From Pristiophorus japonicus (lineage: Eukaryota), in contig NC_091995.1 of NCBI RefSeq assembly GCF_044704955.1, positions 15,500,001 to 15,564,000 of the forward strand: a DNA stretch of 64,000 bases, given 5' to 3'. The position numbers were made by a program, and so were the translations under genes. Shown in pieces: positions 1 through 64,000 of the stretch. The notes beneath the pieces are model-generated. The model was not told where the DNA came from, made no database searches, and worked only from the letters and a program-made list of their open reading frames with translations. Within the stretch, counting starts at the first letter, position 1, and each line of letters starts with the position of its first letter.

Positions 1-375
1 TGTCATCTGAAAACTTCTTAATCATACCCCCAACATTTAAGTCCAAATCATTGATATGTACCACAAAAAGCAAGGGATCCTGCACTGAGCCCTACGGAAC
101 CCCACTGAATATAGCCTTCCAGTCACAAAAACACCCATCAACCATTACCCTTTGCTTCCTGCCTCCTGAGCCAATTATGGATCCAACTTGCCACTTTGCC
201 CTAGATCCCATGGGTTATTAATTTCGTGACCAGTCTACCATGTGGGATCTTATCAAAAGCTTTGCTAAAATCCATATACACTACATCATGCGCACTGCCC
301 TGGTTACCTGCGAAAAATTCAATCAAGTTAGTCAGACACAACCTTCTTTTGACAAATCCACACTGACTGTCCTTG
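1..375 (-). mobile_element. CR1 RT fragment
   Basis: ORF 201-422 SQCGFVKRRLCLTNLIEFF...VVYMDFSKAFDKIPH. Confidence 0.85.
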
Positions 376-384
376 ATTAATCTG

Positions 385-1112
385 TGTCTTTCCAAACATA
401 TCCGCAGTATAACTAAGACCACCTATTTCCACCTCCGTAACATCGCCCGTCTCCACCCTTGCCTCAGCTCATCCGTTGCTGAAAGCTTTATTACTTTGCT
501 ACGTCTAGACTTGACCATTCCAACGCACACCTGGCTGGCCTCCCACATTCCAACCTATGTAAACTTGAGGTCATCCAAAACTCGGCTGCCTGTGTCCTAA
601 CTCGCACCAAGTCCCACTCACACATCACTCCTATGCTCGCTGACCTCCATTGGCTCCCAGTTAAGCAACACTTCGATTTCAAAATTTTCATCCTTGTTTA
701 AAAATCCCTCCATGGCCTCGCCCCTCCCTATCGCTGTGATCTCCTTCAGCCTCACAATCCCCGACGTCACGTGGGATCGTATCAAAAGCTTTGCTAAAAT
801 CCATATGGGATATCTGCAATCCTCAAATTCTGCCCTCTTGAGCATCCCAGATTATAATCGATAAACCATCGGTGGCCGTGCCTTCTGCTGCCTGGGCCCT
901 AAGCTCTGGAACTCCCTCCCGAAACCTCTCCACCTCTCTACCTCTCTTTTCTCCTTCAAGATGTTCCTTAAAAACCTACATCTTTGACCAAGCCTTTGGT
1001 TATCTGTCGTAATTTCTTCTTATGTGGCTCGGTGTCAAATTAATTTTTTTGTCATAACACTCCTGTGAAGCGCCTGAGGACATTAAAGGCGCTATACAAG
1101 TTGTTGTTGTTG
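385..1112 (+). mobile_element. L2-clade LINE 3' end
   Basis: HIRSITKTTYFHLRNIARL..., LADLHWLPVKQ, tail ...ggcgctatacaag(ttg)n. Confidence 0.85.
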
Positions 1113-1194
1113 ATGTTGTTGTAGTACAGCGCTTTGTGAGTCCAGATGTCATGAAAGACACTGTAGAAATACAAGTTCTTTCCTTAACTGTTCT

Positions 1195-1382
1195 ATTGGA
1201 TATATTCAAGAGGGAGTTAGATGTGGCCCTTATGGCTAAAGGGATCAAGTGGTATGGAGAGAAAGCAGGAAAGGGGTACTGAGGTGAATGATCAGCCATG
1301 GTCTTATTGAATGGTGGTGCAGGCTCGAAGAGCCGAATGGCCTACTCCTGCACCTATTCTCTATGTTTCTATGTTTCTATTT
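1195..1382 (+). mobile_element. CR1 3' end
   Basis: Same 3' UTR and (TTCTATGT)n tail as the 2851-7195 element. Confidence 0.8.
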
Positions 1383-1571
1383 CCAGTGGGAGCTGCTGCC
1401 ACCTTGTGGCCTATTTGTGAAGTGGCTCTGTGCTCACTTTACATTTGGATTGCATCTTGACATGTCAAAAACAACAACATTGCATTTATATAGCACCTTT
1501 AATGAAGTAAAGCATCCCAAGCCGCTTCACAGGAGTGATTATCAACCAAAATTTGACACAGAGCCACATAT

Positions 1572-2410
1572 CATCATCATAGGCAGTCCCTCGAAATCGA
1601 GGAAGACTTGTTTCCACTCTAAAAATGAGTTCTTAGGTGACTGAACAGTCCAATACGGGAATTACAGTCTCTGTCACAGACAATCGTTGAAGGAAAGGCT
1701 GGGTGGGGAGTCTGGTTTGCCACACGCTCCTTCTGCTGCCTGCGCTTGTTTTCTGCATGCTCTCGGCGACAAGACTCGAGGTGCTCAGTGCCCTCCCGGT
1801 TGCACTTCCTCCACTTAGGGCGGTCTTTGGCCAGGGGCTCCCAGGTGTCGGTGGGGATGTTGCACTTTATCAGGGAGGCTTTGAGGGTGTCCTTGTAACG
1901 TTTCCTCTGCCCACCTGGGGCTCGCTTGCTGTGCAGGAGTTCCAAGTAGAGCGCTTGCTTTGGGAGTCTTGTGTCAGGCATGCGAATAATGTGGCTCGCC
2001 CCAGCAGAGCTGGTCGAGTGTGGTCAGTGCTTTGATGTTGGGGATGTTGGCCAGAGCGAGAACACTAACATTGGTGCATCTGTCCTCCCAGGGGATTTGC
2101 AGGATCTTGCGGAGACATCGTTGGTGGTATTTCTCCAGTGACTTAAGGTGTCAACTGAGTTGGTCCACATCGCTGAGCCATACGGGAGGGCGGGTATCAC
2201 TACAGCCCTGTAGACCATGAGCCTGATGGCAGATTTGGGGGCCTGATCTTCTAACTCTTTTCCTCAGGCGGCCGAAGGCTGCGCTGGCGCACTGGAGGCG
2301 GTGTTGAATCTCGTTGTCAATGTCTGCCCTTGTTGATAATAGGCTCCCGAGATATGGGAAGTGGTCCACGTTGTCCAGGGCTGCGCCATGGATCTTGATG
2401 ACTGGGGGAT
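1572..2410 (-). mobile_element. RTE-clade (BovB/Expander-like) LINE 3' part
   Basis: VDHFPYLGS..ASAAFGRLRKRV, MPDTRLPKQALY..GGQRKRYKDTLK, C-terminal CxxC..HxxxH zinc finger, (ATG)n tail. Confidence 0.88.
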
Positions 2411-2950
2411 CTTGAAGACAGCTATATATGGAGATATGAGGACAGGCGACCAAAAGCTAGGTCAAAAAGGTAGATTTTAAGGAACGTCTCAAAGGAGGAT
2501 AGAGAGGTGGAGAGTGTTGTAACGGCTGTCTTGCTCTTTTTGCTTTGTTGCTTTATACGTCAAATTACACACACACTCAGTTGTAGCAAAGGCAGGATCG
2601 GGTCTTTTATTTAGACATTCATACTAAACAAATCCAGTATGAAAGTTAGTGAGATACTTCACAAAGGCAGCTCTCTGCTTTCCGTGGCTCCTTATGACAC
2701 ACCTTCCGTGATTCTAGTATCTGGTGTCCAGTGTCTAAACTCTCATCTTTATACTAAAAAAGCTTTTGAACTCTTATAGTACATTTAGACAATTGTCCTA
2801 AAATCACAGCTAACTGCTTTCTGAATTACTATACACAAACCAGATCGTTTAACATAGAAACATAGAAACATAGAAAGTAGGTGCAGGAGTAGGCCATCCG
2901 GCCCTTCGAGCCTGCACCACCATTCAATAAGATCATGGCTGATCATTCCT

Positions 2951-5924
2951 TTAGTACCCCCTTCCTGCTTTCTCTCCATACTCCTTGATCCCTTTAGCCA
3001 CAAGGGCCATATCTAACTCCCTCTTGAATATATCCAATGAACTGGCATCAACAATTCTCTGCGGTAGGGAATTCCATAGGTTAACAACTCTCTGAGTGAA
3101 AAAGTTTCTCCTCATCTCAGTCCTAAATGGCTTACCCCTTATCCTAAGACTATGTCCCCTGGTTCTGGACTTCCCCAACATCGGGAACATTCTTCCTGCA
3201 TCTAACCTGTCCAGTCCCGTCAGAATTTTATATGTTTCTATGAGATCCCCTCTCATCCTTCTAAACTCCAGTGAATACAGGCCCAGTCGATCCAGTCTCT
3301 CCTCATATGTCAGTCCTGCCATCCCAGGAATCAGTCTGGTGAACCTCCGCTGCACTCCCTCAATAGCAAGAACGTCGTTCCTCAGATTAGGAGAGCAAAA
3401 CTGAACACAACATTCCAGGTGGGGCCTCACAAAGGCCCTGTACAACTGCAGTAAGACCTCCCTGCTCCTACACTCAAATCCCCTTGCTATGAAGGCCAAC
3501 ATACCATTTGCCTTCTTCACCGCCTGCTGTACCTGCATGCCAACCTTCAATGACTGATGAATCATGACACCCAGGTCTCGCTGCACCTCCCCTTTTCCTA
3601 ATCTGCCACCATTCAGGTAATATTCTGCCTTTGTGTTTTTGCCCCCAAAGTGGATAATCTCACATTTATCCACATTATACTGCATCTGCCATGTATTTGC
3701 CCACTCACCTAACCTGTTCAAATCACCCTGCAGCCTCTTAGCGTCCTCCTCACAGCTCACACCGCCACCCAGTTTAGTGTCATCTGCAAACTTGGAGATA
3801 TTACACTCAATTCCATCATCCAAATCATTAATATATATTGTAAAGAGCTGGGGTCCCAGCACTGAGCCCTGCGGCACTCCACTAGTCACTGCCTGCCATT
3901 GTGAAAAGGACCCGCTAATCCCGACTCTCTGCTTCCTGTCTGCCAACCAGTTCTCTATCCACGTCAGTACATTACTCCCAATAACATGTGCTTTGATTTT
4001 GCACACCAATCTCTTGTGTGGGACCTTGTCAAAAGCCTTTTGAAAGTCCAAATACACCACATCCACAGGTTCTTCCCTGTCCACTCTACTAGTTACATAC
4101 TCAAAAAATTCCAGAAGATTTGTCAAGCATGATTTCCCCTTCATAAATTCACGCTCACTTGGACCAATCCTATCACTGCTTTCCAAATGTGCTGATATTT
4201 CATCCTTCATGATTGATTCCAACATTTTCCCCACTACTGATGTCAGACTAACGAGTCTATAATTACCTGTTTTCTCTATCTTTCCTTTTTTAAAAAGTGG
4301 TGTTACATTAGCAACCCGCCAGTCCACAGGAATTGATCCAGAGTCGATAGACTGTTGGAAAATTATCACCAATGCATCCACTATTTCGAGGGACACTTCC
4401 TTAAGTATTCTGGGATGTAGACTATCAGGCCCTGGGGATTTAACGGCCTTCAATCCCGTCAATTTCCGTAACACAATTTCCCGCCTAATAAGGATATCCT
4501 TCAGTTTCTCCTTCTCACTAGACCTTCGGACCCCTAGTATATTGGGAAGGTTATTTGTGTCTTCCTTTGTGAAGACAGAACCAAAGTACTTGTTCAATTG
4601 GTCTGCCATTTCTTTGTTCCCCATTATAAATTCACCCGAATCCGACTGCAAGGGACCTGCTTTTATCTTCACTAATCTTTTTCTCTTCACATATCTACAG
4701 AAGCTTTTGCAGTCAGTTTTTATGTTTCCGGCAAGCTTCCTCTCGTACTCTATTTCCCCCCTCTTAATTAAACCCTTTGTCCTCCTCTGCTGTATTCTAA
4801 ATTTCTCCCAGTCCTCCAGCTTGCTACTTTTTCTGGCGAATTTGTATGCCTCTTCCTTGCATTTAACACTATCCTTAATTTCCCTTGTTAGCCACGGTTG
4901 AGCCACCTTCCCCATTTTACTTTTACTCCAGGCAGGGATGTACATTTGTTGAAGTTCGTCCATATGATCTTTAAAGGTTTGCCATTGCCTATCCACCGTC
5001 AACCCTTGAAGTATCATTTGCCAGTCTAATCTAGCCAATTCGCGCCTCATACCATCAAAGTTACCTTTCCTTAAGTTCAGGGCCCTAGTTTCTGAATTAA
5101 CTGTGTCACCCTCCCTCTTAATAAAGAATTCTACCATATTATGGTCACTCTTCCCCAAGGGGCCTCGCACAACAAGATTGCTAATTAGTCCCTTCTCATT
5201 ACACATCACCCGGTCTAGGATGGCCAGCTCTCTGGTTGGTTCCTCGACATATTGGTCTAGAAATCCATCCCTAATACAGGAAATCCTCCTCCACCACATT
5301 GCTACCAGTTTGGTTAGCCCAATCAATATGTAGATTAAAGTTGCCCATGATTACTGCTGTACCTTTATTGCACACATCCTTTATTTCTTGTTTGATGCTG
5401 TCCCCAACCTCACTACTACTATTTGTTGGCCTGTACACAACTCCCACTAGCGTTTTCTGCCCTTTGGTATTCCGTAGCTCCACCCATACCAATTCCACAT
5501 CATCCAAGCTAATGTCCTTCCTTACAATTGCATTAATTTCCTCTTTAACCAGCAACGCCACCCCGCCTCCTTTTCCTTTCTGTCTATTCTTCCTAAATGC
5601 TGAATACCCTTGGATGTTGAGTTCCCAGCCTTGGTCACCCTGGAGCCATGTCTCTGTGATGCAAATTACATCATACCCGTTAACTGCTATCTGCATAGTT
5701 AATTTGTCCACCTTATACCGAATACTCCCTGCATTGAGGCACAGAGCCTTCAGGCTTGTCTTTTTAACACACTTAGACCCTTTGGAATTCTGCTGTAAAG
5801 TGGCCCTTTTTATTTTTTGCCTTGGTTCTCTTCTCTCCACTTTAATCATCTCCTTTCTATCTTTTGCTTCTGTCTCCATTTTATTCCCCTCTGTCTCCCT
5901 GCATAGGTCCCATCCCCCTGCCAT
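2951..5924 (-). pseudogene. CR1 ORF2 (endonuclease-reverse transcriptase), frameshifted near 5280-5330
   Basis: ORFs 5271-5924 (CITETWL, APE) and 2951-5326 (791 aa RT) overlap in different frames. Confidence 0.9.
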
Positions 5925-5925
5925 A

Positions 5926-6812
5926 TTAGTTTAACTCCACCCCAACGGCATGAGCAAACACTCCCCCTAGGACATTGGTTCCAGTCCTGCCCAGGTGAAG
6001 ACCGTCCGGTTTGTACTGGTCCCACCTCCCCCAGAACCGGTTCCAATGTCCCAGGAATTTGAATCCCTCCCTTCTGCACCACTGCTCAAGCCACGTATTT
6101 ATCTGAGCTATCCTGTGATGCCTACTCTGACTAGCACGTGGCACTGGTAGCAATCCTGAGATTACTACTTTTGAGGTCCTACTTTTTAATTTAACTCCTA
6201 GCTCCCTAAATTTGCTTTGTCGGACCTCATCCTGTTTTTTACCTCTATCGTTGGTACCTATATGCACCACGGCAACTGGCTGGTCATGCTCCCTTTTCAG
6301 AATGTCCTGCACCCGCTCCGAGACATCCTTGACCCTTGCACCAGGGAGGCAACATACCATCCTGGAGTCTCGGTTGCGGCCGCAGAAACGCCTGTCTATT
6401 CCCCTTACAATCGAATCCCCTATCACTTTTGCTCGCCCATTCTTTTTTCTGCCCTCCTGTGCAGCAGAACCAGCCACGGTGCCATGAACCTGGCTGCTGC
6501 TCTCCCCTGATGAGTCATCCCCCTCAACAGTACCCAAAGTGGTGTATCTGTTTTGCAGGGGATGACCGCAGGTGACCCCTGCACTACCTTCCTTGCAGTG
6601 CTCTTCCTGTTTGTCTTTCATTCCCTATCTGGCTGTGGACCCTTTACCTGTGGTAAGACCAACTCACTAAATGTGCTATTGACATCATTCTCAGCATCAT
6701 GCATGCTCCAGAGTGAATCCACCCGCAGCTCCAGTTCCGCAACGCGATTCGTTAGGAGCTGCAGGCGGATGCACTTCCCACATGGTACAAGAGGAGCATA
6801 ACACGTGTCCAA
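5926..6812 (-). pseudogene. CR1 ORF1 (esterase-type), frameshifted
   Basis: ORFs 6618-6812 (CGKCIRLQLL..RVAELE coiled coil) and 5926-6621 (SGNH hydrolase motifs). Confidence 0.88.
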
Positions 6813-7008
6813 GCTCTCCTGCCATGACTTAACCCCTAGATTAACTTAATTTGGCAACAACAATGCTAAAGGTTACTTACTGAAATTGAAAAGAAAAAGA
6901 AAAGGTACTTACCACTCACCAGCCAATCACTTACCCCCTTGGCTGTGACGTCACCTTTTGATTTCTTTCTACTTCTTTTTTGCTTTCTGTCCTGCTGCAG
7001 ATGCACAA

Positions 7009-7195
7009 GCTGGGCCTTTATAGGCCTCACTCACACTGCTCCCGCCTCTCACTGACTGCCGCCACCTCAGGAACACCCGCTGGGCCTTTATAGGCCTCAC
7101 TCACACTGCTCCCGCCTCTCGCCGACTGCCGCTGCCTCAGGAACACCCGCTGGGCCTTTATAGGCCTCACTCACACTGCTCCCACCTCTCGTCGA
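7009..7195. repeat. three about 69-bp tandem units in the CR1 5' UTR
   Basis: gctgggcctttataggcctcactcacactgctcccgcctctc... repeated at about 7009, 7078 and 7149. Confidence 0.85.
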
Positions 7196-7560
7196 CATAC
7201 AGACGATGTCATAAATAGTAACAAGTTACACTCAAATGCAGACAATGTCATGAATTATTATTATTCACATAGTAACAAGGTACACTAAAATACAGACAAT
7301 GACCAGCCACTTACTATCCTGAAGTCAAGTCTTACTGCCATAAATCGCATTCCATCATGAAGTTCTGTAGACACACAGGTGATCAGAATGTCACATTTGA
7401 ATGGCTAAGTGGTTCCAATCGTCTAGCAGCCTGTTTCGATCCAAACATCCAATCTTCCTGCTTTTAATCCAAACTTCAATCTTCCAACTTTTATCCCCTT
7501 TTGATTTCTCCGGACTGCGCCGAAGCAAAGAGTTCAAAAATGTGGGCTTGTGCTCCCACA

Positions 7561-7580
7561 TTCCCCCACTTCTTCTCTTT
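7561..7580 (-). other. polypurine tract of the ERV
   Basis: AAAGAGAAGAAGTGGGGGAA directly abutting TG of the 3' LTR. Confidence 0.85.
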
Positions 7581-7610
7581 GTCTCTCTGCAGGTCTTATT
7601 TGGGTAACAT

Positions 7611-7955
7611 TTATATGGCCATTTGGGCTTGTTCAACAGCATTCTCCAATTGTGGTCCTTGTTTTCGAACACGACATCCATAGTAAATCAAAATGACCAG
7701 CACAATCAACTGAAACAGCACCAGCATAAGGACAGGGTGTATCATTGTGTTCATCACACCAGTTGCCATCAGGCTCCATCCGAACAATGACTCTCACCAG
7801 CTTCCATGTCCAATCTGGTCCAAAGTTGTGTGAACATCTTCGATTTCCGCAGTGTGATGGCGAATGTCCACAACAATTGCTTGATTCAAACTCTGTAGCT
7901 GTTGAAATGTTGTACTCCATTTCCGCATTTCCTTCTTCCAAATAGCAGCATGATG
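7611..7955 (-). pseudogene. env: env transmembrane-subunit remnant
   Basis: Manual translation: heptad-like QQLQSLNQAIVVDIRHHTAEIEDVHTTLDQIG, then SW*ESLFGWSLMATGVMNTMIHPVLMLVLFQLIVLVILIYYGC (WW..LFGWS..ATG..N...HP motif of ERV-S-type env plus TM helix), one in-frame stop. Confidence 0.75.
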
Positions 7956-8271
7956 AGGGTCAGATTGGGTTGCTGCACACTCAGAATCTCAGGATGCCCA
8001 TTGGTCTGTGATCACCATATCCATTTTCATCTAAAAGTCAACTTTCAATTTTTGATGCTTTCGACTGAATTCCACACTGTTTACATTCAGAAATGTAATC
8101 TCGCAATTGGTGTCTTCGACCAAGTCTGTTGCCCTCTGCACAGTTTTTAACAATTTCCTCTGCTTTGTGGGAGAAGTGTAACAACATAGAATATAGGATG
8201 ACGGAAATGCTGAACAGTCAGTCGAGAGACCCAGTCCTTCTCTCGGTTCACCCTTCGGAACTGCTGTCATT

Positions 8272-8620
8272 AGGAGGTGTGTGGGGGACCTGACCCATCC
8301 ACCTCCATGGCACGAACCTGGTATTGCAGTACTTCCAGGAACGGTGCAGTGGCTCTAGGCCTTTTGGCTAAGATCAAGTGTAGTATCTGTTCTTATCAGT
8401 TTAATATCCCCTATGGGGACATGATATTGAATTGATTTTTGGACAGGGAGCTGGATCAGGGGCATGCCCCGTTCTCTCCATGCACCGACCTGGTATTGCA
8501 ATATTTCCAGGAACGGTGCAACTTCGCCTCTCGGCCTTTTGGCCTAAGATCAAATATATTGGCGCAAAGTGATCTTTGGCGTTAGAGTTGATCCGGAAAG
8601 AAATTGGATTAAAAAAAAAA
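8272..8620 (+). mobile_element. U2 snRNA-derived multimeric retroposon (poly(A) tail, about 13-bp TSD)
   Basis: U2 3' domain (8273-8348), near-full U2 (8349-8522), U2 5' end (8523-8553), about 57-nt tail and A10 (8611-8620); flanked by aactgctgtcatt (8259-8271) and aactgctttcatt (8619-8631). Confidence 0.85.
8349..8522 (+). ncRNA. U2: U2 snRNA-like copy (probably pseudogenic)
   Basis: GGCCTTTTGGCTAAGATCAAGTGTAGTATCTGTTCTTATCAGTTTAATATC identical to vertebrate U2; Sm site ATTTTTG, stem-loop IV CCTGGTATTGCA..CCAGG; lacks about 8 nt of stem IIa (TGATACGT); no own upstream promoter. Confidence 0.85.
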
Positions 8621-9378
8621 CTGCTTTCATTTCCTCTCTCGACATTTGCGACGCTCCAACTTCTATTTCGCATCCTTTAAGATCATGTTTATATCTCCCA
8701 CATTTGAGCTTTTCATTGAACACCTCATCAGTTCTGAGACAGCCCATTCCCACAGAAACTTTAAATGCTTCTGAACAAGCTTCTCGCACCGCTTTCATCT
8801 CTGACTCTTCAGTAACTGCTCTTTGTCCATCTGGGGTGATGGGGCACTGTCTCTGAAGAGGGGAATCCCTTTCCTCCAGGATCACCGCAACCTTCATTTG
8901 TCCGGCGGACCCTGCGTCAATTACGAACTGCCCTTCCACACAAGTCTCGATAAGGGTATGGCCACCCCTATCCTGAAGTAAGGGTCCGAAAGAAGCGACA
9001 CGTGTGGTTGAGACGTGGCATCCCTCGGAAACCTTGCGCATCTGCGGAATCTACGCCCAACCTCATCAACTGAACCGAGGTATCATGCCTATCTGTGACT
9101 CTAGCTTCCCTCTCCTGATACTTCAACTTTTCTTTTAACTTTTCTAATTCTTTAGCCAGTCCCCTATCAACTGATGAGTCGGGATCCAGGCACCACTCGG
9201 TCCTGCTCCTTTTATGCGACTCCTCCCATTACTAACTGGAAATCCCTTTAAGTCACGACAACTAAGAGAATGCTCACCCCTCGAACTGATGTGTGGGAAA
9301 CACATCTTCAAAAAAACTCAGCCAATGAACTTTCTGCTTCATGCCGGGGTCTTGGAACTCAGCCAACGAACTTTTGAA

Positions 9379-9396
9379 ATCACGTCGGGGTCATCA
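9379..9396 (-). promoter_or_regulatory. primer binding site, tRNA-Trp
   Basis: TGATGACCCCGACGTGAT, 17/18 match to the canonical tRNA-Trp PBS TGGTGACCCCGACGTGAT, 3 nt after the 5' LTR. Confidence 0.85.
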
Positions 9397-9399
9397 ATA

Positions 9400-10018
9400 T
9401 GTTGTAACGGCTGTCTTGCTCTTTGTTGCTTCAAACGTCAAATTACACACACACACTCAGTTGTAGTAAAGGCAGGATCGGGTCTTTTATTCAGACATTC
9501 ATACTAAACAAACCCAGCATGAAAGTTACTGAGATACTTCACAAAGGCAGCTCTCTGTTTTCCGTGGCTATTTGTGACACACCTTCCGAGATTCCAGTGT
9601 CTAGTGTCCAGTGTCTAAACTCTCCTCTTTATACTAAAAAAGCCTTTGAATTCTTATAGCACATTTAGGCAATTGTCCTGAAATCACGGCTACCTGCTTT
9701 CTGAATTACTATGCACAAACCAGATCGTTTTTCATACAGACAATGTCATCAAATAGTGACAAGGTACACTCATATACAGACAATGAAAAGCCACTTACTA
9801 GCCTGAAGTCAAGTCTCACTGCCAAAAATCGATTCCCACCATGGAGTACTATAAATACACAGGTGATCAGAATGTCACATTTGAATGGCTAAGTGGTTCC
9901 GATTGTCTAGCAGCCTGTTTCGATCCAAACATCCAATCTTCCTGTTATATAACCCTTTTGATTTCTCCAGACTGTGCCGAAGAAGTGAGTTTCAGAAATG
10001 TAGGCTTGCGCTCCCACA
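9400..10018 (-). repeat. 5' LTR of the ERV
   Basis: Minus strand begins TGTGGGAG and ends GTTACAACA; colinear with 2515-2850 plus 7196-7560; TATAAA about 9633 and AATAAA about 9491 on the minus strand. Confidence 0.9.
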
Positions 10019-10420
10019 GAGAGGTTTAGGCAAGGAGTTCCAGAGCTTGGGGCCCAGGCAACAGAAGGCACAGACACCGATGGTTGAGCAATTAAAATCA
10101 GGGATGCTCAAGAGGGCAGAATTAGAGGAGCACAGACATCTCTGGCGATTGTGGGGCTGGAGGAGATCACAGAGATAGGGAGGGGCGCGGCCATGGAGGG
10201 ATTTGAAAACAAGGATGAGAATTTCGAAATCGAGGCGTTGTCGGACCAGGAGCCAATGTAGGTCAGCGAGCACAGGGGCGATGAGTGAGCGGGACTTGGT
10301 GCGAGTTACGACATGGGCAGCCGAGTTTTGGATGAGCTCAAGTTCATGTAGGGGAGAATTTGGGAAGCCAGCCAGGAGTGTGTTGGAATAGTCGAGTCTA
10401 GAGGTAACAAAGGCATGGAT
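10019..10420 (-). mobile_element. L2 fragment (continues 2440-2514; target of the ERV)
   Basis: LADLHWLLVRQRLDFEILILVFKSLHG; joins across the GAGAG TSD to ...gtggagag. Confidence 0.85.
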
Positions 10421-10529
10421 GAGGAAAAGATCACAAATCGTTTCATTCCATGAATTAATTGTGCAGTAACTATGGTTATGTAAGTAACGGCAGAGGAGTT
10501 TTCTGAATGGGGGGATTGCTGTCTAGAGA

Positions 10530-10950
10530 AAAAGAAAGACTTGCATTTATATAGCACCTTTCATGATCTCAGGATGCCCCAAAACACTTTACAGCCAATG
10601 AAGTACTTTTGAAGGGTAGTCACTGTTGTAACATGGGAAACGCGGCAGCCAATTTTCACATGGCAAGCTCCCACAAACAGCAATGTGATAATGACCAGAT
10701 AATCTGTTTTTTTGTTCTGTTGATTGAGGGATAAATATTGGCCAGGACACCGGGAATAACTCCCCTGCTCTTCGAAATACCGCTGTGGGATCTTTTACGT
10801 CTTACCTGAAAGTTGGCACCTCTGACAGTGCGGCACTCCCTCAGCACTGCACTGGGAGTGTCAGCCTAGATTTTGTGCTCAAGTGCCTGGAGTGGGATTT
10901 GAAGCCACAATCCTCTGTCTCAGAGGAGAGTGTGTTATCCACTGAACCAT
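10530..10950 (-). mobile_element. DeuSINE (SacSINE1/AmnSINE1-like tRNA-derived SINE)
   Basis: tRNA-like head (ggctcagtgg..ggttcaagtccc) and Deu-domain sequence shared with more than 10 other copies in the window. Confidence 0.8.
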
Positions 10951-11096
10951 GGCAGAGCCAGGAGGTAGATGACATGATCACCTTCCACATCATCATCTTC
11001 ACTGTCATTCGTCTGTTTAAGGCAAGCTCTGGTCTCCCTTCTCCAAAGCCGCTCTGTCTAGCGCTGCTCTCTCTTCAAGACTCCACACGGTCTTCC

Positions 11097-11320
11097 CCAT
11101 CCGGTTCACGAATGGCCTTTGGGGAAGGAAATCTGCTGCCCTTGCCCGGTCTGGCCTATATGTGACTCCAGACCCACAGCAATGTGGTTGACTCTTAACT
11201 GCCCTCTGAAATGGCCTAGCGAGCCACTCAGCAGGCAGCTCACCACCACCTTCTCGAGGGCAATTAAGGATAGGCAATAAATGGCGACCTTGCTGGCGAC
11301 ATCTACACCATGTGAAAAAA
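11097..11320 (+). mobile_element. second SINE family, 3' part
   Basis: ggaaggaaatctgc..gactccagacccacagcaatgtggttgactc..A-tail; homologous to 20196-22825 (-) and 58962-59040. Confidence 0.65.
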
Positions 11321-11519
11321 AAACTCCTTCTTTCCCCGACCCGCTCCCCACCCCCCGCCCTGCCTTGCTCCAATGGATCATTTCAAGTCGCCCTCCCACT
11401 CATCGTAATATCATAAAGTGTCAAAGAAACAAGAAATTAAATTGATTGTTCTGCTTGGAGAGCAGAGGCAGAAAGTGCTGGAGGCCATTCAGCCCCTCGG
11501 ACCTGCTCCCCCATCCAAT

Positions 11520-11985
11520 TAGAAATAAAGAAAGACTTGCATTTATATAGCGACCACTGGATGTTTCAAAGTGCTTTACAGCCAATGAAGTACTTTTTGG
11601 AGTGCAGTCACTGTTGTAATGTGCGAAACATGGCAGCCAATTTGCGCACAGCACGCTCCCACAAATGGCAATGTGATAATGACCAGAGGAACTGTTTTTG
11701 TTATGTTGGTTGACGGATAAATATTGGCCAGGACACCGGGGATAACTCCCCTGCTCTTCTTTAAATAGTGCCATGGGATCTTTTATGTCTACCTGAGAGA
11801 GCAGACGGGCCTCGGTTTAATGGTTCATCTGAAAGATGGCACCTCCGACAGTACAGCACTTCCACAGTACTGCACCAGAGTGCCAGCCTTAATTTTATAT
11901 TGCTTGCGTCCCTAGAGTGGGACTTGAATCTACAATCCTCTGACTCAGAGGCGAGTGTGCTAACCACTGAGTCACTGGCTGACAC
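11520..11985 (-). mobile_element. DeuSINE
   Basis: Full-length copy of the same SINE. Confidence 0.8.
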
Positions 11986-12966
11986 ATCAGATCATTGCTA
12001 ATCTGTATCTTGATTCCATAAACCCTTAATATCCTTGCCTAACAAAAATGTGCGGATCTAAGTTTTCGAAATTTCCAATTGACCCCCCCACCCCCAGCCA
12101 TGACAGCTTCCACGGAGGCAGAGTGTTCTCGATTTCCACTAACGCTTTGTGTGATGAAGCAGTAACGAGACAACATCAGGACTTGTGTTGTAAAACCCGT
12201 TTTATACAGGTTGGATTACTAAGTTCAGAAGCTTGTATTGCACACAGTGAGGTTTCATAAATGTTCCCTTCTGGGCTGTGGATAGGATCCAGCTAATTAC
12301 TGAGATTACATAGAATTACAGAGCATTACAAAGCATTACATATATTTTAACAGAAACAGACTATTCGGCCCAACAGGTCTGTGCTCCACACAAGCTCCCT
12401 CCCACCCCTAATTCAACTCACCTTATCAGCACATCCCTCACTTCCTTTCTCCCTTACGTCTTTATCGAGCCTTCCCTTAAATGATTTTATTCACCTCATC
12501 CACTCCCTGTGGTAGCGAGTTCCACATTCTCACCGCTCTCTGGGTTTCTCCTGAATTCCTTATTGGATTTATTAGTGACGAGCTTATTTAGGATTATATA
12601 GAATTGCATAGAATTGTACAGCACAGAAACAGGCCCTTCGGCTCAACTGGTCTGTGCCGGTGTTCATGCTCCACACGAGCCTCCTCCCTCCCCTATTTCA
12701 TCTCACCCCATCAGCATGTCCTTCATGATGTTAAATATTAATTGGAATGGTTTGCGTGTTCGGCCATCATCCGTCCAGTTTTGGATCAGACACACCGAAC
12801 TTGAAGCAGGCTGTCTGGAGACGTCAAAATCCATGCTTTCAAAAAAATAATGAAAGATATTCTTCTAGATAGTTTTGTGCCACGTGAAATAAACATGTTG
12901 GTTATTGAGACGCGCAATTCATTGTCGGCATGAGCAGATACGACTCCACTCGCCTCACACCTGTTC

Positions 12967-13570
12967 TAGGAACGTAGGAACAGGAGGAGGCCATTCAGCC
13001 CCTCGAGCCTGTCCCACCATGCCTTGAGATCATGGCTGATCTGCGACCTAACTCCATATACCCGCCTCTGACCCATATCCCTTAATACCTTTGTTTAACA
13101 AAAAACTATCAATCTCAGATTTAAAATTAATAATCGACCCAGTATCAATTGCCATTTGTGGAAAAGAGCTCCCAACTTCAACCACCCTTTGTGTGTAGAA
13201 GTGTTTCTTAATTTCACTCCTGACAAGTCTGGCTCTAATTTTTAGACTATGCCTCCCGAGCCTAGACTCCCCAACCAGCGGAAATAGTTGCTCTCTATCT
13301 ACCCTATCTGTTCCCCTTAATATCCTGGAAACTTCAATCAGATCACCCCTTAACCTTCTAAATTCTCGGGCATACAACCCTAATTTGTGTAATCTCTCCT
13401 TGTAACTTAACCCTTGAAGTCCAGGTATTATTCTGGTAAACCTACGCTGCACTCCCTCCAGAGGTCAGTATATCCTTCCTAAGGTGTGGTGCCTAGAACT
13501 GCTCACAGTACTCCAGATATGGTCAAACCAGGGTTCTGTACAACTGCAGCATAACTTCTACCCTCCTTAT
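12967..13570 (-). mobile_element. CR1 3' fragment
   Basis: QRRFTRIIPGL..EFRRLRGDLIE..KGIKGYG. Confidence 0.85.
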
Positions 13571-13754
13571 ATTCTAGTCCTATAACTTCTATCCTCTTGT
13601 ATTCTAGTCCTCTAGTTCTGGATTTGGCAAGAGGTCCTTAGTTACTGTCCTCAAGTGATGGTAGATTGTTGGCTTGTGAGGTGAAAGGTCAAGTTGGCCA
13701 GTGTCTGATGCTGCGGACGCAAACTTCTCACTTTAAGACATCTCGATTAGAATA

Positions 13755-14330
13755 GAGATTCCCAAACTGGGGGAGGGGGGACACGGCAAGGTTATTGGGG
13801 GTCACGAGGAGGTTATTGCGGGTTGCTAGGAGGCTATTCGAGGGCGCAAGGAAAGTTATTTGGGGGGTCATGAAGAGCTCATTGGGGTCACAAGGCAGTT
13901 TTTTGGGGATCGCGGGGTAGTTATTTGAGGGCCTGAGGCGGTTATTGGAGGTGCGGTGATGTTAGTGGGGGTGCGAGGAGGTTATTAGAAAGCACTGAGG
14001 AAATTGGGGTGTGTGATGATGATAGTGGAGGTGCAAGGAGGTAATTGGGGGTCACAATGTGGTTATTGGGGGTCTTGGAGGAGTATTTAGGGGTATTGGG
14101 ACGCAATAAGATTATTAAGGGCTCGAGCGGGTTCTTTGGGGGGGGAGGTCAAGACTCTCGTGATGGTATTAGGAAGCGACAAGGCTGTTAAGGTACGCAA
14201 TGATGTTGGTGGGGATTTAAAAAGGGTATGGGGGTTGTGAGGAGTTTATTGGGTTGTGACAAGGTAATTGGGTTGTGCGATGTTGTTAGTGGGGTCGTGA
14301 TATGGTTATGGGATGGGGGGGGGGCGTGGG
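13755..14330. repeat. G-rich low-complexity degenerate repeat
   Basis: Many GGGG runs with a recurring gttattgggg-like unit. Confidence 0.6.
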
Positions 14331-14849
14331 GAGTACGCTAGCGGTAACTCACTAACAGGTAATGCCTGTGATACGAATGCTATCCATTCGATGGTGCTGC
14401 AACCCTCCCCTGGCCTCACTCGGGCTGAGTCCAGGATCAGATCAGCCATGATCTTATTGAATGGCGGAGCAGGCTCGAGGGGCCAAATGGCCGACTCCTG
14501 CTCCTATGTTCTTATGTTCTTATGATTCCTCACTCAGCTCTCTCCAACACTCCGGCCTCCCACTGCCAACAGTCCCGGCCATGCGACATTCTCAGTCACT
14601 CACTCAGTTGTTGCTCTCAACTCAAAAGAACAGCTCTTTGCCTTCCGGCCTGCACCTCCGTGCTGCGTAAAATTATTTTTGGAAGTGCTCCGGATCCTCG
14701 GGGTCCCCACTGGCATCGAGAAATAACTGAACCCCAGTGGTGTCTGTAAGGGTTGTGGCCGGGCTGGAGACTCCACTTGACTGAGGTTCTAACAGTCCTC
14801 TTATCACAGAATAGAATCATAGCATGATACAGCACAGAGGAAGGCAGTT

Positions 14850-15482
14850 GGTCTTTATTACAAGAGGATTTGAGTATATGAGTAAAGACGTCTTACTGCG
14901 ATTATATAGGGACCACACCTGGAGTATTGTGTACGGTTTTGGTCTCCTTACCTAAGGAAGGATATACTTGCTATTGAAGGAGGGCAACGAAGGTTCACCA
15001 GACTGATTCCAGGGATGGTGGGATTGTCCTATGGGGAGAGATTGGGTAGACTGGGCCTATATTCTCTAGAATTTAGGAGAGTGAGAGTTGATATCTCATT
15101 GAAACATACAAAATTCTTACGGGGCTAGAGAGGTTAGATGCAGGGAGGATGTTTCCCCGGCCTGGGAAGTCTAGATCCAGGGGGGGGTCACAGTCTCAGA
15201 ATAAGGGGTCGGCCATTCCAGACTGAGATGAGGAGAAATTTCTTCACTTAGAGGGTGGCGAATCTTTGGAATTCTCTATCCCCAGAGGGCTGTGGAGGCT
15301 CAGTCGTTGAGTATATTCAAGACAGAGATCGATAGATTTTTGGATAATAAGGGAATCAAGGGATATGGGGATAGTGCAGGAAAGTGGAGTTGAGGTAGAA
15401 GATCAGCCATGATCTTATTGAATGGCGGAGCAGGCTCGAGAGGCTGAATGGCCTGCTTCTGCTCCTAATTCTTATGTTCTTA
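14850..15482 (+). mobile_element. CR1 3' fragment
   Basis: PHLEYCV.FWSP..., 3' UTR and (CTTATGTT)n tail. Confidence 0.82.
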
Positions 15483-15489
15483 TTAGGCC

Positions 15490-15990
15490 CATCGGGCCTG
15501 TGCCCGTTCTTTGAAAGAGCTATCCAATTAGACCCATTGCTCCCTGCTCATCCCCATATCCCTGTAAATTTTCCCTCTTCAGATACTTATCTGATTCTCT
15601 TTTCAAAGTTACTGTTGCATCTGCTTTCACCGCCCTTTCAGGCAGCGCATTCCAGACCACAACTCGCTGCCTAAAAAAAAATTCTCATCTCCACCTCTGG
15701 TTCCTTTGCCAATCGCCATCGATGTGTGTCCTCTGTTACCTTCTGTCACTGTTTCTCTTTATTTACTGCATCAAATCCCTTCATGATTTTGAATGCCGCG
15801 ATCAAATCTTCTTTTAACTTTCTCTGCTCTAAGTTGAACAAAGCCCGGTCTCTGCACATAACCAAAGTCCCTCATCTCCGTCACCATTCCAGTAAATCTC
15901 CCCCGCGCCCTCTCCAAGGCCTTGACATCCTTCCCGAAGCGCGGTGCCCAGAATTGGCCACCATACTCCAGCTGGGGCCTAACCAGTGTT
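15490..15990 (-). mobile_element. old CR1 3' fragment
   Basis: LVRPQLEYGGQFWAPRFGKDVKALER. Confidence 0.7.
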
Positions 15991-16189
15991 GGTTGCCCTG
16001 ACAACAAACAGGGGAGAAGCAACCAAGTCCATGGTGACTGACCAGCTCTGGGAACAACTTCTGTTGGGGATCAAGACTGGTTACAGTCGTTCGGAAAAGC
16101 GAGAAAGGATTCAAGATTCTGCGATCGCTGCATCGCTAAAGAAGACGGATCAAGAGACATCAAGACCCTCTCTAGACCCATCCTTTGTT

Positions 16190-16447
16190 TCCTAACTTGT
16201 GCCATTAACATCTCAATTCGGCCCATCATCCCTTTTGTCTCTCTAATCTCTCCTGCTTTCCACCCTGTCACAGACCTTCCTTTTTGTTCTTTCTTCCCCT
16301 CCCCCTCTCAGTGCTGCTTAAAAATCTGTTCATTTCGAACCTTCGCAAGTTCTGACGAAGGGTCATCGACCCAAAACATTAACTCTGTCTCTCTCTCTCT
16401 CTCTCCCACAGATGGGAGAGCGTTTCCAGCATTCTCTGTATTTATTT
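16190..16447 (+). mobile_element. Penelope-like element 3' end/pLTR remnant with degenerate hammerhead ribozyme
   Basis: tCTGACGAagggtc-atc-gacccAAAACattaactctgtctctc..cacagatg..tttccagcatt..tttatt. Confidence 0.6.
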
Positions 16448-17604
16448 GGATCAAGAGGCGTGACGCTTGGAGTTAAAAATCCCAATTAACAATTAACGCC
16501 GCGTCAGGCTAAACATGACTGAACTAATATGTCAGGTTTTATCGTACAGAGCAGACTGACACTCGACTCAATTGCATGGAGACTTGAGTGAAGCGTTCGG
16601 AAAGGGAAAGGGCAGATCCCTGGCTCAGAAGGGAAAAGGTGGGATTATAGGTCTTGCATCGAGATGAAAAAGAGCTTTGAGTTGAAAGTTCAGGGCGGTC
16701 CTGAATTGGCCGCCCAATAGTCAGTCCCATTTGGTTCAGTAGAAATGAATATTGGGCGGTGTGTATAACTGGGGGGGCGATGCCATGCTACCCATTTAGT
16801 GCGACTGCTGAGAGCAACTTCTACCCCATTAGTTCCAATTTTCCAGAACCATTGGAAAATAATGAACATATTGCCTGTGCTTTGCCTTCTGTTAATATCG
16901 GTGGCACCGGGCTTCGTACACTTCTATGCATCAACGTTTGTGTAAGGCCCTTGGGGATAGTGGTGGGGTGGGGGGGGCGGGGGGAACCTGGAGGGGCTGA
17001 CTGAGCATTCCGCAATCCCACCTCCGGCGGGATTCGACAGACTTCACAAGATGTGGTTGTGGAAACTCGCCCTTTTTTCCGTTCCGGGGGCCCTGAGGTC
17101 AAATCCGGCGGCAATCAATGGGATGGAAGACTGCCGTCTCAGAAGGGATTTAACGTGGAATCAGTTTGAGGCCTTCTCGACCGAGGTGCTCGTCCCGTAG
17201 CACCAAACGGCTCCAAATTGGCAATCCCGTTCGGAGAGGTTGCAAGGACGCCTGGCGTGGGAAATTGAGGAACCAATGTCACACATGGTGCAGCAGGGGG
17301 CGCTGTTCTGAGGTGGGGTTGGGTGGGGGCGGGGAACGGGGTCATTACCCGAAGCAAATAGGTCACTTTTACCTGCAGTGTCGGTGCGGTGATCTGTGGG
17401 AGCACCTTTGGAAACGGACAGGTGATACGCTCCGCCATTTTGGCGCCCGAGTGGCAAAGGTAAAGTGCGTAACCAATGTCCAAAATGGGGAAGGGCAACG
17501 CCAGCCAGTGCTAACATCACTCAGCGTAACAAGCACTATAACACAAGCCACCATAACAACATCAAACCTTGAGAAAACAACTCCCAACAGAGGTATAACT
17601 AAAG

Positions 17605-18023
17605 GAAAGAATTTGGATTTATATAGCGCCTTTCCCAAAGCGCTTTAAAGTCAATGGAGTACTTTTGAAGTGTTGTAATGTAGGAAAACACAGCTTCCAA
17701 TTTGCACACAGCAAGCTCCCACAAACAGCAATGTGATAATGACCAATCTGTTTTTTAGTGCTGTTCATTAAGGGATAAATATTGGCCCAGGACATCAGGG
17801 ATAACTCCCCTGCTCTTCTTTGAAATAGTGCCATGGGATATTTTGCAGGTGGGGCCTTTGTTTAACATCTGATCCAAAGGACAGCACCTCTGACAGTGCA
17901 GCATTCCCTCAGCACTGCACTGGGAGTATTGGCCTAGATTATGTGCTCCAGTCCCTGGAGCAGGACTTGAACCCACAATCTTCTGACCCACAGGTGAGAG
18001 TGCTACCCACTGAGCCACAGCTG
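17605..18023 (-). mobile_element. DeuSINE
   Basis: Same SINE family. Confidence 0.8.
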
Positions 18024-19079
18024 ATAAGGAAGGAGAAGGTTTATTAATATGGGATGAAGACAAAACAGCTAACCTAACACACGAGTAGACAGAATTGGTT
18101 TAAACAGTGAGCTTGCAAATCCTATCCTTTTGATCACAATGTTAGTGATAATAGTTGTTTAGTTATAATAGACTCCCAATGAGAAATTTGGGTTTATTCC
18201 ACTGGATGTAATTCATTCACATTTAACACACCTCAGAGCATGAACAGTTCATTTTTTTTTGAACCCCGAGCATTAGTTTAATATGTTACTATGTGTGTGT
18301 CCTATATTGTGTGTGTACGTGTATACTGTAATATGAAATTAATTTGTATGGAGACATGGTTGATTTTTTAGACTTGCTTCCAGTTTAATAAAATGTATTT
18401 GTGGATCCAGAAAAGACAATGAGTGTTGTGATATTGTAATCTAGTGCCCTTCAGTGGTTTAGCATGTGTTGTACTTGTGCGGCTAAAATAGCATAATATT
18501 TTGTAAATTTACACTGTCATGCTAAGCAATTGATAATTTCCTGCTCTCAGGGGAAATCCTCTTTTATGTTTACTTCCACCACTGACTGCTTATTAGTAAA
18601 GATGTTTAGCTTGGACCCTAGGGAAATCAAGGGATATGGGGACAGTGCAGGAAAGTGGAGCTGAGATCGATGATCAGCCATGATCTCATTGAATGGCGGA
18701 GCAGGCTCGAGGGGCTGTATGGCCTACTCCCACTCCTATTTCTTATGTTCTTGTACAAGGGATAAGGTGGATATTTTAAATAATGGAACAGGATATTGAG
18801 TTGGGTAAGGCCCCAATGTGTGTCCAGCAAACTGTTCGATGGCTTAAGAGTCATGAACCACCCAACAGCAAACGCAGCAAGCATTGAAGGCGTGTATTTA
18901 ACATGGTATAAAAGAGAGGTATCAATCTTCACTCAGTTAGGAACTTTGGCCACCTTCAAAGAATGGTGCCGTGAATGGCTTTGGATAGAGCGTCGCTCCC
19001 GGGGAGCTCTTTACACCCTGTGTTTCTAGGGGTAGGGCTGCATGCACTGCTCTGCATCTAGTCTTATAGAAAGACTTGA

Positions 19080-19460
19080 AAGAAAAGCTTGCATATCTAT
19101 AGCGCCTTTCACGACCACCGGACGTCTCAAAGCGCTTTCGGAGTGCAGTCGCTGTTGTAATGTGGGAAACGCGGCAGCCAATTTGTGCACAGCAAGCTCC
19201 CACAAACAGCAATGTGATAAATCTGTTTGTTTTGTTACATTGATTGAGGGATAAATATCGGACAGGACACCGGGGATAACGCCCCCGTTATCTTCGAAAT
19301 AATGACATGGAACCTTTTAATTCCACCTGAGAGGGCAGAAGGGGCCTTGGTTTAACGTCTCATCCGAAAGACGGCAGCTCCGACAGTGCAGTGCTCCCTC
19401 AGCACTGCACTGGGAGTGCCAGCCTAGCTTTACGTGCTCAAGTCTCTGGAGTGGGATTGA
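19080..19460 (-). mobile_element. DeuSINE about 270 nt downstream of the CCN stop codon
   Basis: Same SINE family, 5' head partly missing. Confidence 0.8.
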
Positions 19461-19729
19461 ATGTTTCGAAACAAAAGTATTTAACTATCAGACACATTAA
19501 CTGCCTCTAGCTTCTACCAATCTGTTATTAAGCGTATGAGGATTGTCCTAACACGGGCATCTAAGAGGCACCGGGGCAGATAGGCGACAGAGCAGGGCGA
19601 TACTGCAGTGGAAAGATTCCCCTCTAAGAAGAGGGCGAGCAGCACCATTCGTATAATGGCGCTTGCTGGAGACCTGAGCCCCGGCGTGGGGGGGGCGGGG
19701 CTGAATCTGCCCTGGCTCTCTAGCGCTGG

Positions 19730-20068
19730 TTAGAAGTTGTGCTCGATCTCCTCGGCCTCCTTCGGCCCTCTCTCCCGGTCAGCGGACCCGTCGTGCACGC
19801 CGTCGTTCGGCCAGTAGGGGGCGCCGTGTTGCTGGCAGCGCCGGCTGCAGTCGCACCTCTTGATCTTCATCACGTCCTTGACGACGGTCGCCATGCCCCC
19901 GCAGCGGAAGCGCACCTTGGTGGTCCTGGTCTGGGAGGGCTGGCAGCAGCGGCCGTCCGTGCAGAAGCCGCAGTACTTGGGTGTGTACTTCCTCAGGCTG
20001 GTGCACCCTCTGTAAACGAACGGCCGGGGCTCCTTCTCCTTCTCGGTTTTCAGACACTTCTGGCCTTC
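19730..20068 (-). CDS. ccn1l: CCN1/CYR61-like gene, exon 5 (C-terminal cystine knot)
   Basis: Acceptor atctttcag|GAA; EGQKCLKT...FVYRGCTSLRKYTPKYCGFCTDGRCCQPSQTRTTKVRFRC...VMKIKRCDCSRRC...HNF*, 10 Cys; exon lengths 117+205+312+203+339=1176 nt, open throughout. Confidence 0.95.
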   Translation of the reverse strand, partial: EGQKCLKTEKEKEPRPFVYRGCTSLRKYTPKYCGFCTDGRCCQPSQTRTTKVRFRCGGMATVVKDVMKIKRCDCSRRCQQHGAPYWPNDGVHDGSADRERGPKEAEEIEHNF

Positions 20069-20289
20069 CTGAAAGATGGAGGTAAATCACGGCCTTGTGA
20101 GTCACTGGAGAATCTGTTACTACCCAACCTCCAGCAAAACGATCATATCATTCGTCCCTCCACACTCACCAAACCCAGGTCCTTTACATTTTTTTTAAAT
20201 TCATTCACGGGATGTGGGCACCGCTGGCAAGGCCCAGCATTTATTGCCCATTCCCTAATTGCCCCTTGAGAAGGTGGTGATGACAACTG

Positions 20290-20727
20290 AACATAAGAAC
20301 ATAAGAATTAGGAACAGGAGTAGGCCATCTAGCCCCTCGAGCCTGCTCCGCCATTCAACAAGATAATGGCTGATCTGGCCGTGGACTCAGCTCCACTTAC
20401 CCGCCCGCTCCCCGTAACCCTTAATTCCCTTATTGGTTAAAAATCTATCTATCTGTGATTTGAATACATTCAATGAGCTAGCCTCAACTGCTTCCTTGGG
20501 CAGAGAATTCCACAGATTCACAACCCTCTGGGAGAAGAAATTCCTTCTCAACTCGGTTTTAAATTGGCTCCCCCGTGTTTTGAGGCTGTGCCCCCTAGTT
20601 CTAGTCTCCCCGACCAGTGGAAACAACCTCTCTGCCTCTATCTTGTCTATCCCTTTCATGATTTTAAATGTTTCTATAAGATCACCCCCTCATCCTTCTG
20701 AACTCCAACGAGTAAAGACCCAGTCTA
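20290..20727 (-). mobile_element. young CR1 3' end
   Basis: ORF 20387-20659; near-identical to 57330-57770. Confidence 0.88.
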
Positions 20728-20957
20728 CTGAGTGGCTCGCTAGACTATTTCAGAGGGGCAGCTAAGAGTCAACCACATTGCTGTCACATATAGGCCAGAC
20801 CGGGTAAGGGCGGCAGATTTCCTTCCCCTAAAGGTCATTAGTGAACCAGATGGGGTTTTACGACAATCCCAGCAGTTTTATGGTCATTGTCATGTATACA
20901 CCTGTGAGTATGCTCACAGGTTGGTGGAGCTGTTGAGTTGGAAGTGGCTTAGCCAAT

Positions 20958-21830
20958 CATAGAAACATAGAAACATAGAAACATAGAAAATAGGTGCAGG
21001 AGTAGGCCATTCAGCCCTTCTAGCCTGCACCGCCATTCAATGAGTTCATGGCTGAACATGCAACTTCAGTACCCCATTCCTGCTTTCTCGCCATACCCCT
21101 TGATCCCCTGAGTAGCAAGGACTTCATCTAACTCCCTTTTGAATATATTTAGTGAATTGGCCTCAACTACCTTCTGTGGTAGAGAATTCCACAGGTTTAC
21201 CACTCTCTGGGTGAAGAAGTTTCTCCTCATCTCGGTCCTAAATGGCTTGCCCCTTATCCTTAGACTGTGACTCCTGGTTCTGGACTTCCCCAACATTGGG
21301 AACATTCTTCCTGCATCTAACCTGTCTAAACCCGTCAGAATTTTAAACGTTTCTATGAGGTCCCCTCTCATTCTTCTGAACTCCAGTGAATACAAGCCCA
21401 GTTGATCCAATCTTTCTTGATAGGTCAGTCCCACCATCCCGGGAATCAATCTGGTGAATCTTCGCTGCACTCCGTCAATAGCAAGAATGTCCTTCCTCAA
21501 GTTAGGAGACCAAAACTGTACACAATACTCCAGGTGTGGCCTCACCAAGGCCCTGTACAACTGTAGCAACACCTCCCTGCCCCTGTACTCAAATCCCCTA
21601 GCTATGAAGGCCAACATGCCATTTGCTTTCTTAACCGCCTGCTGTACCTGCATGCCAACCTTCAATGACTGATGTACCATGACACCCAGGTCTCATTGCA
21701 CCTCCCCTTTTCCTAATCTGTCACCATTCAGACAATAGTCTGTCTCTCTGTTTTTACCACCAAAGTGGATAACCTCACATTTATCCACATTATACTTCAT
21801 CTGCCATGCATTTGCCCACTCACCTAACCT
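20958..21830 (-). mobile_element. CR1 3' fragment
   Basis: ORF 21066-21680 closely matches the C-terminus of the 2951-5326 ORF2; (CATAGAAA)n tail. Confidence 0.9.
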
Positions 21831-21964
21831 CACCAGTCACGTGATGTTCACAAGACTCAATAAAACCCCAGCCAGTTGGGTTTGGGGGATCCACAATGAG
21901 GCAGGTGGTTGTGAGCCAGGTGGATGAACTGATAATGTGTAGTGTGATTGTTAAACCTTTGCTA

Positions 21965-22607
21965 ATAATAATAATAATAATAACAATAATAAGTTTTACT
22001 TACATAGTGCCTTTAACGTAGTAAAACATCCCAAGGTGCAGTGTTATAAGACAAAACAGATAAATTTGACACCGAGCCACAAAAGAAGAAATTAAGGCAG
22101 ATGACCAAAAGCTTGTTTAAAGAGGTAGGTTTTAAAGACCATCTTAAAGGAGGAAAGAGAGGCAGAGAGGTTCAGGGAGGGAGTTCCAGAGCTTAGGGCC
22201 CAAACAGCTGAAGGCACGGCCACCGATGGTTGAGCAGTTATAATGAGGGATGTTCAAGAGGCCAGAATTTGAGGAGCGCCAGACATCTTGTGGGATTGTG
22301 AGGCTGAAAAAGATTACAGAGATAGGGAGGGGCGAGGCCATGGAGTGATTTGCAAACAAGGATGAGAATTTTGAAATCGAGGCGTTGTTTAACCGGGAGC
22401 CAATGTAGGTCAGAAAGCACAGGGGGTGATGGGTGAGCGGGACTTGGTGCGAGTTAGGACACGGGCAGCCGAGTTTTGGATGACCTCAAGTTTACGTAGG
22501 GTAGAATGTGGAAGGCCAACCAGGAGTGCATTGGAGTAGTCAAGTCTGGAGGTAACAAAGACATGAATGAGGGTTTCAGCAGCAGAAGAGCTGAGGCAGG
22601 GGCGGAG
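21965..22607 (-). mobile_element. L2 3' end
   Basis: LSDLHWLPVKQRLDFKILILV. Confidence 0.82.
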
Positions 22608-22844
22608 CTTAATAGCAATGTGTTGCTATAATTTCTTAAGCAAATAACCTATGAAGCAAATACATTACAGTCACCATTACTGATGCTAGTTTTTTAAAAT
22701 CAGATTTAAAAGAAATTGAATTAAAATTCCCCAGCTGTCATGATGGGACTATGAATTCATGTCGCTGGATTATTAGTCTAGGCCTCTGGATTACTAGTCC
22801 TGTAACATAACCACTATGCTACCGATATGACAGTATCCTCTTGA

Positions 22845-23215
22845 AATGCTTCGATTTTTAAATGATTATCCCTGTTTCCAAATCCCTCCATGGCCTCGAC
22901 CGTTTCCTATCTCTGTAACCTCCTCCAGCCCCACAACCCCCTGAGATCTCTGCGCTCCTCCAATTCTGCGCTCTTGCACATCATTGCTCCACCATTGGCA
23001 GCCATGCCTTCAGCTGCCCGTGTCTTAAGCCTTTCCGCCTCTCTCTTCTCCTTTAAGACGCTCCTGAAAACCTACTTCTAAAACCAATCTTTTGGTCACC
23101 TGTCCTAATATCTCTTCATGTGGCTCAGCTTTTGGTTTCATAATTGCTCCTGTGAAGCTCCTTGGAATGTTTTACTACGTTAAAGGCGGTATATAAATGC
23201 AAGTTGTCTGTTGTA
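22845..23215 (+). mobile_element. L2 3' end
   Basis: Same L2 3' UTR and tail. Confidence 0.7.
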
Positions 23216-23469
23216 GCTGTGTTAGTTTTGCACGGACCAGACCCTGGATGTTGTTAGCTTGCAGTACGAATTCTGTCCAGCAGGTGACACTGCGGCACTC
23301 CGTTAGCACAATCTGCTGGTTCTCCAATGGTGACCCAGAGGATTGGAAAAGGCTCGTGTCCACGACACCCTTGTATAGTGAGCTCGCTCATTTGTTACAC
23401 CATTGAGAGCAGACAGTGGCATTTTGCTTCCAATTTAAATCCTAAACCAAGGGCAATTTTGTGTCATGG

Positions 23470-24447
23470 ACTAGGAACACAGGAACAGGAAGAGGCCATT
23501 CAACCACTCGAGTCTGTCCCGCCATTCAATTAGATCACGGTTGATCTGCGACCTAACTCGGCATACCCGCATTTGGCCCATATCCCATAATACCTTTGGT
23601 TAACAGAAAGCTATCAATCTCCGATATAAAATTAACAATTGATCAACCGTCATTTGCGAAACATAAGAACATAAGAAATAGGAGCAGGAGTAGGCCGCTT
23701 GGCCCCTCGATAAGTTCATAGCTGATCTGATTTTGGCCTCGACTCTACTTTCCTGCCTGCTCCCCATAACCCCCAACTCCCCTGTAGTTCAAAAATCTGT
23801 CTATCTCTGCCTTTAATATATTCAATGACCCAGCTTTCACAGCTCTCTGGGGTAGAGAATTCCAAAGATTCACGGCCCTCTGAGAGGAGAAATTCCTCTT
23901 CATCTTGGTTTTAAATGGCCGATCCCTTATTCTGAAAATGTGCCCCCTAGTTCTACATTCCCCCACGAGTGGAAACATCCTCTCTGCATCTACCCTGTCA
24001 AACCCCCTCAGATTCTAATACGTATCCATAAGATCAGTACTCAGTCTTCTGAACTCCAATGAGTATAGGCCAAACCTGCTCAAACTTTCCTCATTGGACA
24101 ACCCCCTCGTCTCAGGAATCAACCACGTGAACCTTTCTAAACTGCCTCCAATGCAAGTATAAGGAGACCAGAACGGTACGCAGTACTCCAGGTGTGGTCT
24201 CACCCATGCCCTGTACACTTGTAGCAGGATTTCCCTACTTTTAGACTCCATCCCCCGTGCAATAAAGGCCAACATTCCATTTGCCTTTCTAAGTTCCAAA
24301 CTTCTACCACCCTTTGTGTGTAGAGGTGTTTCCTGAAAGTTCTGTCTCGACATTTTAGACTATTCCCCCTAATCGTGGACTCCCCAACCAGCGGAAATAC
24401 TTTCTCTCTGTTCCTCTTAATGCCTTGAAAACGTCGATCAGATCAGA
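23470..24447 (-). mobile_element. nested CR1 3' fragments
   Basis: KANGMLAFIARG..RPHLEYCV; MFPLVGECRTRGH. Confidence 0.8.
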
Positions 24448-24513
24448 TACTAGAAAAGTATTGGTTCAATTCACCTGGGCCTTCAACAGGCAGCCCCTTA
24501 AACTAAGACTCAC

Positions 24514-24716
24514 CCTGAGCTGGACATCATTGAGTACACGGCAGGGTCGGAGCTGGCACAGCCTGGATTCCTGTTTTGATTGGCACCAGATGTTGTTGGT
24601 GCTCTGTCTGGTGGAAATACCCATGCCACAGGTCTGGGAACAGGTTGACCACGCCGTGTTCTTGATTCGGCAGCCAGAATCGCCCGAGTTTTGACTCTTG
24701 AATTGACCTCTCATCT
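24514..24716 (-). CDS. ccn1l: CCN1/CYR61-like gene, exon 4 (TSP1 domain)
   Basis: Acceptor tgctccag|AG, donor AGG|GTGAGT (phase 0); CRIKNTAWSTCSQTCGMGISTRQSTNNIWCQSKQESRLCQLRPC, WSxCSxTCGxG motif, 6 Cys. Confidence 0.95.
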
Positions 24717-24771
24717 CTGGAGCAGACAAAACACAAATCCATTCAAAATTATTAAATGCATGCACAGTATC

Positions 24772-24775
24772 CACA

Positions 24776-24835
<60 letters not shown>

Positions 24836-24843
24836 CACACACA
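24772..24843. repeat. (CA)n microsatellite
   Basis: About 35 CA units, just upstream of the exon 4 acceptor in gene sense. Confidence 0.95.
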
Positions 24844-27340
24844 GTTCAGAGAAGGTTCACTCGGTTGATTCCTGAGATGAAGGGTTGTCTTATGAAGAAA
24901 GGTTGAGCAGGTTGGGCCTACACTCATTGGAGTTTAGAAGAATGAGAGGTGATCTTTTTGAAACATACAGGCCCAGAAATTCCAGCCTCCCCGGGTCCGT
25001 ACGGAGTGTGTACGGGCCCGGGAAGGCATCGCAAAAGCCGGTTTTCAGCGCACAATGCGCATGCAGGCTCCAGCTTGACAGATCATCCGAATATCAGGAG
25101 CGAGGCCATTTGCACAGGCAAGATTGCAGTACTTACCCATATCTTGCCCAGCAAATGTCCTCAAAACTCTTGCGCCTGATAAAAGCAGGCGCATAGCCTA
25201 CTTTTACATGCGTAAGAGTTTTAAAGCACACTTAAAACATAAAAAATAAAATTAAAAATCACATTTTATTTTTAAAAACCCTGCCCATGACATTAAATTT
25301 ATTTTAAACCATAATTAAAAAATCTTTTTAAAAACTCGGAAAAATACATTTTCTCTAAGGTATTTATTAACTTTAATATCAATTAATTTTAATTATGTGA
25401 GGTGTGTTTTTAATTTTTTATTTGGTGTTATTGTGTTTGTTTTTTTTTTCTCAATTAATAGCAATGAGAACTCATAGCCATGGAGTTCCCATTGTTATTA
25501 ATTGAGAATACTGCACCTGATTGGTTGAGCAGTGACACGTGACTGCATCTTCTGTATGGGAACCTGGAGGACGGGAGTGCGCTTCGCAGTGCGGGAAGAG
25601 AAGGCCTCCCCGCCAGAATCGCAGGCTCCACCCGGACCACCAGGTACTTTCGGAAAAATTCTCTGGCTGGAGGCATTCGTCTGAAAGAAGCCTCCGACCG
25701 GAATTTCAGGGCCATAAGATTCTGAGGGGGCTCCACAGGGTAGATGCAGAGAGGATGTTTCCCCTCGTGGTAGAATCTAGAACTAGGGGGTATAGTTTCA
25801 GAATAAGGGGTCGCCCATTTAAAACGGAAATGAGGAGGAATTTGCTGGAGTTCTTCAAGGATGTAATGAACAGGGTGGATAAAGGGGAACCAGTGGATGT
25901 GGTGTATTTGGACTTCCAAAAGGCATTTGACCACGTGGCACATAAAAGGTTACTGCACAAGATAAAGGTTCACGGGGTTGGGGGTAATATATTAGCATGG
26001 ATAGAGGATTGGCTAACTAACAGAGAACAGAGAGTCGGGATAAATGGTTCATTCTCTGGTTGGCAGCCAGTAACTAGTGGGGTGCCGCAGGGATCAGTGC
26101 TGGGACCCCAACTATTTACAATCTATATTAACGATTTGGAAGAAGGGACCGAGTGTAACATGGCCAAGTTTGCTGACGATACAAAGATGGGAGGAAAAGC
26201 AATGTGTGAGGAGGACACAAAAAACCTGCAAAAGGACATAGACAGGCTAAGTGAGTGGGCAAACATTTGGCAGATGGAGTATAATGTTGGAAAGTGTGAG
26301 GTCATTCACTTTGGCAAAAAAAAAATCAAAGAGCAAGTTATTATTTAAATGGAGAAAGATTGCAAAGTGCCACAATACAGCGGGACCTGGAGGTACTTGT
26401 GCATGAAATACAAAAGGATAGTATGCAGGTACAGCAAGTGATCAGGAAGGCCAATGGTATCTTGGCCTTTATTGCAAAGAGGATGGAGTATAAAAGCAGG
26501 GAAGTCTTGCTACAGCTATATAAGCTATTGATGAGGCCACACCTGGAATACTGCGTGCAGTTTTGGTTTCCATATTTACGACAGGATATACTTGCTTTAG
26601 AGGCAGTTCTGAGAAGATTCATTAGGTTGATTCCAGGGATGATGGGATTGACTTATGAGGAACAGTTGAGGAGGTTGGGCCTCTACTCATTGCGAAGTCA
26701 GAAGAATGAGAGGTGATCTGATCGAAACGTATAAGATTATGAGAGGGCTTGACAGGGTGATGCAGAGAGGATGTTTCCACTGATGGAGGAGACTAGAACT
26801 AGAGGGCATAATCTTAGAATAAGGGGCCTCCCATTTAAAACAGAGATGAGGAGAAATTTCTTCTCTTAGAGGGTTGTAAATCTGTGGAATCTGTCAGAGA
26901 GCTGTGGAAGCTGGGGCATTGAATAAATTTAAGACAGAAATAGACAGTTTCTTAAACGGTAAGGAGTTATGGGGAGCGGGCAGGGAAGTGGAGCTGAGTC
27001 CATGATCAGATCAGCCATGATCTTGTTGATTGGTGGAGCAGGCTGAGGGGCTGTGTGGCCTACTCCTGTTCTTATTTTTTATGTTCTTATGTTCTTATGA
27101 ATTTCTTCTCTCAGAGGGTCGTGAATTTTTGGAATTCTCTACCCCAGAGAGCTGCGGAGGCTGGGTCATTGAATATATTTAAGGCGGAGATAGACAGATT
27201 TTTGAATGATAAAGGGGTCAAGGGTTATGGGGAGTGGGCACGAAAGTGGAGTTGAGGCCAAGATCAGATCAGCCGTGATCTTAGTGAATGGCGGAGCAGG
27301 CTCGAGGGGCCAATGGCCTATTCCTGCTCCTATATCTTAT
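24844..27340 (+). mobile_element. composite CR1 fragments (RT to 3' end)
   Basis: YLDFQKAFD, GVPQGSVLGP, FADD in ORF 25539-26348; several 3' tails; interrupted by a MITE. Confidence 0.85.
24970..25713. mobile_element. PIF/Harbinger-type MITE inserted in CR1
   Basis: TIR ggcccagaaattcc / ggaatttcagggcc (13/14); 3-bp flanks ACA/ATA; removal restores CR1 aaacatataagattctg; AT-rich core. Confidence 0.78.
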
Positions 27341-27349
27341 ACAGACATA

Positions 27350-27838
27350 TAACAACAACAACTTGTACTTATATAGCGCCTTTAACGCAGTGAAACATCC
27401 CAAGGCACCTCACAGGAGGATTATGAGACAAAAATTTGACAGCGAGCTACATAAGTAGAAATTAGCGCAGGTGTCCAAAAGCTGGGTCAAACCGATAAGT
27501 TTTAAGGATCATCTTGAAGAAGGAAAGAGAGTTGGAGAGGCAGAGAGGTTTAGGCAGAGAGTTCCAGAGCTTAGGACCGAGGCAACAGAAGGCACGCCAT
27601 CAATGGTTGAGTGATTATAATCAGGGATGCTCAAGAGGGCAGAATTAGAGGAGCGCAGACATTTCGAAGGGTTGTGGGGCTGGAGGAGACTACAGAGATA
27701 GGGAGGGGTGAGGCCATAGAGGGATTTGAAAATAAGGATGAGAATTTTGAAATCAAGGCATTGCTTAACCGGAATGCAATGTAGGTCAGCGAGCACAGGG
27801 GGTGATAGGTGAACGGGACTTGATGCGAGTTAGGACAC
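27350..27838 (-). mobile_element. L2 3' end
   Basis: LADLHCIPVKQCLDFKILILIFKS; (CAA)n tail. Confidence 0.82.
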
Positions 27839-28022
27839 ATGCAGGCACACTCGTATAGACACACACACACTCACACCAATGCATACTCTCACATGCGACA
27901 CAGGCACATTCACAAAAACAGTCCCACACACATACAACTACATGCTTTCCCTACACTCACACACATACACAGAAGTGCACACATATACTCACTCTCTCAC
28001 ACAAACACACATGCTCATACTT

Positions 28023-28480
28023 GTCAGCTGGGGCTCAGTGGGTAGCACACTCGCCTCTGAGTCAGAAGGTTGTGGGTTCATAATCCCACTCCAGGATCCT
28101 GAGCCCATAAATCAAGGCTGACACACCCAGTGCAGTGCTGAGGGAGTGCTGCACTGTTGGAGGTGCTGCCTTTCAGATGAGACGTTAAACTGAGGTCCTG
28201 TCTGCTTTCTCAGGTGAACGTAAAAGATTCCATGGCACTATTTTGAAGGCGGCCAGGGGAGTTTTTCCTGGCCAATATTTATCCCGCATTCAATATAACA
28301 AAAACAGATTATCTGGTCATTATTACATTCCTGTTTGTGGGAGCTTGCTGTGTGAAAATTGGCTGCCACGTTTCCAACATTAAAACAGTGACTACACTTC
28401 AAACAGTACTTCATTGGCTGTAAAGCGCTTTGAGATGTCTGGTGGTCATGAAAGGCGCTATATAAATCCAAGTCTTTCTT
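28023..28480 (+). mobile_element. DeuSINE inside a degenerate CA-rich tract (27838-28610)
   Basis: Full copy with tRNA A/B boxes. Confidence 0.82.
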
Positions 28481-28914
28481 TCTTTCACAATTTCACACAC
28501 ACGAAGAACACACACAGACATACACTTGCACACTCTATCATACACATACATTGCTGCACACTCATACGTATACACAAAAGCACGTCCACACTGTCCAGCT
28601 TCTTCTGCACACAATTTTCCGGCATGCTTCGTGTCAACATTGAAATTGCCTATGTAAACATTTAAGGGGTATTTTGGCCGAGCTCCACTGGTGGGTTTGA
28701 GCTGAATGTATATTTTACATTTTGCTCAATTTTACGCGCTATTGGCTTCAATGGGCAGGAAAATCAGGCAGGGTGTTTAACGTCAGCCCAACCTGAACCG
28801 TTCCCATGGGGGACGGGTGGAGAGTCAAGTGAGTGGGGGGGGGGGGGCTAAGGAGATGAAGTTATAATTAGCCCTTTAGAATGGAAATCCTGGATGTAAA
28901 CAGTTGCCTGTAAC

Positions 28915-29035
28915 CAATGTTGCCCGTAATTGTTTTGAGCCGTGCGGCCCATTCAAAAGTACCGCATGCGCGTTTTCTTTTTCTGCCTGGGACCCGTGGA
29001 TCGCCGTACGGCCATGCAGCTTAAGAGGAACATTG
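28915..29035. mobile_element. 121-bp hAT-type MITE
   Basis: TIR caatgttgcccgtaa / ttaagaggaacattg (12/15); perfect 8-bp TSD CCTGTAAC (28907-28914, 29036-29043). Confidence 0.8.
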
Positions 29036-29351
29036 CCTGTAACGAAGATTCCACAAAAAGGGAATTGGATGTATATTAGAAAAGGAATAATGCGCAGGGC
29101 TATGAGAAGGGAAAATGCGAGATGCATTGGGACTAATTGGACAGCTCTGTCAAAGAGCCAGCACAGGCACGATGGGCCGAATGGTATGATGTTAAGGTTT
29201 TTCTTGCATCCCACCTCAGACAGCGTGAGTGAGGTGCAATCTTCAGATATGACGGTCCTGAATTGTGAGGCCGGGGGGGGGGTAAGAAGTGTTTGACACG
29301 GAGGGGATATAGGGGAGTCCTTCCTGTTTTTCTTCGCACACCCCGACTTAC

Positions 29352-29663
29352 TGTGGAGTGCTTTCCAGTGCTTGGCCTCCTGACTTGCGGGCACGACCAT
29401 CTCCTTCCACTTGCTGATCCTTGGTGGCTTGTGCTTGGAGTATGTCGACGCGCACTTCCACTTCTGGCAGCACGTCCCGGGCACTTTGACGAACCGACCG
29501 CCAGCGCAGGCAGTGGACGGGACAGACAAAAACGAGGGGCAGAGAGGGGAGCAGGCAACTCTGCCATCCTTGCAGCTGCACTGGAGCCGACAGGTCTGCT
29601 GGAAGATCTCGCTGTGCTGGTAGACTTTGCCGTTCACAATACAAGGCCGCCCTAGGGTGCTGG
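29352..29663 (-). CDS. ccn1l: CCN1/CYR61-like gene, exon 3 (VWC domain + hinge)
   Basis: Acceptor cctcttgcag|CC, donor CA|GTAAGT (phase 1); GRPCIVNGKVYQHSEIFQQTCRLQCSCKDGRVACSPLCP...VKVPGTCCQKWKC, 10 Cys. Confidence 0.95.
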
Positions 29664-29849
29664 CTGCAAGAGGGAGGGAACAGTCAGTGAGGGGGAAATA
29701 GCCCATCGTTCGACAGCTCCAGAGAATTAGCACAGTGGGCAAGATTGAATTGACTACCTGTTATACGCTCCATCTGACTCTCCCTTTCTATTCAAGGCAA
29801 TAGAAAATTAGACGTGTTTGTATTTGTGTATGTATGCTCCAGCGATGTA

Positions 29850-30154
29850 CATAGGACCATAAGAAATAGGAGCAGGAGTAGGCCATTTGGCCCTTCAATC
29901 CTGCTCCGCCATTCAATTAGATCACGGCTGATCTGATCATGGACACTTCCCTGCCTGCTCCCCATAACCCTTGACTCCCCTGTAGTTCAAAAATCTGTCC
30001 ATCTTCACCTTAACTATCTTCAATGATCCAGCCTCCACAGCTCTCTGAGGCAGATAATGTCAAATGTTCACGATCCACTAAGAGAAGAAATTCCTCCTCA
30101 TTTCCATCTTAAATCGGAGACACTGTATTCTGCAACTATGCCCCCTAGTTCTAG
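29850..30154 (-). mobile_element. CR1 3' end
   Basis: 3' UTR and tail of the family seen at 23660 and 60598. Confidence 0.75.
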
Positions 30155-32580
30155 TGATGTGTTGGTGCCCCAGTGATGTGTCAATCCCATCGGTGCCCAG
30201 TGATCTATCAGTCCCTCGGTGCCCAGTGATGTGTCAGTCCCTCGGTGCCCACTGATGTGTCAGTCCCCTCGGTGCCCAGTGATGTATCAATCCCCTCGGT
30301 GCCCAGTAATGTGTCAATCCCCTCGGTGCCCAGTGATGTGTCAATCCCCTCGGTGCCCAGTGTTGTGTCAGTCCCCTCGGTGCCCAGTGATGTGTCAATC
30401 CCCTCGGTGCCCAGTGACGTGTCAATCCCCTCGGTGCCCAGTGTTGTGACAATCCCCTCAGTGCCCAGTGACGTTTCAATCCCTTCGGTGCCCAGTGTTG
30501 TGTCAGTCCCCTTGGTGCCCAGTGTTGTGTCAGTCCCCTCGGTGCCCAGTGATGTGTCAATCCCCTCGGTGCCCAGTGACGTGTCAATCCCCTCAGTGCC
30601 CAGTGTTGTGTCAGTCCCCTTGGTGCCCAGTGTTGTGTCAGTCCCCTCGGTGCCCAGTGTTGTGTCAGTCCCTCGGTGCCCAGTGATGTGTCAGTCCCCT
30701 TGGTGCCCAGTGTTGTGTCAGTCCCCTCGGTGCCCAGTGATGTGTCAATCCCCTCGGTGCCCAGTGACGTGTCAATCCCCTCAGTGCCCAGTGATGTGTC
30801 AGTCCCTCAGTGCCCAGTGATGTGTCAATCCCTCGGTGCCCAGTGATGTGTCAGTCCCTCGGTGCCCAGTGATGTGTCAATCCCCTCGGTACCCAGTGAT
30901 GTGTCAATCCCCTCGGTGCCCAGTGATGTGTCAGTCTCTCAGTGCCCAGTGATGTGTCAGTCACTCGGTACCCAGTGATGTGTCAATCCCCTCGGTGCCC
31001 AGTGTTGTGCCAGTCCCTCAGTGCCCAGTGATGTGTCAGTCCCTCGGTGCCCAGTGATGTGTCAATCCCTCAGTGCCCAGTGATGTGTCAGTCCCTCGGT
31101 GCCCAGTGATGTGTCAATCCCCTCGGTGCCCAGTGTTGTGTCAGTCCCTCGGTGCCCAGTGATGTGTCAGTCCCTCGGTGCCCAGTGATGTGTCAATCCC
31201 CTCGGTGCCCAGTGTTGTGTCAGTCCCCTCGGTGCCCAGTGATGTGTCAGTCCCTCGGTGGCCAGTAATGTGTCAATCCCTCGGTGCCCAGTGTTGTGTC
31301 AATCCCCTCGGTGCCCAGTGATGTGTCAATCCCCTCGGTGCACAGTGATGTGTCAATCCCCTCGGTGCACAGTAATGTGTCAATCCCCTCGGTGCCCAGT
31401 GTTGTGTCAGTCCCTCGGTGCCCAGTGATGTGTCAGTCCCCTTGGTGCCCAGTGATGTGTCAATCCCTCGGTGCCCAGTGTTGTGTCAATCCCCTCGGTG
31501 CCCAGTAATGTGTCAATCCCCTCGGGGCCCAGTGTTGTGTCAGTCCCTCGGTGCCCAGTGATGTGTCAGTCCCCTTGGTGCCCAGTGTTGTGTCAGTCCC
31601 CTCGGTGCCCAGTGATGTGTCAATCCCCTCGGTGCCCAGTGACGTGTCAATCCCCTCAGTGCCCAGTGATGTGTCAGTCCCTCAGTGCCCAGTGATGTGT
31701 CAATCCCTCGGTGCCCAGTGATGTGTCAGTCCCTCGGTGCCCAGTGATGTGTTAATCCCTTCGGTGCCCAGTGATGTGTCAGTCCCTCGGTGCCCAGTGA
31801 TGTGTCAGTCCCTCGGTGCCCAGTGATGTGTCAATCCGCTTGGTGCCCAGTGTTGTGCCAGTCCCTCAGTGCCCAGTGATGTGTCAGTCCCTCGGTGCCC
31901 AGTGATGTGTCAATCCCTCAGTGCCCAGTGATGTGTCAGTCCCTCGGTGCCCAGTGATGTGTCAATCCCCTCGGTGCACAGTGTTGTGTCAGTCCCCTCG
32001 GTGCCCAGTGACGTGTCAATCCCCTCGGTGCCCAGTGATGTATCAATCCCTTCAGTGCCCAGTGACGTGTCAGTCCCCTCGGTGCCCAGTGATGTGTCAG
32101 TCCCTCGGTGCCCAGTGACGTGTCAGTCCCCTCGGTGCCCAGTGATGTGTCAATCCCCTCACTGCCCAGTAATGTGTCAGTCCCCTCACTGCCCAGTAAT
32201 GTGTCAGTCCCCTCGGTGCCCAGTGACGTGTCAATCCCCTCACTGCCCAGTAATGTGTCAGTCCCCTCACTGCCCAGTAATGTGTCAGTCCCTCGGTGCC
32301 CAGTAATGTGTCAGTCCCTCGGTGCCCAGTGATGTGTCAGTCCCTCGGTGCCCAGTCATGTGTCAGTCCCTCGGTGCCCAGTGATGTGTCAATCCCCTCG
32401 GTGCCCAGTGACGTGTCAATCCCCTCGGTGCCCAGTGACGTGTCAATCCCCTCGGTGCCCAGTGATGTATCAATCCCATCGGTGCCCAGTGGTGTGTCAA
32501 TCCCCTCGGTGCCCATTGTTGAGTCAGTCCCCTCAGTGCCCAGTGTTGTGTCAGTCCTCTCGGTGCCCAGTGATGTGTTC
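30155..32580. repeat. 26-27-bp minisatellite (about 90 units) in CCN intron 2
   Basis: Unit gtgcccagtgatgtgtca(a/g)tccc(c)tcg. Confidence 0.97.
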
Positions 32581-32645
32581 AGTGAATGCCCTCACTGCCC
32601 AGCGGGGGCATGGAGCACCAACCCCTGGACACCATTGACCCTCAC

Positions 32646-32850
32646 CTCTGCAGATTCCATGGGTGGCGTTGGTCGTTGCCTCGAGTTGGCAGCGGAGCCC
32701 ACGGGCTTGGTCACAGGGTCGCAGTGCATTGCAGTCCTCATTAAACCGCCGGGCACAGACTCGGCAGCACCCGCAGTTGTCCAGAACCAAAGGCACTCCT
32801 GCAGAGCAAAGTTGGGACTTTGGGCAGTGACATTCCAGAGGACACGCAGT
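32646..32850 (-). CDS. ccn1l: CCN1/CYR61-like gene, exon 2 (IGFBP domain)
   Basis: Acceptor ttttcacag|ACT, donor AG|GTGAGG (phase 1); TACPLECHCP...DNCGCCRVCARRFNEDC...PCDQARGLRC...GICR, 12 Cys, GCGCCxxC-type motif; NEDC and GICRA..GRPC resemble CCN1. Confidence 0.95.
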
Positions 32851-33109
32851 CTGTGAAAAGGAGATGACATTATTGTTTATTCGGCAAATTGATTTTTCCA
32901 CCTCACTTTGCCTGATAAAGGAATTCTTGCATTTATACGGTGCTTTTCCTGCCCTCAGGACATCCTATGGTGCTGTACCATCAATAAAGTTCTTCTTGAA
33001 GCGTAGTCACTGTTGTAATGTAAAGGCAACAGACAATTTATTACCTGACACCAACACATGCATATCTTTTCCAGTAGCAATGTTATCTGATTTTCGACCC
33101 ACCCCCCTC

Positions 33110-34856
33110 CTCCCAGTTATTCTCTATAACTCACTCCCAGTCCGCGTTAATCTCTCTATAACTCAATCCCAGTCTGTGTTATTCTCTCTATAACTGACTC
33201 CCAGTCCGTGTTATTCTCTCTATAACTCACTCCCAGTCCGTGTTACTCTCTGTATAAATCAGACCCAGTCCATGTTATTCTCTCCATAACTCACTCCCAG
33301 TCCATGTTATTCTCTCTGTAACTGACTCCCAGTCCGTGTTATTCACTCTATAACTCACTCGCAGTCTGTGTTATTCTCGCTATAACTCACTCCCAGTCCG
33401 TGTTATTCTCTCCATATCTCACTCCCAGTCCGTGTTATTCTCTCGATAACTCACTCCCAGTCCGTGTTATTCTCTCTATAACTCACTCCCAGTCCATGTT
33501 ATTCTCTCTATAACTCACTCCCAGTCCGTGTTATTCTCTCTATAGCTTACTCCCAGTCCGTGTTATTCTCTCTATAACTCACTCCCAATCAGTGTTATTC
33601 TCTCTCTAACTCACTCCCAGGCCATTTTATTCTCTCTATAACTTACTCCCAGTCCGTGTTATTCTCTCTATAACTCACTCCCAGTCTGTGTTATTCTCTC
33701 TCTAACTCACTCCCAGGCCATTTTATTCTCTCTATAACTTGCTCCCAGTCCGTGTTATTCTCTCGATGACTCACTCCCAGTCCGTGTTATTCTCTCGATA
33801 ACTCGCTCCCAGTCCATGTTATTCTCTTTATAACTCATTCCCAGTCCATGTTATTCTCTCTATAACTCACTCCCAGTCCGTGTTATTCTCTCGGTAACTC
33901 ACTCCCAGTCCGTGTTATTCTCTCTAAAACTCACTCCCAGTCCGTGTTATTCTCTCTATAATTCACTCTATAACTCGCTCCCAGTCTGTGTTATTCTCTC
34001 TATAACTCACTCCCAGTCTGTGTTATTCTCTCTATAACTCACTCCCAGTCCGTGTTATTCCCTCTATAACTCACTCCCAGTCCGTGTTATTCTCTCTATA
34101 GCTCACTCTAAGTCTGTGTTATTCTCTCGATAACTCACTCCCAGTCCGTGTTATTCTCTCGACAACTCACTCAGATTCCATGTTATTCTCTCTATAACTC
34201 ACTCCCAGTCCATGTTATTCTCTCTATAACTCACTCCCAGTCTGTGTTATTCTCTCTATAACTCACTCACAGTCTGTGTTGTTCTCTCTATAACTCACTC
34301 CCAGTCCGTGTTATTCTCTCTGTAACTCACTCCCAGCCTATGTTATTCTCTCTATAACTCACACCCACTCCGTGTTATTCTCTCGATAACTCACTCCCAG
34401 TCCATGTTATTCTCTCGATAACTCACTCCCAGTCCGTGTTATTCTCTCTATAACTCACTCCCAGTCCGTGTTATTCTCTCTATAACTCACTCCCAGTCCG
34501 TGTTATTCTCTCGATAACTCACTCCCAGTCCATGTTATTCTCTCTCTAACTCACTCCTAGTCCATGTTATTCTCTCTATAACTCACTCTCATTCCGTGTT
34601 ATTCTTTCTATAACTCACTCCCAGTCCGTGTTATTCTCGCTATATCTCACTCTCACTCTGAGTTATTCTCTCTATAACTTACTCCCACTCTGTGTTATTC
34701 TCTCCATAACTCACTCCTGCTCTGTGTTATTCTCTCTATAACTCACTCCCAGTCCATGTTATTCTCTCTATAACTCACTCCCAGTCCGTGTTATTCTCTG
34801 AATAACTCACTCCCGCTCTGTGATATTCTCTCGATAGCTCACCCCAGTCCATGTTA
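33110..34856. repeat. 32-bp minisatellite (about 54 units) in CCN intron 1
   Basis: Unit ttattctctctataactcactcccagtccgtg; one more unit at about 35143-35175 beyond an inserted SINE. Confidence 0.97.
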
Positions 34857-34861
34857 TTTAT

Positions 34862-35142
34862 CCTTCGGATGAGACATTAAAGATCCCATGGCACTATTTC
34901 AAAGAATAGCAGGAGAGTTCTCCCGGTGTCCTGGGACCAAGATTTATCCCTCGATCAACATAACAAAAACAGTTTATCTGGACGTTATCACATTGCTGTT
35001 TGTGGGAGCTTGCTGTGTGCAAATTGGCTGCCGCATTTCACACAATACTACATGACTACACTTCAAAAGTATGTCATTGGCTGTAAAGTGCTTTGAGACT
35101 TCCGGTGGTTGTGAACAGTGCCATGTAAATCCAATTCTTCTT
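34862..35142 (+). mobile_element. 5'-truncated DeuSINE
   Basis: Deu domain and 3' tail. Confidence 0.78.
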
Positions 35143-35399
35143 TCTCTCTATAACTCACTCCCAGTCTGTGATATTTTCTTTATTTTTTTCTCAAAAATAT
35201 ACATTATTCATATAAAATTTTCACAATACATTGGAACGTAGTTCAGTACCTTGCGGTCTGCAATTCCATACAATTCGTTTGGATGCTGACAGCAGTTCCA
35301 TACTAGCGTACATTTCATTTCAAGGTACAGTTTAGTACAATCCGTAAATCACGTTACATGTAGTACTGTGCAAATAAGGTCACTCGCCCCCAGGTGTTA

Positions 35400-35905
35400 T
35401 CATAGATTTACACAGGATATACGACACAGAAGCAGGCTATTTGGCCCAAGCAGACCATGCTTTGGTGGAGGGGACCACGTTTATGGTCCACTCGAGTCTC
35501 CTCCTGTCTTTCCTCATCTAACTCTATCAACATAACCCTCTATTCCCTTCTCCCTCATATGCTTATCTAACCACCCCTTAAATGCCTCAACCACTCCCCG
35601 TGGTAGCGAGTTCCACATTCTCACCACACTTTAGGTAAAGAAGTTTCTTCTGAATTCCTGATTGGATTTCTTGGTGACTATTTTATATTGATGACCTCTA
35701 GTTACGCTTTCCTCCACAAGTGGAAATATTCTCTCTGTATCTACCCGATCAAAACTTTTCATAATTTTAAAGACATCTATTAGGTCACCTTAATCAGCCT
35801 TCTTTTTTCAGGCGAAAAGAAACCCAGCCTGTTCATCCTTTCCTGATATGTATACCCTCGCATTTCTGGCATCATGCTTGTAAATCTTCTCTGCACCCTC
35901 TCCCT
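35400..35905 (-). mobile_element. CR1 3' fragment
   Basis: ERVQRRFTSMMPEMRGYTYQERMNRLG. Confidence 0.8.
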
Positions 35906-35968
35906 ACATCCTTTGTTCATATCGTTCTGTTGCTGGTCGTTTAAAGAGACATGCAGGTTTTTTCTTAC

Positions 35969-36085
35969 CAGATCAGCCAGACACGAGCCGGCCAGCAGAA
36001 CAAGCGCACACCACACGAGCGGATTGTTGACGGTCAGAGCATGAACACGGTCGCCCAGCCCCGGACCGGACCTTCTGGAGCCCAT
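35969..36085 (-). CDS. ccn1l: CCN1/CYR61-like gene, coding exon 1 (signal peptide)
   Basis: ATG at 36085; MGSRRSGPGLGDRVHALTVNNPLVWCALVLLAGSCLADL (39 aa, hydrophobic core) ends at phase-0 donor CTG|GTAAGA and joins in frame to exon 2; CpG-rich surroundings. Confidence 0.82.
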
Positions 36086-36499
36086 GGTTATCTGAGCCCC
36101 CGTCTAACGCCGAAACCGCGCCGGAATTTCAAGCCAAGGTCAGAGCCGGAACGATTCACGTTAAAATCTGCTTGAAGACGGCAACCAAAAACTGGGGAGG
36201 CGGGAGTATAATAATGGTTTGGGAGGAGATTTGCAACTCGCTATTGGATTTGGCAGAGTCTCCGAGTTATCTTACCAGCAAAACTATTCTGAGCCCCCCG
36301 CACCCCCCCAAAAAAAATCCAGGGATGTGGGATCGGGTGTCCCTCACTTGACAGTGAGCACCAGCTGAGGGATCCACTGGATTTACTCTGCTGCCGACAG
36401 TGGAAGAAAGTTAGAGATCAGCTAGCAAGCAAAAAAAAACATCTTTTTCGTTGAGGAGCAGGTCAGTCGGAGTGATGCTGCTCCGCCTTGTCTAAGTCC

Positions 36500-36660
36500 C
36501 GAGTCTTCCCTCTGGGCTATGTGGTGTCTTTATTTATTTATACGCGCCCTTTGGTGGTCAGATAAGGTGCTCAGAAAGATAAACCTCGCGGTTACAATTC
36601 CTGGAGCGGCGCTGACTTGACACCACTGCGGTCTGCTTCTGAGAATGGTCCCCGGAGCGG
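36500..36660 (-). promoter_or_regulatory. candidate core promoter of the CCN1-like gene
   Basis: Minus-strand GGCGCGTATAAATAAA (TATA about 36542-36536) about 450 nt upstream of the ATG in non-repetitive CpG-containing DNA; two GATA motifs (AGATAA) and TEAD-like GGAATT/AGAATG upstream; TSS not verifiable. Confidence 0.45.
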
Positions 36661-36704
36661 CTTCCAGCTGCTCGCTGGGGACTGGCTTGTTGTTTTGACA
36701 TATA

Positions 36705-37730
36705 TCGAAAGAAAGAACTTGCATTTCTCTAGCGCCTTTCATCACCCCGGGGCCGCCCAAAGAGCTTCACAGCCAATGAAGCGCACGTTTGTGATGTAGG
36801 TAAACGCAACAGCCAATTAGCCCACAGCAAGCCCCCTCAATCTGAAATCCGAGAATCATAGAACAGTACAGCACAGAAGGAGGCCGTTTGGCCCATCTAT
36901 TCTGCCTTGCATAGTGACCTGATGAGCTATTTTAGTGATGTTAGTTGAGGAATAAATATTGGCCCAGGACACCGGGGATAACTCCCCTGCTCTTCTTCTA
37001 TCCGTGCAGTGGGATCTTTCATGTTCACCTGAGAGAACAGACGGAGCCTCGCTTTAACGTCTCATCTGAAAGGTGGCTCCTCTGACAGTGCAGCACTCCC
37101 TCAGCACTGCACTGGGAGTATCAGCCCGAGATTGTATGCTCAAGTCTCTGGAGTGGGACTCGAACCCACGACTTTCATAGAAACATGGAAAATAGGTGCA
37201 GGAGTAGGCCATTTGGCCCTTCGAGTCTGCACCGCCATTCAATAAGATCATGGAGATCATTCACCTCAGTACCCCATTCCTGCTTTCTCTCCATACCCTT
37301 GATTCCTTTAGCCGTAAGGGCCACATCTAACTCCCGCTTGAATATATCTAATGAACTGGCATCGACAACTCTCTGCAGAAGAGAATTTCACAGGTTAACA
37401 ACTCACTGAGTGAAGAAGTTTCTCCTCATCTCGGTCTTAAATGGCTTACCCCTTATCCTTGGACTGTGTCCCCTGGTGCTGGACTTCCCCAACATCGGGA
37501 ACATTCTTCCTGGATCTAACCTGTCCAGTCCCGTCAAAACTTTATATCTTTCTATGAGATCCCCTCTCATTCTTCTAAACTCCAGTGAATACAGGCCCAG
37601 TCGATCCAGTCTCTCCTCATATGTCAGTCCTGCCATCCCGGGAATCAGCCTAGTGAACCTTCGCTGCACTCCCTCAATAGCAATTTCTGACTTGGAAGCG
37701 AGAGAGTGCTACCCACTGAGCTATGGCTGA
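36705..37730 (-). mobile_element. DeuSINE split by a CR1 3' fragment (37176-37683)
   Basis: SINE body 36705-37175, head 37685-37730; CR1 ORF 37403-37669. Confidence 0.8.
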
Positions 37731-37879
37731 AAGGCAGGGAATGGGGCGGGAAGGGGTGAAGCTAGTATTTGGAAGCTAGGCCATTCATCCCTTTCCCATT
37801 CTCCCAGGATTCGAGAGTATAGACACCAACCATTTCCTGTCCTCGAGATCAAAATGTCATCACCAGCACTAAAACATCA

Positions 37880-38980
37880 TCATTATCAGCAGCATCATAG
37901 ACAGTCCCTCAAAATCGAGGAAGACTTGCTTCCACTCTAAAAGTGAGTTCTCAGGTGACTGTACAGTCCAATACGGGGATTACAGTCTCTGTCACAGGTG
38001 GGGCAGACAGTGGTTGAAGGAAAGGGTGGGCGGGGAGTCTGGTTTGCCACATGCTCCTTCCACTGCCTGCACTTGATTTCTGCCTGCTCTTGGCGATGAG
38101 ACTCGAAGTGCTCAGCGCCCTCCCGGATGCTCTTCCTCCACTTAGGAGGGTCTTTGGCCAGGAACTCCCAGGTGTCAGTGGGGATGTTGCACTTTATCAA
38201 GGAGGCTTTGAGGGTGTACTTGAAATGTTTCCTCTGCCCACCTGGGCTCGCTTGCTATGTAGGAGTTCCGAGTAGAGCGCTTGCTTTGGGAGTCTCGTGT
38301 CGTGAATGCAGTCGATGTGGCCCAACCAACAGAGCTAGTCGAGTGTGGTCAGTGCTGGGGATGTTGGCCTGATCAAGAACACTGATGTTGGTGCATCTAT
38401 CCTCTCAGGGGATTTGCAGGATCTTGCGGAGATATCGTTGGTGGTATTTCTCCAAAGATTTGAGGTGTCAACTGTATAAGGTCCACATCTCTGAGCCATA
38501 CAGGGGGGCGGGTATCACTACAGCCCTGTGGACCATAAGCTTGGTGCCAGATTTAAGGGCCTGATCTTCAAACACTTTCTTCCTCAGTTGACCGAAGGCT
38601 GCGCTGGCACACTGGAGGCGGTGTTGAACCTCGTCGTTGATGTCTGCCCTTGCTGACAATAGGCTCCCGAGGTATGGAAAGTGGTCCATGTTGTCCAAGG
38701 CTGTGCCGTGGATCTTGGTGACTGTGGGGGCAGTGCTGTGTGGCGGGATCAGGTTGGTGGAGGACCTTTGTCTTACGGATGTTTAGTGTAAGGCCCATAC
38801 TTTCGTATGCTTCGGTGAAGATGTTGACGATGGCTTGGAGTTCAGTCTTTGAATGTGTGCAGACGCAAGCGTCGTCCACGTACTGTAGTTCAACGACAGA
38901 GGATGGGACGGTCTTGGATCTGACCTGGAGGTGATGAAGTTGAACAGGTTCCCATTGGTTCGATAGTTTAATTCCACTGC
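37880..38980 (-). mobile_element. RTE-clade LINE 3' part
   Basis: LQY(M)DDAC RT motif, DHFPYLGS, CPTCDRDC..HLRTHF. Confidence 0.88.
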
Positions 38981-39279
38981 ACTAGTTCTACTAGAACAAG
39001 GGATGTGCTGAATACCCCTGATTGGTTTCCCCAGCACTGTGTCACATTACTATGCCTATAATGTCATTGTCTTTGTGTCTTTCTCCCAGTCGACTGGCAG
39101 GCTGGGATGGAAAGGAGAGATGGGCCCTTCTGACGGCTCAGTGAGTTGTGTGGGGGTAGGAATCATCCATGAAAGAGTAGGTTACAAGTTCATTCCTACT
39201 TCCGTGCATCATTACTGACATCAGTGGCCCTGGGATGGAGCCAGCCAGGTTCCTCACTTCTGGACATTGTTCAGTGACC

Positions 39280-39545
39280 TAGAAATCCAATCGGGAATTC
39301 AGAAGAAACTTCTTTACCCAGAGGGTGGTGAAAATGTGGAACTCACTACCACAGGGAGTGGTTGAGGCGAATAGTATCAATACATTTAAGGGGAGGCTGG
39401 ACAAGCATATGAGGAAGAAGGGAATAGTGGGTCTTGCGGATAGATTTAGATGAGGAAAGACGGGAGGAGGCTCGAGTGGAGCATAAATGCTGGCATGGAC
39501 TGGTTGGGCCGAATGGCCTGTTTCTGTGCTGTATACCCTATGTAA
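39280..39545 (+). mobile_element. CR1 3' end
   Basis: RNFFTQRVV.MWNSLP motif and 3' UTR. Confidence 0.72.
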
Positions 39546-40112
39546 TTCCCCTGCTCAAAGAGGCAAGTGGGCACATAATTGGCTGAGTTGAGGCTTACAA
39601 AGTCAGAGATGAGGAAGGCATTCCACCTACATAATTTGTTGTTGTTATTGTATCTTGGCACTCTTCCCTTGGAGTACAGTGCGATGTAATGGAAGGATTC
39701 ACAGGCAGTTTAACAGTCTGAAAGGGTGACATAGTTGTTGTTTTCATATATTCAATCTCTTCCCTTGGGGAACAGTGTGAAATGGTGGAATGATTCACAG
39801 GTGTCTGACAAGCCACGACTTCAAAGCTCCTTCCAAGGCCCGTAACTATCTTTATCCCAGCCCATTGAGGCGGGAATGGGGGTCAGGGAAAGGGAGGCAG
39901 AGATGGTCCTATAGGATGGGAGGGTTCTAATGGGCTCCCACAATGCTGAGGGGAGAGGAGACCACCTACAACCCACTGGGCGCAGGTATCTCGCTGGACG
40001 TCAGCCCAGAATTCAGAGTCCACTCGCTGGTACTATCAGGAGCGTGGGACGGGGGGGAAGGACCTCGAACCCTTCACCTCCTGACTCAAAGGCAGGAATG
40101 CTAACCACTCAT

Positions 40113-40575
40113 TGTCAGCTGTGGCTCAGTGGAGAGCACTCTCCAACCTCTGAGTCAGAAGGTTGTGGGTTCAAGTCCCACTCCAGGAACTTGAGCACAT
40201 AAATCTCAGCCGACGCTCCAGTGCAGTGCTGACGGAGTGCTGCACTGTCGGAGATGCCGTCTTTCAGATGAGTCGTTAAACTGAGGCCCCGTCTGCCTTC
40301 TCAGGTGGACATAAAAGATCCCATGGCACTATTTCGAAGAAGAGCAAGGGAGTTATCCCTTGTGTCCTGGCCAATATTGATCAACATCACCAACAGATTA
40401 TCTGGTCATTATCACATTGCTGTTTCTGGGAGCTTGCTGTGCACAAATTGGCTGCTGTGGTTCCCACATTACAACAGTGACTATACTTCAAAAGTACTTC
40501 ATTGGCTGTAAAGCGCTTTGTGACATCCGGTGGCTGTGAAAGGTGCTGTATAAATGCAAGTCTTTCTTTCTTTCT
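40113..40575 (+). mobile_element. DeuSINE
   Basis: Full copy. Confidence 0.82.
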
Positions 40576-40822
40576 CTCTATCTTTTTTTTTCTAACCCAA
40601 GGGCTCACTCCAGTCTATGTGATTCATCCAACCAGGAAGATCCTAAATTTCCCTCTCCCCCGTTTTCAAGGTCCAATCATTTCTTATGATTCCAGGGCTT
40701 TCTCCTCCACTACTTAATTTGAAAATCCATTCCACATGTTGATATTTGGCCTAAATTTACCCTTCACAAGTTTGAACCTGCATCCTACCCTATTAATGTA
40801 ATTCAGATGAAACTCCTGGGTT

Positions 40823-41405
40823 TCATAGAATCATAGAATGGTTACAGATTGCAAGAAGGCCATTCAGCCTGTCGAGCCCGTGCCGCCTCTCAGCTAGTCC
40901 CACTCCCCCGCCCTTTCCCCGTAGCCCTGCACATTTTTTTCCTTCAGATACTTATCCAACTCTGTGTTGAAATTGAGTCTGCCTCCACCACCCTTTCAGG
41001 CAGTGCATTTCAGATCCCAACCACTCGCTGCATGAAAAGGTTTCTTCTTGCATCGCTTTTGGTTCTTTTGCCAATCATCTTAAATCTGTGCCCTCTGGTT
41101 CTCGCCCTTTCTGCGAGTGGGAACAGTTTCTCTCCATCTACTTTGTCTCGACACCGCATGATTTTGAACACCTCTGTCAAAGCTCCTGTTAATCTTCGCT
41201 GCTCTAAGGAGAACAAACCCCAGCTTCTCCAGTCTATCAAAGTAACTGAATTCTTGGAATCATTCTCGTCAATCTTTTCTGCACACTCTCAAAGGCCTTC
41301 ACATCCTTCCTTAAGAGCGGGGCACAGAATTGGACAGAGTACTCCAGTTGGGGCCAAAGCTGTGTTTTAAACAGGTTCATCATCATTTCCACACTTTTGT
41401 CCTCT
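40823..41405 (-). mobile_element. CR1 3' fragment
   Basis: GLFSLEQRRLTG..RTRGHRFK. Confidence 0.8.
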
Positions 41406-41407
41406 CT

Positions 41408-42329
41408 GGGCTGGATGTTCGGTTGTCTACAGCCTCAGTTAGCGCCCAGAGGGGGTGTTAATGCGAGCGTTAGAGCTCAGCGACTGAGCTTGCAGCTTTT
41501 AGCGCCCTGACGGAAAATTCATTACAGGTTTAGCGGGGGGCACAAACCGCTAGCGCCTGGCTACTGACCATCACTCCGATCCCGGCGTCTGTCCAGATGC
41601 CTCATTTAGCGCCCGACAGTAACAACGCCTGGAAAAACGGTCAGTACAGCCTTGAAGAGCTGTTAACTGGTGGCTATGTAAAGGGATGAGGAAGCGCTTC
41701 CCTCGGTGGCCACAGCACGGTGCGTGAGTCTCCGAGTTTGTAGCGGCAGACAGACACAACAGTTTAGCTTGAGCAAAAGTATTTTGGAAAACTTTAATGA
41801 GAGCATTACTAGTTCGCCAGTGTCACATCCTACATGCTCTAGCAAGGCGGCGTCACGAGAGAAGGGCTGTTGACCATGTCGGTGGCCGAAGGAGGAGAGC
41901 CCCTAGATGTCGGTGCAGGAGACCTTACCCCCCCCCCCTCACGGCTTTACCAGCGGCAACACTCATACCTGGACTTCTCCGACGAGCAGTGTGTCAGAAT
42001 TAACATCTGCTTATGCTGTTTGACCTTGGACCTCAGATTCGGACCAAAGTGATCACACCAGCAGCAGCAACCCCAACACCAGCGACCTTTTCCTCAACGA
42101 CCTGATGCTCCATCGGAGAGAGGGAGTCAGCACAGGGCTGCACTGCGCCGGAGGCGATATCCCCAACACAGGGTATACAGGCAGAGGATGAGCTTCCTGG
42201 ACATGACTGAGTAGCAGTGCTTCAGGAGGCCAAGATATCGCACCAGGTCATCGCAGACATTAATGAATGCACACATTGACACCCCCTGTCGGCGCTACCT
42301 GAGCCTATAGACGACCAAAAATCCAGCCC
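41408..42329 (+). mobile_element. non-autonomous Harbinger derivative
   Basis: 25-bp TIR gggctggatgttcggttgtctacag / ctatagacgaccaaaaatccagccc (21/25); internal transposase N-terminal remnants (RRPYPP..QRQHSYLDFSDEQCVR; RRYPQHRVYRQRMSFLDMTE*QC). Confidence 0.75.
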
Positions 42330-42689
42330 TACCTCTTTGACCAAGCTCTTGTGTCACCTTCCCAATGTCTGCTGATGCGTCTCGGTGTCAAATATTTGTC
42401 GAATAATCGCTCCTGTGAAGTGCCTTGGGAGGTTGTACTACATTAAAGGCGCTATATAAAGGCAAGTTGTTTTCGTTACCAAACTTGGGAACACTTTGAG
42501 GATCAGTCCTGGGATCCTCCTAGTCTGTACGGCTCAGTCCCACACTGGGCAGATTGAATGAGCCACGAGGAGGGGAGAAGCCAGGAAGAGTGTGCCCTCC
42601 ATGGTCGAATAGCCCGCCTGACATCCGCCGTCTGATTTCAAACATTAAGTACTGTACAGCCACTTGGGTGAGATATCATTCATAGAGAA

Positions 42690-43121
42690 AGAAAAGAAAG
42701 ACTTGCATTTATATAGTGCCTTTCACGACCACCAGATGTCTCAAAGTGATTTACAGCCAATGAAGTGCTTTTGGAGTGTAGTCACTGTTGTAATGTAGGA
42801 AACATGGCAGCCAATCTGCGCACAGCAAATTCTCACAAACAGCAATGTGATAATGACTAGATAATCTGTTTTTTGTTATGTTGGTTGATGGATAAATACC
42901 GACCAGGACCCTGCTCTTCTTCGGAATAGTGCCATGCAGTGCCATGCGATCATTTACGTCCACTTACGTTTCATCCGAAAGATGACACCTTCGACAGTGC
43001 AGCACTCCCTCAGTACTGTACTGGAGTGTCAGCCGAGATTTTTGTGCTCACGTTTCTGAAGTGGGATTTGAACCCACTCTGACTCAGAGGCGAGAGTGCT
43101 GCCCACTGAGCCACAGCTGAC
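42690..43121 (-). mobile_element. DeuSINE
   Basis: Full copy. Confidence 0.8.
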
Positions 43122-43798
43122 ATAGAATCATATAAGTTTACGGCACGAAAGGAGGCCATTCAGCCCATCCTGTCTGTGCTGGCCAGCAAAGAGCTATCCA
43201 GCCTAATCCCGCGTTCCAGCTCTTGGTCCGTAGCCCTGCAGGTTAGGGCACTTGAAATGCATATGCAAGCATTGGGTGGTCAGTGTTTGTGAAACTACCT
43301 CCAGCAAGAGTCTCGCCTTTGCGGGAGGAGGACAGGAATAGTAAGAACATAGTAAAATGCCTTGCACCTGAGTGCCTTTTTCAGGCCATACTGACGCACT
43401 GTATTTGGCGATATCTGTACGAGGTGGGAATGCTTTCCCTGGAATTGGGAGGGATGTGTCCTGTTGATACACAGTTTGAGCTGTGTACTACGTCAGTTGT
43501 CCTTTCTGTGAACCCACTGATCCGCTCCGAAATATCTGTCAACTCACTGTCGTGATCCAACTGCACAAGGCTGATTACAGGCAGGAGACTGCATTAGTAC
43601 ACAGACTGGAGAGGGAGAGCCAGAGAAAGTGGCTAAATTTGACTTTGCTCAATATCCTAAAATGAGTGACAGTGAGTCGACAGCCCGCTTTACATCTCTC
43701 CCCATTTTTATTCCCAGCGAAGTCAATCGAGAGAGATGTAAGACCGGCGGCTGATTCGCCATCACCTGTTTTCGGCCCAAGGTCAAAATTAACCACCA

Positions 43799-43838
43799 GA
43801 GAGAGCGAGAGAGAGAGAGAGAGAGAGAGGGGGAGAGA
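43799..43838. repeat. (GA)n microsatellite
   Basis: Direct observation. Confidence 0.9.
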
Positions 43839-43914
43839 ATAACGGGATTCTGACCGAGAGGGTCAGATGGAGAGACAGAGAAATGGAAGGGTAAAACGAG
43901 ACAGGGACAAAGAG

Positions 43915-46900
43915 AATCATAGAAGTTTACAGCACGGAAGGAGATCATTTCGGCCCATCGTGTCCATGCTGGCCAACAAGAGGATATCCAGCCTAATCCC
44001 ACTTTCCAGTTCTTGGTCCGTAGCCCTGTAGGTTACAGCACTTTAAGTGCACATCCAAGTATTTTTTAAATGTGGTGAGGGTTTCTGCCTTGACCATCCT
44101 TTCAGACAATGAGTTCCAGACCCCCACAACCATCTGCGTGAAGAAATTTCCCCTCAAATCCCTTCTAAACTTTCTACCAATTACTTTAAATTTATGCCCC
44201 CTAGTTGTTGACCCCTCTGCTAAGGGAAATAGGCCCTTTCTATCCACTATACCTAGGCCCCTCATAATTTTATACACCTCAATGAGGCCTTCCCTTAGCC
44301 TCCTCTGTTCCAAGGAAAAGAAATCCAGCCTATCCAATCTGTCTTCATAGCTAAGATTCTCCATTCCCGGCAACATCCTCATAAATCTCCTCTGTACCCT
44401 CTCCAGTGCAATCAAGTCCTTCCTGTAATACGGTGACCAGAAATGTACGCAGTACTCCAGCTGTGGCCTAACCAGTGTTTTATACAGATCAAGCATAAAC
44501 CCCACTGCTCTTGTATTCTATGCTTCGGCTAATAAAGGCAAGCATTCCATATGCCTTCTTAACCACATCTACCTGGCCTGCTGTTTTCAGGGATCTGTGG
44601 ACATGCACTCCAAGGTCTCTTTGTTCCATTACACTTCTCAGTGTTATGCCATTTAATGTGTATTCTCTCTCCTTGTTAGCTCTCACCAAATGCATTACCT
44701 CACACTTCTCTGGATTAAATTCCATTTGCCACAGTTCTGCCCAGCAGTCTGCAGCTTTTTTCTTCATTATCAACCACGCAGCCAATTTTAGTATAATCTG
44801 AAAACGTTTTAATCATACCCCCTATATTCAAGTCTAGATCATTGATGTATATCACACAAAGCAAGGGACCCAGTACTGAGCCCTGCGGATTCCCACTGGA
44901 AACACTTCCAGTCAGAAAACACCCATCAGCCATTACCTTTTGCTTCCTGCCTCTGAGCCAATTTTGGATCCAACTTGCCACTTTGCCCTGGATCCCATGG
45001 GCTTTTACTTTCGTGACCAGTCTGCCATGTAGGACCTTATCAAAAACGTTGCTAATATCCATATACACTACATCATACACTTTACCCTCATCGACCCTCC
45101 TGGTTACCTCCTCGAATAATTCAATCAAGTTAGTCAGACACGACCTGCCCTTAACAAATCCGTGCTGACTGTCTGACTGTCCTTGAATAATTTGTGTCTT
45201 TCTAAGTGAAGATTTATCCTGCCCTTCAGACTTTTTCCAATAATTTTCCTAACACTGAGGTTAGGCTGACTGGCCTGTAATTACTCAGTCTATTCCTTTC
45301 TCCCTTCTTAAACAAAGGTACCACATTAGCAGTCCTCCAGTCCTCTGGCACCACATCTGAAACCAGAGAGGATTGGAAAATGATGGTCAAAGCCTCTGCT
45401 TTTTCCTGTTTTGCTTTGCTTAACAGCCTAGGATACATTTCATCAGGGCCTGGGGCCTTATCCACTTTCAAAGCTGCTAAACCGCTTAATACCTCCTCTC
45501 TCTCGATATTTATTTTATCTAATATTTCACACTTCTCCTCCATAGTGCTTGCATCACCCCTCTCGTTTGTGAAAACAGGCACAAAGTATTCATTAAGAAC
45601 CATAACCACATCATCTGCCTCCACACACAGATTATCCTCATGGTCTCTAATAGGTCCTACCCTTTCTTTAGTTATCCTCTTGCTCTTAACATATTTATAA
45701 AACATCTTTGAGTTTTCCGTGATTTTACTTGCCAAGAATTTTTCATACTCTCTCTTTGCTTTCCTAATATCCTTTTTAATTTCACCCCTGGATTTTCTAT
45801 ATTCCTCGAGAGATTCTGCAACACTTAGCCCTCGGTATCTGTCATAAGCCTCCCTTTTTTTCTTTATCTTATCCTGTATGTCTCTTGACATCCAGGAGGC
45901 TCTAGATTTGTTAGTCCCACCCTTTTTCCTTAAGGGCACATATTTGGCCTGAACCCTCCAGATCTCCTTCTTGAATGCCTCCCAGTGCTCTGACACTGAT
46001 TTACCTTCAAGTAGCTGTTTCCAGTCCACTATGGCCAAATCACCTCTCAGCTTAGCAAAGTTGGCTTTTCCCCAATTTAGAACTTTTATCTCTGGTCTAT
46101 CCTTGTCCTTTTCCATAACTATAAATCCAGCTGAATTATGGTCACTATTCTCATCATCATAGGCAGTCCCTCGAAGCGAGGATGACTTGCTTCCACACCA
46201 AAAAGGGATGAGTTCACAGATGTTTCAACGAAGGACCGAATATTCCAGATCACGAACTATATCTTGAAGGATGGAAGATGCCTGTGCGAGGATTTTTTTA
46301 ACTTGTGGTGGCCGTTGCACACCAGCCACCACATGGGCTTGACAGAGCTAGGTCTTGGTCCTGTGGCAAGGATTACCCAAGACTAACTGGAGACCAGCTC
46401 TGTTGCACAGACTGAGCGTGCACACATATTGCAGTGTGGGCTGGCCCGTGCTGCCCCTGGGCCCTCGCCTCTTCAGTGCCCCAAACTCACGCCTCTCCTG
46501 GGCCCCGGTCACTTCCCTCTACGGACTCTTGCCGCTCTTTCACCCCTCCTGCTATGCCTGCCCGCACTGCAACCAGCGACCTGGCTTTGCAATCGATACC
46601 CTCCTGCAGCAGCACGCGCTGTTCCCTGCAGTGGCACGCTATCGCACACTTCTCCCTCCAAAGGCCCCGGCCTGCTGATGGTCTTGCAGGCCCGGAGCAT
46701 GCCGATTTCTAGGCTGGGTCACCGCACGCCTCTCCCTCCAATGGCCCCGGCCTGCTGATGGTCTTGCAGGCCGGGACCGTGCCAATTTTCGGGCTGAGCT
46801 GCTGCATGCTGCTCCCTCCAATTTGGTCACTAGCACCTAAATGCTCTCCCACTGATACCCCTTCCACCTGCCCATCTTCATTCCCCAAAACTAAATCCAG

Positions 46901-47113
46901 AACCGCCCCTCCCATGTTGGGCTTGCTACATACTGGCTAAAAAAGTTCTCTTGAATGCATTTTAAGAATTCTGCACCCTCTATACCCTTCACCTTAATTT
47001 TGGCCCAGTTAATATTATGATAGTTGAAATCCCCGACTATTACTGCCTGATAGTTTTTGCACTTCTCAGAAATTTGCCCACATATTTGTTCTTCTATCTC
47101 CCTCTCACTGTTT
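43915..47113 (-). mobile_element. CR1 LINE (endonuclease to 3' end), fragmented, with insertion 46152-46820
   Basis: ORFs 46891-47148 (IVGDFN), 45226-46116 (APGPD, NYRPVSLTS), 44715-45128, 43993-44505. Confidence 0.9.
46152..46820 (-). mobile_element. RTE-tailed non-autonomous element/SINE
   Basis: Shares the RTE 3' tail (catcatcataggcagtccctcga..gacttgcttccac); homologous + strand copy at about 59300-60090 split by a CR1; internal about 78-bp duplication. Confidence 0.6.
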
Positions 47114-47344
47114 GAGAAAGCAGAGAGCAGATGGGGAAGTAAATACATTCATGGAAAAACGAGGAAGGGAAGAGATAGAGAGAGTGAGAGCACAAGAGAA
47201 TTGTGGAAGCTGAAGGCCATTCTGTCCATCTGAAAGAAATTGTGGATTGGAAAAAATTGTGAATTGTAAAAAAATAATCGTCTTATACAGGTTCTCTAGC
47301 TCAGCAGAGTGCCTAAGTTGATGACACAGAAGGATTCCAATTAC

Positions 47345-47720
47345 ATCAACAACAACAACCTGTATTTATATAGTACCTTTAATATAGTGAAACATCCCAA
47401 GGCACTTACCGGTGTATTATGAGCTAAAAAAAATTGACACCGAGCCACATAAGTAGAAATTAGGGCAGGTAACCAAAAGCTTGGTCAAAGAGGTAGGTTT
47501 TAAGAAGCGTCTTGAAAGTGGAAAGAGAGGTAGAGAGGTGGAGAGGTTTAGGGAGGGAGTTCCAGAGCTTAGGGCCGAGGCAACAGAAGGCACGGCCACC
47601 GATGGTGGAGCGATTATAATCAGGGATGCTCAAGAGGGCAAAATTAGAGGAGCGCAGACATCTTGGGGGGCGGGGGGGGGGGGGGGGAGGTTGTGGGGCT
47701 AGAGAAGATTACAGAGATAG
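47345..47720 (-). mobile_element. L2 3' end
   Basis: Same L2 family. Confidence 0.8.
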
Positions 47721-47721
47721 G

Positions 47722-48229
47722 GCATCAGATAAGGAGTTGTACAGAGAGCTCAGTTACACAGGCATAATGCAAAAACAACCCTTGATAAGAGGGCTCATGA
47801 GGAACCTTGAGATAAACAAACTGTCCAAGCGAAGGTATGATCTCATGGGATGGGGGAGGTTTTTTTCACCTGAGAGTCGAGACAAAGAACTCAACGTACC
47901 ATTGGGTATCTCAGTTTGGGAAGAGCCCTTACAGGTTAGATAGTCCTGACCACCTTCTACCCCAGGTCTACCGCTAAAGAGAAAACAAAAGAGATATCTA
48001 AAGGACTTTTTAGTACTGACGGTGGAGGGAAGAGCTGTTTGCACACACCAACCATCAGTCCGATCGGGACCGATACCAGCTGCTGGTCACAGTCATATGT
48101 CTAGTATGTGTATCCTGATTATGTGTTGTATTTGACTATATTTGAAGTACCGTTCCTTAATAAAAAGGCCTTTGACGCCGAAGACATTTTTTGTATAATC
48201 TATGTGTGCTGTGTGATCCAACTCTTACA
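47722..48229 (+). mobile_element. possible partial LTR
   Basis: Non-coding; AATAAA about 48159 followed by GT-rich sequence ending ...ttacaca; end resembles 43550-43567 (gtgatccaact). Confidence 0.35.
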
Positions 48230-48534
48230 CATCTTAATTTATCCATCCAGAGAGAACACCTCCATTGCTGAATCTAATTGTTTCTTAAATGATTCCAGTG
48301 TTTTTGCCTCCACTACTCTGTCTGGAAGATGATGCCAAGTGTTAATCACTCTGTTGTGTCTCTGTGTGAAGAATAATTTCCTAACCTCAATCCACAACTT
48401 GCTTTGTGACTTTCAATCCATGCCATTTTGCCTTGCTGTCAGATTTTAGTTTGAAGTAGTATTTTGCATTTACCTTCTCCACTTCCTTAACAACTTGTAC
48501 ACCTCTAGATGACCTGTCAGATACCTCCTTACTA

Positions 48535-49000
48535 GACTCTCACCTCTGAGTCAGAAGGTTGTGGGTTTGATTCCCACTTCAGAGACATGAGCACAAAATC
48601 TAGGCTGAGACTCCCAGTGCAGTACAGAGGGAGTGCTGCACTGTCGGAGGTGCTATCTTTCAGATGCAGCGAGTTATGATCTGGAACGCAGTGTCTGAAA
48701 GGGGTGCTGGAAGAAGATTCAATAAAGACTGAAAGAATTATATTTATATAGCGTCTCACACGACCTTAGGTTGTGTAAAGCACTTTACTGCTAATGAAGT
48801 ACTTCTTCAAGTGTAGTCACTGTTGCAATGTAGGAAACCCGGTAATCAATTTGAGCACAGCAAGCTCCCACAAACATCAATATGATAATGATTGGATAAT
48901 CTGTTCTTAGTGATGTTGGTTGAGGGATACATAATGGCCAGCACACCAGGGAGAACTCCCCTGCTCTTCTTCGAAATAATGCCATGGGATCTTTTACATC
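48535..49000. mobile_element. DeuSINE fragments in opposite orientations
   Basis: 5' part on + (48535-48665), 3' part on - (48730-49000). Confidence 0.7.
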
Positions 49001-49730
49001 CTCGAAAAGGAATTGGATAAATACTTAACCAGGAAAAGTTTACAGGGCTATGGGGAAAGGGAGGGGGTCTAATTGGATTGCTCTTTCAAAGAGCCGGCAC
49101 AGGCACAATGGACCGAAAGGACTCCTTCTGTTCCATGTGTTTCATCATCCAATGGCGGGAAAAAACGTTCAAGTATTCTTGCAGTACTGCAGTTGAACAG
49201 CTGATGGCACTGTATGTGAAAATAACACAGCTCAGGGCAGCCCTTGTGCTGTTTACTGACAGTTTAATTCCCTCCGTGCTCTTTTCAATGGGCTAGACTT
49301 TCCACTAAGTGGCTATCGCCCCAAAAAATGGGCCTTGTTCCAGCGATGTAGGACATTTCAGCCTTACTGATCAATGGTACATGGCCCATTTTTTTTTGCG
49401 ATTTTCCACTTGGCTTTAGGCCGGCGATGTGGAATGGGCGATCTGATTTTTCGGCGAAGTTGCGTTCGCCCACCGAAAGAGGAAGTCAAAAGCTTCCCTA
49501 GCAATGGGATTCTGCGCAGGTGTGAGATTTTTTTTCGGCCGACTGGCTTTCCCGTGTTTCTCGTGTGCAGAAGGCAGAGGGAGGGGTTAGAAAGCGAGAG
49601 AGAGGGGAGAGAAGCAGGAAGGTTGGATGGATATATTTAGCAGCGATTCTTATTGAAAACAGAATTTTAATCAAATTAATAGTATCTAAAGAATTGGAGA
49701 ACAGTATATAACAGTATCTACATTTTGAAA

Positions 49731-51782
49731 ATGAGTATAGAGACAGAATTGGAAAGGGAAAGGGCCAAACCCTTTAGTGATGAGGCAAACGAGGCCCTGG
49801 TCAATGAGGTGAATGCAAGGTGGGTTGAATTGACACAGGGTGTGCATGGCAAACCGGCACACCGTGTTTACCGAAAAATCTGGTATCAGATTGCAGCCGT
49901 GGTTTCTTCTGTATCCCATGAGGCGAGGTGGGGTGAGCAGTGCAGAAAACGCTGGAATAACTTGGTGGCTGCAGCAAGAGTAAGTTGCATTTTATATTTT
50001 ATATTTTACTGATTATATTTTATATTTTATTGATGCATGCAATTTTTTATTTGAGCAATGAATCTCCTGCATTGAATCTAATTTTTGAATGTTTTAGTTA
50101 AACCATGTTAACAGTAATTTGCAATTAATAATTTAAAATTAATATGTAATATTTTACTTTTGCATGTAAATTTTTATTAGAGCAATGAATGTCTTGCATT
50201 TAATTCAACTTGGACATTCTTTATTGTATTAATTAAACCATGTCAATAGTAAGTTGCATCTTCTATTTCAAATTTTATATGTATATTTTACTGATGCATG
50301 CATGCAAATTTTTAATATCACAATGAATCTCCTTCATTGAATTTAAGTTTGTCATTGTTAAATGTGTTACATGAACCAGCAGCATGTAACATTTTAAACA
50401 TTTTAAATTGTTGTGACCTCAAGATACTATCTAGTCCATTAGCTTATGCCATGCCATGCCATGCTCTTTTCTCGTTTGCAGAAGAAGATATCTATCAACC
50501 ACGCCGAGCAATGGCGGATGGGGGTGGGGGGTGGGGGGGGGGGGGCGGTGGCATTGATCCGCTACAACCTTTAACAGAAATCGAACAGCATGCGGCTGCG
50601 CTGGCTGACCATGAAAGCCATTCGGCTACCACCCATGGTCGAACCCAGCCATGCGTCTCATGAGTAATTTGTAATGTGTCGAACTGTATAAAAACAGTAT
50701 TCAAAACTTAAGTATGTAATTGATCGAATGTCCTGTAATTATAATGCAAAATGCAATATAATTGTAATGTGCTTATGATGTACTAATGATGTAATGTCAT
50801 TTCATGCATGCATAAGAAGCAGGGCCTATGAAGCATGGACTGCAGCAGCTACAGCTTTCTGGGGTAGTGAAAAGTATTGATTTGTAATGTCTCTTGGTGG
50901 TGTATACCGTTATGTTAGAATAAGCTCTGTAAAAGTGTCATCATTTGTGTTTTTAAGGTTAACCTGATACACTGGTACAGGTGCAGTCGGCACCCGCACC
51001 TTCAACATCTCCATCGGTGGAGCAGGAGGAACTTGAGGAGCTGGAGGAACCTGATCTATTTCCTGACCTCGAGGATGAGGAGGAACAGCAGGAGAATGAA
51101 GAGGAGCTGGAGCTCCTGCATGAGGTGGCTGCTGTTGTAGGGGGTGGGGAGGGGTGGGGGACTTGCGGTCATCTCAACTGAGATGGAAGAGGCACCGGGA
51201 CCAAGCGATGTGTAGCTGGCGATGCCAATGCGTGACATATTGCACATGCCGACCCCACGGAGGTCGGGTCAGCGAGGTGAGCAATCGACCACCTTGGAAG
51301 GGCAGATGGAGGGCTTGATCTCCACGTGCAGGGAGACGGTCGCGATAGGTTTCGAGCTTATCCAGGGGTTCCATCAGTTCTCCACGAACTTTTCCAACTG
51401 GTCTGTCATGCAAACTGAGTTAGCACGACAGACCTTGGAGTGGATCAGAGAGCAGACCGCAGCAACCAGTGCCCTTCGGCATGCATTGCTGGCTGGACAC
51501 GGCGCTGCACCCCAAGGTGTCGTGTTGGGCCCAAGTGCAACCCCAAGCACTCAAGCCAGTACGGCGGATACGGAACATCGTCATGCTTTGTCTTTCACTC
51601 CCACACCACCACCACGGCAGGAAGTCTTGTCGTTGCCCGCTGCATGCCAGCTGCGTCTCGGTCTGCGGAAACAAAACAGGCGGCTGGTGTTAAAACATGG
51701 GGTGGGAAAGGACCTGGAGGGAGACGTGGCCACAGGTCGGGAGGGGGGTTGGTTTTTCATATTAATTTTTAATTTTTTTTAA
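49731..51782 (+). pseudogene. Harbinger Myb/SANT-like DNA-binding protein (spliced)
   Basis: Exon 49731-49979 RAKPFSDEANEALV..W..IAAVVS..QCRKRWNNL with AGA|GTAAGT; acceptor tttgcag|AAGAAG at 50482; acidic third exon from about 50958. Confidence 0.75.
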
Positions 51783-52100
51783 GTTCGTTCATTCATTGTT
51801 GTTTGGGGTGGGGTGGGGGGGAGGGCTGGGTTTGTGGGGGGTGAGGGTGTTGATAAAATATTTTTAATAATTCGTTTTGTTAAATAACATTTTTTATTGA
51901 GTTGTTGTGCCTTCTCTCACAGTTAACATTTTAGCAATTGTTCTGCATTAGTTGAGCATTGTATTATTGTTACAAAAGTTTACTTAACTTGCGCATTAAT
52001 GTAAATGCAAGGCCACTGCAGGCAAGGCAGAAACGTAACTCTACGCAAATGCAACTTTTGCTCAACAATAAATGTAAATGTGAGCATCCACAATGAAAGG

Positions 52101-53332
52101 TCATGAAAAGCGTTCATAAATGAGCTGCTGACGCAACAGCTTAGCAGCCGCGTAACTGCCACTGGGTACTGGTCTTCGGGGGAGGGGGGGGACCAGGGCT
52201 AGATCGCCAGGCTGATTGCCCTCCCCTAGGTCCTCACCAGCTTCTTCTTCTGCCTCTTCTCCTCTTCCTCCTCGCCAGCTGGCTCTTCCTTCTCCCCTCC
52301 TTCTGGAGGTGGGCCTGCAGCCCCATCTGGCATTATAGCTCCTTATCCTCTCCTTTTAGCTAGGTTATGCAGCATACAACACACCACAATAAACTCAGCA
52401 ACTTGGTCAGAGTGGTACTGTAGGCTGCTACCAGAATGATCCAGGCATCTGAAGCGCTGCTTTAGGACTCCAATTGTCTTTTTGACTTTGTTGCGTGTTG
52501 CTATGTGGCTTTCATTGTAACGTTTCTCCACTTCAGTGACGGGATTACGCAGTGGGGTCATCAGCCAACTGGCAAGGCCATATCCCTTATCCCCCAGCAT
52601 CCAACCGTGACCTTCTGGCTGATTGAGAAACAGGTCAGGGATAGCACTCTCACGTAGGATGTGCGCATCATGGATGCTGCCAGAAAATGTAGCATTTACT
52701 GTCATGGTTATTTGCTTGTGGTCGACAACAAGCTGCACATTTAGGAAGTGGAATCCCTTTCTGTTACGAAATACCTCCGTGTTCTTTAAGAGGGATTTCA
52801 GGGCAATGTGCATGCAGTCTATTGCTCCCTGCACCTTGGGGAAGTCTGCTATTCTGGAGAGACCCAAAGCCCTCTCGGTCTGTGCGTCCCTGGTCATAAG
52901 GAAACTGATAAAGTCCATCCTGTGAGCGTAAAGGGCTTCAGTCACCTGCCGAATACAGCAGTGTGTGGCATGCTGAGAGATATGACAGATGTCTCCAGCT
53001 GAAGCCTGAAAAGATCCCAAAGCTTAGAAGGCTAGGGCTGCAGTAACCTTCACCTCAACGGACAGTGCGGTTCTGATGCTGCTTGAAGGCTGAAGGTCCC
53101 CCTTGATGAGCTGGCAAATCACATCGATAACCTCCTTCCAGAATCACCGTCTCCTAAGTCACGTGTTTTCAGTCAAGTTGAGGTAAGATTGCGTTTCTTT
53201 GTACCTTCATTGGCTGTACGCTCGCCTCCTCTGTCTCTGTCTATGCATTTCTCTGCCACCTCTTCGATTGATCCTTTTAGAAACCAGCTTGTGAGCAGTT
53301 AGGAGTAATGGCGCAGAAAGCATAGGCTCTAT
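52101..53332 (-). pseudogene. Harbinger (HARBI1-like) DDE transposase
   Basis: GAIDCMHI, RNRKGFH, GSIHDAHIL, WMLGDKGY, GVLKQRFRCL, CCMLHN, acidic tail; several in-frame stops. Confidence 0.9.
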
Positions 53333-53524
53333 CACTATCAATAATTATTTTCAATTGCTATAAATGCACTTTTCACTAAAGAATGTCAATCTATTAAACT
53401 ACTCTCTCTGTACAAGCCGTAGTCTGCATACCAATCTCAGTCTAGTACTCTCTCTATTCCAGCCCCAGTCTAACACTAGATTTCACTTGAAAGATGATGT
53501 ATAAATCCAAGGGGCCTAGAGTGA

Positions 53525-53950
53525 CGGTCAATTTGAGCTCCGCTCACTGAGTGCGGCAGCAGGAGCCGGACTGAAGCCACAGTCCCAGTTATTGGCGGTG
53601 TCCCATTGGCAGAAATGCTGCATGCACCAGGCAGTGTGCCAGCGATATTCCAGCGCAGGCGGCCGGTAGATAAACAGCAACATAGAGAACGAACAGCTCA
53701 TCGCTGACCCCAACAGCACAGATCCCCTGGCTTCGACCTCCCTCGAAGAGAGTGGGCACCACTCAACCCAATCTTCACAGGGCAGCATGAGCGAAGCAGC
53801 TGTCTGCTCCATCCGACCCAAGGGCCTGTATCCCAGACCACGGAACATATCACATCGACCTGCTGCGGGAGGCACCCCATCTCCACACTTGGCATCTCGG
53901 GAGGCCATCAAATGGATAGCCAGGCTAGACATCCCATAATATGCTTCTCC
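53525..53950 (+). mobile_element. Vingi/Ingi-like LINE 3' fragment
   Basis: PGFDLPRREWAPLN..FTG-like C-terminal motif at about 53725-53785. Confidence 0.5.
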
Positions 53951-54029
53951 CATCATAAGAAAGAAAAAACATAAGAACATAAGAATTAGGAGCAGGAGTT
54001 GGCCATTTGGCTCCTCAAGCAATCAATAA

Positions 54030-54180
54030 NNNNNNNNNNNNNNNNNNNNNNNNNNNNNNNNNNNNNNNNNNNNNNNNNNNNNNNNNNNNNNNNNNNNNNN
54101 NNNNNNNNNNNNNNNNNNNNNNNNNNNNNNNNNNNNNNNNNNNNNNNNNNNNNNNNNNNNNNNNNNNNNNNNNNNNNNNN
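54030..54180. other. assembly gap (151 N)
   Basis: Run of N. Confidence 1.
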
Positions 54181-54645
54181 AAAGACTTGTATTTATATAG
54201 CACCTTTCACGACCACTGGATATCACAAAATGTTTCACAGCCAATGAAGTACAGTTGGAGTGTAGTCACTGTTGTAATGTGGGAAATGCAGCAGCCAATT
54301 TGCGCACAACAAGTTCCCACAAACAGCAATATGATAATGACCAGATAATCTGTCTATAATGATGTTGATTGTGGGATGATTATTGGCCAGGACACTGGGG
54401 ATAACTCCCCTGCTCTTCTTCGAAATAGTGCCCATGGTATCTTTTATGTCCACCTGAGTGAGCAAACAAGGCCTCGGTTTAACATCTTACCCAAAAGACA
54501 GCACCTCCGACAGTGCAGCACTCCCTCAGCACTGCACTGGAATCTCAGTCTGGATATATGTGCTCAAGTCCCTGGAGTGCGATTTGAACCCACAACCTTC
54601 TGGCTCAGAAGGCGAGTGTGCTACCCACTGAGCCACAGCTGACAC
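54181..54645 (-). mobile_element. DeuSINE
   Basis: Full copy. Confidence 0.82.
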
Positions 54646-55254
54646 TGAACAACAACAGCAGAGGGGGAGGAAAAATGTCCTGTAACGCTCACCAGCTGTG
54701 CAGTGGGTAAGCAGAGGGTTACTCTTGAAATGCTGCCAGTGTTTCCAACAGGAGCCATCGAGGCTAATCTCATGCCAGGAAGAGCAGGGAGGTGTCGTGT
54801 GGTGAACTATTCTACAGGTATGTTGCTGAACCTGCAGGGTTACCTCTCAGCTGAAGGGAAGATTTAAGTTGTCACCTGACCATCACATCGATATTCACTA
54901 AATCTGACAGCCCTGCCCACATTTCCTGCAAGTTCTTTTAACAGGACACTGATGAACTTTACATTCAGAAGTTTAAATGTGCAAGGAGTTTACAGTATTA
55001 TGGTATAGATGTAGGGTCTGTGATTACTAATCCATTTGAAAAGGGCTCCTTCAACCAACAAATGATTGAGAACCTCTGCTGTAGCTGGCAATCCGCCTTA
55101 TGTAAACCCACTGGAGGAGCAACACACATCAAAACAAAATGGCACTTTTGGTTTGATTTGCAAAGATGTCTCAGCACCAAGTAAGATAAACTATCGCCCA
55201 GGCACGAGCTCGACAGGCCGAATGGTCTCCTTCTGTGCTGTAACCATTCTATGC

Positions 55255-55760
55255 TTCTATATAGCACCTTCAACGTAGTAGAAATGTCACATGGCACCTC
55301 ACAGATGTGTTATCATTCAAAGATTTGAAACCAAGCCACATAAGGAGATATTAGGACAAAGCTTGGTCAAAGAGGTAGGTTTTAAGGAGTGTCTTAAAGG
55401 AGGAGAGAGAGATACGGAGAGGTTTAGGGAGGGAATTGCAGAGCTTAGGGCCTAGGCAGCTAAAAGCACGGCCACCTATGCTGGAGTGAAGGAAATCGGG
55501 GATGCACAGGAGGCCAGAATTGGAGGAGTGCAGAGATGTCGGAGGGTTGTAGGGCTGGAGGAGGTTACAGAGAGAGGGAGGAGCGCGAAACCAACATTCC
55601 TGCTATCTGTGTGGCCACAAGGTCCAGTCCAGGCTTTTACAGAGAAGAAACCACGCATGCGTGAAAATCTGAATGTGCCGCGCAGCCAGTTAAAGGGCTT
55701 GCACAGGGAGAACAAATTAGAGGGAACATTGGGCGAGGCCATGGAGGGATTTGAACACAA
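55255..55760 (-). mobile_element. L2 3' end containing a hAT-type MITE (55592-55731)
   Basis: MITE ends caacattcc..attagagggaacattg, same family as 28915-29035. Confidence 0.7.
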
Positions 55761-55814
55761 GACCACTGAGCACTCCATCCATGGCTTTGTGGGTAGCTAT
55801 GATCCAGCAGATGC

Positions 55815-57770
55815 AGATGCATTCGTTATAATCTACCAAAATTCTCTGGACTCTGGGGAGGTACCAGCGGATTGGAAAGCAGCTAATGTAACGCCTCTGT
55901 TTAAAAAAGGGGGCAGACAAAAGGCAGGTAACTATAGGCCAGTTAGTTTAACATCTGTAGTGGGGAAAATGCTTGAAACTATCATTAAGGAAGAAATAGC
56001 GGGACATCTAGATAGGAATAGTGCAATCAAGCAGATGCAGCATGGATTCATGAAGGGGAAATCATGTTTAACTAATTTACTGGAATTCTTTGAGGATATA
56101 ACGAGCATGGTGGATAGAGGTGTACCGATGGATGTGGTGTATTTAGATTTCCAAAAGGCATTCGATAAGGTGCCACACAAAAGGTTACTGCAGAAGATAA
56201 AGGTACGCGGAGTCAGAGGAAATGTATTAGCATGGATAGAAAATTGGCTGGCTAACAGAAAGCAGAGAGTTGGGATAAATGGGTCCTTTTCGGGTTGGAA
56301 ATCGGTGGTTAGTGGTGTGCCACAGGGATCGCTGCTGGGACCACAACTGTTTACAATATACATAGATGATCTGGAAGAAGGGACAGAGTGTAGTGTAACA
56401 AAATTTGCAGATGACACAAAGATTAGTGGGAAAGCGGGTTGTGTAGAGGAGACAGAGAGGCTGCAAAGAGATTTAGTTAAGCGAATGGGCTAAGGGTTTG
56501 CAGATGGAATACAATGCCGGAAAGTGTGAGATCATCCACCTTGGGGAAAAAAAACAGTAAAAGGGAATATTATTTGAATGGGGAGAAATTACAACATGCT
56601 GCGGTGCAGAGGGACCTGAGGGTCCTTGTGCATGAAACTCTTTTAGAGTCTACCTGCAAAACATAAACATTAAACTGTGCCACCCGACCTGGGTGACACA
56701 CCAGACATTTACAAGGCCCTTTTTTCCTTTTTTTGGTTTTTTTTTTTGTGTTTTTTGTTTTTTTTTTTTGTTTTTTTTTTTTGGGCACTAAAATCACAAT
56801 TTCTCCGGTGCCCCCTATAAAAGGGAAGGGGACACTAAAAGCACCGGCAATTAAAACAAATTAAACTTTAAAACGTAAAATCAAATTAAAATTTGGTTGC
56901 CGGGCGTGATGATGCACTCCAGTCCCTCCGGTGCCCACCTCTCGCGGAAGGCCGCGAGCGTACCGGTGGACACCGCGTGCTCCATCTCCAAGGACACCCT
57001 GGACCGGATGTAAGAGCGGAAGAGAGGCAGGCAGTCAGGTTGTCCTTGTGCATGAATCCCAAAAGGTTAGTTTGCAGGTGCAGCAGGTAATCAGGAAGGC
57101 GAATGGAATGTTGGTCTTCATTGCGAGAGGGATGGAGTACAAAAGCAGGGAGGTCCTTCCGCAACTGTATAGGATATTGGTGAGGCTGCACCTGGAGTAC
57201 TGCATGCAGTTTTGGTCACCTCACTTAAAGAAGGATATATTAGCTTTGGAGGGGGTACAAAGACGATTCACTAGGCTGATTCCGGAGATGAGGGGGTTAC
57301 CTTATGATGATAGATTGAGTAGACTGGGTCTTTACTCGTTGGAGTTCAGAAGGATGAAGGGTGATCTTATAGAAACATTTAAAATAATGAAAGGGATAGA
57401 CAAGATAGAGGCAGAGAGGTTGTTTCCACTGGTCAGGGAGACTAGAACTAGGGGGCACAGCCTCAAAATACGGGGGAGCCAATTTAAAACCGAGTTGAGA
57501 AGGAATTTCTTCTCCCAGAGGGTTGTGAATCTGTGGAATTCTCTGTCCAAGGAAGCAGTTGAGGCTAGCTCATTGAATGTATTCAAGTCACAGATAGATA
57601 GATTTTTAACTAATAAGGGAATTAAGGGTTATGGGGAGCGGGCGGGTAAGTGGAGCTGAGTCCACGGCCAGATCAGCCATGATCTTGTTGAATGGCGGAG
57701 CAGGCTCGAGGGGCTAGATGGCCTACTCCTGTTCCTAATTCTTATGTTCTTATGTTCTTATGTTCTTATG
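55815..57770 (+). mobile_element. CR1 RT-to-3' end interrupted by Tx1
   Basis: ORFs 55486-56493 and 56931-57659; (CTTATGTT)n tail. Confidence 0.9.
56637..57041 (-). mobile_element. 5'-truncated Tx1/L1-clade LINE with 15-bp TSD
   Basis: TSD GTCCTTGTGCATGAA (56622-56636, 57042-57056); ORF2 end PDCLPLFRSYIRSRVSLEMEHAVSTGTLAAFRERWAPEG..ILI*; A-rich 3' UTR. Confidence 0.8.
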
Positions 57771-57984
57771 TACTAAACAGAGGGTTGATACTAAATGCTG
57801 GCAAATCCACAGCCAGGCAGGTAGTGAATTTGCCTCCACCACCCTTTCAGGCAGTGCATTCAAGATCCTAACAACACGGTGCGTAAAAAATGTCTTCTCA
57901 TCGTCCCCTCTGATTCTTTTGTCAATTACCTTAAATCTGTGTCCTCTGCCAATGGAAATCATTTCTCCCCATCTACTCTATCAA

Positions 57985-58620
57985 ATACTTGCCTTTATTA
58001 GTCGAGGCATGGAATACAAGAGCTAGGAGGTTATGCTTGAACTGTATAAAACACTGGTTAGGCCACAGCTGGAGTACTGTGTGCAGTTCTGGTCACCACA
58101 TTACAGGAAAGATGTGATTGCATTGGAAAGGGTGCAGTGGAGATTTACAAGAATGTTGCCTGGACTGAAGAATGTTGGCTATGAGGAAAGATGGGAAATG
58201 CTGGGTCTGTTTTCTTTGGAACAGCAGAGGCTGAGGGAAGAGGTGATTGAAGTGTATAACATTATGAGGGGCCTGGATAGAGTGGATAGGAAGGACCTGT
58301 TTCCCTTGGCAGAAGGGTCAACAACCAGGGGGCATAGATTTAAAGTAATTGTGGGGAGATATAGAGGAGATATGAGGGGAAATTTCTTCACCCAGAGAGT
58401 GGTGGGGATCTGTAACTCGCTGCCTGAAAGGGTGGTAGAGGCAGAAACCGTACCACATTAAAAAAATATTTGGACGTGCACTTAAAGTGCCATAACCTAC
58501 AGGACTACGGATCACGAGCTGGAAAGTGGGATTAGGCTGGATAGCTCTTGGTCGGCCGGCGCGGACACAATGGGCCGAAATGGCCTCCTTCCGTGCTGTA
58601 AATTTCTATGACTCTATGAT
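57985..58620 (+). mobile_element. CR1 3' fragment
   Basis: ORF 58033-58461. Confidence 0.85.
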
Positions 58621-59469
58621 TCTATTAGCAAAGGTTTAACAATCACACCACACATTACCAATTCATCCACCAAGCTCACAACCACCTGCCTCATCGTGGA
58701 CCCCCCAAGAACAACTGGCTGGGGTTTTATTGAGTCTTGGGAATAACATGTGACTGGCTAAGCCACTCACGGCTCAACCAACCTGTGCATACATTACACT
58801 AGTCGATCCCCACACTTCTAATCCAAACACTGTTAGCCCTGATGAGTAGGGCGGTTGATTCAGGTTAGAGAATTTCTGCCCTGACCTCATGTTGCACAAA
58901 TTGCGGCCATGTGCCCAAAATTCATCCAGAGGTAGTGATGAGGCTCGGATCTAGGTGAGAGTAGTTGTGGTTAACTCTTCACTGCCCTCAGAAATGGCCT
59001 AGCAAGCCACTCAGTTGTACCAAACCGTGACAAAGAAGTACACAAAGAATGAAAACTGGACAGGCCACCCGACATCAACTCGGCAGCTGAGCCTGGGCAT
59101 GGAGAACAGCAAACTGGAGCTGGAGCTGGAGCTGGAGCTGGGGGGCCAGGGTACAGGGTCGGTATTCTATAGACAAGTACGCAAGCTTCTCCAAGATTAA
59201 TGTGCTCACCTAAACTGCAATCTCTTAAAACCAGGGAGCGAGGACCTGAGGGAGGGAGGGAGGGGGTCAGGTGGAATATATGTGCGTGTGTGTATGTGTG
59301 TGTGTGTGTGCTCGGCCCATGGAGCAGAGCTTGGTCTCCAATCATCTTGGATCCCCTTGCCACTGGACCAAGACCGAGCTCAGTCAAGCCCGTGTGGTGG
59401 CTGCAGTGCAACAGCCACCCCATGTTTAAATAATTCACGCACAGGCACCTCCCACCCTTTAAAATGACA

Positions 59470-59995
59470 CAGAAACACAGAAACATAGAAAGTAGGTACA
59501 GGAGTAGGCCATTCGGCCCTTCGAGCCTGCACCACCATTCAATAAGATCATGGCTGATCATGCAACGTCAGTACCCCACCCCTGCTTTCTCTCCATACCC
59601 CTTGATCCCTTTAGCCGTAAGGGCTACATCTAACTCCCTTTTGAATATATCTAACGAACTGGCCTCAACAACTTTCTGCGGTAGAGAATTCCACATGCTC
59701 ATAATTCTCTGAGTGAAGAAGTTTCTCCTCATCTCGGTCCTAAATGGCTTACCCCTTATCCTCAGACTGTGACCTCTGGTTCTGGACTTCCCCAACATCG
59801 AGAACCTTCTTCCTGCATCTAACCTGTCCAATCCCGTCAGAATTTTATATGTTTCTATGAGATCCCCTCTCATTCTTCTAAATTCCAGTGAGTATAAGCC
59901 TAGTCGATCCAATCTTTCTTCATATGTCAGTCCTGCCATCCCGGGAATCAGTCTGGTGAATCTTCACTGCACTCTCTCAATAGCAAGAATGTTCT
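59470..59995 (-). mobile_element. CR1 3' fragment
   Basis: ORF 59568-59939. Confidence 0.88.
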
Positions 59996-60597
59996 TCCCC
60001 ATTTGGGACCTGGCCTGCATTGGTCTCATCGGCCACCTTACAACTCATTTTAGTGTGGAAGCAAGTCATCCTTGACTTTGGGGGACTGGCTGAGAAGAAG
60101 GTGGCTCCTGACATGACAACGGTACACCCAGCCCAGTAGATCCGGCAAAGTCCTCCTCCGAGGCATCTTGGGCAGCACTTCCCAACACCTAGAAGGACAA
60201 GGGCTGTAGGTTATTGGGGACACCAGCACCTCCATGTTCCCTCCAAGTCACACACACCATCCCGACTTGGAAATATATCGGACGTTCCTTCAACTTCGCT
60301 GCGTCACAATCCTGGAACTCCCTCCCTAACAGCACTGTGGGAGCACCTTCACCACACAGATTGCAGCAGTTCAAGAAAGCATCTCGAGGGCAACTAGGGA
60401 TGTGCAATAAACCCCTCCCCTCCCCCCGATACCCACAAAGGGATGCCGGTATTTACTACCACCAGTGGTTCCACTTCACAGCCACTCTCCCTGAACTGCC
60501 AGGATGCAAGTAATAAATGATTGGTTGGCAGTATCAGCTGCGGTTATTGTCGCAGCTCCGGCGATGAGGCTTTCTTCCACCCACAATTCTGACCAAT

Positions 60598-61105
60598 CAT
60601 AAGAACATAAGAAATAGGAGCAGGAGTAGGTCATTGGCCCGTCGAGTCTGCTCCGCTATTTAATAAGATCATGGCCGATCTGATCTTGGCCTCAGCTCCG
60701 CTTCCCTGCCCGCTCCACATAACCCTTGACTCCCTTATCATTCAGAAATCTGTCAACCTCCACCTTAAATATATTCAATGACCCATCCTCCACAGCTCTC
60801 TGGGGCAGAGAATTCCACAGATTTACAACCCTCTGAGAGAAGAAATTCCTCCTCATCTCAGTTTTAAATGTGCGACCCCTTATTCTGAAACTATGCCCCC
60901 TAGTTCTAGATTTCCCCCCATGAGTGGAAACATCCCCTCTGCATCTACCTTGTCGAACCCCCTCAGTATCTTATGTGTTTCAATAAGATCACCTCTCATT
61001 CTTCTGAACTCCAATGAGTATAGGCCCAACCTGCTCAACCTTTCTCAATAAATCAATCTGCTCATCTCAGGAATCAACCGAGTGAACCTTCTCTGAACTG
61101 TCTCC
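60598..61105 (-). mobile_element. CR1 3' fragment
   Basis: ETVQRRFTRLIPEM; 3' UTR. Confidence 0.82.
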
Positions 61106-61239
61106 AAGACCAAAACTAAACGAAGGAACACCTGCGAATAAATTTGCTTAAACCTGGCATTCACACAGGATCGGAACTGGGTGGCTCCCGAGTTCTGTAG
61201 GATTGAGCCATGCCACACCCAATCCCTACAGATCATTGA

Positions 61240-62226
61240 GTCAGCCTTGGCTCAGTGGGTAGCACTCTGAATTCTGAGTCAGAAAGTCGTGGATGCAAGT
61301 CCCATTCCAAGGGATTTGAGCACAAAAATCTAGGCTGACACTCCAGTGCAACAACAAGAAAAACTTGTATTTATATAGAGCCTTTAACATAGTGAAATAA
61401 CCCAAGGTGCTTCACAGGAGTATTATGTGATAAAAATTTGACACACTACAGTACTGAGGGAGTGCTGCACTGTCGGAGGTGCCGTCTTTTGGACAAGACA
61501 TTAAACTGATGCCCCGTCTGCCCTCTCAGGTGGGACATAAAAGATCCCACAGACACAAATTCGAAGAGCAGGGGATTTCTGTTCAACATTTATCCTGTAA
61601 CAAACAATTAAAAAAAACACAGGATCGGGTCATTATTGCTTTGCTGTTTGTGGGAGCTTGCTTTGTGCAGATTTGGCTGCCGTGTTTCCTACAGCACTAT
61701 AGTAACTACACTTCCAAGAAAAAGTATTTAATTGGCATGCCAAGCACCTTGGGACATCCTGAAAGAAAGAAAGACTTCTTATATAGCACCTCTTACAACT
61801 ACCGGATGTCTCAAAGTGTTTTACAGCCAATAAAGTACTTTTGGAGGGTAGTCACTGTTGCAATGTAGGAAACGCAGTAGGAAATTTGCACACAGCAAGC
61901 TCCCACAAGCAGCAATGTGATGATGACCAGATAATCTATTTTTGTTATGTTGATTGAGGGATAAATATTGGCTAGGATACCAGGGATAACCGCAATGCTC
62001 TTCTTCGAAATAGTGCCATGGGATCTTTTACGTCCACCTGAGAGAGCAGACAGGGCCTCGGTTTGACGTCACATCTGAAAGCCGGCACCTCCAACAGTGT
62101 AGTGCTCCCTCAGCACTGCACTGGAGTGTAGCCTAGATTTATGTGCTAAAGTCCCTGGTGTGGGACTTGAACCCACGATCTTCTATCTCAGAGGTGAGAG
62201 TGCCACCCACTGAGCCACAGCTGACA
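61240..62226. mobile_element. tail-to-tail pair of DeuSINEs
   Basis: + copy 61240-61760 (with an L2-tail insert), - copy 61761-62226. Confidence 0.78.
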
Positions 62227-62274
62227 CATCTGAGGTTGTGAAAGGCATGACATAGATGCAAGTCCTTTCTGGCC

Positions 62275-62955
62275 TCTATTCTGCCCTCTTGAGCATCCCT
62301 GATTATAATCGCTCAACCATTGTTGGCCATGCTTTCTGTTGCCTAGGCCCCAAGCTCTGGAACACCCTGCCCAAACCTCTCCACTTCTCTACCTCTCTTT
62401 CCTCCTTCAAGACGCTCCTTAAAACCTACCTCTTTGCCTGCTCTAATTTCTACTTACGCACTTCGGTACTCCTGTGACGTGCCTTGGGACGTTTCACTAT
62501 ATTAAAGGCTCTATATAAATATAAGTTGTTGTTGTTGTTGATGAATGGCACTTGACTCAATCTGGAGTCAACATAACAAAAAGAATATAAGAAATAGGAG
62601 CAGGAGTAGGCCATCTGGCACTTGGAGCCTGATCTGCCATTTAATAGGATCATAGCCGATCTGATCATGGACTCAGCTCCACTTCCCTGCTCACTCTCCA
62701 TAACCCTTCACTCCCTTGTCGCTCAAAAATCTGTCTATCTCCGCCTTAAATATATTCAATGACCCAGCCTCCACAGCTCTCTGGGGCAGAGAATTCTACA
62801 GATTTACGACCCTCTGAGAGAAGAAATTCCTCCTCATCTCAATTCTAAATGGGCAACCCCTTATTCTTAAACTATGCCCCCTAGTTCTAGGTTCCCCCAT
62901 GAGTGGAAACATCTTCTCTGCCTCTACCCCATCAAGCCCCCTCAGAAGATTATAC
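62275..62955. mobile_element. L2 3' end (+) followed by CR1 3' end (-)
   Basis: Family tails as above. Confidence 0.75.
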
Positions 62956-63099
62956 ACCTGTGAAGCACCTTAGGACGTTTCACTACTTTATAGACACTAT
63001 ATAAATACATTGCTTTTGTTGTTGTTGTTGTTATTGATGAATGGTGCTTGACTCAATCTGGAATCAGTGAAGGATTATTAAAGGATTATATACCTCGGT

Positions 63100-63806
63100 C
63101 AGGAGCCTACTATCAGCAAGGGTAGACATCGATGAGGAGGTCCAACACCGGCTCCAGGTGTGCCAGCGCAGCCTTCGGTCGCCTGAGGAAGAGAGTGTTT
63201 GAAGACCAGGACCTCAAATCTGTCACCAAGCTCATGGTCTACAGGGCAGCAGTAGAAGTACCACCAGCGCTGCCTCCTCAAGATCCTGCACCAACTTCAA
63301 TGTTCTCACCCAGGCCAACATCCCCAGCATTGAAGGACTGACCACACTCAACCAGCTCCGATGGGCGGGCCACACTGTTTGCATGCCAGACACGAGACTC
63401 CCAAAGCAAGTGCTCTACTCAGAACTCCCACATGGCAAGCGAGCCCCAGGTGGGCAGAGGAAACGTTTCAAGGACACCCTCAAAGCCTCCTTGATAAAGT
63501 GCAACATCCCCACCGACACCTGGGAGTCCTTGGCCAAAGACGGCCCTAAGTGAAGGAAGAGCATGCGGGAGGGGACTGCGCACCTCGAGTCTCATCGCCG
63601 AGAGCATGTAGAAAACAAGCGCAGGCAGCGGAAGGAGCGTGCGGCAAACCAGACTCCCCACCCACCCTTTCCTTCAACCACTGTCTGTCCCACCTGTGAC
63701 AGAGACTGTAATTCCCATATTGGACTGTTCAACCACCTGAGAACTCACTTTTAGAGTGGAAGCAAGACTTCCTCGATTTCGAGGAACTGCCTATGATGAT
63801 GATGAT
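63100..63806 (+). mobile_element. RTE-clade LINE 3' part
   Basis: ASAAFGRLRKRVFED, CPTCDRDCNSHIGLFNHLRTHF, (ATG)n tail. Confidence 0.88.
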
Positions 63807-64000
63807 TGAGGAGTGGTCTTTAAGACAGCGTGAAACAAGCAGAAGGTGGCGCTGCCTCGCATTCCTGCCCTGTCTTTTTTTCCACTCTGTTTCTCGGTTT
63901 TAGTGTTTTTTTTCTGTCTCTCTACCGCCCCCGCCCCCTTTGTAAAGCAGCAGTCAGATACTGCCCGTGCGAACGCTTAACATAAAAGGCGCGATCACTT

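Follow-up and report, generated by a model that had tools for sequence, protein, structure and literature searches.

A fusion of two SINE families, B and A, both assembled from snRNA sequence, lies between positions 8259 and 8631 of the window, the 64,000-nt stretch of the Pristiophorus japonicus genome analysed here. We have little doubt that the two families are real and that the copy in the window joins them. Taken as a whole, the account that we consider probable is that the window copy is a B-A fusion of two young SINE families, which probably owe their copying to a Keno-like LINE and their transcription to source copies residing in U2 genes. The parts of the insertion, and the host element that carries it, are as follows.

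7200..10018, minus strand: host multicopy LTR element (repeat families D1, D3 and D12)
8259..8271, plus strand: 5' target-site duplication (TSD) of 13 nt, a single occurrence in 11 of 11 empty paralogs
8272..8373, plus strand: SINE family B, 5'-truncated; several B copies match it at 100% identity over 102 nt
8272-8348, plus strand: U2 stems III-IV (U2 3' domain, unit 1) within the B part
8349-8373, plus strand: internal U2 stem-loop I of family B
8358..8373, plus strand: 16 nt of U2 stem-loop I common to B and A, containing the B-to-A crossover
8358..8523, plus strand: head of family A, a near-full U2 (RF00004 match; alignment to host U2)
8524..8553, plus strand: second U2 5' segment, internal to family A (nt 2-30, 93% identity)
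8554..8610, plus strand: tail of family A, hairpin-forming and a homologue of the B tail (shuffles; fold)
8611..8620, plus strand: poly(A), A10, the final two A being common with the 3' duplication
8619..8631, plus strand: 3' TSD, with one change relative to the 5' copy (12/13)

The three head-to-tail U2 units, the tail and the A10 are arranged just as the earlier note had described them, and its proposal of an insertion with a TSD is confirmed by the empty site, since the insert is absent and the 13-mer is single in all 11 of the paralogous host copies examined. Three of these 11 paralogs have an uninterrupted natural frame, 150 aa or longer, running through the insertion site. An Rfam search of the whole window gave a single match, to U2 (RF00004, 8348-8526, 125.5 bits, E 5e-25), which agrees with the description of the second unit as a near-full U2, although its first 9 nt derive from family B. 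Likewise, the branch-pairing motif and a Sm-like site reported for this unit are indeed kept, but 9 nt, forming the 3' arm of stem IIa, are deleted. The difference in stem III from the human sequence had been overstated, as the host U2 itself reads GGGGC-TT-GCTCC. Unit 1 still folds (z -2.9), and runs of T4-T5 are present inside the element. Judged from its sequence, the window copy is a retrotransposed, 5'-truncated fusion of evolved U2-derived SINE-like sequence, and no one-off cDNA.

The 3' flank of the insert belongs to the multicopy LTR element, for which a genome search returned 463 candidates. Its LTR-like repeats, at about 7200-7560 and 9399-10018, are approximately 90% alike over 196 nt, and no Pfam family matched its frames. 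The interior is short (about 1.5 kb), with a purine tract at about 7561-7580, and the element is unclassified; a primer-site-like stretch at 9379-9396 presumably resembles a tRNA-Trp primer site. Three tandem 70-nt repeats (7004-7213) adjoin the LTR, and 2951-6870 on the minus strand is occupied by a LINE whose RT-bearing frame, preceded by further frames upstream, is 799 aa long; from its motifs we take this LINE to be CR1-like. An old fragment at 35194-35297 (minus strand) has 75% similarity to the 3' terminus of the Keno-like LINE described below. No tRNA was found within the window.

Family A, about 265 nt long, opens with a near-full U2; a second segment from the U2 5' end comes next, and the element closes with 57 nt of tail and poly(A). 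Family B measures about 310-345 nt; in it, U2 1-28 leads into a U1-derived middle, which is followed by U2 stems III-IV and by an internal stem-loop I of U2, and then by a tail of 85 nt and poly(A). The middle of B agrees with host U1 at 46 of 55 aligned positions (0/300 shuffles as good), and RF00003 matches a B copy bearing a U1 extension. Genome-wide searches at up to 1 mismatch gave at least 479 matches to the A tail motif and at least 5,769 to a B motif, both counts being lower bounds, while the reversed controls gave 0. By the measure of identity to one reference copy, family A is young, because 26 of 30 position-ordered copies are at least 97.7% identical to it, and 22 of 30 position-ordered copies begin within U2 nt 1-13.

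The true U2 genes of this shark are found in an array of 765-bp units and in a second cluster on contig C9. An older variant of family A, designated A0, is nearly identical to the array U2 and connects A to the host U2 gene. At the A0 junction, U2 continues beyond its 3' end for 5 nt of 3' flanking gene sequence, to which U2 nt 10 is joined, and the second U2 segment then reaches nt 38, where the tail begins. The same 9 nt of the 3' arm of stem IIa are missing from most A0 copies, and one A0 copy (L243) keeps all 191 nt of U2. The A head differs from host U2 by 13 substitutions, and the fact that none of these breaks a U2 pair (null mean 3.9, P 0.007, simple mutation model) suggests that it has been under selection on RNA structure; in the same test, the 3' domain of B kept its U2 pairs no better than chance (P 0.33). 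RNA of family A, retaining the branch-pairing and Sm-like motifs without stem IIa, may meet the snRNP pathway. The middle of B and the heads match the host's own U1 and U2, pointing to a local origin of these SINEs. Single 5' additions have recurred, with U1 placed onto B (L034) and A0 (L246), and U2 onto A (L022) and B (L048).

The tails of A and B are homologous to one another (0/300 shuffles as good). Their derivation from a degenerate U2 Sm region, as had been suggested for the window copy, was rejected, since 39/300 (A) and 284/300 (B) shuffles scored equally high. Against the A0 tail, 8/300 shuffles did as well with U2 and 83/300 with U1, and Rfam gave no other match that could be a source of the tails. 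An origin from the 3' UTR of the Keno-like LINE was discarded as well (no homology; 235/300 and 91/300 shuffles), and the similarity of the B tail to the LINE 5' UTR (12/300 shuffles), being one among eleven comparisons, was not accepted.

A gap in the U2 array is filled by an intact 5.7-kb LINE of the Tx1/Keno type. It specifies an ORF1 protein of 581 aa with zf-CCHC and RBD_ZCCHC3 domains, and an ORF2 protein of 1,147 aa with APE, RT and zf-RVT domains (Pfam); ORF2 shares 39% identity with a Danio 'transposon TX1' protein and with the Takifugu RT Q76B34, which we take to be KenoFr1. The LINE protein also matches gene models of sharks over short stretches at high identity. The LINE starts with a U2 1-44 head of its own, carrying two changes (L098:8328-8371, minus strand), and within 20 nt after this head there is what we presume to be an octamer-like motif. 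After the poly(A) of the LINE the sequence resumes at U2 nt 38, which is where Keno has been reported to insert (37 nt into U2, same 3' flank), and in the available text of two reports Keno is described as specific to that U2 site (PMC6136364; PMC4640811). Strict U2 specificity does not hold for the shark LINE: among the best 30 matches out of 1,567 candidates genome-wide, 9 are at the U2 site, 2 are in the U2 head of another copy and 19 lie elsewhere. Family B is present within 60 nt after the LINE 3' end at 9 of these 19 non-U2 sites, often with the same spacer repeated.

The occupancy of the U2 genes by these elements was counted in 122 units from three array stretches, which are possibly overlapping assemblies of one array. 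Intact U2 is present in 101 units, 15 are led by the LINE and 6 by B, and all begin at gap 0 after the upstream region. The LINE-led and B-led units end in U2 38 onward (U2 38-191 in the B units), and one further array B, situated behind a LINE, is interrupted at its own nt 38. The C9 cluster represents a second U2 gene type; there, B begins at +1 of one gene, and A copies are followed by U2 38-191. At several loci, A, A0 and B are each followed by nt 38 onward of U2 or of a SINE. A full-length A behind the U2 upstream region was seen in none of the 122 array units and in none of 11 annotated loci. The U2 genes of the C9 cluster (L100, L102, L196-L216) lie in units of 18-21 kb, and their 3' flank holds an old LINE 3' fragment, then nested pieces of A and U2 38-191. 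One stretch of C19 (G000:C19:69610001-69730000; L176-L186, L103) has 16 of 17 U2 units disrupted, 11 of them LINE-led and 5 B-led, and in four units a LINE insertion interrupts the U2-derived head of another copy at nt 38. The Keno-like LINE is probably the mover of the SINEs, and the Tx1-type partner envisaged in the earlier note is to that extent supported.

The copies within U2 genes are themselves reasonably likely to be the sources of the SINEs. The B subfamily that resides in the array has 649 candidates, and all 40 that were scored are 100% identical over 81 nt; at 30 of 30 dispersed loci of this subfamily, identity to the array copy is 97.9-100%, and upstream gene sequence is present at none of the 30. 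Transcription of the SINE from +1 of the U2 genes fits such a pattern, in which dispersed copies are near-identical to the array B and carry no upstream gene sequence. Full-length dispersed copies in general start at U2 +1 to +13. Within 300 nt, the upstream region of the main array lacks an octamer, and it gave no recognisable PSE match to the U1 genes (p 0.17-1.0), so that the word promoter is used here on the basis of position. The upstream region at C9 appears PSE-like by eye, which we regard as an impression, the match to U1 genes not being significant. Eight public runs from three studies are listed for a B copy, none of which is RNA, and one run of a second organism contains 0.32 of the B-copy words, which is a word match only.

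The same families and the same Keno-like partner could also be combined with a different source of transcripts, if the copies in U2 genes were mere landing sites and transcription came from flanking promoters, from LINE read-through in tandem arrays or from an internal promoter. This would suit the absence of an A master from the arrays, the frequent position of SINEs directly behind the LINE or one another, the main array without a PSE match, and the several other B subfamilies, which are 87-95% identical to the array copy. It leaves the start of full-length dispersed copies at U2 +1 to +13, without upstream sequence, and the near-identity of dispersed copies to the array-resident subfamily as points against it, and we hold it to be unlikely, though it deserves to be kept in mind.

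By a strict test, TSDs of 8-20 nt were found at 48 of 83 non-duplicate A and B loci (90 loci minus 7 duplicates). The dispersed targets show no resemblance to the U2 site (3.60 vs 3.34 matches, p 0.13; upstream p 0.95), and an initial impression that the target in the window resembles it failed across the 48 sites. Dispersal mainly by a different LINE, either L1 or another Tx1 family, with Keno making only the U2-site insertions, would be compatible with targets that have no U2-like consensus, which another poly(A)-reading LINE could make, and with SINE tails that share no homology with the 3' UTR of the Keno-like LINE. However, the Keno-like LINE is itself off the U2 site in 19 of its 30 best matches, and has sites and spacers in common with B in 9 of these, which makes a separate disperser improbable. 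Four loci (L272, L282, L057 and L160) hold long tandem arrays in which up to 6-7 SINE and LINE copies occupy one site, with poly(A) and a repeated short spacer between them; these sites have no sequence consensus.

The three-unit form itself is rare. A search with the whole element returned 1,136 candidates, and among 40 scored it is full length only at the window and at one locus on C17, nearly all the others beginning at unit 2. Since 8272-8373 matches B at 100% and 8358-8610 matches A copies at 98.4% identity, the crossover must lie within the 16 nt at 8358-8373. This junction has 6 matches at up to 2 mismatches in the 5.9-Gb genome: two B-to-A (the window and C17), three belonging to one small B-B dimer subfamily with a common junction (L092, L093 and L095), a multimer that has propagated, and one other B-B. 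As the two B-to-A loci carry different B and A subfamily marks, the window type of fusion probably arose twice. Tandem copies occur at 5 of 27 position-ordered A loci and, for B, in 8 of 99 gaps (<700 nt, among the first 100 B matches) vs 0.05 expected, and B-then-A tandems are present at several loci. The latter are a natural precursor of the window fusion, and a template switch or a tandem collapse would give identical sequence.

The description of the window copy as a member of a multimeric U2-derived family therefore stands for its parts, which are evolved, multicopy and SINE-like, but not for the three-unit form, which is no family; instead of unit junctions shared across many copies, the B-to-A junction is present at only 2 loci. 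For an evolved three-unit family one could point to the second B-to-A copy on C17, and to the 3-copy B-B dimer subfamily as showing that multimers can propagate. With only two B-to-A cases among the six junction matches, which differ at subfamily marks, and each half 98-100% identical to its parent family, such a family is very improbable. Ligated or circular U2 would yield head-to-tail joins, but an origin of the element as a single cDNA of cellular U2 RNA, whether chimeric or rolling-circle, is refuted by the changes of the units relative to host U2, which are common to hundreds to thousands of copies.

A B-A fusion of two families probably copied by Keno could have come about in five steps. 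The Keno site would first have received a short poly(A) RNA, giving U2 1-38 plus a tail (1), and a full U2 with 5 nt of 3' flank, joined in front by template switching, would have given A0 (2), which then drifted into A, while B acquired a segment of U1 by exchange. In the third step, we propose that the U2-headed SINE lands at +1 of a U2 gene by homology-guided 5' joining, because it begins with U2 sequence, and that it would there be transcribed by the upstream Pol II snRNA promoter. The LINE proteins, needing no shared 3' end, would copy the SINE to U2 sites and to nearly random sites (4), and the window fusion would have formed at or soon after one insertion episode, by a template switch or by collapse of a B-A tandem (5). 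We lean slightly toward the fuller proposal that these are undescribed, independently arisen and very recently active snRNA-built SINEs that carry the target site of their partner LINE; Keno would home them into U2 genes, where the U2 head replaces the first 37 nt of the gene and provides a Pol II snRNA promoter, and each dispersed copy would seed a new Keno site.

On the basis of the genome sequence, A and B are best read as SINEU-like elements from outside crocodilians, for which Keno is the likely mover and U2 promoters are the likely starting points of transcription. A classical Pol III SINE with a 7SL, tRNA or 5S head was rejected on the origin of the heads, which are U2 and U1: only U2 passes Rfam, the window has no tRNA, and T4-T5 runs occur within the element. 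In the literature searched, with Repbase Reports and most subscription papers outside its scope, we found no snRNA-derived SINE from outside crocodilians, nor one tied to Keno or to U2 promoters, and no passengers described for Keno. According to the accessible text of the original description, SINEU-1/-2/-3 are reported only from crocodilians and are targeted to Mariner-N4_AMi; their partner was inferred from target preference and their transcription was left open (Kojima 2015, PMC4494074). The mechanism by which snRNA-headed SINEs are transcribed was still called undemonstrated in 2018, in the part of a later paper that was available (PMC5786205). If the reading proposed here is true, it offers a concrete route by which promoter-less snRNA SINEs such as SINEU are born and transcribed. 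This genome has a young and apparently still active system, with candidate source loci, an intact copy of the likely partner LINE and intermediate forms that lead from the U2 gene to the SINE, and since all are found in one genome the question of SINE transcription becomes testable at named loci. It also provides a site-specific LINE with relaxed targeting.

The SINEU-type traits of short length (<500 bp), poly(A) and a shared structure in many copies are found in A, A0 and B, and are absent from the three-unit fusion. Like SINEU, as far as the available text of its description goes, A and B are short poly(A) retroposons with U1 and U2 parts, recurrent 5' additions, tandem insertions around the TSD and internal oligo-T; for SINEU a Tx1-type partner of the group clustering with Keno was proposed (PMC4494074), and the probable partner of A and B is Keno-like. 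Unlike SINEU, they are very young, have the exact U2 nt 37/38 site in common with an intact Keno-like LINE, occur at +1 of U2 genes, and are targeted to the U2 site or to near-random sites, with no preference for Mariner-N4_AMi. Host range, target and snRNA parts of their own host set them apart from SINEU-1/-2/-3, which were compared by description.

The LINE resembles Keno, as portrayed in the accessible text, in its APE endonuclease, its U2 site with the same 3' flank, and tandem insertion (PMC4640811, PMC6136364), but differs in being widely dispersed, in having a U2 1-44 head, in inserting into its own head and in having probable non-autonomous passengers. A parallel is seen in R2 and the R2/R1 SIDEs of Drosophila, which in the available text are passengers at the target of a site-specific LINE in a multicopy RNA gene, depend on transcription of the host gene, and have had snRNA added at their 5' ends by template jump (PMC3414825). 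However, SIDEs are there described as deleted LINEs with a ribozyme and the LINE 3' end, confined to rDNA (PMC3414825), whereas A and B are built of snRNA, lack the 3' end of the LINE and are spread genome-wide. Lastly, template switching as in the snRNA/L1 chimeric retrocopies and U2 pseudogenes of mammals, in the available account, explains the single 5' additions, and possibly the window fusion (PMC4494074). The mammalian chimeras are presented there as independent, one-off events (PMC4494074), whereas A, A0 and B amplify as families whose copies have their junctions in common.
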